Shown: piece after piece, positions 1 to 64,000 of the stretch | Numbering within the stretch: position 1 is the first letter of the stretch | Layout of the letters: each line of letters begins with the position of its first letter | Origin: Cystobasidiomycetes sp. EMM_F5 | Taxonomy: Eukaryota | Assembly (NCBI GenBank): GCA_051047955.1 | Contig: JBPGPT010000004.1 | Span: 682,001 to 746,000, forward strand | Length of the DNA stretch: 64,000 nucleotides | Reading direction: 5' to 3' | Made by a program: the position numbers and the translations under genes | The notes under the pieces: model-generated | Seen by the model: the letters and a program-made list of their open reading frames with translations, nothing else | The model's database searches: none | Told to the model about the DNA's origin: nothing

Positions 1-224
1 ATGACGCCATGAAGGTCAAGGATGTTGTCGAGCGAGTAGCGGCAAGACTCGGTGTCCCAAGCAAGAGTATTGCAGCTCAAGATGCATACGCCCACTTCCA
101 GAGCGCTGTTACTTTTGTTCTCATGTCTGATCTCACCGCTACGAAGAAGCTTACGGAGGAATGGACTGGTTGGCAACCAAAGGGCTACTCGGTGTTCAAG
201 GAGATGGAAGGATACAAGATCTAG
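1..224 (+). CDS. NAD-dependent epimerase/dehydratase (extended SDR), 3' end only; tandem paralog of 960..1883
   Basis: C-terminus LTEEWTGWQPKGYSVFKEMEGYKI* aligns with LTRKWTGWEPKGYNLAKEMEGYTL of the next gene. The 5' part lies outside the window. Confidence 0.85.
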   Translation, partial: DAMKVKDVVERVAARLGVPSKSIAAQDAYAHFQSAVTFVLMSDLTATKKLTEEWTGWQPKGYSVFKEMEGYKI

Positions 225-959
225 GGTATCATGATCCGCGTACCCGAGTGTACCAGTATCTGCGAAGTAATCCCTGTTTGAAGCATACACGATACCCAAT
301 TACAGTATGATATGAACGTATTCACAAGATTGTGTCCGTATGGCTGCTTTGGTTTACATCTTCTCGTGAAGTTGACGTCTCCTATCGCGCTTATGACAAG
401 AGCCTGTGCGATGTCGAACTATACGTGATTGGATCTCCACCTCTCTCCAGCGTCCCCACCTTTGTGCACGGATTTTGGGATACTGCCGATACCTGCCATT
501 TGCTGCACCGCTGCAACCAATACCGTTCAATACGTGTCTTGGTGTCAACACGGTGTCCGCGTCTCCGTTCTGCTGCCTGTATTCCCCACAACGTGATACT
601 CAGCATTCTTCGACTAGTACTCCAGCGTTGAAGAATGCGGAACTTCCCAACAACGCCATTGCAACAGACGCGCCATGACGCGCTTCTACGAGCAGTCCGT
701 ACGCTACGATGACGACGTCAGCCTCTCTCAATGCACGCGCTCATCCTGCCGACAAACAAAGGTATCGCCGATGGCTTTCGCCGACACGGATGGAGCGCAG
801 ATAGCTAGCGGCGGTCTTACGCTGACTGCAGCTGACTTTTTGGCTATTTAAGCCAACAAACAGCTCGAATTGCTCGCTTTCCATCCCTCCATCCACGGCA
901 TACAATCATTTCTGTCAAACCCCAAAATATCAATTCTCCACATCGCCGGTACACACACA

Positions 960-1883
960 ATGCGCGTCTTTGTCACAGGTGCTAGCGGATTTGTGGGAAA
1001 AGCGACCGTCAAGGTCCTCCAGGCTCAAGGACACGAAGTGACCGGCCTGGCCCGCTCCGATGCCTCGGAAAACGTTCTCAAGGAAATGGGGGTCAAGAAC
1101 ATTCTCAGGGGCACCACAACGACCTTGGATGTCTTGAGACAAGGCGCAGCAGAGGCAGATGCCGTCATACATGCTGCTTTTGACCATGACGCCTTCGCGA
1201 CTGGCAAGATCGTTCAAGCGTGCGCCGAAGATCGTGATGCCATACAAGCCATGTGCGAAGCTCTACTTGCATCTACGCCGTCTGGCGACAAGCCCAAGGC
1301 ATTCATTTACACCTCGGGGTTGCTCGGAAACGTCACACCAGACGAGACCTCCGAGAAGGTTCCCAACGAGCACATACCACGACATCTATCCGAGCTGCTA
1401 GTCCATTCGTACTCCGCGAAAGGTGTGCGGTCCATTGTCGTGCGGTTGTCGCCTGTCGTGCACGGACCAAACCACGAGCACCTGTTCATCACACTACAAG
1501 CAGCAGCAGCCAGAAAGCATGGCTTTGTCGCATACGTCGATGATGGTCAGCAGTACTGGCCTTCGGTGCACGTCAATGATACAGCCCAACTCCTGACCTT
1601 GGCACTCACAAAGGCTCCATCCGGCTCGTACTTGCACAATGTGGCAGAGAACGTTACTGTCAAGACCATCGCTGACCGCATCGGAGAGATACTCAACCTC
1701 CCCACAAAGAGCATCGACGCAAAGGACGCTTTCTCACACTATCAGGGCTTCATGGGCGGCATCATGCAGGCCAGCATGGAAGCAACGTCAGAGCTGACAA
1801 GAAAGTGGACCGGTTGGGAGCCCAAGGGATACAATCTTGCAAAGGAGATGGAAGGCTACACTCTCAAGGAGGCCCAGGCTTAG
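960..1883 (+). CDS. NAD-dependent epimerase/dehydratase (atypical SDR, YLL056C-like), intronless
   Basis: MRVFVTGASGFVG Rossmann motif (TGxxGxxG) from ATG 960, plus DAVIHAAF, IYTSG, VRLSPVVHG and WPSVHVND. TATA-like TATTTAA near 846. Confidence 0.9.
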   Translation: MRVFVTGASGFVGKATVKVLQAQGHEVTGLARSDASENVLKEMGVKNILRGTTTTLDVLRQGAAEADAVIHAAFDHDAFATGKIVQACAEDRDAIQAMCEALLASTPSGDKPKAFIYTSGLLGNVTPDETSEKVPNEHIPRHLSELLVHSYSAKGVRSIVVRLSPVVHGPNHEHLFITLQAAAARKHGFVAYVDDGQQYWPSVHVNDTAQLLTLALTKAPSGSYLHNVAENVTVKTIADRIGEILNLPTKSIDAKDAFSHYQGFMGGIMQASMEATSELTRKWTGWEPKGYNLAKEMEGYTLKEAQA

Positions 1884-2148
1884 ATGAAGGTACTGCTCAG
1901 TATGGCATGGAGCATGACAGTGCGGTGCAGTGGAAGTCCATCAGAGTTGATTTACGCAGGAGAGATTTGCCGTTGTAGTGCTGTCATTTTGAGTAATAAA
2001 GCCTTGGATCGCACAGTGAGTGTATATTGTGAGTTCGGCTGGCCTTCAAGCATGGGCGTTGATTTGTCTATTTGATCATGATCCGGATGTGTATCTTCGA
2101 GCTTCATTCTGGCTCTGCACCATCTTGCACTCAGGCTCATCGCCCAAC

Positions 2149-3069
2149 ATGGACTTTCAGAACCGGGTGGGCAGCAAGTTTGGCGGTGGTGGAGTTGCTG
2201 GAGCGAATGAAACCTCTGTCGACCGGAGAGAACGGCTTCGAAAGCTGGCTGTGGGTTTTGAAACTTTCGAGTGGAAGAATATCACAGCAATACTGACGTG
2301 TAGATCATCGTAGCTCGAGACGATAGACTTGGCAAAGGTGCGCTTGTTCGTAGCGGAGTATGTGTCTTGAGCTAAGACTCGTTTCATACGCAGGACCCAT
2401 ATATCTTACGAACACATCAGGGAACTATCGAATGTCGACTATGCTTGACGCTGCACACAAACGAAGGATCATACCTCGCTCACACGCAAGGCAAGAAGCA
2501 TCAGACGAATCTCGCTCGTCGTGCAGCGAGGGAGGCGAAAGATACATCCGTCTACGCCCAACAGCTGCAAGCCCAGCAAGGGGGAGTGCCAGGCAGACCG
2601 CAAGTGCAGATTAAGCAATTCATCAAGATTGGGTCTCCAGGATATCAAGTGACAAAAGTCAAGGATCCCATCACTGGCCAGCTCGGTCTGCTCTTTCAAG
2701 TACACTACCCGAAAATCGCAAGCAATGTCCGGCCGCGGCATCGGTTCATGTCTTCGTTTGAACAGAGCGTAGAGGCTGCAAGCAGGGAGCATCAGTATCT
2801 AGTGGTGGGCACAATTCAACCTGGTGCAGCTGCGCAGTCGGCTAGAATGGCACTGACACGTTTTCAAACAGCTGGCTGCTGAGCCATATCAAACAATCTC
2901 ATTCAAGATACAATCAAAAGAGGTGGATATGGGCGAAGGGAGGCGGTGGGACTACTGGGATCCTGATTCTCAGACCTACAGGTGGGTACTCGTATTCATG
3001 GACTTGCACAACCAAGGTTACTCACATCGACGTCATTTCTTCCACAGTTTCCAATTCTTGTTCATGTGA
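2149..3069 (+). CDS. SF3A2: Splicing factor 3A subunit 2 (SF3A2/SAP62/Prp11), multi-exon
   Basis: Spliced: MDFQNRVGSKFGGGGVAG..DRRERLRKLA|LETIDLAK|DPY.., U1C-type zinc finger (ECRLCLTLHTNEGSYLAHTQGKKHQTNL), KIGSPGYQVTK, RHRFMSSFEQ, AAEPYQTISFKI. Stop TGA 3067-3069. Confidence 0.95.
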
Positions 3070-3373
3070 GATGTGTAGTGCAAGAAACGGCTGTCGTGCT
3101 GGATGTGGGAGTACGTGTGTTGTGTAATTTTTGAAGATCTACCGGGCGACCAGCTCTTGCATAATCAGAATCGCTTCAAAGGCAATGAACCGTTCTCGCA
3201 GTCTGGTTGTGCAGTCTTGATGGTCACGTATTTGAGAGCCTTGGCTTTGTGCAAGACTTGATTGCGACTGCGGACAGTCTTTATGACGCCCCTCGTCCCT
3301 GTCTGCCCACCGACTGATAGTCTCAATATCGCACCAGGACATTCTGCCCATCTGAGTTGCCGCTTACCCAGCC

Positions 3374-3467
3374 ATGTCTGTAGAACTGCACCCATCGACC
3401 CAGCTGGGCTTCCACCGTCAGTGGGATCCAGATTATCGGATTGTAATCACGGCTGACGGGACTGCAA

Positions 3468-3507
<40 letters not shown>

Positions 3508-4813
3508 GGACATTATAGGCCCACTCACGCAGCTCGTAAAGCGGACACTGACCATCAGCAACACCAACACCCAGCCAGTCGCATTCAAGGTAAAGACGAC
3601 GGCCCCGAAGCAGTACTGCGTCAGACCAAACAGCGGTCGCGTTGAGCCAGGCGAGCGCGTCGAGGTGCAGGGTGAGGGAGTCGCATTTGAATATCGTGCC
3701 GTAAGTGCTGACGTTCTGATGTCTCGTTCCGCCCTCGCAGTCCTGCTGCAGCCTATGCGCGAGGAACCTCCCAATGGGACAAAATGCAGAGACAAGTTTC
3801 TCGTCCAGTCGGCAGTCATAAGCCCAGATCGCGAGACGAGACCATTACAAGAGCTGGTGGGTGCTACGCATGCTTGTACTGCTGCATGCGCGCAGACTGA
3901 CGAGATGCCGTCATTGGTGCCTTGGCACATCCCATCCCTGCGCCGCGCCTGGCTCGCAGTGGTCTACCATAGAAGCCGAATCAAAGGCAGGAAGAGAGGG
4001 TGCAATACACGAACAGAAGATCCGCTGCGTCTGGCTGCCAGTGCTGACCGAGGACGCTTCAGCAGACCAGCAGGCCCATAGTCCAGTCGTGGGACAGAAC
4101 ACCGCTCTCGGCAACAGCAGCCCCGTTCAGCAGTACGATACCGTCCGCCAACATCCTGGCGATGTGTCAGCATTCAATGATGCGTCGGAAAAGTCGATCA
4201 ATGGTAGAAACGACTCACCTACCCCAGCCTACTCCGCCGCAGCCACTGGCGATTCCCATGTCGCAGCTGTTCTGGAGCCAAAGTCTGTGGGCGAGACTAT
4301 TGCTGCTGCAGTCCCTAGCACGCAAACTGTCAAGGACGTTGCCTCGAACGCTGCTGCCACAGTTTCGAACGCTGCTGCAACAGCTGCTACTACAGTGTCA
4401 ACAGCTGCCTCCAACGCAGCGGCCTCGGTCGGTCTAACAAAGGGCGCATCTTCGTCAGGAATAAATACATCGCCGTTGCCATCATCCGTACCAGCAGAGA
4501 CTGCCAAATTACAGCAAGAGTTGCTTAATGTTCGAGCGGAGATTGAGAGACTGCGCGCATCTCTGCGGGAGAAGGAGAACGAGCTGTCGGCCGGTCTACG
4601 GCAGAGAAACATTCCAGGCGTCGCACCTGGGTCCACAAAAACGTCTGCTATCTCTGGCGGACAAGTTGCCGTCGCTGCTCAGGAAGGAGTTCCCCTGCAG
4701 ATGGTTGGTGCTCTGGTTGCCGCGACCTTCTTCTTCACCTGGTTAGCATCCCTCGATATGTGACTACGACTTTGTGACTGAGTATGCTATCGCATGACAG
4801 GCTACTTTTCTGA
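3374..4813 (+). CDS. SCS2: VAMP-associated ER membrane protein (VAP/Scs2): MSP domain, coiled coil, C-terminal TM
   Basis: AFKVKTTAPKQYCVRPNSG MSP signature and CRDKFLVQS. Introns 3417-3518, 3672-3740, 3857-3959 and 4742-4800. Ends VGALVAATFFFTW|LLF*. Confidence 0.93.
3468..3506 (+). repeat. (ACG)13 microsatellite inside intron 1 of SCS2
   Basis: Perfect trinucleotide run read directly from the sequence. Confidence 0.95.
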
Positions 4814-5115
4814 ACGATATAAGCGACACTTCCTAAATACACGATGCCATCGTCGAGACACGCGTCCAAAGGCTTCGTCAGGCTGAAGATCATACAATCT
4901 CCCGCGCAAACTCATCCTACTCTATGCTTGTCTCTTTCAGGGGATTACGCCTTTCTACGTTCCGCCATGACGCTTGCCTTATCCAATTTGTAACAGTAGA
5001 GAGGGACAATCTTGATGTATACTCAGGTTGTATAGGACTGCCTAATATATGCTTGCTGCTTTTTGCGCTTGCTGAAACGTTTGCGGTCCACCCAATCGCG
5101 ATACGATGTTATGGC

Positions 5116-6210
5116 ATGCCGCCTGCTGCACGTAATCTGATCCGTTCCATCTCGACGACCATCAACAGCATGCCGCGTTTTGTATATGCCGACCATTCTG
5201 ATATCGCAGATATCGTTCGCAATGGCGAAGCTGGCAAGGATTGTGCGGGCGCATGACAGCTCAGACTATCGATGTCGCGAGGGAGACTCTCAGCTGACTG
5301 TTATCGCTCATGATTTCCTTGCTTCAGATGCTGTCGTTGACGTTCGAGGTGTACGCCAGATCCTCTCGCATATTGCCGCTTGAGGCTGATGTGACATGAT
5401 GACGGTATTAACGCAGTTTGACTATGCTGGAGGGAACATTCCGGGAGCCCTCAATTTCCCCGCCGAAGATCTGAAGTGCGCTTTACAGACATCCACTCTC
5501 AGCCTATTTACATGACGCTCATCTCGCGCGTATGCATACTCAGCGAAAGAATGGACGAGCTGATTGACCGTACTGGGAGGAGTACATTCCATCCGACTTC
5601 TAACGGAGCCGATGTATCCAGCTGATTTGTACAAGCTATCAGTACCGAAAGTCATCTTCCACTGTGCACTCTCCCGTCAGCCAGTCATAAGTCTCAAACA
5701 GCCGTAAAATTAGGCTGACGGTATTTGTGATGTGTGGGTGATAGAGCAGAGGGGACCGAAAGCAGCGAGAAGGTACGCTGAGGAGGTTGAGCGAAGAGGA
5801 GCAAAAGTCCAGCTTGCAATCGACAGCCGGACAGCAACACCAGGCGATTCTATAGACAAGACAGATAAGCCTGACGGGCAACAAACATCAACAGCTGCCG
5901 AATCCTCAGTCAAGTCTGCAGAAAGTAAGTCTGGTAAGGACAAGGTGGAGCAGGAAGTCATCATACTGCGAGGTGGCTTTACGAGATGGTAAGTAAAGCA
6001 TCGCTGGCTGCTTGCTCCGGGTTGAGCCCGTAATGTCGCTAAGATGTCTACAACATTCTGGTTTACAGGCAAGAAAAGTACAGGGTGGGTGATTGGATCC
6101 TGCACAGGGACAGTGTAGCCATCTGAAACCTTGTATGCTCGGTACAGAACGACCCAAAGCTGGTGGAAAACTGGCAGCCGAGCGTATGGGCTTCACCGAA
6201 CATATTCTGA
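5116..6210 (+). CDS. Cdc25-like rhodanese-fold phosphatase/arsenate reductase (Ych1/Ibp1/Acr2 family), multi-exon
   Basis: Spliced: YAVVDVRG|FDYAGGNIPGALNFP, catalytic CX5R loop VIFHCALS|QQRGPKAA, ILRGGFTRW|QEKY|RNDPKLVENW. Start is ATG 5116 or 5170. Confidence 0.85.
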
Positions 6211-6401
6211 AGGATTCAAGCTTACGAGCGACTGTTGTATAAAAGCTTGTTACACGACGATCATGAGGAAACGTCGGCTTTCATGATATACATCAGTACG
6301 GATTGAATTATGCAGAAATGATCCCCCTAGGTCCCCTGTACAGTAATTTGCAGCAAGTCGTGGTTTTGAACAATTAGCAGGATCCGTGGCTTCTGATCCC
6401 G

Positions 6402-7622
6402 TCAACCAAAATTCATTGCCATAATGTGATTGGGATATCGGTCGCCTACGACGTCTGCCAAATATACAGTGCTTGTTAGCACCATTACCCTGCACGCTCG
6501 AGAGAAGATTACGCACCCGCGTCTTTTACGAGTTTGGTGATTTCGTCCGTTTCCTCTTTCGACAGCTTGACATTGACTGCTTCGACGCACTCCTTGACGC
6601 CCTCTGGCGTGTGGAACCCGGAATGGGGTAGATGAGCTGCAATCGCGATTTAATCAGAGATTGCTATTAGCTTAACAATGAACATATATTCCGGCTTTCA
6701 CTCACGCTGCTCTGCGCAATCTCCCAGGCAAGGACAATTTGTACACCACTGACATTCTTCTTTACCCCAATCTCGCGTAATTTCTCTGCCAGTTTGAGAT
6801 TTTTCTCAATATTACCCGGCAGGAAGCGGGGACTGTCCTTGAGATGATCTCCCTCCGCAATATCGTCGTTTGATTTGAGGTTGGGATTCATCATACCTCG
6901 TGCGAGAGGGCTATATGCCGCTATGGGAATGCCCAGCTCGGTGCATGCATCGAGAACTCCATTATGCTCAATTTCGGGGGTAAAGGGCGAATATCTGCAA
7001 TTCAAGCGTAAACGGCAGTCTGAGAAACAATGCGCAAATCTCTTACTCTACTTCAACAGCAGCTATCGGTCCGATCTTTGCAGCTCGTCGAATTGTATCG
7101 GCAGAGCATTCCGAAAGTCCAATATCCTTGAAATGACCTTCGTCGCGCAATTTTCAAAGCGTCTTCATTGTATTTTCAATGGGAATACTTTTGTCGACCC
7201 TGGCCATCTCGAATAGATCCTCTTCGTACCGCCGAGCACCTTGTTAATGTTTGTAATAGCCTTGCGGAGGTTTTCCTCTGACGCATCTGGCACGAATTTG
7301 TTGAAGCCTTCTTTGACGGACAGATAGGTCTTTTCGATATATTCTGGGTACCGCGCATAGAAACGTGCAAGCAGCTTCAAGCCAAGCTCTGGATCAGGTT
7401 GTCCGTAAAAATCTCCGCTGTTGAGCATTGTACAGCCGCTGTCGACTGCAGTGTTTATGGCCTTGAAGGCCTGCTCATCAGGTGTCTGCTGGTGCTCAGG
7501 CTTCCATATTCTAGAATGCAAGTACGTTCAGTCGAATAGCATCAACAGCTCTGTATATTTTGGTCTTACAAGTTCATCAGACCGTAGCCTATAGCTATAC
7601 GATGGGATGTCGGGATGGGTAT
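6402..7622 (-). pseudogene. Aldo-keto reductase (pyridoxal reductase-like) pseudogene, tandem copy of 8190..9351
   Basis: Start codon reads ATA (7620-7622). 4-nt deletion frameshift near 7220, in-frame TGA at 7154-7156 (MKTL*KLRDEG) and 1-nt deletion near 6605 (PGSTR). Otherwise colinear with the intact paralog to RYPNHIMAMNFG*. Confidence 0.88.
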
Positions 7623-8189
7623 GGCGTTGCGGATGACGATACACGATTGATTCGGAAGTGGTAATGTGTGCGAGGACGCAAAAAATGGGAAAATCAAGGT
7701 AGCTTTACAGGTGTACTTGCTTATTGCCGGCGGCGCGCGTCCGGCGGCTTCGCTAATCCTGGTGCACAGATCAGTATCTTCTTTGCGAAGCACGCCTCTA
7801 CAGCTGCTATCGGCTAGTGACAAGATTCTGGGCGATGGGAGAGTCCTAAGGTGTAACATTGGTCTTGACACAATACCGGAAATGTCGGGACCGATCGCAG
7901 GCGAAACTCCGGTGTCCCCGCAATCTGGGGTAGGGTAGTCTAAACACGGCTTCCATATACCGTCTTCAGAGTCGAGTGCAGCCCAGAACCCTGTTTGTGT
8001 AGTTATTCGGACGCGCTGAAGAAGTCATTGCTTCGCAAATGCTCGATTCCGGCATAGACAGCATGTTTAGAATGCCCGTCCTGCCTAGCTAAATGACCAA
8101 GGCTATGGTACAGGGCAGCTGTACATTGCGAGCATATTCTACAAAACACATTCCAATCGCCCAGCATGCAGGCCCATGCTAGTTGGAGG

Positions 8190-9351
8190 TTAACCGAAGT
8201 TCATAGCCATCAGCTGCTTAGGGTATCTGTCACCAGCAACATCTGCAAATGACACTCATCAGTACATCAAGACACGATCTCGAGAATGCCATCGAACGTA
8301 CCGGCCGCTTTCACGAGTTTGGTAATCTCGTCGACTTCCTCTTTCGAGAGCTTGACGTTCACTGCTTCGATACATTCCTTGACACCCTCCGGCCGTGTAG
8401 ATCCAGGGATTGGGTAGATGAGCTGTCAACGAAATACCGAAATGAGCTCAACAATGTTGTATGAAATGAGAATGAAGATGTCTGTGAAGACGCTCACGCT
8501 GTTTTGTGCAATCTCCCAGGCTAATACGACTTGTACACCGCTAACATTCTTCTTTGCTGCAACCTCGCGCAACTTTTCTGCGAGCTCGAGGTTCTTTTCG
8601 ATGTTTCCCGGCTGGAATCTTGGACTGTGCTTGAGATGATCACCCTCGGGTATATCATCGTTTGACTTGATTTTTGGATTCATCATGCCTCTTGCGAGAG
8701 GACTGTATGCAGCGATGGGGATACCTAGCTCTGTGCATGCCTCGAGGACTCCATTGTGCTCGATGTCGAGCGAGAACGGTGAGTACTCAACTTCGACAGC
8801 AGCGACTGGTCCAACCTTTGCAGCCCGTCGAATCGTATCGGCAGAGCACTCCGACAATCCAATATCCTTAAAATGCCCTTCATCTCGCAGTTTAAGGAGG
8901 GTCTTCATGGTATCTTCGATTGAGACCTTCTTGTCTACTCTGGCCATCTCGAACAAATCCATCTTTTTGTTCCCTCCCAGGAGTTTGTTGATGTTTGTTA
9001 CCGATGTGCGGAGTGCTTCTTCAGATGCATCAGGCTGCATCTTTGCCATACCTCCTTTGACGGAGAGGTACGTCTTTACAGCGTACTCTGGATACTGCGC
9101 ATAGAACCTTCCGAGCAGCTTCAGACCGAGCTCTGGGTCAGGTTGTCCGTAGAACTCTCCGCTGTTCAGCATGGTGCACCCGCCGTCGACTGCAGTCTTG
9201 ATAGCCTCAAAGGCCTGCTCGTCTGGTGTCTGCTGCGGCTTCCATGTCCTGGAAGGGACTTGGGTCAGCGCATATCATGTCTGTGTGCACTTGCTGCCAC
9301 GCACAGGTTCATGAGACCGTAGCCTACGCGATGGGATGTCGGGATGGGCAT
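8190..9351 (-). CDS. Aldo-keto reductase, pyridoxal reductase (Plr1/YakC-like) family, 3 introns
   Basis: MPIPTSHRVGYGLMNL|TWKP.., LNSGEFYG, LSVKGG, DLFEMARVD, IGLSE, VEVEYSPF, AYSPLARG, PIPGSTR, DVAGDRYPKQLMAMNFG*. Confidence 0.92.
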
Positions 9352-9765
9352 TGTACGAGCAACGATGAGGTTCTTGGAGAGTAGTGGATTGGAAGCTTGT
9401 TGGTGCGAAGGGTAGTGTGCAAGGAAAGAAAGAAGGGAGAGTAGAACAGAAGAGCTGCCGGTATTTGAGCTGTCAGGAGACGGAAAGAAATAGAGAAAGA
9501 ACGCCGACATGCATCATCGCCGTATCGCCGACAGCATCGCCGATCTACTATAATCAATATTGGCCGACGCAACGCGTAGCAGCCCTGCACACGGCAAAGA
9601 CGATCTCAGCCTGAACTGCGACCAACTGCAGACGTCAAAGGGTATTAGAATCCTGAGCTTGTAAATGTCAGTTAGAATGACTAGAAGTCTTCAGATTAAA
9701 AGATGGCAATCTTCTAGTAGAGACCCAATCAAGCTGCCATACTGGCCCATGTCTGCATAGACATC

Positions 9766-11770
<2,005 letters not shown>

Positions 11771-12824
11771 GACGGGCCCCGAACTCAGCTGATCCATACA
11801 GGAGTTCTGAAAGTCTGCCTGTGCGTCACTGTGCACGTGTGTGTGTCACTTGAAGGCACTGCAGGCGGACGGCTTTCAAATGCTTTACATTTCGGACAGT
11901 GCGGAGCGAAGCCGACTTTGACCTGGACTTTTAGTGCTGGCTCAGTCTTCGTCACTACAGTGCCCGCCTTTCCAGCATCGTCGAGGCTACTGCTTGGGTT
12001 GAGTCAAACACTACCCTGCAATCGCTTCCCTGCCACCTCCTCCCCTTGTGGTAGCGTGCGCTACCAAACACTTTGGGCGTACATCGATAAGTGCAAGGGA
12101 AAAGTCTGACCATGAAGATGCGCATCACTTTCTGCACTAGCGCTGCCAGTCTTTCCCTCGTGAACTTCTATCTCACGATCTATTCTGTATACTTTTCTTG
12201 GAAGAAGTAAGCGAAGTCAAGCTCGGACATCTCCTCGACACGAGGCTCATCCATTCTGCACAAATGCCGATTAGCTAGCACCATGCATTGCTATGCGATC
12301 TTCACCGCTGTTCTATGCAGTGTGGGACTAGCGGCATCGCGACCTGTACAGAATATGCTGCTCGGAGTAAGTGCACATCTCTTTGATACGCTCATGTTTG
12401 CTCATTGTAATTCTGTCGAACTCAGATGCCACTGTTCCCAGTTTATATGGCTAATATGACTGGATCGCAAATGATGCTGCACGATGCATGTTCATCTTGC
12501 TCATTGGCAAGGCCGTGTCCGGAAAACTGTTTAGACACATTTGAAGCAAGATGATGCGGTGGATGCGGTTAAGACAAGGAAAAAGCGGGATGTGGAAGTG
12601 ACCTTGCTGTTCGGGCGCCGTCTGCACAGATAATTGTCATATGCCTGCCTTGAAGGCCAATTCTGCCACGAGTTCTGCCTCGGAAAAGTTTGAAACGAGA
12701 AACGAAACGCATTGTGTATGAGTCGGAACTAGGAGAGGTGCCGAATATTACTACACGCTTTAGTCCTTATTTCAGTAGGTTCACTTTGCCCCATTTTGAC
12801 CATGATGCCGTCTCAAACAAGACC

Positions 12825-13592
12825 ATGAAAGGCATAAACCTGAAACTTCTGACAGCCTCAGCCGCTGCTGCGACTACGAAAACGTACACCATTCCCTCGT
12901 ACGCCGACTTTCCCAACAGCGCTCTGCATGGCTTGCCGCTTCTCATTTACCGCCCATTCGAGCATGCTGATGATGATGGACTGGATCCTGACGAGGTTGA
13001 GCGGCTTCTGAGGAAGAATGGTCTGCAGCCTGCTTGGAGATACGGGATGTACGTCAGAATCTCACAGGATATGCAACTGGAGTTCATCTGATCCGGATGA
13101 CATATCGTGGTTACTGCAAATCCCCACAATCCGCACTATCCAGGTTCCCATACGATCATTATCATTCCAACGTCCATGAGGTGGGCATACATACTGTACA
13201 ACTGCGCTTGAAGACGGAATTGCTGAGATGCGTCTAATTATCCGTAGATCTTGGTAGTGTACAGAGGTTCAGCCGAGCTCTGTTTCGGCCATTCCTCGTC
13301 TCCAGACTGCATCAGACATGCTGCTCGTCCTGGAGATGTCTGCGTCATCCCCGCTGGTGTTGCTCACAGAGCGCTGTCAAGTGCGAGCGATTTCAACATG
13401 GTAGGGTCATACCCTACAGGCGCGAAGCAGTGGGACAATTGCAGAGGAGGCAAAGACAAAGACGACGAGCATACTCGTAGCCTGTGGCAAAGCGTCAGGA
13501 CATACGGCGAGGCTGCCAACAGGCTAAAGCTAGATCCTGTTTATGGGGATGATGGCGAATCACCATTGGCGAAAAGCAATTGGACAGTCTGA
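12825..13592 (+). CDS. Cupin-domain protein (YjlB-like), 2 introns
   Basis: FPNSALHGLPLLIY, WRYGM|FPYDHYHSNVHE|ILVVYRGSAELCFG, cupin box 2 GDVCVIPAGVAHR, MVGSYP, DPVYG. Confidence 0.82.
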
Positions 13593-14221
13593 GTATATAG
13601 AGCGGACACTGTCTGAGCAGAGACTGGCAAACGCCATACCATCGCGAGACAGCAATATGCCACGAAAGTGTTTGACAACCGCAGGTGCGCAGCCGGCCAC
13701 TGATGAGATACCCTTTCACAAATACGTCCGTACCCATACAGCACTCCCGAATCCACTGCAGCAGAATTTGCTCCCATGGATCCTTTTGTCTCAAGCTGAG
13801 GCATCTCTCCTGTTGGCGTACCGCCGATCAAAGCCGTGGACGTTGTGAGTTCTCCTGTATGACGTTTCTGTCTTAGCTTGACGAGTCGTTCCTCCATCAC
13901 CTCAATTTGGCGCTTCACAGCGTGATTGAGCGTATTCAGAACCTGATGACCGTCCACGGGGGCATTGAAAGAGGCCTCACGGTAGTCGCCAGATTGCCAG
14001 TTCTTGGGGTACGCATCGTGAATGGCTTTGCTGATGGCGATCACTTCGGGTATCATGCTTCTCATTGTGCGATCTGTGATATGCTGTGTAATCGCTGTAT
14101 TAGACACCTTGCGAAGTGCTCTAAGTGCGGAAACAGCCTTGTCAACCTGTATTACCCATTGGTTTTTGTATCCGGACGGTAATGCGGGTCGATCTTCGTC
14201 CTTTACTAGCTTCCATGTCAT
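13541..14221 (-). CDS. Hypothetical helical protein, possibly the remnant of a decayed gene
   Basis: Stop-free frame of about 230 codons with protein-like helical composition and no recognisable domain. The upstream frame is interrupted by stops. The 3' end overlaps the cupin gene. Confidence 0.3.
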   Translation of the reverse strand: MTWKLVKDEDRPALPSGYKNQWVIQVDKAVSALRALRKVSNTAITQHITDRTMRSMIPEVIAISKAIHDAYPKNWQSGDYREASFNAPVDGHQVLNTLNHAVKRQIEVMEERLVKLRQKRHTGELTTSTALIGGTPTGEMPQLETKGSMGANSAAVDSGVLYGYGRICERVSHQWPAAHLRLSNTFVAYCCLAMVWRLPVSAQTVSALYTQTVQLLFANGDSPSSP

Positions 14222-15272
14222 TGCAAGGTGTTTCAAGTTGTGTCCTGAGTTGGCAGGCTATCCTTGGGCAATGTTTGTTAACGGAGAACTATGAAATTGG
14301 TCAGCCACCTTGAATGGAAACGCAAGCATGAGGACATACTACACTTCAGCCTTTGCGTCACCCATCGTTAGGCATCGGCCTAGCTGGACTTCACCGTTTA
14401 CCAATCGTCTTCGGGGGATTGCGTTGCATGGCTCGTCATTGTTGATGCAAGATTGACAGTCTCGCGCTCTTGGTGCATCGGCTCCGCACAATCTATTATC
14501 GTTCTCCATTCTTCTATGACGTGATTGCACTTTCACGCCGTCTGAGCGGGATTTTGGGCCGTTTTCGGGATGTCTATGATCGCGAGACAAAAGATTACAG
14601 CAGCCAAGATTAGCAAAACGTGGAGAGAGCAGTTGGTTATGGCTTACTAGCTTTTGCGTTCTGTATGTACGAAATCACAAGACAAGGAGCTTCGCGAAGA
14701 GAATCGAAGCTCCCACAGGCGTAGGATACAGACTTGGAGTATCCAAAGTGATTGCGGGATAAGACGGACTTGGGCAGACCAGTCGGATCAGCTCGTCTCC
14801 ATCGATGAAGATGTCGTGTGGTAGCCGAGATCGATTCATCTATACACTGTCCACATGCAACGCAGCGACTGCGGGTAGACGCGTCGATGGATTATTGCTT
14901 TTTTGGAATGATTAGAAGAGGTGGAGATGGGTTGGCATTTGTCAGTAGATGAGTGCGCAGCATCAATCTCCGCCTGGACGTGGGTGTATGCATGTTATTC
15001 ATGCAACCTTCTCGGATGACATCAGCTGCGGTAACGAGGCTGGATGTGCTAATCTGCCAGCCATGTCAGCAGTCGTTAATAACAACCTGTCAGCATGTTG
15101 CCTTGAATGTTATTGATGCTCCCTTACTGCTCGTCGTTTAAGTTGATTACTATTCACTAGCTCATCAGTTCATCTCTGACAAAGTCGGCGCATCTCTCAA
15201 TCTCGAATCAATCAAACACAAACACATATTGAAACAAGCAACACTGGCGACACAGGACTAGCTGTCCCCAAC

Positions 15273-18127
15273 ATGCTCAACTTCTGGCAGGCCAGCAAGC
15301 GAGACGGGGGCGAGACGACACCGAGAGCTTCAACGGTGGGCGAGCGAAACCCGTTTGAAGCGAGTCTGGCTGCGACGGCGTCGATGGGATCCAAGGGCAA
15401 TAGCAATCACTCGCGCAAGAACAGCGCTGCCTCGCTGCACCACTATGGCGGGGTTAGCGCTGCCTCGTCGGCCGTAGGGAGCAGCCATGTCCCGTCTGGA
15501 CTGCGGACACCAACCCTGCAAAAGACGTTTGCATTGAATCCTGAAGCGTCAACAGTAACGGCAACAGGATCGCATATTGCCAGAGACGCTTCAACGTCGG
15601 CAGCGAGCATGCTGTCGAGTCCGCATACGAGAATTCAGTCGGGGGATCATGCAGGCGGCCATCACGTAGGCAGTGCAAACAGGCCGCAAACTCCGGTACG
15701 ACAGGCTTCGCACAACATGGCAAACCCGTATCCTTCGTCGTCGTCGTCGTCTTCGCAAACGGCGCCCGGTTCGCCAAAGATTGGACCCAGCATACCCGCT
15801 TCCTCTAGCAAGCCAAGCCTGTCATCGCAGTTGTCCCACTCGCATCTCCCACCGTCTACTAAAGTATCGCCTCCACACGGCCAGCAGTCTAGCACTACGA
15901 TAAGCCATGCTGCTGCTTCCTCCGTTAAGACCGGTTCTACTGGATCCACCCGGTCAAACTTGTCCAATTCTTCATCCGCAACGTCAGCATCCGCCTCGTC
16001 GAATGCAACGGCCGCTCAGACGCCCGCCTCTAGCCCTTCCACATCACGCGCAAACAGCACAAACGCTGGAGGTAGCAGCACTGCAAACAATGACAATATC
16101 AACACCAGCAGCGCCTCCACCTCGACGCTTTCGTCATCGGCTACAACTGCGCGCGCAGCAGGGCCATCCTCAACCGAACCTACAAACGTCGCAACATCTT
16201 CATCAAGCGCATCCAATAGCATGTCTATTACACGCAAACCAAACACCTCTCACCACACTCCCCTCCGCGGCAAACTGACTGTGAAAATCATGGAAGCGCG
16301 CAACATCAGCGCTACTGATCCGTACTCCCGTCCCTATGTCGTAGCTACATTTGAGCAAAACGAATTTGTGTCGCGTGAAGCGATAACCGAGGAAGATGAT
16401 GTACAGGATGCGGTAGGGCAGCCGACGTCGAGATCGGAATCGTCAAATAGAGCAAACGCTTCGAGGTCGTCAAGCAGAGGAAACGGAACGCGTACACCGA
16501 CAGAAGAAAAGAGGGGTAGATCACCAGATGCAATGGATATTGCATCAAGTGCTGGTCCGGCTTATAACCCCGTGTGGAAGCACGAAGTGACATTGTGGGT
16601 TGTACAACAAGTATTGTCAGTTGTGAGTATGCTAATATGTGCTCATGTTCACAGCGACGCTACTACCGATGGGACGGCCGTGACCGTGTGCATATACGAG
16701 CGGATAGACGGACAAATGATAGAAGCCTTCCTGGGAATGGTAGATATCGACCCAAACTTTGTGCATGGCTGGAATGTGGATGAGTGGTACGCTCTAAGAC
16801 CTCGACAAGATGAGCCTGTTACTGGGGATGTTCGTGTCCGTATGCGATTCGACAAGAATGAGGTAAGCAACACGACGGCGACTTGTGGTGGCTACATGAC
16901 GCTGAGACCATGACTTTATAATAGACACGTCGAAGTTTGCGTGCTTCGGATTTTGAATTTTTGCGCATGATTGGTAAAGGCACATTTGGACGCGTATTTC
17001 AGGTGCGCAAAAAGGACACGAAGCGGATATACGCCATGAAGGTACTCAGCAAGCGAGAGATTATCGCAAAGAAGGAAGTGCAGCATACCATTGGCGAACG
17101 CAAGATTTTACAGCGATCATCAGAATGCCCATTCCTGCTGGGTCTCAAGTTTTCATTCCAATCGGAAACGGAACTCTTCCTCGTCATGGATTTCAAATCT
17201 GGAGGAGAGCTGTTTCATCATCTTCAGCGTGAAGGTCGCTTTACTGAAGAAAGAGCTCGCTTCTACGCTGCGGAAATTACGCTCGCCTTTGAATACCTCC
17301 ATAAATATAATATCGTTTACCGTGATCTCAAGCCCGAGAACATCCTCCTAGACGCTACTGGGCACATCGTGCTCTGTGACTTTGGGCTGTCTAAACCCGA
17401 TCTACCCAGTAACGCCCTCACAAATACGTTCTGCGGAACGACAGAATACCTCGCGCCGGAAGTCCTGCTGGATGATCACGGCTACTCACAGACTGTGGAC
17501 TTTTGGTCACTCGGCGTACTCCTCTTCGAGATGTGTTGCGGATGGAGTCCATTCTACGCAGAAGATACACAGCAAATGTACAAGAATATCTGCTTTGGCA
17601 AGATCAAATTCCCACGAGGCGTCATTGGCGATGATGGCAAGCAGTTTGTCAAGGGCTTGTTGAATCGTAACCCCGCTCATCGTCTCGGTTCGAAACGAGA
17701 TGCGGGCGAACTGAAGGAACACCCCTTCTTCAAAATGATTGACTGGGAGGCTCTGGCGGCGAGACAGGTTTCGGTGCCATTCAAGCCATACGTCGAGTCT
17801 GATGAGAGCGTATCGAATTTCGACCCAGAATTCACCGAGGCGGACATTTTACGAGAGGCGCCAGTAGATTCAGGCGCGTACTATGAGAACGATGATCCAG
17901 CGGGTGGTCCGCAATGGCTAGGTGATGGGGATGGCAGGCCAGCGCCAGTATCTATCAACCCGAGTCGAAACAGGACGGTTGGCTTTGGTCCACTCGATGA
18001 ACAAGCTCAAGATGCGTTCCGAGGATTTTCGTATTCTGGAGATCTTGATCTGCATGAGCTCATGACGCAGGCTAGCATGTCGGATGAACCTCCTCGACGG
18101 ACCATCTCCCGTCAAATGGAAGATTAG
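15273..18127 (+). CDS. SCH9: AGC Ser/Thr kinase Sch9/Sck1 with C2 domain
   Basis: Ser/Thr-rich N-terminus, C2 domain (GKLTVKIMEARN..PYVVATFEQNEF..YNPVWKHEVT), GKGTFG, YRDLKPEN, DFGLSK, TFCGTTEYLAPEVLLDDHGY, hydrophobic motif FRGFSY. Introns near 16596-16655 and 16863-16924. Confidence 0.93.
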
Positions 18128-18763
18128 CCGGAGCCGTATGACTTTCGTATTCGGTCTTTTCTGTTCAGTCTCCTCGGTCTTCGCTCCTTCTGCAGTCTGG
18201 TCGTTTGAACGTGGTCTCGTCATTCGATTCGGGAAATGACAAACGGACACTCATTATGATTTCTGAAAGCTCGGCTCAGCCTGGGCAACGAAAGCTGTAA
18301 CATATGCGGAACCCTGGTCGAACCTTTCTGGCCTTGGCTTCTAAGGGCATTTAGCACCAAGTGGATGCAACCTGATGCCGGCTCTAGCCCGGCCTGTTGA
18401 AGACATACGCGGTAAGAGGAAGATTTGGAGACCCCGCCTCGATAGCATGTTCTTTCGCACATCTGATCTTGAGGACCTGCAATACCTGAAGCCTGTTCTC
18501 CATTGTCGGCGAGACACAAGAGTCCAATGTAGGATAGCGAGCAAAGCGTGAATAAGCCTTGGCCGTTCATGTCATGATTTGTATACTTTGCGATTACAAG
18601 CCGGATGAGCGAGTCAGGCCTTTGACCATTTTGAACTCCGACCGACCAGCTCGAAGCCCGCTTTCGAGTTCTTTATCTTCTGCGATACTACCGACAATAT
18701 GTACGGAGAACAACCACTGAAGGAAGATAATGAAAAGCTGAATTGCCTTCGTCTGGTCTCATC

Positions 18764-20352
18764 ATGGATAGGAACGGCCACATCAATGGAAGTGCAGCAA
18801 ACACCGTCATGCCGTCGGATAAAGTAGACTGGCCTAATCTCAAGTTTGCGCTGGCTCCAGTCAATGCGCACGTCCAGTATACGTGGGTGCGTCAATGTCG
18901 GAAAGAGATGGAGCCGGAAGTAGTCTGGCAATGGAATGGGCTGATTGGGAATCAAACATTACAGAAAGACGGACAGTGGGGCAAGGCTCAGCTCGTGAAT
19001 GAGCCGTACGTCAAGCTGCACGTCGGAAGTGTCGCTCTCAATTATGGCCAGTCGGTGAGTCAGGCAGTGACCGGCTTGGAGAGATTGGTAGAGCTTAGAT
19101 AATTGTATGCAGGTCTTCGAAGGCGTAAGCTATCTAATTCTACCTCTACCTTTTACTTCCTAATTTCTAATCAATACGCCTCGTACCGCCCTGTCCCCGC
19201 CAGATGAAAGCCTACAGACACGAAGACAATAGTGTACGATTGTTCAGGCCATGGGAGAACTCTGCACGCATCAATCACTCGGCTGCCACAGTCTGCATGC
19301 CTCCCATCCCAGAGGAGATGTTCTTGGAAGCATGCAGGCTGTGCGTAGCTGCAAACCTGGAGTTTGTGCCGCCGTACGGTCATCACGGCTCAAAGGGCGC
19401 GATGTACCTTCGCCCGCTCTACTTTGGTAGCGGAGAACTCTTACAACTGGACCCGCCATCGGAGTTTACATTGTACGCTTTATGTTTATGCGAGCCTAAT
19501 ACTCGGCTAGTGCCGTGCACTCGCATTCTGTCTAACGCGTTCGTCATCCCCAGTGTCATTTGGTGTACACCCGCTGGCTCATTGTATGGATCTGCCGGGA
19601 CGAGCGCACCAGGTGTAGCAGCCCTTGTACTCGAAGACTTTGACAGATCTGCACCAAAAGGTACAGGTTCCGCGAAATTGGCTGGCAACTATGCACCGTA
19701 AGTCGCGACAGTCTTGAGAATTGTCTATAAGCATGTCGCTGACGCTTCGTCACAGGGTGTTTGCGCATACCGCCGCGGCCAAGAAGGCCGGTTATCCCAT
19801 CACTTTACATCTCGATAGCGGTATGTCCATATTTGCACACAGTCGTATAACACAGCAGTGTTGATACCAGTGCACTGTGTCCTAGCGACCCGAACTTTTG
19901 TCGATGAGTTCTCAACTTCGAATTGTCTATTGATTAAATACGCCAATGGCCAGGACACACCAGAGGCTGATCGCCTCAAGGGTGTCACACTGTACGTACC
20001 GGAATCACCGTCCATCCTCAAGAGCGTGACGACAAAAAGTATCGCCGAGATTGCAAAGAAGGCATTTGGCTGGAATGTAGTTGTCGGTCCTGTACCGTTT
20101 GCGGACGTCAAGGCTGGTCAGTTTGACGAGGTTGCAGCAGCGGGCACAGCAGCAGTCATTACGCCTGTTTCATCCATCTCGTACACGACATCATCAGCCT
20201 CGACAGGCATCACGCGCATCCCCGTTGGAGACGGCAAGACTGCAGGGCCGGCGTTCCTTGCGCTCATGAAGCATCTGTGCGGCATCCAGTCGGGTGACAT
20301 ACAGGATGACTTTGGCTGGATGTGGCCAAAGGAGGGTGTCCAGAAGCAGTAG
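18764..20352 (+). CDS. Branched-chain amino acid aminotransferase (class IV PLP), multi-exon with a 12-nt microexon
   Basis: LNYGQS|VFEG|MKAYR (microexon 19113-19124), LFRPWENSARI, MYLRPLYFG, PLP-lysine region SAKLAGNYAP, TLHLDS|ATRTFVDEFSTSN, ILKSVT, AAGTAAVITPV. Confidence 0.93.
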
Positions 20353-20654
20353 AGGCAGCGTATGCCGACCAAGGATTCCAAGAAAAAGGAGGCGGCCGTC
20401 GCTGTCAGTCTCCGTTTGCGTGTGTTTCAGTTGACCGAGATGTATCCCAACTGTTATACGTTGCAGCATCGCTCCATACAAGCTGTCAGCATCTCGCCCA
20501 TCCATAGCTTTTGAGTCTCGACTGCCAGATCCGGTCATCCGCTTTCGGGCCTGCCTTTCGACGGTCGCATCGCCCAGTCTTGAGCTTCCAACGCAACTTC
20601 TGTCCACAGAAATATCCTCCCCACACTGGACACGCCGTCGCTCCCTCGCTCGAG

Positions 20655-22982
20655 ATGTCGTCTGACTGGGGCGAGATTCGCAGACAGCGCCCATATACCG
20701 TTCATCGCATTCCGGCCTTGGGACCCGATGTGGACGCTGGAGCGCACATAACAGCCCTGTTTGCACAGTCTGGAGGGTCGACGTGCGTCCTTCTCGCCCA
20801 GGGATGCCATTACAACCTCTTTACAGTCATCCGGATGGCCGAGGACAACCAGGAGATTGCGACAGAGGGATATCCTACCGACAATGCGCTCAAGGCGACC
20901 CTGTACACCCGAGGAGAGAATGAAGCTACTGCAATCAATGGACACAACAAAGAAAATATAGCCATCAAGAATCTCATCGTCGACGGGTGCCGAGAAGAGT
21001 ATGGATGGCTAGCCGGTGCGGGAGAGCTGACGATTGTCGGAGGATGGGACGCCAAGGACCCCGTCATTGAACACTGCGTCCTCAAGCACCCGAGGGGTTG
21101 GACATGCTGCCATCTCCTCGACGGCTCGCAAGGCGGGAGAATTGTCGATAATGAGGTCGGGCCGAGCGGAAGCCCTCCTCCAGAGGGACCTTGGGCAGAT
21201 GGTCTCTCGATAGCTTGCAGGAATGGTCTGATTGTAGGTCTTGGTCCAATCACGTCGACATTTTGGCTTACCAGCTGACGTAATTTTCTTGCACGTAAGG
21301 CTGGTAACGTCATTACTGATGCGACAGACGGAGCTATCGTCGTCGTAAGGTTACTCGTTGTTTGAAGGTTTATGTAGCTGACCCAGATCATCTGCACAGT
21401 TTTGCGCGCCCGGCACAACAGTCGTTGACAATACCATCATCGCTCGCACACGCAATGGCCTCGGCGGTATCAACCTAGTCGACGCTTTTCCGTTTGAAGG
21501 CAACTACACCGATACAAGAATATACAACAATCGCATACTGACCGAAGGCGCATTTATCCATCTTGCAATGTAAGCAGCATTCCTGCTAATGAAGCTGGCA
21601 GCTGAGCTCACTGTGTCGGTTTGTAGTGGTATTGGCCAGCGCTGTTGGGGAGACGAGCACGATGTCCAGAATTACGGAGGCATTGTCAAGGACAAGCAAG
21701 TCTCTCACACGCATTACAGAATATGGCTGTAAGCTGACATCTAGCTTCAAATTTAGCCTCATAGGTCCAGGCAGGTTTGGCTACGGGATCGCAGCAGGCT
21801 CGTGCAAAGACTTTGTAGTTCTGTCCAATAGGATAGCAGAAGGAACAGTCTTTGCTGGGTCCATGGAGCGAATCGAAGAAGTATCTCCGCCTTGTCCGTT
21901 TCTACGCATCGACGATGGGTTTGCGAGCGGAACCTTTCAGTCCGAGTTTGTCGAAGGCCCCGTTCGATATCTTATCGGCGTATTCGACAGAAAAGGCAAG
22001 TCGGTGCGATACCACTCTGGTGCTCTGGACTGGCGGGCCGGACCGCGTTCTGATGAACGCACGCAACATGGAGTCGAGCTGCAGGACGTCACATGGGAGC
22101 TTACCCCGGAAGGCCGACTGCTTGTATGGGATCAACATACGCCCGGCCGAGTCTTGTGGGACAGTGCGGGACATACCAGACAGCGCCGACTGAGCTTGCC
22201 CAGATCGCCCGATCAGAACAGCCACGTCCGGCTGGAACTCGTCAAGAAGACAGGATCGCTGCGGATAATATCGATACCCACCGCCATCTCGGAAAACAAA
22301 GCCGACAATGAATCGATTGCGCCCGAGGCGGTCATATGGGAGCCCATGAAACCCTTGCTGGAATTAGGGTATACATGCCCATCGGCCGACCCGTTCCTGA
22401 CGCTGCGCGATCACGAACCCTTCTTGACAGTTTCTGATGGACTGAACACGCTCTGGTCAAGTCAGAACGAATGGCGACAGTTTGAGCTTTTCCCTGGCTG
22501 CTTCATCTGTGCATGTCCGCCAACTGGACGGCACGAAGGCGGTATGCATACCGTCATGGACGCTTTGCATCTAGACGCGCACGACGCTTCAAACGCCTCT
22601 ACCAAGCCGGTATTCCTCTGGCTTGATCCTGAAACATCGGAACTGGTTTTGCATTCATCCAACCATCCTCAGAATCCGGACCATCAGAGTACGATCTGGC
22701 GATCACCCAATTGGAAGAAGACAAAAGCAGAGAAAGCCGTGCTGCAAACGTGTGTTCCACTTTACTTCGGCTTCCACAAGGGTGCCAGTAACTAAAGAGT
22801 ATTCGTGTCTTTCCAGCGACAGCAATTTTGTCATATATTCGAAGAGCGAGGGCGCTGTGTGGGCTTCCGGGACAAATGCGTCCGATAGATTGGTGGACAG
22901 GGTAGCTATCTCTATGTCTGGCTCGAAGCCGGCACTTGAACTGCGCAATGGTGGTAAGGTAGTCTGGAGCAGTAGGGCGTAG
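20655..22982 (+). CDS. Right-handed beta-helix (pectin-lyase-fold) protein with C-terminal bulb-type (GNA) lectin-like repeats, no signal peptide
   Basis: PbH-like repeats (IKNLIVDG, IVDNEVGP, WADGLSIAC, AGNVITDATDGAIVV|FCAPGTTVVDNTII, GGINLVD). C-terminal VLQT|DSNFVIYSKSEGAVWASGT. Includes a GC-AG intron at 21696-21756. Confidence 0.75.
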
Positions 22983-23306
22983 AATCAGGTCAGGTCGTCT
23001 TGGTGTCCACGCAGTATTTCCACATGCGGTTACTTTAGCATGCATGTTATGCTAAACTTCGACTGTCGTCTTACCGAAAAGCAGTGTTTGATATTGTTTT
23101 GAACGTCTTTGTTTATTACTGTATGCCTTCAACCTGTCTCGATAGATACCAACCCGATTTTGAACAATGAACGCTATGGAGTTAGGCAGCTACCTTACAC
23201 ATTACACATGATGCAGGCAGACCATGCCCTAAGATGCACATAGTCTAGGCTGTCCGCGGAAACCAGACAAAATACGCGCCCTGCAGCAATCAAAACAAAC
23301 GACAAC

Positions 23307-24791
23307 ATGTCTGGCAATCTGGTAGCTCACCACGGTACTGCGACTTGCCTCTCGGGACCGAGTGTCCAAGTCCCGCCTTCCCATCGTTCCGTCCGAAAAA
23401 TGAACAGCTTGTCGAGCTTGGCCTCTCCGCCAACAACACCCAGAAGTTTGCGCTGGGGGAATGGCTTTGGGGACACGCTCCGTTCTGCAAGTACATCGTA
23501 CGCGCTCCACGAATACGCTCAGATGAAAGATGCGAGCTCATCGGATCTGCCAGCCATGGACGAGGAAGACCGGTTCACTCAAATGCCGTCACCGCTGCTT
23601 TCTCACAGAGAGCGGTACAGAGCGCGAAGTAGTTCTATATCCACATCCACATCCATCAGGAAGCGCAAAAGTCTGGCTAGTCTGCACAATACGCCAGCCA
23701 TGCCGTCCCCGCCCACGTTCATTCTTGCGGAGCACACTCCGTCGTTGACTTCGACATTGACGTATGGGCAGCCTAATCTGTCAGTCATGACTTTGGACAC
23801 GCCGCCTATATCTACCAGACGGACGAGCCTGTCTCCACGGACTCATGTGCTGCTGGATGGCAGACGACTGTCGCGCAGACACATCGAAGCGAGTCGCCGA
23901 TCTGCGAAGGAGGCGCTGGAAGAAGATTTGCGAGCTCGACACTTGTCTCAACAAGGCAGTCCGACGAGCGACGATTACGCTTGTGAGTTGGCATTTTCAT
24001 GCACATGGCGCGTGAGGACTCTGAGGAGAGACGCTTCCCTAGTGGACTGCTACTTCACCTCGCTTGACTATCTTCTCAAAGCCGTCAAGGTGGAGATTGG
24101 CGACAGCGACCACGAAGAACGTACAAGGCGTGCTATGCGGGCACGACTACAAGCCGCAGTCGATTCGCTTACGAGACCTGAAGATTTGCCGCCGGCTAGA
24201 CCAGACCTTGGTTCGATCTACGATCCATTGCGCGTGTCCCAGCTCGGCGAATCTCTCTGGCGCTCTTGCTCATCTGGCACTACCTCGACCCCTTCCCAGA
24301 GTAGCACTTTTACTTCCCACGATAACCTCTCTCTGCGCGAGCTTTGCTTAATGATCGCTTTGGCTGGATCTCTTGCTGCATGGTACCGACAAAGCGTAAT
24401 CATGCCAACTTGTATACTGGCAGCCGTTCTAGGTGTCTCACTTCTCGTCTCCCGACACCAGGTGAGGAATGACACATCAAAAACAAGCCTTGGTCGCGGC
24501 CCTCAATCATCCGTGCAACCTACGCCTGCAAGCGTACAAGCTGAACCAGGCATTGATGCTCCGCTAGTCATGCCCCGCTTCGATGATGTATTGCTCGGTC
24601 CACCGCTCATCCCTCCTTCTCCTCTGGATCAGCTCTACACGCCGAGTCTGTCATACTCGCTGTCTAGCAATTCTTCAACTACTTTTGCGTCTTCTGCGTC
24701 GTATGGCTCCGCCTTACCGGTGACATCTACGGATTCTGATAAGCCTACCTTGAGCGATTCGCTGGCGGCGGCGTTCCCTCTCTCGGCGTGA
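23307..24791 (+). CDS. Hypothetical Ser-rich protein with two predicted TM helices, intronless
   Basis: 494-codon ORF. Hydrophobic segments LCLMIALAGSLAAWY and VIMPTCILAAVLGVSLLV. No family recognised. Confidence 0.65.
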   Translation: MSGNLVAHHGTATCLSGPSVQVPPSHRSVRKMNSLSSLASPPTTPRSLRWGNGFGDTLRSASTSYALHEYAQMKDASSSDLPAMDEEDRFTQMPSPLLSHRERYRARSSSISTSTSIRKRKSLASLHNTPAMPSPPTFILAEHTPSLTSTLTYGQPNLSVMTLDTPPISTRRTSLSPRTHVLLDGRRLSRRHIEASRRSAKEALEEDLRARHLSQQGSPTSDDYACELAFSCTWRVRTLRRDASLVDCYFTSLDYLLKAVKVEIGDSDHEERTRRAMRARLQAAVDSLTRPEDLPPARPDLGSIYDPLRVSQLGESLWRSCSSGTTSTPSQSSTFTSHDNLSLRELCLMIALAGSLAAWYRQSVIMPTCILAAVLGVSLLVSRHQVRNDTSKTSLGRGPQSSVQPTPASVQAEPGIDAPLVMPRFDDVLLGPPLIPPSPLDQLYTPSLSYSLSSNSSTTFASSASYGSALPVTSTDSDKPTLSDSLAAAFPLSA

Positions 24792-25068
24792 GCTTCCTTA
24801 CTGATTGAGTGTTTATTACTCGGTATTGGGGTTTCGCGTAAATCTGTTTTCCTTAGCTCTATAGCCAGTGTAAGATAGCGTGTAGAGCACAATTGGCAGG
24901 CTAGCTATCCTCAAAAGAGAACTGAGGTCTGTTGCGACCTGACCATGAAGTCTGGCCCTGCAAACAATGAGAGGACTGCCATGAATGGACGTCCAAGACG
25001 TCGATAAGGATACTGCGCGGGCGTAGCTGAGGCCGTACGCCGTCGTCGCAGTCCATTGCAACGCAGCC

Positions 25069-28000
25069 ATGGCGGCGTCAACGACAAACAACATCAAGGT
25101 GGTCTGCAGGTTGGTCGCAGGGAGATAGCCAGAGGCTCAGCGGGATGGCTGTGGACGAGTAGGACTGCAAACTCACGCCGCCCCAACAGGTTCAGGCCGC
25201 CAAACTCGCTCGAACTCGACAGAGGGGGCAGCATCATTGCCGATATCGACGACACGCAGACCAACGTCCAGCTCAAGGGAGCGCTCGCTGATGCCTCGCC
25301 CGGGGGGTTCAACTATGACCGCGTGTTTGGGATGCAGTCGTCCCAGGAAGAGATATTCGAGTACGGCGTCAGAGGTATCGTCCAGGACGTCGTCGCGGGG
25401 TACAACGGGACAGTGTTTGCATACGGCCAGACTGGATCCGGAAAGAGTTTCACAATGATGGTGAGTTGGGCTGAAACACCCGGACAGAGTGTCTATATAA
25501 TAGACACGGCCATTCCTAACGCGTAAACATCCCAGGGCGCAAGCATTGACGATCCCAAACTACGTGGCCTCATCCCTCGCATTACCGAGCACATCTTCAG
25601 CACTATCATGGAAAGTCCCGCCAACTTGGAGTACCTCGTCAAAGTCTCCTATATGGAAATCTACATGGTGCGCATATTTCGACTCTGCTGTCGTCGAGAT
25701 GGGCTGACTGCGTGTAAAGGAACGCATTCGCGACTTACTAGCACGTACATGGTCGGCAGTCCTTTGCTTACATGTACATGTACTGACGTGCCGCTTGTCG
25801 TAGCGCAAAACGACAATCTCCCGATACACGAGGACAAGACACGCGGCGTATACATCAAGAATCTCTCAGACTACTACGTCGGCAGTGCCGATGAAGTCTA
25901 CGAGATTATGCGGCAGGGAGGCCTTGCGAGGGTGACAACGTCGACAAGTAGGTCATGGCCCTGCAATTATAAGCGAATGCTGACATGACGCAACGACCGG
26001 TTTGTCACTCAGACATGAACGCCGAATCGTCTCGCTCACACTCTATATTTGTCATTACCATCACGCAAAGAAATACCGAAACCGGAACGCAAAAGTCTGG
26101 TAACCTGTACCTGGTTGATTTGGCTGGAAGTGAAAAAGTAGGCAAAACGGGAGCGAGCGGGCAAACGCTGGAAGAAGCAAAAAAGATCAACAAGAGCTTA
26201 TCGGCTCTAGGAATGGTCATCAACGCTTTGACCGACGGAAAGGTCCGTGCGCAAGGCTACAATTATACATAGATTCTAATGCAAAGCGACACCCTTCTCT
26301 GCGCCTCTAGTCATCTCACATCCCGTACAGGGACTCGAAGCTCACTCGGATATTACAAGAGTCGTTAGGCGGCAATTCTCGGACAACGCTCATCATTAAT
26401 TGCTCGCCCTGCGAATACAACGAAGCGGAAACATTGTCAACATTGCGTTTCGGTATTCGGGCAAAGAGCATAAAGAACAAGGCGCGTATCAATGCCGAAC
26501 TGTCCCCTTCCGAGCTCAAGAACCTGCTCAAGAAGGCGCAACGAGATGTCGAAAAGTATCAGGCGTATATTGGCCTTGTTGAGCAGGAGCTGGCATCATG
26601 GCGTGCTGGAGGTCAAGTTGATAAGGCGCAGTGGGCCAGCATGGAGAAAGCGCTTGGCTTACAGCCAGGAGAGGCTGCGGCATTGGCGAATAAAGCAGGT
26701 TCGCCGAAATTGAACGGGACAGACGACGCGTCTCCCGGATCCAACACGACATCAGCAGGTCGAGCGACACCACGGACACCTGCTCTTGACTCGCTGCGGA
26801 ATGCAGATAGTCGACCCGATACGCCGACCTCTGCAGCAACAGACAAGGACGAGCGGGAGGAGTTCTTACGCCGTGAGAACGAACTGATGGACCAGCTGTC
26901 TGAACGGGAAAGTACTGCATTCGCTCAGGAAAAGCAGCTGAAAGAATTGCAAGAAGAGATTGCACAGCTTCGCCAACGAGAAGCAGAGGCGTCGAGCGAA
27001 ACCAAGGCTATGTCAGCAGAGTTGGGCGATCTTCGACTACAGGCTGAGCGCCTGACGTACGAGAGCAAAGAGGCAGCCATTTTGGCGGAGTCCACTAAGG
27101 AGCAAAACCACGATCTGGCCCTTGAGCTGGAAGAACTCCGCAAATCGCTGGCAGAAGCCAAATCTTTGCAGAAGTCCAACGTTGATGCCGACAAGGAACG
27201 AAAAAAGGCGGAGAAACTTGCTTTACTCATGGGTAATTTCGATAGCGGAATAGCATCAGAAAAGGAGGAAGAGATACGATCAACTCTGCTCAAACTGGAT
27301 CAAGCTGTGGAATTACAGACCGTGCTCACACCTAGCGATATCAGCTTGTTCAAATCTCAGCTACTGTCTGCGCAGATGATGGCTCGCCAACAAAGTGAGA
27401 AGAGCAAGCAGACTATGGAAGAATATCAAGCACTTGCCCGGCGTAGAGAGGAGATGGAGTCGCGTATACTGTCGCTTGAGCAAGAATGCGAAGAGCTGCT
27501 TGATAAAGGCGGCGCAGAAAGCGATCCTGACTTCCGAGCCAAGGTAGAGGCTGAGCATTCTGCAAGACGGGACACTACGCAACGAGAACTGGTCGAAGCG
27601 AAACTTCAGCTCGACAGAAAAGCTCAGGAGATCAGGGAGCTACAGATATCTACGGAAGCCTTAAAGAACGCTAACGAGGAGTTGAGAGTACGTGTACACG
27701 CTTGGTGGAACGAAGCCAGCTTACATGCTGACGACGTATATCATAGCGCGCTTTCGCCATCACAGCAGCTGCTAGCGAAGGTGCCCAAAACCTCGCGGAG
27801 TCTGCCAAAGAGATGGAGAGAACCCGCAAAGTCATGGCGACCCAGCTAGCCGATTTTGATACTATGAAGAAGTCGCTGATGCGGGACTTGCAAGACCGTT
27901 GCGAAAAGGCACGCTCATTCGACTTCGCTTGAATTGAATCAGCGCTGATGTAGTGCTGACAGGTTGTCGAGCTCGAGATATCCTTGGACGACATCCGCGA

Positions 28001-28562
28001 ACAATATAACAATGTCTTGAGAAACAGCAATAGCAAAGCTCAGCAGCGGAAAATGGATTTCTTGACGAGAAATCTTGATCAGCTAGCAATCGTGCAGCGA
28101 CAGGTACGCTATCATTGCTTACAAACATCAACAGTATCAATTGAGGCCAACTTGAACACACTTTAGCTTGTCGAGCAGAACTCGTCGCTGAAGCGTGATG
28201 TCGTCCTCGCCGAGAAACGGCTAATGGCGCGCAACGAACGGATACAGAACCTCGAGACGTTCTTGCAAGATGCACAGGATAAGCTCAATAGTGCAAACGC
28301 CCGCTTTGAGCTGCAGATGCAAGCAGTTCGGGAGCGCATGGCACAGGCACAAGCGCAACGGACGCAAGTGATGGGTGGCGCTCTCAATCTGGGATCGAGA
28401 ATAGCAAGGCCCCTGCGAGGCGGCGGTGGACAAGATCCTGCTGGTCTGGTGAAGTCACCGGAAGCGAAACGTACATCGTGGTTTGTGAGTTCTCATTTGC
28501 GTGGAAAAAGGGAAGGAAGTTCAAGGCTGACGGGATCTTGACCGGATTAGTTCAACAGTTGA
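25069..28562 (+). CDS. KIN1: Conventional kinesin heavy chain (kinesin-1), multi-exon
   Basis: [12 protein letters not shown]-loop YGQTGSGKS, switch [11 protein letters not shown], switch [31 protein letters not shown], coiled coil, fungal tail [33 protein letters not shown]. Confidence 0.96.
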
Positions 28563-28709
28563 TTTGCTACTATATTATCGTTAGTAATAGCAGTAGCATG
28601 GTTTGTAGACAGGTCCGTTGTTGTCATATTTGCGCGGCAACATGTTTTCACGTGGTAATGGGCATGAGTGGAGCACGTTCTGCGATGTACGACTATAGGT
28701 GCATCAAAA

Positions 28710-29068
28710 TAGTCAGCCTGTCTCGGACGGGTAGAATCCCAAAAGCGCTTAAATGCAAGAGGAGAGGATATATTGAAGTCTGCAACCAGCAATTAGCTAC
28801 GCCTCAGTTTCACTTCGATGGCAGTACCGCGTGCCCGAGCACAAAGATGAAAAGTCTCCGCTTTTTTGCGTGCATATAACGCTTTTCATGAGCGAAAGTC
28901 TTTCGTCATCAGTTCTTACGAGGGCGGCAGGCATTTCCCGGTGGAGTCAAAAGTTTGCTGGCAGGTAGCAAACGAGTGCGCAGCGCGTCAATGCTGGATG
29001 TCTGCGATATGCTGTGAGCGCGCTGTCCGGGTGCGGCAGGCTCGTTGGGTTTTGCGGGACTGACGGGA
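28710..29068. repeat. Left arm of a ~360-bp imperfect inverted duplication (partner 30905..31271): U4 gene plus upstream region
   Basis: Manual alignment to the reverse complement of 30905-31271, with long identical blocks such as TGCAACCAGCAATTAGCTACGCCTCAGTTT and CGTGCCCGAGCACAAAGATGAAAAGTCTCCGCTTTTTTGCGT. Confidence 0.92.
28714..28848 (-). ncRNA. U4: U4 snRNA, divergent second copy (variant or pseudogene)
   Basis: Reverse strand reads ATCTTTGTGCTCGGGCACGCGGTACTGCCATCGAAGTGAAACTGAGGCGTAGCTAATTGCTGGTTGCAGACT..., nearly identical to the 31132 copy. The Sm site is GATTCTAC and two stems are disrupted. The 3' end is approximate. Confidence 0.78.
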
Positions 29069-29241
29069 CGAAGGGCGTCGAATAGGGCGGTTGAGGCGGA
29101 GATGGGGTCGTGTATGGTAATCTACACAAGACGTGCTTCTGGCAGGATCAAGCTTGGAATCGCTAGAAGCAACAACATACCGTGCACTGCATCGAAACCC
29201 ACTACGTAATGCGAGTTTTACTGCCTAGTCCACTGCATTGC

Positions 29242-30630
29242 TCAGCTAGACAGTTTCAGTATGCCACAGAGCCGGCAAGTCCAGTACGCATGTTCCGTTT
29301 CTCCACCGCACCGATGGCAGATCCTGCACGTTGTCCACTGTCAGTTTGACAGACGACAACACCAGGCAAGCGATGCTTACCAGTGTGTTTTAGTCTTCAC
29401 ATTGCCGTTTGTCTCCCAAGCAGGCGGCTGCCATGGAGCAGTGTCGGTGCCTTGTGTAGGGTGAACACCCTCACGAACGGATCCGCAGACCTCGCACGCC
29501 AAAGCCTGCGGTTTGTCATTTTCAAAAGTGCATGTTGAGCAGGTCCAGTACTTTGGTGCTACAGGCTGAACGTGCTGCTTGTGCGACAAAGGTGCAGAAC
29601 TGGATGCAGGTTGTCGCTTTGGAACGCTCATTATGGGCGCGCTGTTGATTTCTATCACCTCAATGTCTGAGTCGCTGTCGCTGCCCTTGACCACCTTCCT
29701 GTTTTGCTGATTAGAAGAGGACGATCCTACGCGTGACATCTCCTTCTGCTCCATGTTGGGTAAGCGTGCAGATGTTGTTGCATGCAATTGCGCATCGCTT
29801 GCCGTGTCTTGCTCGGCCTTCTCCGCCTCATGCGCCACAGTAGCATCGGCAACCCCTTCTCCATGTCCACAAGCTTTCGAATCTCTGGCTCTTCGCTCAG
29901 CCGCAGCAGCGGCTAACTCTCGCGGGCTCTTGCCGGCATTGGCACGATTGGCAACTCCCAGTGTCCGACCGCCAGGAGGCCCCATTATTTTTGCCAATTT
30001 AGCTCGCTTCCCCGCTTCTGCCAACGCTTTTGCACGCGCTTCGTATGGGTTTAGATTATGACTGCCACCCATTCGTTTGCCGTCACTGAGGAAACCTTCT
30101 CCGCTGTAACCGCTCGACCGCAGGACGTCGTATTCGTCCTGTAGCTTGTCGAGAAAGGCGTAAAAGTTCTTGTCGTGGGGTCCGTGAAAATTATGGCTGA
30201 ATTCGTGAAGCAATGTGCCTACAAGCATCTCTTCCAACGGTAGAAAGCTGTTCTTGTCATGGTGAGGGCGTAGTCTGATGAATATCTTCTGGCCCCGGTT
30301 CATGTTCATGCCTGAGACGACAAGATGTACAACAAGCGTGTCAGTATGTGAAAGTACACGATGAAGAGCTTGTATGAAGTGTGCAGGTGTCATGGCTGGC
30401 TAACCTAGGAGGCCGGGGTTTTCAGGAAAGAACTCGACCAGCTGCGGCAGGTACCATCCGCTGCAACGACGCATCAGCTCAAGTCTACAATGCGAGTAAA
30501 AGCACACTGACTACTTCTTCTGTATGGGTTTGCACAGACTATGCAGTTTCTTGAGCAACTCCATGGCCTCTTCGCGTCTCGGCATATCCTTCAGGACTTT
30601 GAAGTCGCCAACTCCTCCGGGCTCGTTCAT
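29242..30630 (-). CDS. WSS1: Wss1/WLM-domain DNA-dependent metalloprotease with C-terminal zinc fingers
   Basis: LVEFFPENPGLL|GMNMNRGQKIFIRLR, HExxH motif LLHEFSHNFHGPHD, SHP-like GEGFLSDGKRMGG, VIM-like RELAAAAAERR, SIM-like DSDIEVIEI, RanBP2-type WTCSTCTFEN..ACEVC and WICHRC..WTCRLC. Confidence 0.93.
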
Positions 30631-30904
30631 GGTGCTGCCAGCTCAGTCCATAAGCGCTCGGTGAACGTGCAGTCAGTATGCACACGCGAGCGGGTCTCTC
30701 ATCTGGCTTGGACATCCGCGTCAGCTTGGAATGGTCTGGATCAAAATCCAAGTTGAAACTGACGCGTCAGCCTGAACCAATATCATGGAGGTCTGGAGCC
30801 AGGTGGCCGGCTGAGCAAGTGCGAGCGGGGTAGTGTTCAACAATATCTGCGATTATACTGGTCCACATAGCGTACTGATGGCTCGCAAATGACAACGTTC
30901 CCCC

Positions 30905-31271
30905 TCCCATCAATCCCGCAACTGCCAATTCGTTGCCGCACCCGGCCAGGGCACACACAGCACATCGCAGATGTCCACCGTTGTCACACTGCGCACTCGC
31001 TTACAACCTGCCAGCGCAACCTCAGCTCCACCGACAAACGCTCGTCGCCCTCGTCAGAACTGAATGACGAAAGACTTTCGCTGTTGAAACGGGAGATAGA
31101 GTATATATACGCAAAAAAGCGGAGACTTTTCATCTTTGTGCTCGGGCACGCGCTACTGCCATTGAAGTGAAAACTGAGGCGTAGCTAATTGCTGGTTGCA
31201 AACTACAATCCATCCTCTCCTCTTGCGCTTAAGCGCATTTGGGAATTTCTGCCCGCCGAAAGGTGTCTATT
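30905..31271. repeat. Right arm of the inverted duplication (partner 28710..29068)
   Basis: Same manual alignment as the left arm. Confidence 0.92.
31132..31266 (+). ncRNA. U4: U4 spliceosomal snRNA (canonical-looking copy)
   Basis: 5' AUCUUUGUGCUCGGGC (U4/U6 stem II). 5' stem-loop GCUAC-UGCC-AUUGA..CUGA-GGC-GUAGC with kink-turn, compare metazoan GCCAAUGAG..CCGAGGC. Stem I UUGCUGGUUG, hairpin UGCGC-UUAA-GCGCA, Sm site AAUUUCUG (31244-31251), terminal hairpin CGCC-GAAA-GGUG. TATATA about 25-30 nt upstream. Confidence 0.9.
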
Positions 31272-32124
31272 ACGAAACTTTACGTTTTGTCGAAATTGTT
31301 CAGACATCGCGCGTTCGAGTCTGCTCGACTTTTGTCTCGAGCTGCTTCTTGTATCGATTGTACAAGGCAATGACTGGTGCTGATGACTCCCCGTGACGCT
31401 TTCGCTACATCGCTACATCTTCCCACTCTAAGCACCAGCTACCTCAGCCCGTATACCCTTGATTGCTCCGCTGACGGCGATTGAGCTGATTGGGGAACGC
31501 ACTTCGTCCATCCTGTCGCATATGCACCAATTCTAGAGACTTCACATAATACCACGCCGTGCTAAGCACAACCTCGTATTGTCAAAGCCTTGCTGCTAGT
31601 GTGCTCAAGACGTCCATCCTGAATCTATCCTCAAGATGTCTCTCGTATACTAATAGCAGGCTTCATCTGGCTTCTCCATTCTGGCACTGCAATAAGCCTT
31701 TGGCTCGGATTTGACAAGCATATTTATACTGCGAATTATGCACCTCCCCCATGCTTGTAGGTCTCCTTGCCGCTTGTCTGTGGTGCAGAGGTTCTGATGA
31801 GGATCACACTCGCAGGTGCACGGGTTACTACTATTGCCATTGAAGTTTACGACTGAGGCGTAATCATTTGCCTGGATGCAAACTATTACCAACCCCCCTC
31901 CAATCAAGCCAGCCGCAGTTGGCATGGTTGGGAATTTCTGTCATATGACGCTGTAACGTTCATACAATCTCTTTTTTCTTGCGTCGATGTTCGGTCTCGC
32001 AGATGTCGCAGTTCAGTGCGCAATCTGGGCCAACAAGCTGCAGCAAACGATGACACCTTTTCGCTCTGTTGTACACAAGTCGTGCACTGTATTTACTTCG
32101 ACTGTTAAGGTGGCGACTCGTAAT

Positions 32125-33681
32125 CTACACTGACGGAGGTGCCGCTCTATTCATTGCCTTCAATGCCAATTCATACCCTAGGAAGGTCGCTGCGTTAGCT
32201 GGAACTGCGCGGACCATTGCTGGGCCGAGACCCTTGAAGAGTGCGGTCGGTCCCTTTTGCTTGACGAGCTGACTGGCACAGTCCATGAAGCCCTTGTATG
32301 TGCCCTGCGGTGCTCCTTGGAGCCGCGACTTGATAGTCTGTAGTTGACATGGACTTTAGTATATTCCCTACCCTGAGACATTCATATACACACATCTGGA
32401 GGGATGGCTATACTCCACATCGCGACACCAGCCGCAGCTCCAGCTACCATGACTGATCCAAGATTGAGGTCGGCTGGATTTGCGCCTGCTGGGGTCATCG
32501 CGAGCTTGACTGCTTCATACGCTGCAAAGTATCTGACGACGGTTGCCAAAGTATCAGAATATTGGTTTCGTATTGGTAGCGACTAGACTGACGCTGCGCT
32601 GCCCGGAGCATCTCGAGCAATCGTTGCACCGGTTCCCCTGAACAGGCTCTTTACTCCGCCTTCCTTGTATAGTTGACCCACTACATCTAAAGGCCCCTTG
32701 TATTGCGGAGTCGGTCTCTGCCCATCAATCTACGAAATGGCACAGGGTCAGACTTTGTCACGCCCAGTCGGGGGCGGCTGACTGACCTGCAATACGACCT
32801 TGACACGCTCGACGGGCGCCGCTACGAAAGCCATTGGGATGGCACTGAAAGCACCAGCTATCGCCAGTTCTGTGATGCTGAGTGGAACAGTATCGGGTTT
32901 GCTCGTCGCAGCGTAGACTAGCTTCTTGCCCATTGCGTAACCCTGTTTAGCATATCTACCCTGGTCAGCGTTATGTCAATTTTGGAAGATTTGGATGGAC
33001 GCGCCCAGAATGACACGGCAAACATTGGAGTTACGCCGACTGTGGGAGGATAAGCATGATAGCAAGTCAGCATGCGATGGTCTTGTGCGTGGTACATTCT
33101 CGTTGCGGCATACCCAACGGCGATCCCATGCCCTTGTAGAAACTGCGTAGAGATAGGCTTCAGACGAACCTTGTCAACACCGTAGTGAACGTCGACTCAC
33201 CCCTTCAGGCCGTCCTTTGCCATCGTTTTCCGTGTAACGTCCATTGCGCCGGTATAAGTTCCCTCTGGCGCCGTTTGTAAGCGTACTTTGACCTGACAGT
33301 GGCATGTTGAGTGAGCAACGTTGTACAACAGCAGTAGTGTTTGATAACTAAGGACTGACCATATCGAACGGCTGCCCGACGAGAACAGCGCATACACCAC
33401 CCACACCGCCTGCGACAAAACTCTTGAATGACGACGTCTTTCCTTTCGTATCTTCTGCCAGCTTCTTTGCGGCATCATCGCTCGTTGTCGGCGACGAGGG
33501 CGTGGGAGAAGCGATACCTGACGGCGAGAGTATCTTTGGGTCCGGACTTGCGGGAGTTCCGCGAGTTGTCGCTGAGTTGATTTGGAGTGAGCAGAATGGA
33601 TGTGAAAGAAGATACGCCGTGTCAGCTAACAGCGCCCGAGTATTGGCAACTCGCTGAGAAATAGAACGTACAGGTCGCCAT
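32125..33681 (-). CDS. CRC1: Mitochondrial carnitine/acylcarnitine carrier (Crc1/AcuH-like), multi-exon
   Basis: Three carrier repeats: SFVAGGVGGVCAVLVGQPFDM|VKVRLQT, AAPVERVKVVLQ, IAIPPDV..KSMLQT region. Also GVTPMFAVSFW and PANAATFLGYE. The first exon is 10 nt (ATGGCGACCT). Confidence 0.88.
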
Positions 33682-35685
33682 AATTAGGCACGGCGAATCT
33701 TTTGGCAGATAGTCAGTCAGTATGGGCGGAAGAGTCGCAGACAGTCGCTGGAGCTTGTCGTGTGAGTGGAATGAGCGTGAGTTCGGTGTCGCGGCTTGTC
33801 GATGATTGCAATTGGCAAAGGTCAAAGAACAAGTCCGGGAACTGCCAAAAGCGCGGACCGGTGAGGATATCCTATATCGCCCCGAGGGTGTCGAAAGACA
33901 TCGCGATTCTATTGCATGCTGAGCTCTACAACAGTCTGCGTTTGTACTATCCGACGCTGTGTATCCCTAGTCCGACTTTGGCGTATATTTGTATTCCGTT
34001 ATTTCTGCATCAGGTATATCAGCACAGACTACGCTACACGCAGCCTCATTTCACATCAGAATGCTCACGTCAGTAGTCCCTTATGCAAGCGCATGCCCTC
34101 ACAGATGAATCCGGACTTCTCCGCTTTGCATAGATTGACATCTACATCTTGTTGTTTCATCATTCGTTTGAAACTCCCAAGCCATCTCGACCATCTCCGC
34201 TTCGAGAAAATGTCTGATGGACATCGTCCGCTGTGTACAAAGGGTTTCCAGCTGCTCGAAACCCATCAGTCAGTCAGTCAGTCTTTGTCAGTGTGTACCA
34301 CTCTGCGCGTCAGTCCCAGTCGAGCACCGTCTGACGGGATATCGACGTTAGCAACACTCTGTGTGACCGTGTCCAATCTCGAGCATGCATTAGCATTACT
34401 TTATCCCCAATCTTTCATCTTTTGCTCGCCGTTTCATCAGCTCACCCAGTTGTCCGGACCCCAACCCATCCCGACTCGCCCTTCACGGCGCAAGAAGGAC
34501 TGGGGGACGCATCCATCAACAGCAACGGCAGTGGTTACCCATTACTACGCCAGCTGGGTCAATCCCATCCTGGACCATCGAGGCCGCCGCAAAGTTTCAG
34601 ATTGCCAGACGCATAATTGCTCGAGTCAGCCCGTCACGGCGTCGACGACGAGCACTGGCGAGGTCTCCAAGCGATTGGATATACTGCATATAACTGCCCA
34701 GTGTACGCCGTGTCCGTGTTGCATTTCAATCCCCCAGCTGACTGGGCCCATTCGCAGATTTTCACAAAAATTCAGACCTCACAAACCGCTGAAAAGGTCT
34801 TGAGTGACGCTGAGTAGGCCCCATCAACCATCGAGCAACAATACGAGGATACTACTGGCTGCGGGCTACAGCGTCGCATTCACGCTCCTCATCTACCATA
34901 TCCTCCCGCTTACGCCCCTTTGCGATCAGTCTGAAATCCTTCCACGTCGCCACACTTTCCCGCCGACATCATTGAGCGATATCGTCCGCAAAGCATCACA
35001 GACGCGTTTGTGTGTGTGTGACGACTGTGACTCTCGGCCGTCAGACCGGTGTCTGCAAAGTCGGACAAAGTACTCGACCCACCGAAAAAGTCTTTAAAAC
35101 TAGACAAAACCCCCGACTTTTCTCATTCAAGTTTAGCATTAATTACGCATTTATTGTAACGACCGTCTCTCATTGTTCGACCGCCCCGACTGTCAGGATC
35201 CACGCTGTTTGAGCCTCCATCAATCGAGGCTTGGTACCAGCCAACTCCGACGCTCGGAAATTTACGTCACTCATTCTGCATTTCTCATACGCCGCAAAAA
35301 GGTGGACATTACTTGGATCTCCTCCCCTGGACTTTCCGAGAAACTCCGTCTTTCGCTGGCATCTCATTCAAAACTGGTAGAGTTATTTCTATTCATTACA
35401 CAGTAGCTCACCACAAATCAACGGCAAGGGTTCGTACGACATTCCTATAAAGTCGGAGTCATCGCACAAAACTCGCCGATTTCAAGAAGTCAAGGTCTCA
35501 CTGATCACTGCGACCTCAAGCGTCGTTCTCGTCACACTTTCGAGTATTCAGTTTAGACTCGTAAATTGACAGACTTTGCGTTTGCGACTGTTCGCAGATA
35601 GCAGAGACAGGCTTCTTGCCTACTCTTGCGCGTCTGTAGGGTGGTTGAGCGGTATTTATTGCCGCTCCGCCGCCTTTATCAGTCT

Positions 35686-38175
35686 ATGAACGGTCCTCAC
35701 GGCATGCCCCACGGGGCTTATGACCCTCATGGGTCACACCTTTATGGTCACTGCCAATCGCATCCTGGTGCCATGATGGGTCACCACCATCATCATCAAG
35801 AGAGCCTTCACGAGACGTATGTGCCATCTGACATGCAGGTCTCGCGCGTGGATTTCTCCACTCCATATCGCCTGCCTTTTCCGCAACAGCAGCCCGCACA
35901 GTCAGTTGAGCCCTGCCATCAGAGGCACCTTGAGGATGCTCGTGCTCACCTTGATCGTTTATTCAGCGGTCTTGGAGCTCCCTTGCGGTATGCTCGTCAA
36001 CACCAGCAGCATTTGCAGCATCAGCAGTCGCAAGCCAACGTTCCCATGTCATACTTACCTGCGCCCTCTTTTGAGTGGCTGCAGCATCAGCATCATCTGA
36101 TGTCGTATCCTCGTGCATACGCTGGCGCTGTGGAATCTGACATGTCACAGGTCCCTCATGCTGGACCACAGGACATGATGCATCACACCGTTAGTACCAC
36201 TCCGCGAGGTGCGCACACGACAGAGGCTTATCATTGGATTGCGCAGCGCGGCGACAGTATTGGCTTGCAGATGGCGTATCAGTATCAAGCGGGGCCATAT
36301 CATGTCGACAATACCGCTTGGCAGACGTCCCTGTTACCGCCCCAAGCAGACTTTGCGTATGCCTTTCAGCAAGATTTCAAGGGTGACGTTCTTCGACAGG
36401 ACTTTGTCGCGTCTGAGCAAACCTGCGACTATCCAGCCTGGGCATCTGCGGAACCTGTCTTTGAAGCTCCGGTGGGCATGAGCTATTCAATGCAAGGCGC
36501 CTCAAAAGCACTCAACATGTCATCACAGGATATGACCAAGGTGGTGTACGAGGACAACGACCATCCATCGTTTGCAAAGCCACCACACCGCGCTTCTTCT
36601 TCATCTCGAGCTGCCGGTAACGCGGCTGTTGCGCATGCACCATACCTGGCAGCAGATCCTGGCATGCCTTCCGCGGACGCTGAGATGCTTCAAGGACCGG
36701 AGGTAATTGCTCCAGATGCATCTGCTATTCCCGCACCGCCATCCATCGAGAAGAGTGCCTATCCGCTCGCCGCTTTGGCGACCCAACTCGTTTGGGACGC
36801 TTTCATTGCGTCTTCGCAGACAGGCGACATCCCTGCCATTGAATCTAGTCCAGTTCGACCCGGCTTTTCGACGCCCGGGAACGCTTCCCCTGTATCCCTG
36901 CGCGGGAGAAATCTATACATTGATAATTCGGCTATATATGGCCGTATGGGCTCCCAGACTGGAACTGCTGCCTCTTCCGCTGTATGCACTCCGCAGTCTG
37001 CGCGGATGTATACGTCGGCTTCCGCATCGCCATATGTCCGTCGCGCCGATGGCCCTCGGGGCTCGATGCAAGGCTTGGATACTCTGTCTTCACAGTCGCG
37101 CGGTGCGTACGGCGCAATTGGCGGAGAACGCAAACCTTCCCGCATGCACAAGGACTATAGCCCCAGCAGCGACGATAGCAGCCCTGCAAGTAGCGCCCCA
37201 GGCACACCCAATCACGATGTCGTCGCAACTGGATGGAATCAAATGGCTGGAGCTAGTATAGTCTATGGAGTCGATGACGAAGCAAGCAGCATGCTCCCGT
37301 ACGTGTTTGGGAAGGAGGGTACACCCTTGTTGCACCCGAGCGTCACCGGCCAGCCTACAACCGTACATCACCAGATTCGATCTGGCAACTCTGCCCCGCA
37401 ATTACCGCCAATGGCACTGTACGATCAGATACAGAAGTTCCTAGCGGCCACTTTATTGTCACCGCAGGTACTGCTTCTCGCACTACATCTTATTAGTAAG
37501 CTGCCGTATTCGTCAGTCCTCTACCCGCCAGCTACATCACCCAGCGCTCTCAAATCCACATCAGCTCCGTTCAAGCTGCTCATTGCTGCACTGGTCGTAG
37601 CTAACAAGCATCTTGACGACAACTCGTTCCGTAGTTCCACCTTCGCACAAGTCTCAAACATCAATTTGAACGAGATTAATGCGTTGGAATACTCGCTACT
37701 TTCAGGTCTAAGCTTCAACGTCAACATTGAAACGGCTGTCTGGCTGCAATGGCTGCATAAACTGGAGTATTCGCAACCTCCGGTATTTACCAGTGACCAA
37801 GTATCGGTCGCTTCGATTATCACACCGATGATCGAAGGTGTGTATGCTCAGCAGCAAGAGCTGGATATGTCAAGACGCCTAGGCAAGCATCCCGTAACAT
37901 TGTCGTGCGCACTCTTAACGGCTTCTTCCAAGGTCGAGGGTACACATACTCGAACCCCTCAACGCACTTCGGCTGCCAGGAACCAGATATGGTCTCCACA
38001 ATCACCTGGAAGCGACGGTTCCGTTACGGACGCGTTCGATCTGGATGCAGCCGGTCCATTGGAACAGCGCCCTCGCTATTCTGCACACCTTCCTCAGAAT
38101 CCTGCAATGCTGCCGATTTTCACAGGTCATCCCACTCAACCTTACCATCGTTTCCATGTGCCGTTAGTGGCGTAA
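35686..38175 (+). CDS. Pho85/Pcl-family cyclin-like protein (Clg1-like), intronless, long Q/H/S-rich N-terminus
   Basis: C-terminal cyclin box: IQKFLAATLLSPQVLLLALHLISKL..LLIAALVVANKHLDDNSFRSSTFAQVSNINLNEINALEYSLLSGLSFNV. First ATG at 35686. Confidence 0.85.
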   Translation: MNGPHGMPHGAYDPHGSHLYGHCQSHPGAMMGHHHHHQESLHETYVPSDMQVSRVDFSTPYRLPFPQQQPAQSVEPCHQRHLEDARAHLDRLFSGLGAPLRYARQHQQHLQHQQSQANVPMSYLPAPSFEWLQHQHHLMSYPRAYAGAVESDMSQVPHAGPQDMMHHTVSTTPRGAHTTEAYHWIAQRGDSIGLQMAYQYQAGPYHVDNTAWQTSLLPPQADFAYAFQQDFKGDVLRQDFVASEQTCDYPAWASAEPVFEAPVGMSYSMQGASKALNMSSQDMTKVVYEDNDHPSFAKPPHRASSSSRAAGNAAVAHAPYLAADPGMPSADAEMLQGPEVIAPDASAIPAPPSIEKSAYPLAALATQLVWDAFIASSQTGDIPAIESSPVRPGFSTPGNASPVSLRGRNLYIDNSAIYGRMGSQTGTAASSAVCTPQSARMYTSASASPYVRRADGPRGSMQGLDTLSSQSRGAYGAIGGERKPSRMHKDYSPSSDDSSPASSAPGTPNHDVVATGWNQMAGASIVYGVDDEASSMLPYVFGKEGTPLLHPSVTGQPTTVHHQIRSGNSAPQLPPMALYDQIQKFLAATLLSPQVLLLALHLISKLPYSSVLYPPATSPSALKSTSAPFKLLIAALVVANKHLDDNSFRSSTFAQVSNINLNEINALEYSLLSGLSFNVNIETAVWLQWLHKLEYSQPPVFTSDQVSVASIITPMIEGVYAQQQELDMSRRLGKHPVTLSCALLTASSKVEGTHTRTPQRTSAARNQIWSPQSPGSDGSVTDAFDLDAAGPLEQRPRYSAHLPQNPAMLPIFTGHPTQPYHRFHVPLVA

Positions 38176-38606
38176 GCGCAATAGCGATGTCGCATCTGCT
38201 CTTCATACTGGAAACAGCGTGTCGCGCTGCCCACGTCATAGCAGCTTCGTCGTGTGCGTTATGCGATTCGTTTACAAGTGCTTCGCATGTCAACATAGTT
38301 TAAGGACGTTGTGTCATATCGCAAACACCTGTTATACGCGCCCTCGCGTCTCTGAATTTGATCATAGGGCTTGTTAAAGTAAATGGCGACTTTTTCTCCA
38401 TTGTGCAACTGGCAAACCCACCGCAAACCATTATATTTTGTCATATCTCGCACGTGGCCATCAACTACGTTTCATACATTCAATTCGTCTCCACTGCACC
38501 TCGAAGGCACTGGAGTTTCCCGAAGACCCTTTCCTCTATATACACCCAAATCTAACCGCTTGCGAGCAAAGTCTCAGAACGCAGCGGAAATGGCCATAAG
38601 CCTAAT

Positions 38607-41600
38607 CTATTGTTGTTGATAGTACGCGTTATATGTAGACGAAGCAGATCCCCCGTCCGCAGGCGCGCTCGATGGACTCGAATAAAATTGCTGAAATGAC
38701 TGCATATCGAATTGGTGCTGTCCTTGTGCCGGAAAAGCAATCGGTTGGCTCAGCGTTACGAAATTCGTTTGCTGAGCTGGTGCGCTGGCTGGGGCTGGCA
38801 TGTACACAACGTGCGTCGGTTGAGCAGGCGCCATGGGGGCAGTGTATGCATGCGTCCCATTGATCAAGTCATGCAGTGCCTGATCGTAACTATCTGCACT
38901 CGTCGCATTCATGTATTGTGGCTGACTGCCGTGCGGCATCGGCGGCGTTGCACCCGGACTGACTTGCAAGTACGGAGAGACTTGCGGTGGATCATAACCA
39001 ACATAGGGAGAATGTGACTGGCGAACAGGGGGAAGTTGCTGATATGTAGAAGCGTGCAATATGGCAGCCTCGAGCGGATGTGTCGAATTTCTGTGAACGT
39101 ATTGTGGAGGCTGCGGAGCGCTCAGCGGTACTGCTGGCTGCCTAGTAGCAGGACTGGCACTCAGTGGCATGACGCCAGAATATGGGTTGTACCTCTCAGA
39201 CCCATTGCTCGCTGCCGATGGCGAATATGCCGAGGGAGCTGCTGACGGTACAGAAAACACAGGCTGCGATGCCGACCCGCTAGAATGCCAAGACCTGGCT
39301 GGTGAAGGTTGCGAGCCTTCGGCGGTCTGCACAGCACGATGTCTCTTCTCGCTCGGAGCAGCATCTTGAGTAGGTGGGAAGTAAGTGCCAGCATTGCTTT
39401 CGCGCACGCGCTTGCCGCTAGACGTTGACGACGCAGCAAAAGGTGAAGGGAGCGGTGGGGAGACCAGGCCGTCAGCCCTCTTGAGCAAGAAGTTCAATAC
39501 GCTTGATCCGTTACTAGCCAGCTTGGAACGATCCTTATTCCTTTCGAGTAGCATGATCACGTCCCGCACCTGTTTATGGCTGTCAGTGTACACGCCAACG
39601 AAGCGAAAAGTCTCAAGACGTACGTCGCTGCGAAGGTCGCCTGCTTCTGCAGAATCGGGGAAAGTCATCAGATCCATACAGAGCACGCAACTAGAGCCGA
39701 TAGTCTTGAAAGTGAGTCCTCCGTAGTTGCATTCTGCTAACTCTCGGAATATGCCGATTATCGACTGTAGTCACACATCAGTACATGCTCGAAAGACATC
39801 TAGAAAGTTCACAGCTTACTCTTGCCGCGTGCAGACAGGTCGACCGAGAATTCGCGTTTTGCGTGCCTGATGCAACGAATGGCCGGTGCCTGGCTTTGAA
39901 CGTCAGCCCAATAGCTTGACAGAAGTCTAAGCGACTCACAATCGAAGGTACTCCTGAAGGACAGCCAGGTTCACCATGAGCCCGCGGAGATGATCTATTG
40001 GCGATGTTCCAGGAGGACTTCTCATCTTCCCGCCTTCTAACTTCAGCTTGTAGCAGGGATTGAACGACGCCTCTAAATTTCGCAGCTTCGCGTCCAGCTT
40101 GATTACAGTCTCATACGGAACAGACTGTATGCTGAACGCTTCTTCGGTAATTTCTTTCGACAGGATTGCCGTTTTCATTCGGAGTATGACGGATGTCATA
40201 TTTGTCTCGGTTGTATTCAATCGGTCTGGTCGTAGATATCCGGCTGATGTAAATGCGTTCTCCTCAACGTCGAGCGGCAACGCTGTGTCGCAGTGCTTTA
40301 GATGGAAAAGGGACCTGTACGTGGAGCATTTCAGCCGTCGACGTCGAACATTTTATGGGAAGAGAAGGCAGCGAGCCCACCATGTTTTGCCGAGGGATGC
40401 TCCGGCTGTAGCCTCGACCGTGACCGTCCACCAAAATGTCAGTCTCCGCACGTTGGCTTCGAACGGGTTGAACAATGCCGGGTCTGGATCTCGATGCAGA
40501 CCAAGCTGTAAGACTGCCTCGGCCGCCAAGTTCTGTATGGCGAATCCAGTCGAGCTGGAGCTACAGTTATGAATTGTTCTGTCAGCAACCAATGAAAAGA
40601 ACGTTGATGGCTCGAGACATACTCTCCCGGTGATAAATAAATATGCCTAGCGCAATATGCATGAGTTACATGCCCTACGCTGGAAGTACCAAACTCACCA
40701 AGCGCTCAGCAGCTGCATCGCATGGATGCCATTGAGTGTGGGAGCTGCAGAGTTATTGCGGTGATCAGTCTTATCGCAAGGCGTAGTGTGCGTGATTCTT
40801 ACAATCCAAGAAGCGTGCGACCGTCAAAGCGCTCGCCGAGGCGTCAAACCACTGATTGACAAGATCTAATCTGCTTGGGCCGGCAGGAAAGTCCATGGCT
40901 CGCTTTTCGGGCAAAAAGTACAAACCGATGCCGCACACTGCCAAAAAGACACTCAAGAAAGAGCTATCGATGCTGTTGACGTCTGCTGTCCGAAGCCTGG
41001 ATAAAGACAAATCATATCAGCTTACATCGCATGATTACCCGAAATATAACCCGTACTGCTCCCACTGCGAATTAAAGGTCGTCCAGGGAAAGAAGTTTAT
41101 GTACCATGCTACTGCCACGAAGAAGTATCAGGTCTCTTCACAAACCGAAGTCTGACTGCAGATACTTACTTTGCTTCTCAAAACAGGTAATCACAGTCTT
41201 TGCTTGGGTATAACTTGGCAACATTGCCATAATCTTCTCTATAGTATCGGGCGTAGTCGGAAATGGAAACGTTCCCAAGCAAGTCGATGGTTTCGGAGGT
41301 GTTACTGGGCCCATTGCAGCTTTGACCTGATCGTGCGTCTTCATGTCAGCTCCTACGGCCCTCTCGATAATGTGTGGCACTTACTTCAGAGACGATAGGA
41401 GCATGGTGAGGTTGCTGTCCATCCATTCGCAAAACGCCAGTCACGGTAAGCTGGCCCAAAGCCTCACAAATATCTAAAGACTTTAGGTGAACCTTATTTC
41501 CTGCTGCATCAGCACCATCAGATGCCAATGGGTGGCCTGAAGCACCAAATTCCGTCGCGATGGGAGAAGGCTCCCCGATGCTCGATGGCGGACCGACTTC

Positions 41601-42255
41601 TGAATTCACGTGCGAGGTTGGTGGTGTTTGCATTGCACCGTTTAGACGGTTTAAGAGGTGTGCAGGCGCGCCTCGTACTGATGATGCGGATACATCCGAC
41701 GAGCCAAGCTGAGATGTATTCGCACTGGTAGCGTTTTTGCTCAGAGTGTCAACGAGTGCCTGTAAGCGATCAATCTGCGCCTTCAGCTCTCCGGCAGTTT
41801 CGTTTATCTGAGGCACGTGTCTAGTTTACGTTCGGAGTCAATCCTACTCGACATTTGCACCTCAGAATTACCAAACTTACAACGGAGCCGCGCCATCAGC
41901 ATAGATGCATTCGTGCTGGGCGCCACGTTGACGACAAGTATCGCACGGGAGCCTGGACATCATTGACAATTCAGACCCCATATCATGAATGAAACGAGTA
42001 AGTCACGTACAGACGATCACAGCGCATCTTCTTCTTGCGACAGGGTTCGCACGATGCAGGTTTTCGTACCCGCGTCCGTTTGACTTTGGATGATGACGAT
42101 CCCTCATCTGGGGTGAAGGTGGAGTAGCCGGTTTCAAAATTACCATTGCGACCGTAAGCCCCCTCTCCCAGACCTAGAGATGCAAACAGGCCGTCCTTTG
42201 AGTCTTCAATCGACCCATCCTCGCTGGAGTGGTGGTGAGGAAGGAAGCCCGACAT
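38607..42255 (-). CDS. Zn(II)2Cys6 transcription factor with fungal-specific TF middle domain, multi-exon
   Basis: ASCEPCRKKKMRCDR|LPCDTCRQRGAQHECIY, middle-domain motif LGLHRDP..FEANVRRLTFW, Q/P/S-rich C-terminus. Confidence 0.9.
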
Positions 42256-43438
42256 TTGCCCATGAATTGTAGGTTCGCAAGGAGACGGAGTGCGGAAGCT
42301 ACGCAGGTTATTGTTGACCAGTTTGAAACTGTGCCCAGTGCTCGTAGAGGTATAGCCGCGGGCTGTGCCAGATGTTTACGATGTATGACAAATATCCTAC
42401 ACCGCGTTTTTTGTGCCTGAATATGACAGGCGGTGAGTGATCAATGGATTGTGTGGAGAAAGCTGCAAGGCGATACAGCTCGGCCAATGGTTTCTATATC
42501 GAGGGGTTTGTTACCGGGTGAAGTAAACACCTTGCAGAAGCGAAAGATGGCAGCGGGGTCTGTGCGGTCGTTTGCTGAAAGACGATGCCCGTTGTTGAAA
42601 CGCACCGGGGATCGAGAATGTGGAAATTTTACGTGTTCTACGTTAGTCAGTCGGTAGGGGTGATTGCTGTTCCAAAGCCGGAACCTCGTCCGCTTTTCGT
42701 CGTTATCAAGAGATTTGGTTGAGTGTGTTTTATCGCAATGCGTTCGTACACGAACCCGGCGGAGAATCTGCTGTACACGAGGAGGACATCAGCAACGCCA
42801 ACACGACACACAGAGAGTAGAAGCCGGGCGAAATGCACCACAAGATTCAGAATGCTTTCTGCTCCAAGATGTCCTCACCGAATGTTCGCTGGGCGGAACA
42901 GCAAAGCGGCAGCTTCTCGCAAACACCGTGCGGGAGCAGGACTTCTCTTATCCGTCGACGACCTGCACCACGGTCACCTCTTAGTCTGCAGGCTGGTCTT
43001 GCCCGATTCTGTAGAGCTCTAATTTCTCCAAAATGCTCCGTAGGCGGCAATGCGGGTTCCGAGATAGTGGCTGGCCGTGGGTGCCCACGGTAATGAGCCC
43101 GGGACAGGCTCTTGACGCTGAGGCAACTGTTTGCGACGTAGGCTGTGTGCCGCTTTCCCGTTGGCTCCAGCTTGACCAGCGGCCAGAATATATCGGAATC
43201 CAGAGTCCAGCTGACTGCCGTATTTCCGTGCAAGCCGAAGTCGCTCGAAATACTACTGCAAGGGCACAATGCACAAGTTTGTTATTGTAGCAGGGTGCAA
43301 TCGTGTAGTGCTGCCTTGACTGGGTTGACTGGAGCAGCCATCTTCACAGACAGACATGGGTTTGACAGCACGCTTGGTTTGTGTACTTCATTCCCCGCAA
43401 TTTAGCCATACAACACAGTCACAGCCGCCAAGCGCCCG

Positions 43439-44374
43439 CTAATCCTGCTCCTTGTTGAGCCAATCGATGCCGTTGCGCGTCTTGGCCTCGAGGCTCTTGT
43501 ACCACATCTGGCACAAATTCGTCAGGGCAGACTGTGCCGACGGATCCTGGAGAATAGCCTGTAGCGAGCTATGGCTTGGGGCATTCTGCGCAAACGAAGC
43601 AATGTAGTTGAGAAAGTTCTTGGCGCACTTTGCAGCAATGACGAGTCGGTCGCTTGAAGCAGCGTCCGTCTTTGGATGGATCACCATCGTCCCATTGTTG
43701 GAGGGCAGCGAACTTGCGACACTCGCAGCCTGTGCCTCCACTACTTGTAGCGTCTCGCACATGATACCGATGTGCGCAGTAGTGTTGGCCTCCTGTGAGG
43801 ACAGACCAGCAGTGCCCTTCAGCTTGAAGATCGCAGAGGGTTTCTCATTCTTGAGGCTGATGCACGCGATGCGGGAAGCATAAGAGTCAGTCGCGGGTTG
43901 AAAGAACACACATCCCCAGCCTTACATGCCCAACAATTGCCAGTCGGGCTTGTTGGCCCACTGCAAATGAACGCTAGCGGCGTATCCATCCGGGAAAGGT
44001 ACTGGTTTAGATTACGCGCATCTTTCAGCTGTGAGCAGAGACCCCAACTTGATGTCGCGCCTCACCAGCTCCGGTCAAGAAGACAACGATATGGCTGTGT
44101 GGGGCGGGTCAGAACAAGATTTCGTTACGGTATGCATCGTCCGTCGCTCACCTGCGCAACACATGCATCCAGTCAGCCTTTCATTCTCAATATGTCTAGT
44201 CTCGCTTTCGCTTGCTTGATGGCGTCGGCCTGCGGTATCGTAAAGGCATATCGAGTCTGGTCAATCTGCTGGACGTCGGTCTGGGCTATGAAGGTCAGCT
44301 CAAACGCGCTCCTTAGTCTAACCGCTCTATGCACTCACCTGCACCAGCCGACCAGCTACTATCAGCCCAAACAT
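43439..44374 (-). CDS. OPI10: Hikeshi/Opi10 (DUF775) Hsp70 nuclear import carrier, multi-exon
   Basis: Spliced: MFGLIVAGRLVQ|TDVQQID..DAIN|HIVVFLTGA|VPFPDGYAASVHLQW..WQLLGI|LKNEKPSAIFKL..AHIGIMCE..NFLNYIASF..WYKSLEAK. Confidence 0.92.
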
Positions 44375-44551
44375 TGGAAAGTGGGCATGTATGCAAGCGC
44401 AAAGGTGCATGAATGACCGTTTGGCATGACGGGACTGCCCCCACATTGACACTTCACTCGTCGTCTCTTACACTGCAATCATCTACCACAACTACTGCTC
44501 TACACACTTTCTGGCTGCGACTAACGTAAGCGCCCATTCTATCGCCTAAAC

Positions 44552-46569
44552 TCACGGTATCCGATTCGTGTCATTCATTGAACGCTGTTTCGACAACAGC
44601 GGTTTTGTCTCTCGACTCTGCCCTGAAGATGATATTGACGTAGTGCGCGTCAATGCTGGAATACTGTTCATGCCGAAATAGCCGTCGAGGGGAGTGTTCT
44701 TCCCAGATGACTGGCAGCCATCACCCAAAGGGGAGGGCGAGAAGACAAGCTCGGGTAGCTGAATGTGAGGGACTTGCATCGGTGTATATCGTTGCGCCTG
44801 AGGCAACGGAGTGGAGACCAGACTCGGTACCAGCACGTCGCCGACGTTGAGCACAATCTGCAGAGAGCGTACGCCCCGCCGAGCCGACAGCGGTGCTCCA
44901 GTTGCTGCCGTCGAAGTTTCGACTGTGAATTGTGGTTCATTGTGCGCTTCTTCTGGTCCGGCTTTCGATGCAGCTGCAGAAGCAGACTTGCTGCGGGCAT
45001 TGCGAAGGATGTTGACGCCTCGACGAAGAAATAAGGCCGAGGCGATACAGCCGAATCTGCAGTCAATCGGAAATCTGTATTAGAGGCGAGCTCAAATGTT
45101 TCTCGTCTCTTGCATGCTTACCCTGTGGACAATCCCAGTTCGCCCAATATCGTGATGGGTCCTGCTCTCGGATCGCTCAAAATTCTATAACCCATGGCTG
45201 CCTTGGTCGTCGCGAGCGCGCTGAACGTACATCACCAAAGTCAATACGATCTATGTACCTTCGTGAAGTAGTAGCACTCACCACCAGCACAGAGTGAAAA
45301 TGGAGAATGTCAACATTTCCAGCCACACTAAACGGCTGTTGCGTCGCAGTAGTTCGCGTCGAGAAATGGATCGGTGCAGACCAGCGGGAAAACCGACGCT
45401 TTCTGCGGCTGAGATTGATTTCCGCTGCACAGTGCGGATTAGACTGTCATATAAACTAGACCGGCGATCCGGCAGATCATGAGCTTCCCGCCATACAGGT
45501 TCCAGTACTTTCTCTTGACGCGCGACTGGCGAGCCAGCGAGCACATTGTTGGATTCCTTCTGTTTGCCCAGCAGCGATAGCAGTAATGACCCATATATGG
45601 CGTATACGACCCAGCACAAGCCATAAGCAATTGCCCACATTCCCCAAGATGCTTGGTAGAAGGCAGAAGCAATGTCGAATGCCGCATTAAGCGCATCTGT
45701 AGCTTCCGTTATCAGAGGGTCCCCTGGACTGAGGTGCATTTCTCGACCGGCTGTCAGGAAGCTATCAGCCAAAGGCTTCTTGTGCTTGTTTTCCAAACAC
45801 ACCTGCAATTGCTGCGAGAGCGTTGACCCTGCTTTGCATGTCAGGCCAAACATTGACCACGGCCATTTGCGCCGCAAACAAGAGTACCGGAGGTACCCAG
45901 CAGACTAGATTGAGGGTGATTGGCTTCAGGCGGAAGAAGCGTGTAACAGCGCATGTAGTGTTTGGAGTCAGGTGCCAGGCGAAGGCATTGGCGAATGCGC
46001 TCAGCCAGGCTGTGGCCAGACAAGCACGTAGGTCAGCCTCGACCCGACATGAAGCCTGACTTTGGACGGCCTCACCCCACAGTAGCAGCGGCATCGGCAG
46101 GAGTAAAGAAAGCTGTCCATACGGAAATATCATTAGATGCGGTAGCAATAATGTGTTTTTCTACAAGTGACACGAACCCTCTGGATAGAAGCTCTGCTGG
46201 TACCGGATCGTAGGTAGATTCCCAGCACAACCTCGCATGCTATTGAGATAATAGCAAAGATAGTAATCATTGCTGGTGCCAGCACAGGACTGTGTGGCAG
46301 AAAATATGTGCCATCGCGTCGCTCGAGTCGCTTGACTAGAATGCGTTGATCGGGTCTGGCCAGTTGCACAGCGAGACTCGCTAGCGAAAGTAACTGGAGA
46401 TAGTCCACATTCAGCTGCTATACACTCAAGCTGTTTGTAGTCTGTCACTCACGACTGCGAAAGCACTAAGGCCAATCAAGACGTTGTTGCCAAGCATGAT
46501 GCCATGATTGAAGTTCTCTACGCCGTCCTGGAGGACGGTCGGATTATTGGGCGAATCCTTGTCTGACAT
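44552..46569 (-). CDS. Hypothetical multi-pass membrane protein, multi-exon
   Basis: Several hydrophobic segments (AMITIFAIISIACEVVLGIY, LNLVCWVPPVLLFAAQMAVV, WAIAYGLCWVVYAIYGSLLL, LVWLEMLTFSIFTLCW) joined by GT-AG introns, then a Ser/Pro-rich tail. No family recognised. Confidence 0.6.
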
Positions 46570-47528
46570 GTGCTGCTATGTCATAACCGCTTTTCTCTAT
46601 CCAGAACGGCAGCAATCAGACAGTTGAATCGACAATCGACGTAAGGACAAGAACTGTCGCCGAAGATTATGCCCATGTCGGCTTACAGATTTCGCTTTGA
46701 TAATAGTGGAGGGTTGCCATGTGTCTGCTTGTTGCAAAAAGATCACGCTTCCTCGCCGTCTTATAGGACGGCGGCGTGATTTGTTTAGCTGCATATGAAG
46801 CCTTTTCGGCCCCGAACTTCCTTAATTGAGCGTCAGCTTCAGCGAGGAATGCATAGATGTTTGAAGTCTGGCCGGCCGTTCCGAGGATCCAGCCAGGCCA
46901 ATTCAGCTGATGACCTGACGATGACCTCCTTGTACCAGACACGACCATCGGTCTGCCCAGCTTGGTCACTTCGACATCCATTTCCGGACAAGGCCTGCCC
47001 CGCCTAGCATATGCATGATCGGTGGCAAGGATGAGCCAGGCCAGCAGGCAGCGTTAGTTAGAGACAGTCAGTGGTGAAGGACGCAGCATCAGCATCTCTG
47101 CAATGTCTGCATACTCTGGACGTCAGCTCAAAGTGCCGTATGTTCTTCAGTCTCCGGCTGGATCCGCTGCAGGGAGCAGGCTGTCAAAGTGATCATTGCC
47201 CCAGCGCGCGCGAATAAGAAGATGTCCGACAAGCTGCAGCCGTGCTGATGATTGAACACTTCTGACGCAGCTAACGTCCCCTTGATCCTTCTGTTGACGT
47301 GCTCTCGCGCATAGGCCATCCGGTTTTGCGAGGGCTTTTGTGCGCCTTGACAAGGCCCATGCACTGACATCTTGACAGCTTTTGTGTACTGAAAAGGAGC
47401 CATACTGACGGGTTTCCTGCGCCGTTTGAGCAGAGAACGAGCGAGCTGAGTATCTTGTGACCATACTCTTCCCTTACTCTGGCATAGTCCGCTGGAGCAG
47501 TCACAACTAGGGTTGCAGGCGATACAGT

Positions 47529-50133
47529 ATGGCGGCATCCACCTCGCGCACCCATCCACCTCTGCCGCCTTACCTGGGCAGCTGGGCATTAGCATCTCTG
47601 GCTTTCACATCGCCCATCGTGCTATCCCTCATTCTCGTCGCGGTTCGCCTTATATTGGCCATCAACTCGGCAAACACCTCCATCATCCATGCTAAGCAAA
47701 GCTTGACATCGAGCTGCTTAGGGTTGGAAAAGTCTGCTAGCGCTGCTGCTAGCTTTCCGCACTATCTCGCGGGAAATGTCAATAATGCAACCGCAGACTC
47801 TGCGGAAGCTATAGTCCACGGGCTAGGTGAATAGAGTTGGCTGTTCTGCTATCGACAATGACTGACGACTTTGTTGTATGAAGGAACGGTGCTCGACATG
47901 TCTGTCTTGGGCGTTGAAAAGATCGTCACTTTTGTACTGGACATGTATCGATCTCTGTGAGCACATCTAGACGCATGTGAAAAGTCTGCATGATCGCTCA
48001 AGATTTTGGCATTGTAGTTATCTATGCCTTGCGGACTTTGTTGTCCGCGGCACTCTCAATCTGGGCATTGAAGCCACTCAGTACGCGATGGTTTGCACAG
48101 CATAAGGCTTGGGCTGATAATGGGCACTCGCGCTGAATTTCCAGAGAGTTCAGCTCCTTTCTCAACTCGACCTTCTCTGAGATTCGAAGCGATATCCAAT
48201 CAGCGTTCACGGATGCAACGTCGGCGATCGATAGCGCTGTATCAGGGCTCAACAAGCTGCCAGGAGTAAACATACAACCGCCTCACCTCGATGCACCGTC
48301 ATTACCCTTTCTCAACAACGTTCAGATACCTTCAGGCTTTATGAACGGTTTGCTTAGTCTCAACAACTCCTTACCGACATTAGACGAAGTCAAGCAGAAG
48401 ATGAACAGCATCGTTGCAATACCTTTCGAAGACCTTCGACACCAAATCAATGGAACCTTACTGAACGCCAAGGTGGATCGTAGTTTATTTCCAGTACCCG
48501 CTCGTGAGAGCATGACATTCTGTCAAGTATGTGCACGGAGTTTTCACTGCCTGTAAGACACCAAGGTCTCTTACCACATTTGCAACTTGGCAGGATCTGG
48601 ACGTGTCTTTCGTTGACAACGTCGGGCACGAGCTCGTCAAGGTTGCAGAGTACGGGCTCATCGTCATCGCTCTCGTCATAGTCGCCTTCTGTGCGGTAAT
48701 GGTTGCCAAGGAACGTATAATGTTCCGAGGCATCTATCGATTTGTCGAAGTCACTCGTCTGGATTGGGCCAACAGCCAGCATGCAGAACAGATAGGTAGT
48801 AATCCAGTAATCAGTCGAAATGCCCTGTTGGGCTTCACAACTGCGGTATTCAATCCGATTCTACGCGGTTTGCCATCGATCTTCAACAGGATACCCCGCC
48901 TGCGTCGGTCAGCTCGTGCGCGATCCAACATAACGTGGTTTGTAGCATATATCACGTACCTGCCGGCACTCTTGCTTCTGCTGGTCGGTGTCCTCGGTCT
49001 TTTGTCGGTAGAGATCCAGCTAGCTGCGCTGAAACCAACCGAAGCACAAGCTCAAGACCAGGTGAATCAAGGCTTGTCAGGCTTCAAACAAACCGTCTTG
49101 TCCAAAATCAACAATGCCACTGAGGCCAAGGGCTACGCTTTTGCAAATGACAGCAATACTGTAATCATTCGCATGGAGGATGATATCAACAAGAATATGG
49201 TTAGTTATGGCTAAGCGATGAGCCTTCATCGATGTGTCAAGCTGATTCTGATGGTAGCAGTTTGGATGGGTGAATGCCACAACGACCACGCTTAACGCCT
49301 CAATGGTCGAACTATACTCGGACATCACTGGTGCCGTTAATTCGACATTTGGATCGACGCCGCTGGCCTCTCCTGCTTTGCAGCTCATTAAATGCCTCAT
49401 AGGCAGTAAGGTTGATGCATTATCGGAGGCAATGACATGGCTGCACGAGTAAGCATCTTGATCTACTTCCGATCCGCGTGAAGCTGACTTCGCGTGCCCC
49501 AGCAATGCCCATGTCACCCTCCCCAGGGTAAAGAACGATATCTTCATGCTGTCTCCTTCAGCATCGGACGAGCTCGTGTCGTCTCTGGACGCTCCGGCGT
49601 CTACCAGCGGTCCATCTTCCGTCGTGAAGACCCTGATGCAAGAATACCGCGGAGCTCTGCAGAAAGAACGATGGAGCTTCTTGTTGCTCATCGGGCTATA
49701 TCTCTTGGTCGTCCTGTTGGGCGTGCTGGCAATCATTGGACATGAATATGTACTGCCCAGATGGAGGCCACGCAGCGGTTCAAGCAAGGAGATTTCCGAC
49801 GACGAGAAGCCCGCTACGTCAGCCTTCGACTCGGCAAGCAGGCAGGAGACATCATTTACCTCGAGGGTACGTACATGGATCGCGAGACTCGCACGCAGAC
49901 CTCCATCGCTACGTGTTCGGAACAATCTTCCGCCGTACGCGCAGCACGGATCACAATACCCGTCAATGGTAGTCCTGCCGATGCTAAATCACGAGCAATA
50001 TCATCGCGGCGAAGGGACAGCTGGCATTTACCCGTACGGTTTTAATGCGACGGAAGGAGCGAGTCTCAATGGCCCGAATCAAGCGACGAGGCATCCGAGT
50101 AACCCGTTCATTTCACCATTCGACAATCAGTAG
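47529..50133 (+). CDS. PRM1: Plasma-membrane fusion protein Prm1, multi-exon
   Basis: PYLGSWALASLAFTSPIVLSLILVAVRL..SSCLGLEKSASAAASFPHYLA, DMYRSL|YLCLADFVVRG, WFVAYITYLPAL, MEDDINKNM|FGWVNATTTTLN, CLIGSKVDALSEAMTWLH. Confidence 0.9.
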
Positions 50134-50317
50134 TAGCGGAGAAAAGTCAAATCGGTCAGCGATTTTCGCATGTAGCCTAGTATTCATTAGTAGCAGTAGG
50201 AATGTAGCTTAGTAGCTGGTAGTGCAAAGTTAGGCCTTGGAAACTGCGGTGATACGGTCGTCGCTTAGGAACTTCAGCCAGAGAGGCTTACCATTATACG
50301 TACCACCGTCATCAGGG

Positions 50318-51927
50318 ATGCCGAGTGCTCAATCTGTCAAGGAAGCTGTGAGGATGCGAGGTCTACGTCCGGAACCCAAGCCAGAAACGCCTGCCATCTG
50401 ACCATTTAATGTGCGGGACGTCCAGGGCAACAAGGCCTTCCGCGATGGAAAATACGACGAAGCCGTTACCTGCTATTCCGAGTGCATGCGACTGGATCCG
50501 TCCGAGTCTACGTATCCTCTGAACCGTTCCATGGCATATCTGAAGCTCCTCAAGTCAGTTGCAGGTCAAGGAATGACGCAGTATCGGTGTAGCTGATTTC
50601 ATGTTTTGGCTAACAAAAGATACTCGGAAGCTGAGCGTGACGCAACAAGAAGCCTTAATCTCTTGCCTGCTGGCAATCCGAAAGCTCTGTATCGCAGAGC
50701 TCTTGCGAGAAAAGCCTTGGGTCGGCTGTCACAAGCCAAAACAGGTGATGTCGTGCTTGCCAAAGCAAATGTCGAAGGATTTACTGATCTTACTGTCAGA
50801 TCTGGAAGCCGCATTAGCGGAAGACCCATCGAATGTCGCCGTGAAGACAGAATTGGCGTCGCTGGAGAAGCAGACGGCGACGCCTTCCTCTGAGGCGAGT
50901 GAATCATATCATTATGGCGCTCCCATTGACAAGTATTACATAGGCTGAAGAGGAGCTACCTCCTCGTCCTCAACCCTCGGCGAATACGGCTTCTCCGGCT
51001 GCACGTACAAGCAAACAAAGTGTACAGACGAACAAGGCGCCAGAAACGGCGAACAGTTCCGCACAGCTAGATGACCAGCGTAAGTCTGCACTGAAAGCTG
51101 CCATCACCCCACAACATACTACCAGTAGCACATCGAATGGCGATCTGCTACAAGCTGTGTCGTCGAGGCGTTTGGCAGCCAGACAACCCGAGCCGACTAA
51201 GCCTGTCGCCGTAAAGCCCACTCAAAGCGGGACCCCCATCAACAATGCGCAAATGCGCAATGCAGCTGCGCCAGTAAAGCAAGACTTTCTAGCGCTGAGA
51301 TCGCAAAGGCAAGACAGGCAGAGGACACAATTCTTAAGCAATTCCCGCCCTGAAATTGTGCAGGTGGATGAAGATCCGCAAGATCTTCCCTCGGCTACTC
51401 CGATCAAGGACGTCGCAGCTCCGCGTACAGCCTTCGACTTTGACAGACGATGGAGAGACGATGTTAGCTGGCAAGCTCGGGCGGCTTTATTGAAGGTAAA
51501 GAAGTTTTGAATCGGTATAAGAGTCTTCCAGAGCTGAAAGATAAACAGAGTCTCGTTACATCAAAAACAAACATTCCAGCCTTCTTTGGTGACAATTTGG
51601 ACCCCGAACTAGTCGATGCCATACTTGTCTGCCTGAACAGTGTGTGAGTGACCTCCCCGCAGCTTTGCTTCCCCAATTCCTGCATGCTGATTCTTCCATG
51701 CTTCAGGGCACCTGGTGTAGGCACCTGGCCGTCAGATCTGCTGGATAGTCTCTCGAAATGTGCGCGATTCGAGCTGGTCTCAATGATGTGCGCCTCCACC
51801 GAGCGTAAGTCTGACCTCCTGCTGCCAAAGACCGCGATTAAAGGTATTCCAGGCAGTCGTCCGAGAGATTATCGATCCGTCTAATACAGCGAATGAGGCT
51901 ATACTTCGGCGATGGGGCTTGGCATAG
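50318..51927 (+). CDS. TPR co-chaperone, RPAP3/SPAG1-like with C-terminal RPAP3_C-like domain
   Basis: Carboxylate-clamp TPRs (KEA|GNKAFRDGKYDEAVTCYS..LNRSMAYLKL, KALYRRALARK). C-terminal PRTAFDFDRRWR..LDSLSKCARFELVSMM. Confidence 0.8.
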
Positions 51928-52035
51928 GGGGAACTGTCGGTACTGCTGCCAAAGGCCAACGGGCTTCTTGCTGTTAAGAATCAGTCAATCAGTGTTTGTT
52001 GTTGTAGTGTGAATGACGAGCAGCCGTACGAATCT

Positions 52036-52486
52036 TTATTGCCCCGGTAACAGTTTCCTGAGCGTCCGGACTTGAGCTGGCGAAGCGTAACCCGTCTCTC
52101 CCAATTTATTCAGCCGTGCCGGTGTGAGCGATACATTCAAGTGCCGTTTTCCTGGTCGACCCTTCACCGTAGGAGTCAGTCTTTGTCTTTCTGTTACGTG
52201 TTTTATAGACGCACTCGTTTGTACTGTCCGCTCGGTAGCGGTGTCCACCGTTTCGCCGTCCCTTTCTGCAAGACGCGGACAAGGCATTAGCCGTCTTTCA
52301 ATCTCAATCAAGCGCAGCATAGTTTACATGAGTCTTCATCTTGATCTTGGGCGCTGTTTTGAGTGTCCGCAGGAATTGGAAATGTACAAATCCACAAGGA
52401 CACGCTGCAAGTCCTGCTGTTGGGCGGGCATCCGCAACTCGCGAGACGGCAGGCCGTGACCATGATGCGAGCAGTGACCGTAGCAT
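52036..52486 (-). CDS. Mitochondrial ribosomal protein bL35m, 2 introns
   Basis: Arg/Ser-rich presequence MLRSLLASWSRPAVSRV, then the L35 signature KMKTH|KGTAKRW..GQYKR|GRPGKRHLN..LRKLLP*. Visible only after splicing. Confidence 0.85.
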
Positions 52487-52696
52487 GATTGGGTATGGGA
52501 GCAAGAAGGGCCGTCAGTGATTTCAATGAGCTTTGATAGACTGATCGAGGATATCGATGGTATCGTCAATGACGACGGGTGTAGCTTCTTTCTTTTGGAC
52601 CTTTACAAAGACCTCGAGAAGCCGCACAGTGAGTCTCATACTCTGAGACGTCGAAAAGCAAACGTCGTGCTCGATTTTAGCTCCAGCTGAAACTCC

Positions 52697-53882
52697 ATGA
52701 CAGGCCCGTCAAGCTACACGACAATGACCAAACCAGGCCAAAAAGCCTGGGTAGTCTTGCTTACTCGTTCCAACTATCTCGCGGCTGCCATCCTCCTCCA
52801 CTACTCCCTGAAGCGAGTCAAATCCGCCTACCCTCTTCACGTCCTCGTCACTCCAAGTCTCCCACAATCGTCCGTACAAGCGTTGAAAGATGCTGGATGT
52901 AGTATAATCAACGTCGACGTGCTCCGCCCTCAAATAGAAGTCTCGGTCGTGGCTGCCCGATTTACGGATACGTGGGATAAACTACGCGCTTTCGGCCTGG
53001 ATGGGTTCGAAGTCAGTTTTATGTAGTCCGTACGTTGAAAGGGACGCTGACGCTTGCATCTGCATCTAGCGGGTTGTGATGCTCGATGCAGACATGCTCG
53101 TATTCCAAAATATGGATGAGCTGTTTGACCTTGACTTGCCAGAAGGATGGATTGGCGCAAATCATGCCTGTGTCTGCAACTGGAGTAGAGACAAATGGTC
53201 ACCAGAGGAATGGTGAGCAGTGCCGTAGATGTTTTTGATTCGCGCAACAGGCCAACACCGTCTCGATAGGCGTCCATGGAACTGCGGCTGGACACAAGCG
53301 GGGCTGACAGGTGAAAATGTGGTTGTGACGCCTGAGTCACGACATACACATACATTGCTGAATAGCGGTATGGTCGTTCTAACGCCGTCTCCCAAGTTGA
53401 TGGAAGAGATTATTCACTACCTCTACAACTCTCCGCTGGTGAAGACATTTAGCTTCCCGGACCAGGACTTTATTACCGAGTTTTGGCGAGGACGATGGCA
53501 TAACGTTGGTTGGTCATACAACGCAATCAAGACGGCGCGGTACTGGCATCCAAACCTGTGGAAGGATGGGGGTGTGCATAATTTGCATTATATTGTCGCC
53601 AAACCATGGATGACACCGAGAGAGAAATGGACAGCTTTCGAGGGCGATGACCGCACTACGCATGGCTGGTGGTGGCATACCTGGCAAGAATATCGAAAGT
53701 CCGGAGTACCACAGTCGGTGCTAGACGAGTGTGAGAAACACATGCTCGGAGAAGGAGTTGATGTGGGTGAAGTGGAGAGCTGGGAGGAGAGTGTGAAAGC
53801 GGAGCAACAAGGTCGAAAGCGAAATGACCCTTGGCCGCCTGGCGAACCGTGGGGTGTCACGGTAGACGGAGTGGAATACTAG
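52697..53882 (+). CDS. Glycosyltransferase family 8 (glycogenin/galactinol-synthase-like)
   Basis: KAWVVLLTRSNYL, RFTDTWDKLRAF, DxD motif VMLDADML, HACVCN, LNSGMVVLTPS, FPDQDF, LHYIVAKPW. Confidence 0.9.
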
Positions 53883-54294
53883 ATGACGGTACGATAGTGT
53901 AAAAGCGCCTCAGTTTAGATCGTGACAGAATCATAGACGTACATATAAATTATCTCAATTTGCTGCTGCTGCTTGGCTTTTTCCACACATAAAACACATC
54001 CAGCCCGGATTCGCTCAATACCCTGGCGTACATCTCATCGTCGTATGAGGCTGTACGTACTGGCGACTTGCACCTGCGACCATCAGTGCAAGCTAAGGCG
54101 AGTCTGAGGCAAGACGGACCAATATGCTTCTTTTAATGGAAACAAAGACGGCGAGCGGACAGCGACTCTCAGCGTCCTGGCCAGTCACTCGAACAACGCT
54201 TGGCTTTTCCTTCGCTTGAAGCAGACATGTTTGTATTGTTCAAGCCCAGTTTGTCCAGGATTTGTTGTAGATTAGGCGTTTCTGAATCAACGCA

Positions 54295-57200
54295 ATGACC
54301 GTGGATGACGATAATGAAGAGCCTGCTGACGATGGAGCGGGCGGTGATGCTGTTGATGCCTTCAAATCTGTAGCCTATGCGAGTGAACCTGGTCGCGACA
54401 AAGACGGCTTCACAAGCCTGCCCAGGTCATTCAGTCATTCGACAGTCCTGCTGCCCCTGCTGGATGCCTTCTGCAATGACCCGCACGATGATAAACGCTT
54501 GCAGGATATCCAGGCTCTCGTACGGCTTCGCGTCCATGGCTGGAATCGTGGTATGCTGAAACCCCACATCTACCATTCAGCTTGACCTCTATCAAGAAGC
54601 GCCGTATTTGCTGGAGCCTCATCTCGAGAGGTTGTCGGATGGACCTATGGCAGCTTTTGGATCCGCAATATCGATAGGCAATTACGAACGAGCCGCGTAT
54701 TTCGGTATATACTTGCACTGGCTTTGCAAGGTCGTAACGGCCAAGATACTGGGTACGTAGCGTGTTTATAAGAGTGCTTTCACTACTCCCTCTCAATGTA
54801 TATGTAGTCCGGTACTTTCCACACGAAGTATCGGATCTCAATCTGCTCTTAACTTTTTTGACAGAGCGGGACTTTACAGAAGTCAGCTGGAAAACTCGCT
54901 ACGTGTGCCTACTATGGCTTTCTCTTGTAGTTTCTATTCCCTTCTCTCTGTCCAAGTTCGCCGCCGGCACGCAATCGTCATATGCAAATATCGAGGGAAT
55001 CATCCGACACTGGCTGGCAAGTACTGGTGCCGAACGCGATGCCTCAGCCATTCTGGCGGCGAAGTACTACAACAGGACAGATGTCGACGGTACGAGACTG
55101 TCAGGCCTCTTGGAGTGGGCGCAGGTAGAATTGGCAACTGCGAGCGGAGAAGCAGTCTATCTAGTGAGGCAGACGTAACATCGGTTCGTTCGGTGTTTCT
55201 CTGACAGTTGACAGGCTACCGGGATGCTACAATTCTTGGCCGCCCTACTGAAATCCGCTACACAACAATCGTTCTCCCAAGATACCCTTGCCCAAATTCA
55301 TCGATTTTGTACAGAGGTGATAATTTCCCCAGACGGTTCCGGCACGCGTTCAAATCCTTTGTTTCGACGTCTCAGAGCAAAGATCTATGGGCGTCTGGCT
55401 TATGCCAATCTGCCACGTGCCAATCTTTTGGATATAAGCGGTCCAAGCGTAAATCGTGCATCCGCAACATTGCCTATCGACGATGGTATCGAGGTCCCGA
55501 ACCAGGTAGAGGAAGCAGTCTCGGACCTGTTGGAGCTACTTTCTGACAGTGTCAGTGTCGCGGGGCGACTCGCTAGTTTAGAGCATGGCTAACCGGAATC
55601 CCGCAGGACTCTCGCGTTCGCTGGACGACCTCGAAGGCCCTCTGTCTCATATGTAGCGCACTTCCGCGTAGTTTAGTAGACGAGATATGCGAAGCTGTGC
55701 TCAGCTTGTTTGCGGAGAAGGTTGCCGGGCTTGACACGGAGGCAGAAGATCTGACTCTCGTATCATCCTCCACATGGCATGGAGCGGTCCTCTGCTTATC
55801 TGCGTTCCTTCGTTCAGGATTGATGTCAACACAATTGACGAGAAACGCTGTCCCATGGATCTTGCGCGCGTTCGTGTTCTCGCAGCGTCGCGGGACGCAG
55901 AAGCTGGGATCGGCGGTCCGCGACGGAGCTTGCTACTTCTCGTGGTGCACTGCTCGTGCGCTATCTGCCCGGCCAGATATCGTACCATCAAGTCTTATCG
56001 AAGAAATGGCGATACAACTGGCCGTTGTCGCTTGTACAGATGAGGAAGTCTCCGTCAGACGAGCTGCGGTTGCAGCCTTTCAAGAACTTGTCGGTCGCGC
56101 TACCTGCGTACCTGACGGTCTGGACGTCATCGTCGCCCTAGATTCGCGCAATAGTGCTAGCAAGCGGAGAGCTTTGCTTATCGCAGCTCCTGCGGTGGCG
56201 GAGTACTCCAAGTATCGAGCAGCACTGATCAAACGCACCAAATTAGTGCTGGTCAATCATGCAGATACCGACATGCGAGAGCTGGCGGCGACGAGCCTAA
56301 GCTTGTTGATCAGGCTTGAGAGCCTGCTGACTGTAGAGTCACTTATCGACGAGTATATCGGAATGCTCTTACGTTCGGAAGACAAGCCTCAAATTCATGG
56401 TGCATTGTCATTTCTCGCAGAAGTGTGCAAAGACGACACTAACCAGGTCCATAGATGCAAAGTATGCGTCTTCCTTCTGCACGCTTTCATCGGACCGGCT
56501 TACCCCTCGCCTCATAGATACTCAACTCCCTGGCTCACATTCCTCAAAAATTTTATACAGGCGCGCTGATTGTCTTACTGCTCCCTGTCATTGCCGGCAT
56601 TATCAAATTCTCCGCAGATTCCGTACCGAAAGTCGCGAATCATCAGCTCGTCTGGCGAAGAGCGGTAGACAGCGCGCTCAAACGACCTGAATCATCTGCA
56701 CACAGTGCTGCGGCCATGATTGTGGAAACAGTCAGCGCGCATACTGATTGCTTGGCGGATGTGAAAAGATAAGTAAAGCCATTGGCGGGTTGACAGGGAA
56801 GCTAACTTGAAATGGTGAGAGCACTGCATTGATTCAGCTCAAAAAGAGTACGTCGCCTTCGACACAGCAATGTGTGACCCGAATGCTGGGGTACTTCGAC
56901 TATACGGAAAATTCTTCCTGCCATCAACTATTGACCGTGGTTGTCGACAGGCTGAACAAAGTTCTTGTCCCGACGGTACGTTCGAATTTAGTCGGACAGA
57001 CGCTTCCTAACTTTATTCTACAGAACGTGCCGACTTACACATCCATCGAAGCTAAGAAAAATACTTTGAACAGTCTAGGAACGATTCTAACGCGCTATTA
57101 TGAAGACTCAGCCGTCGACCGGGAGGGCATCGTATCATCTTTGAGGAACGGTCTCCTCGACTACACGACGGACGAGAGAGGAGAGGTCGGCTCTGGGGTG

Positions 57201-58097
57201 CGCATCGTATGTATGGAACAGCTTGCCGCTATCGTCCTTGCCTATTCTCGGCGTGGTGTACTCGATCTAGACTTCGCAAGGTCTACTGTTGTCGCCATGA
57301 TCAAGCAATTCTGCGAACGTATGGACAATGCGCGCCATTGCGCTGGACATCTCCTTAGATCGCTGACTCCTATATGCCCAATCGTGACAATCAAGTAGGT
57401 AGATCGTCGTAGTGGTACAAGGTGACGCTGACTTTGCTCTAAGGCCCTCTAATCTTGGCGAATTCAAATTATCAGAAGTACTGCCCGAGATCCTCGATAG
57501 CCTCCCGTCTCTCACGCTAGAAGAGCGAATTGCTATTCTGTCTGGCATTGTGACGGTCACTGGCCACTCGCAGCAGACTACGGCGAAAGAGCAGGATGTT
57601 TTCATTTCATGGGTCATCCGACTGCCTGTGGATTCCCAGAAGTCCGACAAGTACACGTTGCCAAAACTCTTCAGAGATCTGCTTGTCATTGCGAATGCTC
57701 CAATGCAGACTAATCGCATCTTAGTACCCACCTTGAACACTTTGGCCATCTTATTGGAAGGTGTGATGGCAGAGGAAGCAGTGCAGTATGCCGAGCTAGA
57801 TTTGCCCGACATTTTCAAGACTGCACAGGCGAGTATAAGCAGATCAAAGATCCAGATGCGACTTTTGGCGGCCTGCCGACTGCTGCGTGCTCTGGCTCTT
57901 GCGACGGACGTACGTGTAGCCGGAAAAGCGCAAAGCAGCCTGTCCGAGACTTTGGATAAATATCCTGCAGTGAGCGATCCCACATCCAATATATCACAGG
58001 AAGCTGAATGTACGACTAGCTGTCTCCGCTGCTATTGGGAGACTTGGACCATGAGATTGTGCTATCCGCTATGCCAACGGAGGATACGCCACCTTGA
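54295..58097 (+). CDS. Tubulin-folding cofactor D (TBCD/Cin1/Alp1), multi-exon; 3' end uncertain
   Basis: LDLYQEAPYLLEPHLE, VRYFPHEVSDL, WKTRYVCLLWLSLVVSIPFSL, WHGAVLCL, GSAVRDGACYFSW, DEEVSVRRAAVAAFQELVGR, GLLDYTTDERGEVGSGVR. Confidence 0.88.
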
Positions 58098-58237
58098 ACC
58101 CGAATTGCCGTTCTGGCACAGCCGCGACTATTCGGCAAACGTGGTGTCTGACAGCAGCTACCGCCACGACACACGTATACTCCTGTAATGCGCAAGTTCG
58201 ATGCAAGTCGCATCTTGCTGCATCCCCATTGCCGAAG

Positions 58238-58651
58238 ATGCCAGTCAGACAGAGTGCCGCTAAGCTTGAAGTGACTATCCCTACGAATGGACACGATCGA
58301 GCTTTCAAGCTGCTACGCGCAAGTATCGAGGAGCTCAAATTCAAGAATCTACAGATCGTCTCTGCGTCCGATCGGAACACGGAAATGAGGCGCTTCTTCG
58401 ACATCATTCCGGTTTCGGGCAAAGGCGAGGTGTCCAGCTATGAGGAATTCAGGATATCTGGCATTGTCGACGAACTGAATCGCAAAGCCATGAAGGAAGC
58501 TCGGAAAAATCGCAGCCACATTGGCAAGATTCGATTGAATGCCATCGAAATTGTCGATGATGAAGGAGTCCATTTGGATTGTTTGGCACCCGAAGCGCGG
58601 AGTGTTTCAGCGCTGGATCTCGATTTTGATTACGCAGCAGTGATGATGTGA
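58238..58651 (+). CDS. Small hypothetical protein (~137 aa)
   Basis: ATG in AAGATG context. Protein-like alternating beta/alpha pattern (LEVTIP..AFKLLRASIEEL..FFDIIPV..IVDELNRKAMKE). No family recognised. Confidence 0.45.
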   Translation: MPVRQSAAKLEVTIPTNGHDRAFKLLRASIEELKFKNLQIVSASDRNTEMRRFFDIIPVSGKGEVSSYEEFRISGIVDELNRKAMKEARKNRSHIGKIRLNAIEIVDDEGVHLDCLAPEARSVSALDLDFDYAAVMM

Positions 58652-59016
58652 GAAAATGTACTCGCACGCGACCTGCATAGATGCTTTAGAGAAAGGGAGT
58701 AAAATGGGATTCTGCTGTTTGCATCGCTTCGCGGTCATGAAAGTGCAATCGACGAAGAGCGTTAACGAATGTCAGGATTAGTATGACAGCGCAGATCAGA
58801 ACAGGCTGCCTTCATATCCGTGATTTTATCCGTGATTTGGGATGACCATCAGTTTCCGCAGGATAGACCAGCTAGTCAGGGATATAAGCGCAAACCAATG
58901 CAGAAACAAACGCTACAACACGTTGCGACAACAGTACCAGCCACCAATGACGATATTGCGGGTGTACACCTGATGCTGAAAGAACTGCGACTTCTCGGCT
59001 ACACTGCTCGCTTTGC

Positions 59017-61262
59017 CTAGAGGACCGCTGGCGGCATCTGCGAGAATGAGATCAGTACGAAATATCGACTGCAAGTCAACTACAGAATAGAATATACCTT
59101 CATCATAGCTCTCCTCACGTGAAGGTCCGCCAACACCTAAACGATGTCATCCATCAGTATGTGATTGTGATGGCAGAGTAGCAAACACAGGGTATCCATA
59201 CCTCTTCCGCTCCGCCGAGCTGTAAAGTAAAGATACGTCAGCAGCGGACCGTAACAGCATAATGCCAACACTGACAAGAGCATCGAATTTGTAAGTCCGC
59301 TGGAAAGCTTCGACAGACCCGAGCATTCCCCCTAGCAAGGTTTAGTAAAATTTAGTAAAATTCAGTAGCGTTGAAAGGGGTTTATTCGGAAATTTGGTCG
59401 TTTACCTTTGGTGATCCCGCGGCCTCCTGCAATTTGTACGCTGTTTTAATGCTTTGCTTCAGCTTCGATCTGATTACTGACTGTGCGGAAAGCGCGACAT
59501 ACGCATGATCCGCCACAAAGTGCAAGTTTCTAGTGAGCTGATACTTGAGGAGACCGATGGGTCCGCCTAGGTAGTCACTCTGCGCCTTGTAATCCATCTT
59601 TGTCATATTGTAAGTAATTTGCTCGAGCCAAGCTTGGCCAAACTCGGCGCGGGCCATCATGTCTGCAATCTTCTGGCGGACTACAGGCTGCTCAATGAGC
59701 GGCTTGCCGAAGACCTTGCGCTGGTGTGCCCATTTGAAGATCTCCTCGGTGATGAAGCGGGATCCAACAGCAGCACCTGCACATAAAGTACAAATCAGCT
59801 CAGCGCGTATCCTGCGGACGGGACAAACTTACCGCAGCACATCGTCCATCTCTCGTGGTTGAAGTTGCTGAGAATGACTTGAAGACCCTTGTTGAGCTGA
59901 CCGAGCATATTGCCTGCCGGGACTTTCACATTGTCGAAGACGATATAAGCAGTGCCCGCTGCGGATGAATAGGAGGTCTTGATCGCCTTCGTATCCACGT
60001 TATCATCGCGTTCAACGAGGAATACTCTGCATTGGCTGCTCGTCAGAGTGTGAATCGGAAGAGAACTGAGCCTCAATGACGCACGTCAAGCCCTTGTCCG
60101 TCTTGCATCCGACTGTAAAGTAGTCGGAGAAAGTTCCGTTGGTGATCCTGTCAAGGGTACAAGGAATATCAGGTCAAACCAATTTGAAATGTCAACGTAG
60201 CATCGGATAACGGGCCATACCACTTCTTTGTGCCATTGATTATGTAATGCTTGCCATCCTCCGTCTTCGTCGCGGTTGTCCGCAGACCTGCCACATCACT
60301 TCCGGCAAAGGCTGGTCATACAGAGTCAGAGACCGTACTTTAGACAAGCGAAGACGCCGCACCTTCAGAGATTGCGAGAGAGATATACTTGTCACCTCTC
60401 AGTACCGCTGGGACCACCTTCTCGCGAAGTTCCTTGCTTCCAAAGTTCATGACTGGTGGCAAGCCGATGACCATTCCGCCTAGGAAACCATCAGAGTAGC
60501 CACGAGCTCCAATACGAGACAGCTCCTGCGTAATAATGAGTTCGTGGAACTGGAAGTGGACGTCAGTACAGTGTGATGGAAGCGGGATATCTGGCATTAC
60601 ATAATCGAAGTCCTCGCCCTTCAGACCGGAAGGCAGAGTGAGACCATGGAGGTGTTTGCCTGGTCCCAGACGCATGGCATTTAGATGCCAGCGTGGTTCT
60701 CCCATCTTCTTGATGAGCTCGATAGTAGGGCGCTTGTCGGATAGTTCGTGTTCTGCCGCTTCCTTGCGGACAAAGGTGTCAAAGAAGTATCGCATCTCCT
60801 TTTGGAACTTTCGGTGACCATCGTTGTAGTATGGTGAGTGGTATCCTTTTGACAACCAAGTAGCTTCTGCAAAGGGCACTGGCGAGAGCTTGCCAGCTTG
60901 TGGCAAAATGACCTTTGGCGATTCATTCTCAATCTGGATAATGAACGGTAAGCTGCAGTCTCGCGCTAGACGCGTTAAATACTACTCACCGTGCCAACAA
61001 TGAGCCTCTGGTACTTTTCGAGCACGCTCGAGCGATGAAGACCAAAGAAGACCTCTGTGCCGTCCTTGCCGGCCACCGATGCTTCGAGCAGGACGTTGGC
61101 TCCGCCCGGATGCAGGGCTGCAAACTTTGACAGATCGTAGACTGCAGTATCGACGACAATCCACAGGTCGCCCTCCTTGTTGTGCTTTGCGACTTCGGCG
61201 CGACTGAACGTCTTGCCCGACTTGTTTGCGACTGGCTGTGCCGTTGCAAACTCTGCTGCCAT
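59017..61262 (-). CDS. Acyl-CoA dehydrogenase with N-terminal cytochrome b5-like domain, multi-exon
   Basis: b5 motif WIVVDTAVYDLSKFAALHPGG. ACAD motifs GMVIGLPPV, ISLAISE|PFAGSDVAG, YIINGTKKW|ITNG, NFNHERW, QRKVFGKPLIEQPVVR, GGRGIT. Confidence 0.93.
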
Positions 61263-61647
61263 GGTGAGTATTAGTATTCAGTGCTAATGCCCTGTCAGTA
61301 TATTATAATCTTTGCCCAGTTGGTCAGTGTCCAAACGAGTACTCGTCGTCCAAATTGTCCTGAAATCCTTTCAAGTCGGCTATGAGTTCGCCGGTGAAGG
61401 CAGGCACGCGTAATGCACCCAATCCGGGCACTGGCAGATGGGCAAGCACGCTTCGACAAACCGCAACGAGCTCATCACTATATACTCGTTGTGACCGCAG
61501 TCTTGGTCTGACTTGTACATTGAAAAGAGCCGGCTTCGATAGCGTGACTGGAGATTTACAACGACAGGAATGGCTTACAGATACCCTGACAGGACTTCGA
61601 CGAGACCACACTCATGCATAGTAGCAGCACCCCAATCACCACCCCGC

Positions 61648-62505
61648 TCAGTACTTGTAACGCGTAGAATAGTCCTTTGGACTGACAACCTGTATTGACG
61701 CGGCGACTTCAGCACATTTACGCAGATTCTGCATAGTACCGTTCTTACCAGACCGCGACCTTTCGAGGCACCCCTATACACAGTCTCGACGATATCGATA
61801 ATCTCCTGAGAGTCTTCTATTGGCCAGTTTATCTGTAGAGTCAGGGCAATAATTAAGCCTGGTATTCGCCCCTCCGTCTAGGACAAGACGGTGCGCACCT
61901 TGTTGTTGTTACCCGTCCCGAAATCACACATGATGTGCTGTAAAGACGAAAATCAGCACTAGGCTCATTGGCATGGAAGATTTAGAACAGCAGCGATACT
62001 AGTCGAGTATAGATCGACTAGCTGATCGCTACAGTCTTTCTCAGGCCTACCTTGTTCCGGTAGAAGAACATGACAGTCACGGCATCGTACAGTTCGTACA
62101 TCTGCAAGGGGACACACCTTCAGATTCTCCAGACCTCGGCTGTATGTTTCCCTCAATTCACCTTTGTAAAGTCTGGAACTTCGGTAATATCCACCTTCCA
62201 GATGATTGCAAAATTCTTAACCTTTTCAGTGACCTTGCGCAGAGTCTCGTCCATGACCATACATTGAGGGTCCTGGGTACGACGGCGAGTCAGCGATTCA
62301 AGTATACGTCCGTCTGGCCCGTCCAAATCGCAAATTACTCACGTAATCATGCCCAAACCGAATCACAACCACTCTGTCCTCCTCTGCGAGAATGGCTTCT
62401 GCAATTGCGTGTAACGTCAGTTTTCCAGTTTGGATGCGTAGTGGCGCTTGGATGCTCACGGTCGACGTGCCATCCGGACTTGAGACTTGGGAGAAAGTAC
62501 GACAT
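61648..62505 (-). CDS. DIB1: U5 snRNP thioredoxin-like protein Dim1/Dib1 (TXNL4A), multi-exon
   Basis: MSYFLPSLKSGWHVD|QAILAEEDRVVVIRFGHD, VDITEVPDFTK|MYELYD, FFYRNK|HIMCDFGTGNNNK|INW, VYRGASKGRGLV, SPKDYSTRYKY*. Confidence 0.96.
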
Positions 62506-62924
62506 AATGGACCAGACAGAATCTCAGGATTGAGTGAGTGTCGGTGTAAAGTCAAGCTGCATTGCCAGACTTGTGGAAATGTAAAGTCCAGACTCGATCA
62601 TTATCAATGGATATTCGAAAGCTTGTTCATTTAACGTAGGTTTACTTCACTCCTTCTGCACTTCCCAGCATGTCAGAAGCAGCCAAGCTCAATGCAGTCG
62701 GAATGGCTGTACAGACTGACCGGCTAGTCAGGCCACAGCAAGCATGGAACAGTTCCGTCGGACTGGACCACAACCGCTAATAGCGATAATTGAATGAAAT
62801 GCACAGCCATCTACTGACAGACCGCATCCGCGACAACTCTATTGCGTGTCTAATTGACACCGTGCATACCGTTTACGAGCTAAATCACTGACCAAGTCTC
62901 GGCATCGCGACGGCCTCCTGAGAG

Positions 62925-63821
62925 ATGGATACGCAAATGAGCGAATCGCCTCACATCGCTCCAGCGGTCACAGCTGCGTTAGGCTCGCCAGCTGGTGGCT
63001 CATTACTCTCAAAAGCTGTATGCTCTATTGTGAACCGCGAGGACGCTGCTGCTTCCCCGGCAGAAGCAAAGCCATCTCTGCATACGTGTACCGCATCGGC
63101 TTGTGTCAAAGATGCAGATTGTGCCATCATTGACAGCCGAAAGCATTGGAGGTATGGGCCTCTGTCGCTTCAACGAGGACATGCTGCTCCGCGGCTTGGT
63201 CGAATCCTCAAGTCGCAGACAAGCACACACAGTCGGCAATCAGCATCATCCGCACCGCTACATTTTGTGCGATTGACGAATGCCGCTTCGAACACTCTTT
63301 CATACGCTTCTCTGAAGCCTGTGTTACCCGAGCCAAAGGCCGTCAAGGTCCCGATGCGACTTGAAAAGATTCCCATAAAGACTCGTTCACCTCAACTGAC
63401 GGCTACTGCCGGTAAGCCTCGATGTCCTTTCCGTCGTCTATCAGACAGACGCTGAAGATGCTAGTGCAACTCAGTATCGAGTCTACACAAGCGTATACCG
63501 GGGTGTGCAGGCGCGATCACAGACCCTCACGGACTGGACTTTAGTGTGCTTAATAAAACACTAGCTTGGCTGGACGTACTTGAAGAACAATTAGCCTATT
63601 ACAGGAAATCTCACGCAGCAAGTAGAGAAATTGCAAACGAGCGTCGAAAGATGTTGCAAGGACTGTTGAGACTAAGTGAGCTTCCTAATCACTGCGCGTC
63701 TAAATGTCATGTCGCTGATGCCGTGATAGGTCAGAAGAAGGGTCTGCTAAGCGCTCGGCAGGAAGCATCCGCAGTGGCCCTACTCGAAGAGCAGGAGATG
63801 GCGATGGCCTATGACGCGTGA
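62925..63821 (+). CDS. Hypothetical protein with C-terminal coiled-coil-like segment; exon structure uncertain
   Basis: ATG 62925, GT-AG-flanked segments and helical LAWLDVLEEQLAYYRKSH..LLEEQEMAMAYDA*. Confidence 0.4.
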
Positions 63822-64000
63822 AAATTGCAGAGATCCAGCAGCATTGTTCGGATGTATGCAGCAGCGAACTCAGAATGGACCCTGCCTGGCTGTCAGGTCG
63901 GTATCAATAGATCGATACAAACCTTTTGCCCTGTCGTGACAACGCGTTACCGCAGCATTGACTTTCGTGTACACAGCTCAGAGACGTCAAGCAGTACGAT

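Follow-up and report, generated by a model that had tools for sequence, protein, structure and literature searches.

A candidate zero-length exon between two putative short abutting introns, the first with a GC donor, in a fungal Hikeshi/OPI10-like gene

The second and third exons of a Hikeshi/OPI10-like gene on the minus strand of the window, the 64,000-nucleotide stretch of DNA that was analysed, are separated by 121 nt. As judged from the letters of this stretch, the 121 nt are on balance probably two abutting U2-type introns around a zero-length exon, which would mostly be removed separately. The arrangement is most likely constitutive and not regulatory.

Hikeshi is the carrier that imports Hsp70 into the nucleus under heat stress. 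The gene model, apart from the interruption itself, comprises the following features.

43439..44374, minus strand: Hikeshi/OPI10-like gene from ATG to stop codon, five exons, 207 aa once spliced
44339..44374, minus strand: exon 1 (MFGLIVAGRLVQ), from the gene model and the alignment
44281..44338, minus strand: intron 1, 58 nt, with donor GTGAGT, branch motif GCTGAC and acceptor CAG
44216..44280, minus strand: exon 2 (TDVQQIDQTRYAFTIPQADAI and the first two bases of an Asn codon), at PF05603 positions 9-29
44066..44094, minus strand: exon 3 (third base of the Asn codon, HIVVFLTGA and first base of a Val codon), from the model and the alignment
44002..44065, minus strand: intron 3, 64 nt, GTGAGG..CAG, without a CTRAC branch motif
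43926..44001, minus strand: exon 4 (PFPDGYAASVHLQWANKPDWQLLG..), at PF05603 profile positions 41-66
43857..43925, minus strand: intron 4, 69 nt, GTAAGG..GACTGAC..CAG
43439..43856, minus strand: exon 5 with the stop codon, holding the end of the N domain and the Hikeshi C-terminal domain, from Pfam

The Pfam scan was run exon by exon. Thereby, the Hikeshi C-terminal domain (PF21057) was found on the last exon with E = 3.9e-08 and 33.5 bits (cut-off 27). The exon pieces of the N domain (PF05603) fell on profile positions 9-29, 41-66 and 68-129, colinear over the exons, with scores of 13.7, 26.2 and 24 bits, each of which singly lies below the 27-bit cut-off. A protein search with the last exon yielded 14 proteins with E ≤ 1e-5 among 50 candidates, and those of the 14 that are not fragments carry both PF05603 and PF21057. 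With the window's own 82-aa ORF call set aside, the best homologue is 60% identical; only one homologue is named, a DUF775 protein from the basidiomycete yeast Cystobasidium minutum (53% identity). These matches mark the window as fungal nuclear DNA, probably of a basidiomycete yeast lineage.

Some details of the gene and its surroundings are recorded here in their own right. In intron 1 (44281-44338, minus strand) a TAG 9 nt past the branch A is skipped, and the second AG, a CAG 5 nt further on, serves as the acceptor. The frame-preserving acceptor context reads ..TTCATAGCCCAG/ACC; splicing at the TAG would leave 5 extra nt and break the frame. The boundaries of intron 3 (GTGAGG..CCAG) are set by the conserved ..LTGAVPFPDGY.. 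join; this intron holds branch look-alikes only, namely CTCAC (with two AGs before the used acceptor) and GTAAT or CTAAA near the acceptor. About 180 nt upstream of the Hikeshi ATG, a consensus donor GTGAGTT (44549-44555, minus strand) stands at the end of an open frame belonging to an upstream neighbour gene on the same strand (..KQRSMNDTNRIP). Either the Hikeshi gene and this neighbour lie very near each other, or a 3'-terminal intron of the neighbour is located at 44549-44555.

Exon 2 ends with ..GCCATCAA at 44216, and exon 3 starts at 44094 with CCATATCGT, also given as CCATATCG. According to the first-pass annotation, the ..DAIN/HIVVF.. join needs the excision of exactly 44215-44095, and this was confirmed by alignment: residues 1-83 of the resulting spliced protein align without a gap with P0003, a full-length, transcript-like protein, and with P0009, likewise full-length and from Cystobasidium minutum, both of which carry PF05603. 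The further claim that two full sets of splice signals, the first with a GC donor, meet at AG/GT within these 121 nt was borne out as well, every named letter being found at its named minus-strand coordinate.

44152..44215, minus strand: unit A, 64 nt, with GC donor GCAAGC (44215-44210), GCTGAC (44177-44172) and CAG (44154-44152)
44095..44151, minus strand: unit B, 57 nt, with donor GTGAGC (44151-44146), TCTGAC (44113-44108) and CAG (44097-44095)
44146..44154, minus strand: pivot CAG/GTGAGC, acceptor adjoining donor, the candidate zero-length exon, read from the sequence

Both units (64 + 57 = 121 nt) are sized like the other introns of the same gene (58, 64 and 69 nt), and the branch A stands at position 43 in unit A and in unit B alike. 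In unit A this is 44173, 21 nt before the end of the unit, and at the level of motifs the acceptor is the first AG after the branch, with none in between. In unit B it is 44109, 14 nt before the end of the unit, whose donor GTGAGC is preceded by CAG. Within the intervening sequence a 3' splice site (CAG, 44154-44152) lies directly beside a 5' splice site (GTGAGC, 44151-44146). At the outer boundaries, which are fixed by protein conservation, the ends of the U2-type GC-AG kind are present (GC at the 5' end as the predicted donor, AG at the 3' end).

Other ways of accommodating the interruption were rejected. For a missing micro-exon, PF05603 leaves 11 positions (30-40), which correspond to the 11 residues of exon 3 including its two split codons. 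As for an alternative GT donor, the stretch that follows exon 2 contains no GT as far as the in-frame TGA of unit A, and the GC donor is therefore unavoidable. Only a single T-to-C change parts GCAAGC from a standard GTAAGC donor, as would fit an assembly or sequencing error for GT, or a decaying gene with an intron that is no longer properly spliced. Such a reading is nevertheless scarcely credible, since the five exons are intact and colinear with those of relatives, with no stop or frameshift, and canonical introns occupy the other three positions. In fungi, moreover, a GC donor followed by AAG at +3 to +5 is functional, and the class is documented there (PMC7072748); the tandem anatomy would stay even with a GT.

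The donor of unit A departs from the consensus by a C at +2 and an A at -1. This consensus is CAG/GTRAGT, and the donor of unit B together with its preceding CAG matches it at eight of nine positions. Typical GC donors are offset by a good exon end, that is, by an AG before the donor. Compared with U2-type GC-AG introns, a rare but regular class, unit A has the same GC at +1/+2 and AAG at +3 to +5, and its branch is normal and its acceptor an AG, whereas the exon here ends in AA, which makes the donor weaker than usual. Among fungal splice-site pairs GT-AG accounts for 98.7%, with GC-AG as the main non-canonical class (PMC7072748). Automatic predictors often miss GC donors, and as this gene model cannot do without one, an automatic annotation of the Hikeshi gene is likely to be wrong or cut short.

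In order to place these lengths and signals against the background of the window, intron-like candidates were collected from both of its strands with a crude motif finder (GTRAG, CTRAC, first AG). Thirty of the resulting 77 candidates clustered at 46-87 nt, and the other 47 were evenly distributed over 97-298 nt, as chance combinations would be. Judged by the cluster at 46-87 nt, the 121-nt interruption is about twice the normal intron size, while each of its halves is normal. The short and long candidates per donor dinucleotide numbered 24 and 88 for GC, 27 and 83 for GA, 15 and 69 for GG and 30 and 47 for GT. Short GC-donor candidates in the window were no commoner than those of the control dinucleotides, and no convincing coding support was found for any other GC-donor candidate in it; the GC donor of unit A is thus a rare event within the window too. 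An ORF-joining filter intended to give clean intron lengths in the window left 55 candidates without a clear separation.

Two further stretches of the window were noted along the way. At 9249-9294 (minus strand), 46 nt with GC-AG-like signals (GCAAGT..GCTGAC..CCAG) lie upstream of a long frame that starts with QTWKPQQTPDEQAFEAIKTAV; as an intron this stretch is unsupported, only four codons being open upstream. At 3409-3528 (minus strand), about 14 GTC triplets (GTCGTCGTC...) stand within a 120-nt stretch with intron-like ends (GTGAGT..CTGAC..AG). This run may be an intron microsatellite or, on the opposite strand, a coding repeat of acidic or serine-rich character.

Splice sites in fungi are paired with their nearest compatible partners (intron definition), and one complex intervening sequence is removable by either one or two reactions (PMC7138796). 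As donor, branch and acceptor are thus matched by proximity, most transcripts would lose units A and B separately, in two reactions and in either order. With unit A out first, ..ATCAA would be joined to GTGAGC and the donor of unit B would stay intact; with unit B out first, ..GCGCAG would be joined to CCATAT and the acceptor of unit A would stay intact. Since each excision leaves the signals of the other unit intact, either order should be equally possible. A minority of transcripts may lose all 121 nt at once, through pairing of the GC donor with the branch and acceptor of unit B. The GC donor would be used in every route, and the final mRNA would be identical by every route.

The main competing explanation is that the 121 nt are one ordinary, rather long U2-type GC-AG intron, excised in a single step via TCTGAC and the acceptor at 44095. 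The internal CAG/GTGAGC and GCTGAC would then stem from chance or drift and be idle or splicing noise. We regard this explanation as a realistic possibility, albeit a less probable one. As the same mRNA results, the protein requires no two-step route; GC-AG is, as given above, the main non-canonical class; and in C. neoformans internal or nested events within larger introns are reported to be often invisible in polyA RNA, so that internal sites can be minor (10.1101/224170). However, both halves of the 121 nt are of normal intron size, and the GC donor is far weaker than the internal one, which lies at the usual distance from the branch of unit B, so that skipping it would break intron definition. 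This strong donor, 43 nt upstream of the unit B branch, would be expected to be used. Within a long intron it would act as a harmful decoy unless the upstream piece ended with AG exactly there, and selection would keep the abutting AG because the internal donor would otherwise yield unproductive transcripts.

How readily such a pivot arises by chance was estimated by permuting the 90 interior bases of the interruption in 400,000 trials, with the outer donor and the last 25 nt kept. An internal AG/GTRAG with its own branch motif and both halves of at least 40 nt was counted as a success, and in a relaxed version the donor was loosened. The strict internal pivot was recreated in 639 shuffles (0.16%) and the relaxed-donor pivot in 1,832 (0.46%). 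An AG abutting the donor together with a CTGAC 21 nt upstream is thus found in only 0.16-0.46% of shuffles, which argues against a single intron with accidental internal sites. Furthermore, the two strands of the window together hold 11 AGGTRAG sites, and CTRAC occurs 8-42 nt upstream of only one of them, the Hikeshi pivot. The pivot is clearly unexpected for one window, and a few chance cases are expected across very many windows; the statistics support two units but do not prove them. Folding of the 121-nt RNA revealed no structure bridging the GC donor to the branch of unit B: units A and B fold separately (MFE -24.1 kcal/mol, z = +0.76; 152 of 200 shuffles at least as stable).

An indirect view of the interruption in a relative comes from P0011, a bacterial-style ORF call on a eukaryotic contig which reads through introns and is 54% identical over the last exon. 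Because its HVVVFLTG (exon 3) is preceded by Ser, fitting AG/C, and before that by another 27 residues that bear no relation to exon 2, P0011 has an intron at the same position. According to back-translation, a protein-level test on a single relative with 54% identity, no AGGTRAG can be encoded within the 83 nt that precede exon 3. Within those 83 nt GTRAG is possible only 32 nt from the acceptor, too near to be the donor of that intron, and one CTRAC is possible, 28 nt from the acceptor. Two placements of the upstream boundary were rejected: a shifted-frame 'PQA' near the ORF start as exon 2, where the preceding residues misfit F.F.IP, and the only AA/G(T/C) donor position that the P0011 residues permit, which would delete three conserved residues. 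Homologue spacing would place the P0011 donor on a C. The P0011 intron is probably longer than 83 nt and longer than P0011's own introns 3 and 4, and there are weak indications that the exact architecture with a B-like 57-nt unit is not conserved there, an upstream pivot or a non-consensus donor being possible. An intron seemingly longer than 83 nt, whose last 83 nt lack a consensus pivot, speaks for single-step removal, as a long single intron may be the ancestral state.

Hikeshi intron positions vary by lineage, and P0011 has positions 2, 3 and 4 in common. The position of intron 4 (after ..LLG) is also interrupted in the metagenome loci L002 (1501-2250) and L003 (787-1536), with one read-through insertion each, and in the ORF P0015; none of the three has introns at Hikeshi positions 1-3. 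From these sequences the intron 4 position looks widely shared, and positions 1-3 look absent from the distant genomic sequences examined. P0015 was the only sequence obtained from an exon-2 profile search for read-through ORFs, in which three candidates were scored; it is distant, and its exons 1-4 are contiguous. A degenerate DNA pattern for the N-terminal peptide was searched in metagenome contigs, in genome contigs (prokaryote) and in viral contigs. The metagenome matches comprised seven loci, all of which encode Hikeshi according to tblastn and are 30-56% identical to P0003 or P0009, i.e. not close relatives. The IN/H position is uninterrupted in all seven, and five of them may be transcripts. 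The same pattern gave one chance match in a Paracoccus contig among the genome contigs and none in the viral contigs. A search of metagenome contigs with the C-terminal alignment gave 133 pattern matches, none of which was confirmed.

With regard to the origin of the two units, a tandem duplication was rejected for want of detectable similarity (global score of A against B -1; 10.1% of 2,000 shuffles align as well). That units A and B bear no sign of duplication is a further point in favour of a single intron. An introner-like multiplying element was likewise rejected, as no other copies of unit A or B were found in the window beyond chance matches of 8-14 nt. One unit may have been gained by insertion at the other's junction, or else an old long intron may have acquired internal sites, as was proposed for Lipomyces (PMC7138796).

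The first-pass annotation had further proposed an NMD switch on a heat-shock import factor. The premature stop on which this proposal was built was confirmed, since retention of unit A does expose the predicted TGA (..LRMKG*; translation ..AIKQAKARLDILRMKG*); retention of unit B gives ..AIK*. The regulation and the link to heat shock gained no support beyond these stops, which are normal for short fungal introns. In its full form the proposal amounts to a regulatory valve, in which the weak GC donor would make unit A rate-limiting, and loss of unit B only would lead to the TGA, to NMD and to a stress-responsive control of Hikeshi. Beside the stops found in both units, the departure of the GC donor from the consensus at -1 and +2 is consistent with it, and NMD-coupled splicing is reported from yeasts, namely for prp10 in S. 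pombe (10.1101/226894). We nonetheless consider such a valve unlikely: stops of this kind are usual when a short fungal intron is retained and say nothing about regulation, the 121 nt showed neither a conserved structure nor an additional motif, and any GC-AG intron would give the same 'valve' without a second unit. Very unlikely is the boldest combination, in which the 64 + 57 nt would be the smallest zero-length-exon unit yet, removed in two obligatory steps; a new intron would have been inserted exactly at an existing splice junction (e.g. by reverse splicing at a spliceosome-bound junction), and retention of the rate-limiting GC unit would serve, via NMD, as a stress-responsive valve on Hikeshi, the import factor of Hsp70.

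If the two-step route is true, zero-length exons would also occur between introns of ordinary size in protein-coding genes, and not only in unusually long introns. This would bear on intron gain beside existing introns and on the annotation of 'double-length' fungal introns. Furthermore, the Hikeshi interruption would offer a compact natural substrate for studying how the spliceosome handles an acceptor and a donor without an exon between them.

Ratchet points of Drosophila and mammals subdivide introns of tens to hundreds of kb and are thought to aid accuracy over long distances. The Hikeshi pivot resembles them in its form (polypyrimidine-AG/GTRAGT) and in the 5' splice site that would be regenerated after the first step, whereas a stretch of 121 nt has no need for long-distance accuracy. 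The earlier view that AG/GT recursive sites occur only in very long introns of animals is out of date, given the cases from S. pombe (10.1101/226894) and C. neoformans (10.1101/224170). In S. pombe a zero-length exon is described in the 336-nt intron of SPNCRNA.445, among 'two instances' in all, and its splice sites are conserved in other Schizosaccharomyces (10.1101/226894). In BOT1 of C. neoformans a zero-nucleotide 'pivot point' splits a 375-nt intron into 210 + 165 nt (10.1101/224170). The Hikeshi interruption shares with these cases a 3' splice site touching a 5' splice site inside one apparent intron, with an own branch for each part, and all of them belong to fungi with short introns and intron-definition splicing. 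C. neoformans is, moreover, a basidiomycete, as is the host of the closest named Hikeshi homologue, Cystobasidium minutum. The two published cases differ in that they were shown by spliceosome profiling, junctions, branches and RT-PCR, whereas the Hikeshi case is known from sequence alone. Their introns are 3 times longer, whereas the Hikeshi units (64 and 57 nt) are of ordinary size. Unlike in the published cases, the first Hikeshi unit has a GC donor, and the site lies in a coding region, in codon phase 2.

Stwintrons, including the 'stwintron sensu lato' of Lipomyces, are similar in that two U2 units are removed by consecutive reactions with a one-step alternative possible (PMC7138796). In the strict kind, however, the donor, branch or acceptor of an external intron is split by an internal one, and the external intron gains function only once the internal one has been excised. 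In the Hikeshi gene all six signals are intact and contiguous and the units abut instead of being nested, which places them outside the strict stwintron definition. Neither unit interrupts the other and either order would work; 'abutting U2 introns excised by recursive splicing' are a recognized class of the stwintron literature and are classed apart there (PMC6616335). In the literature searched we found no report of an abutting fungal intron pair of about 60 nt each, and the supplementary tables of the profiling preprints may list more. The class itself, i.e. zero-length exons and abutting introns, is already known in fungi; new here would be the size (64 + 57 nt, both normal introns), the location within coding sequence and the GC donor of unit A.
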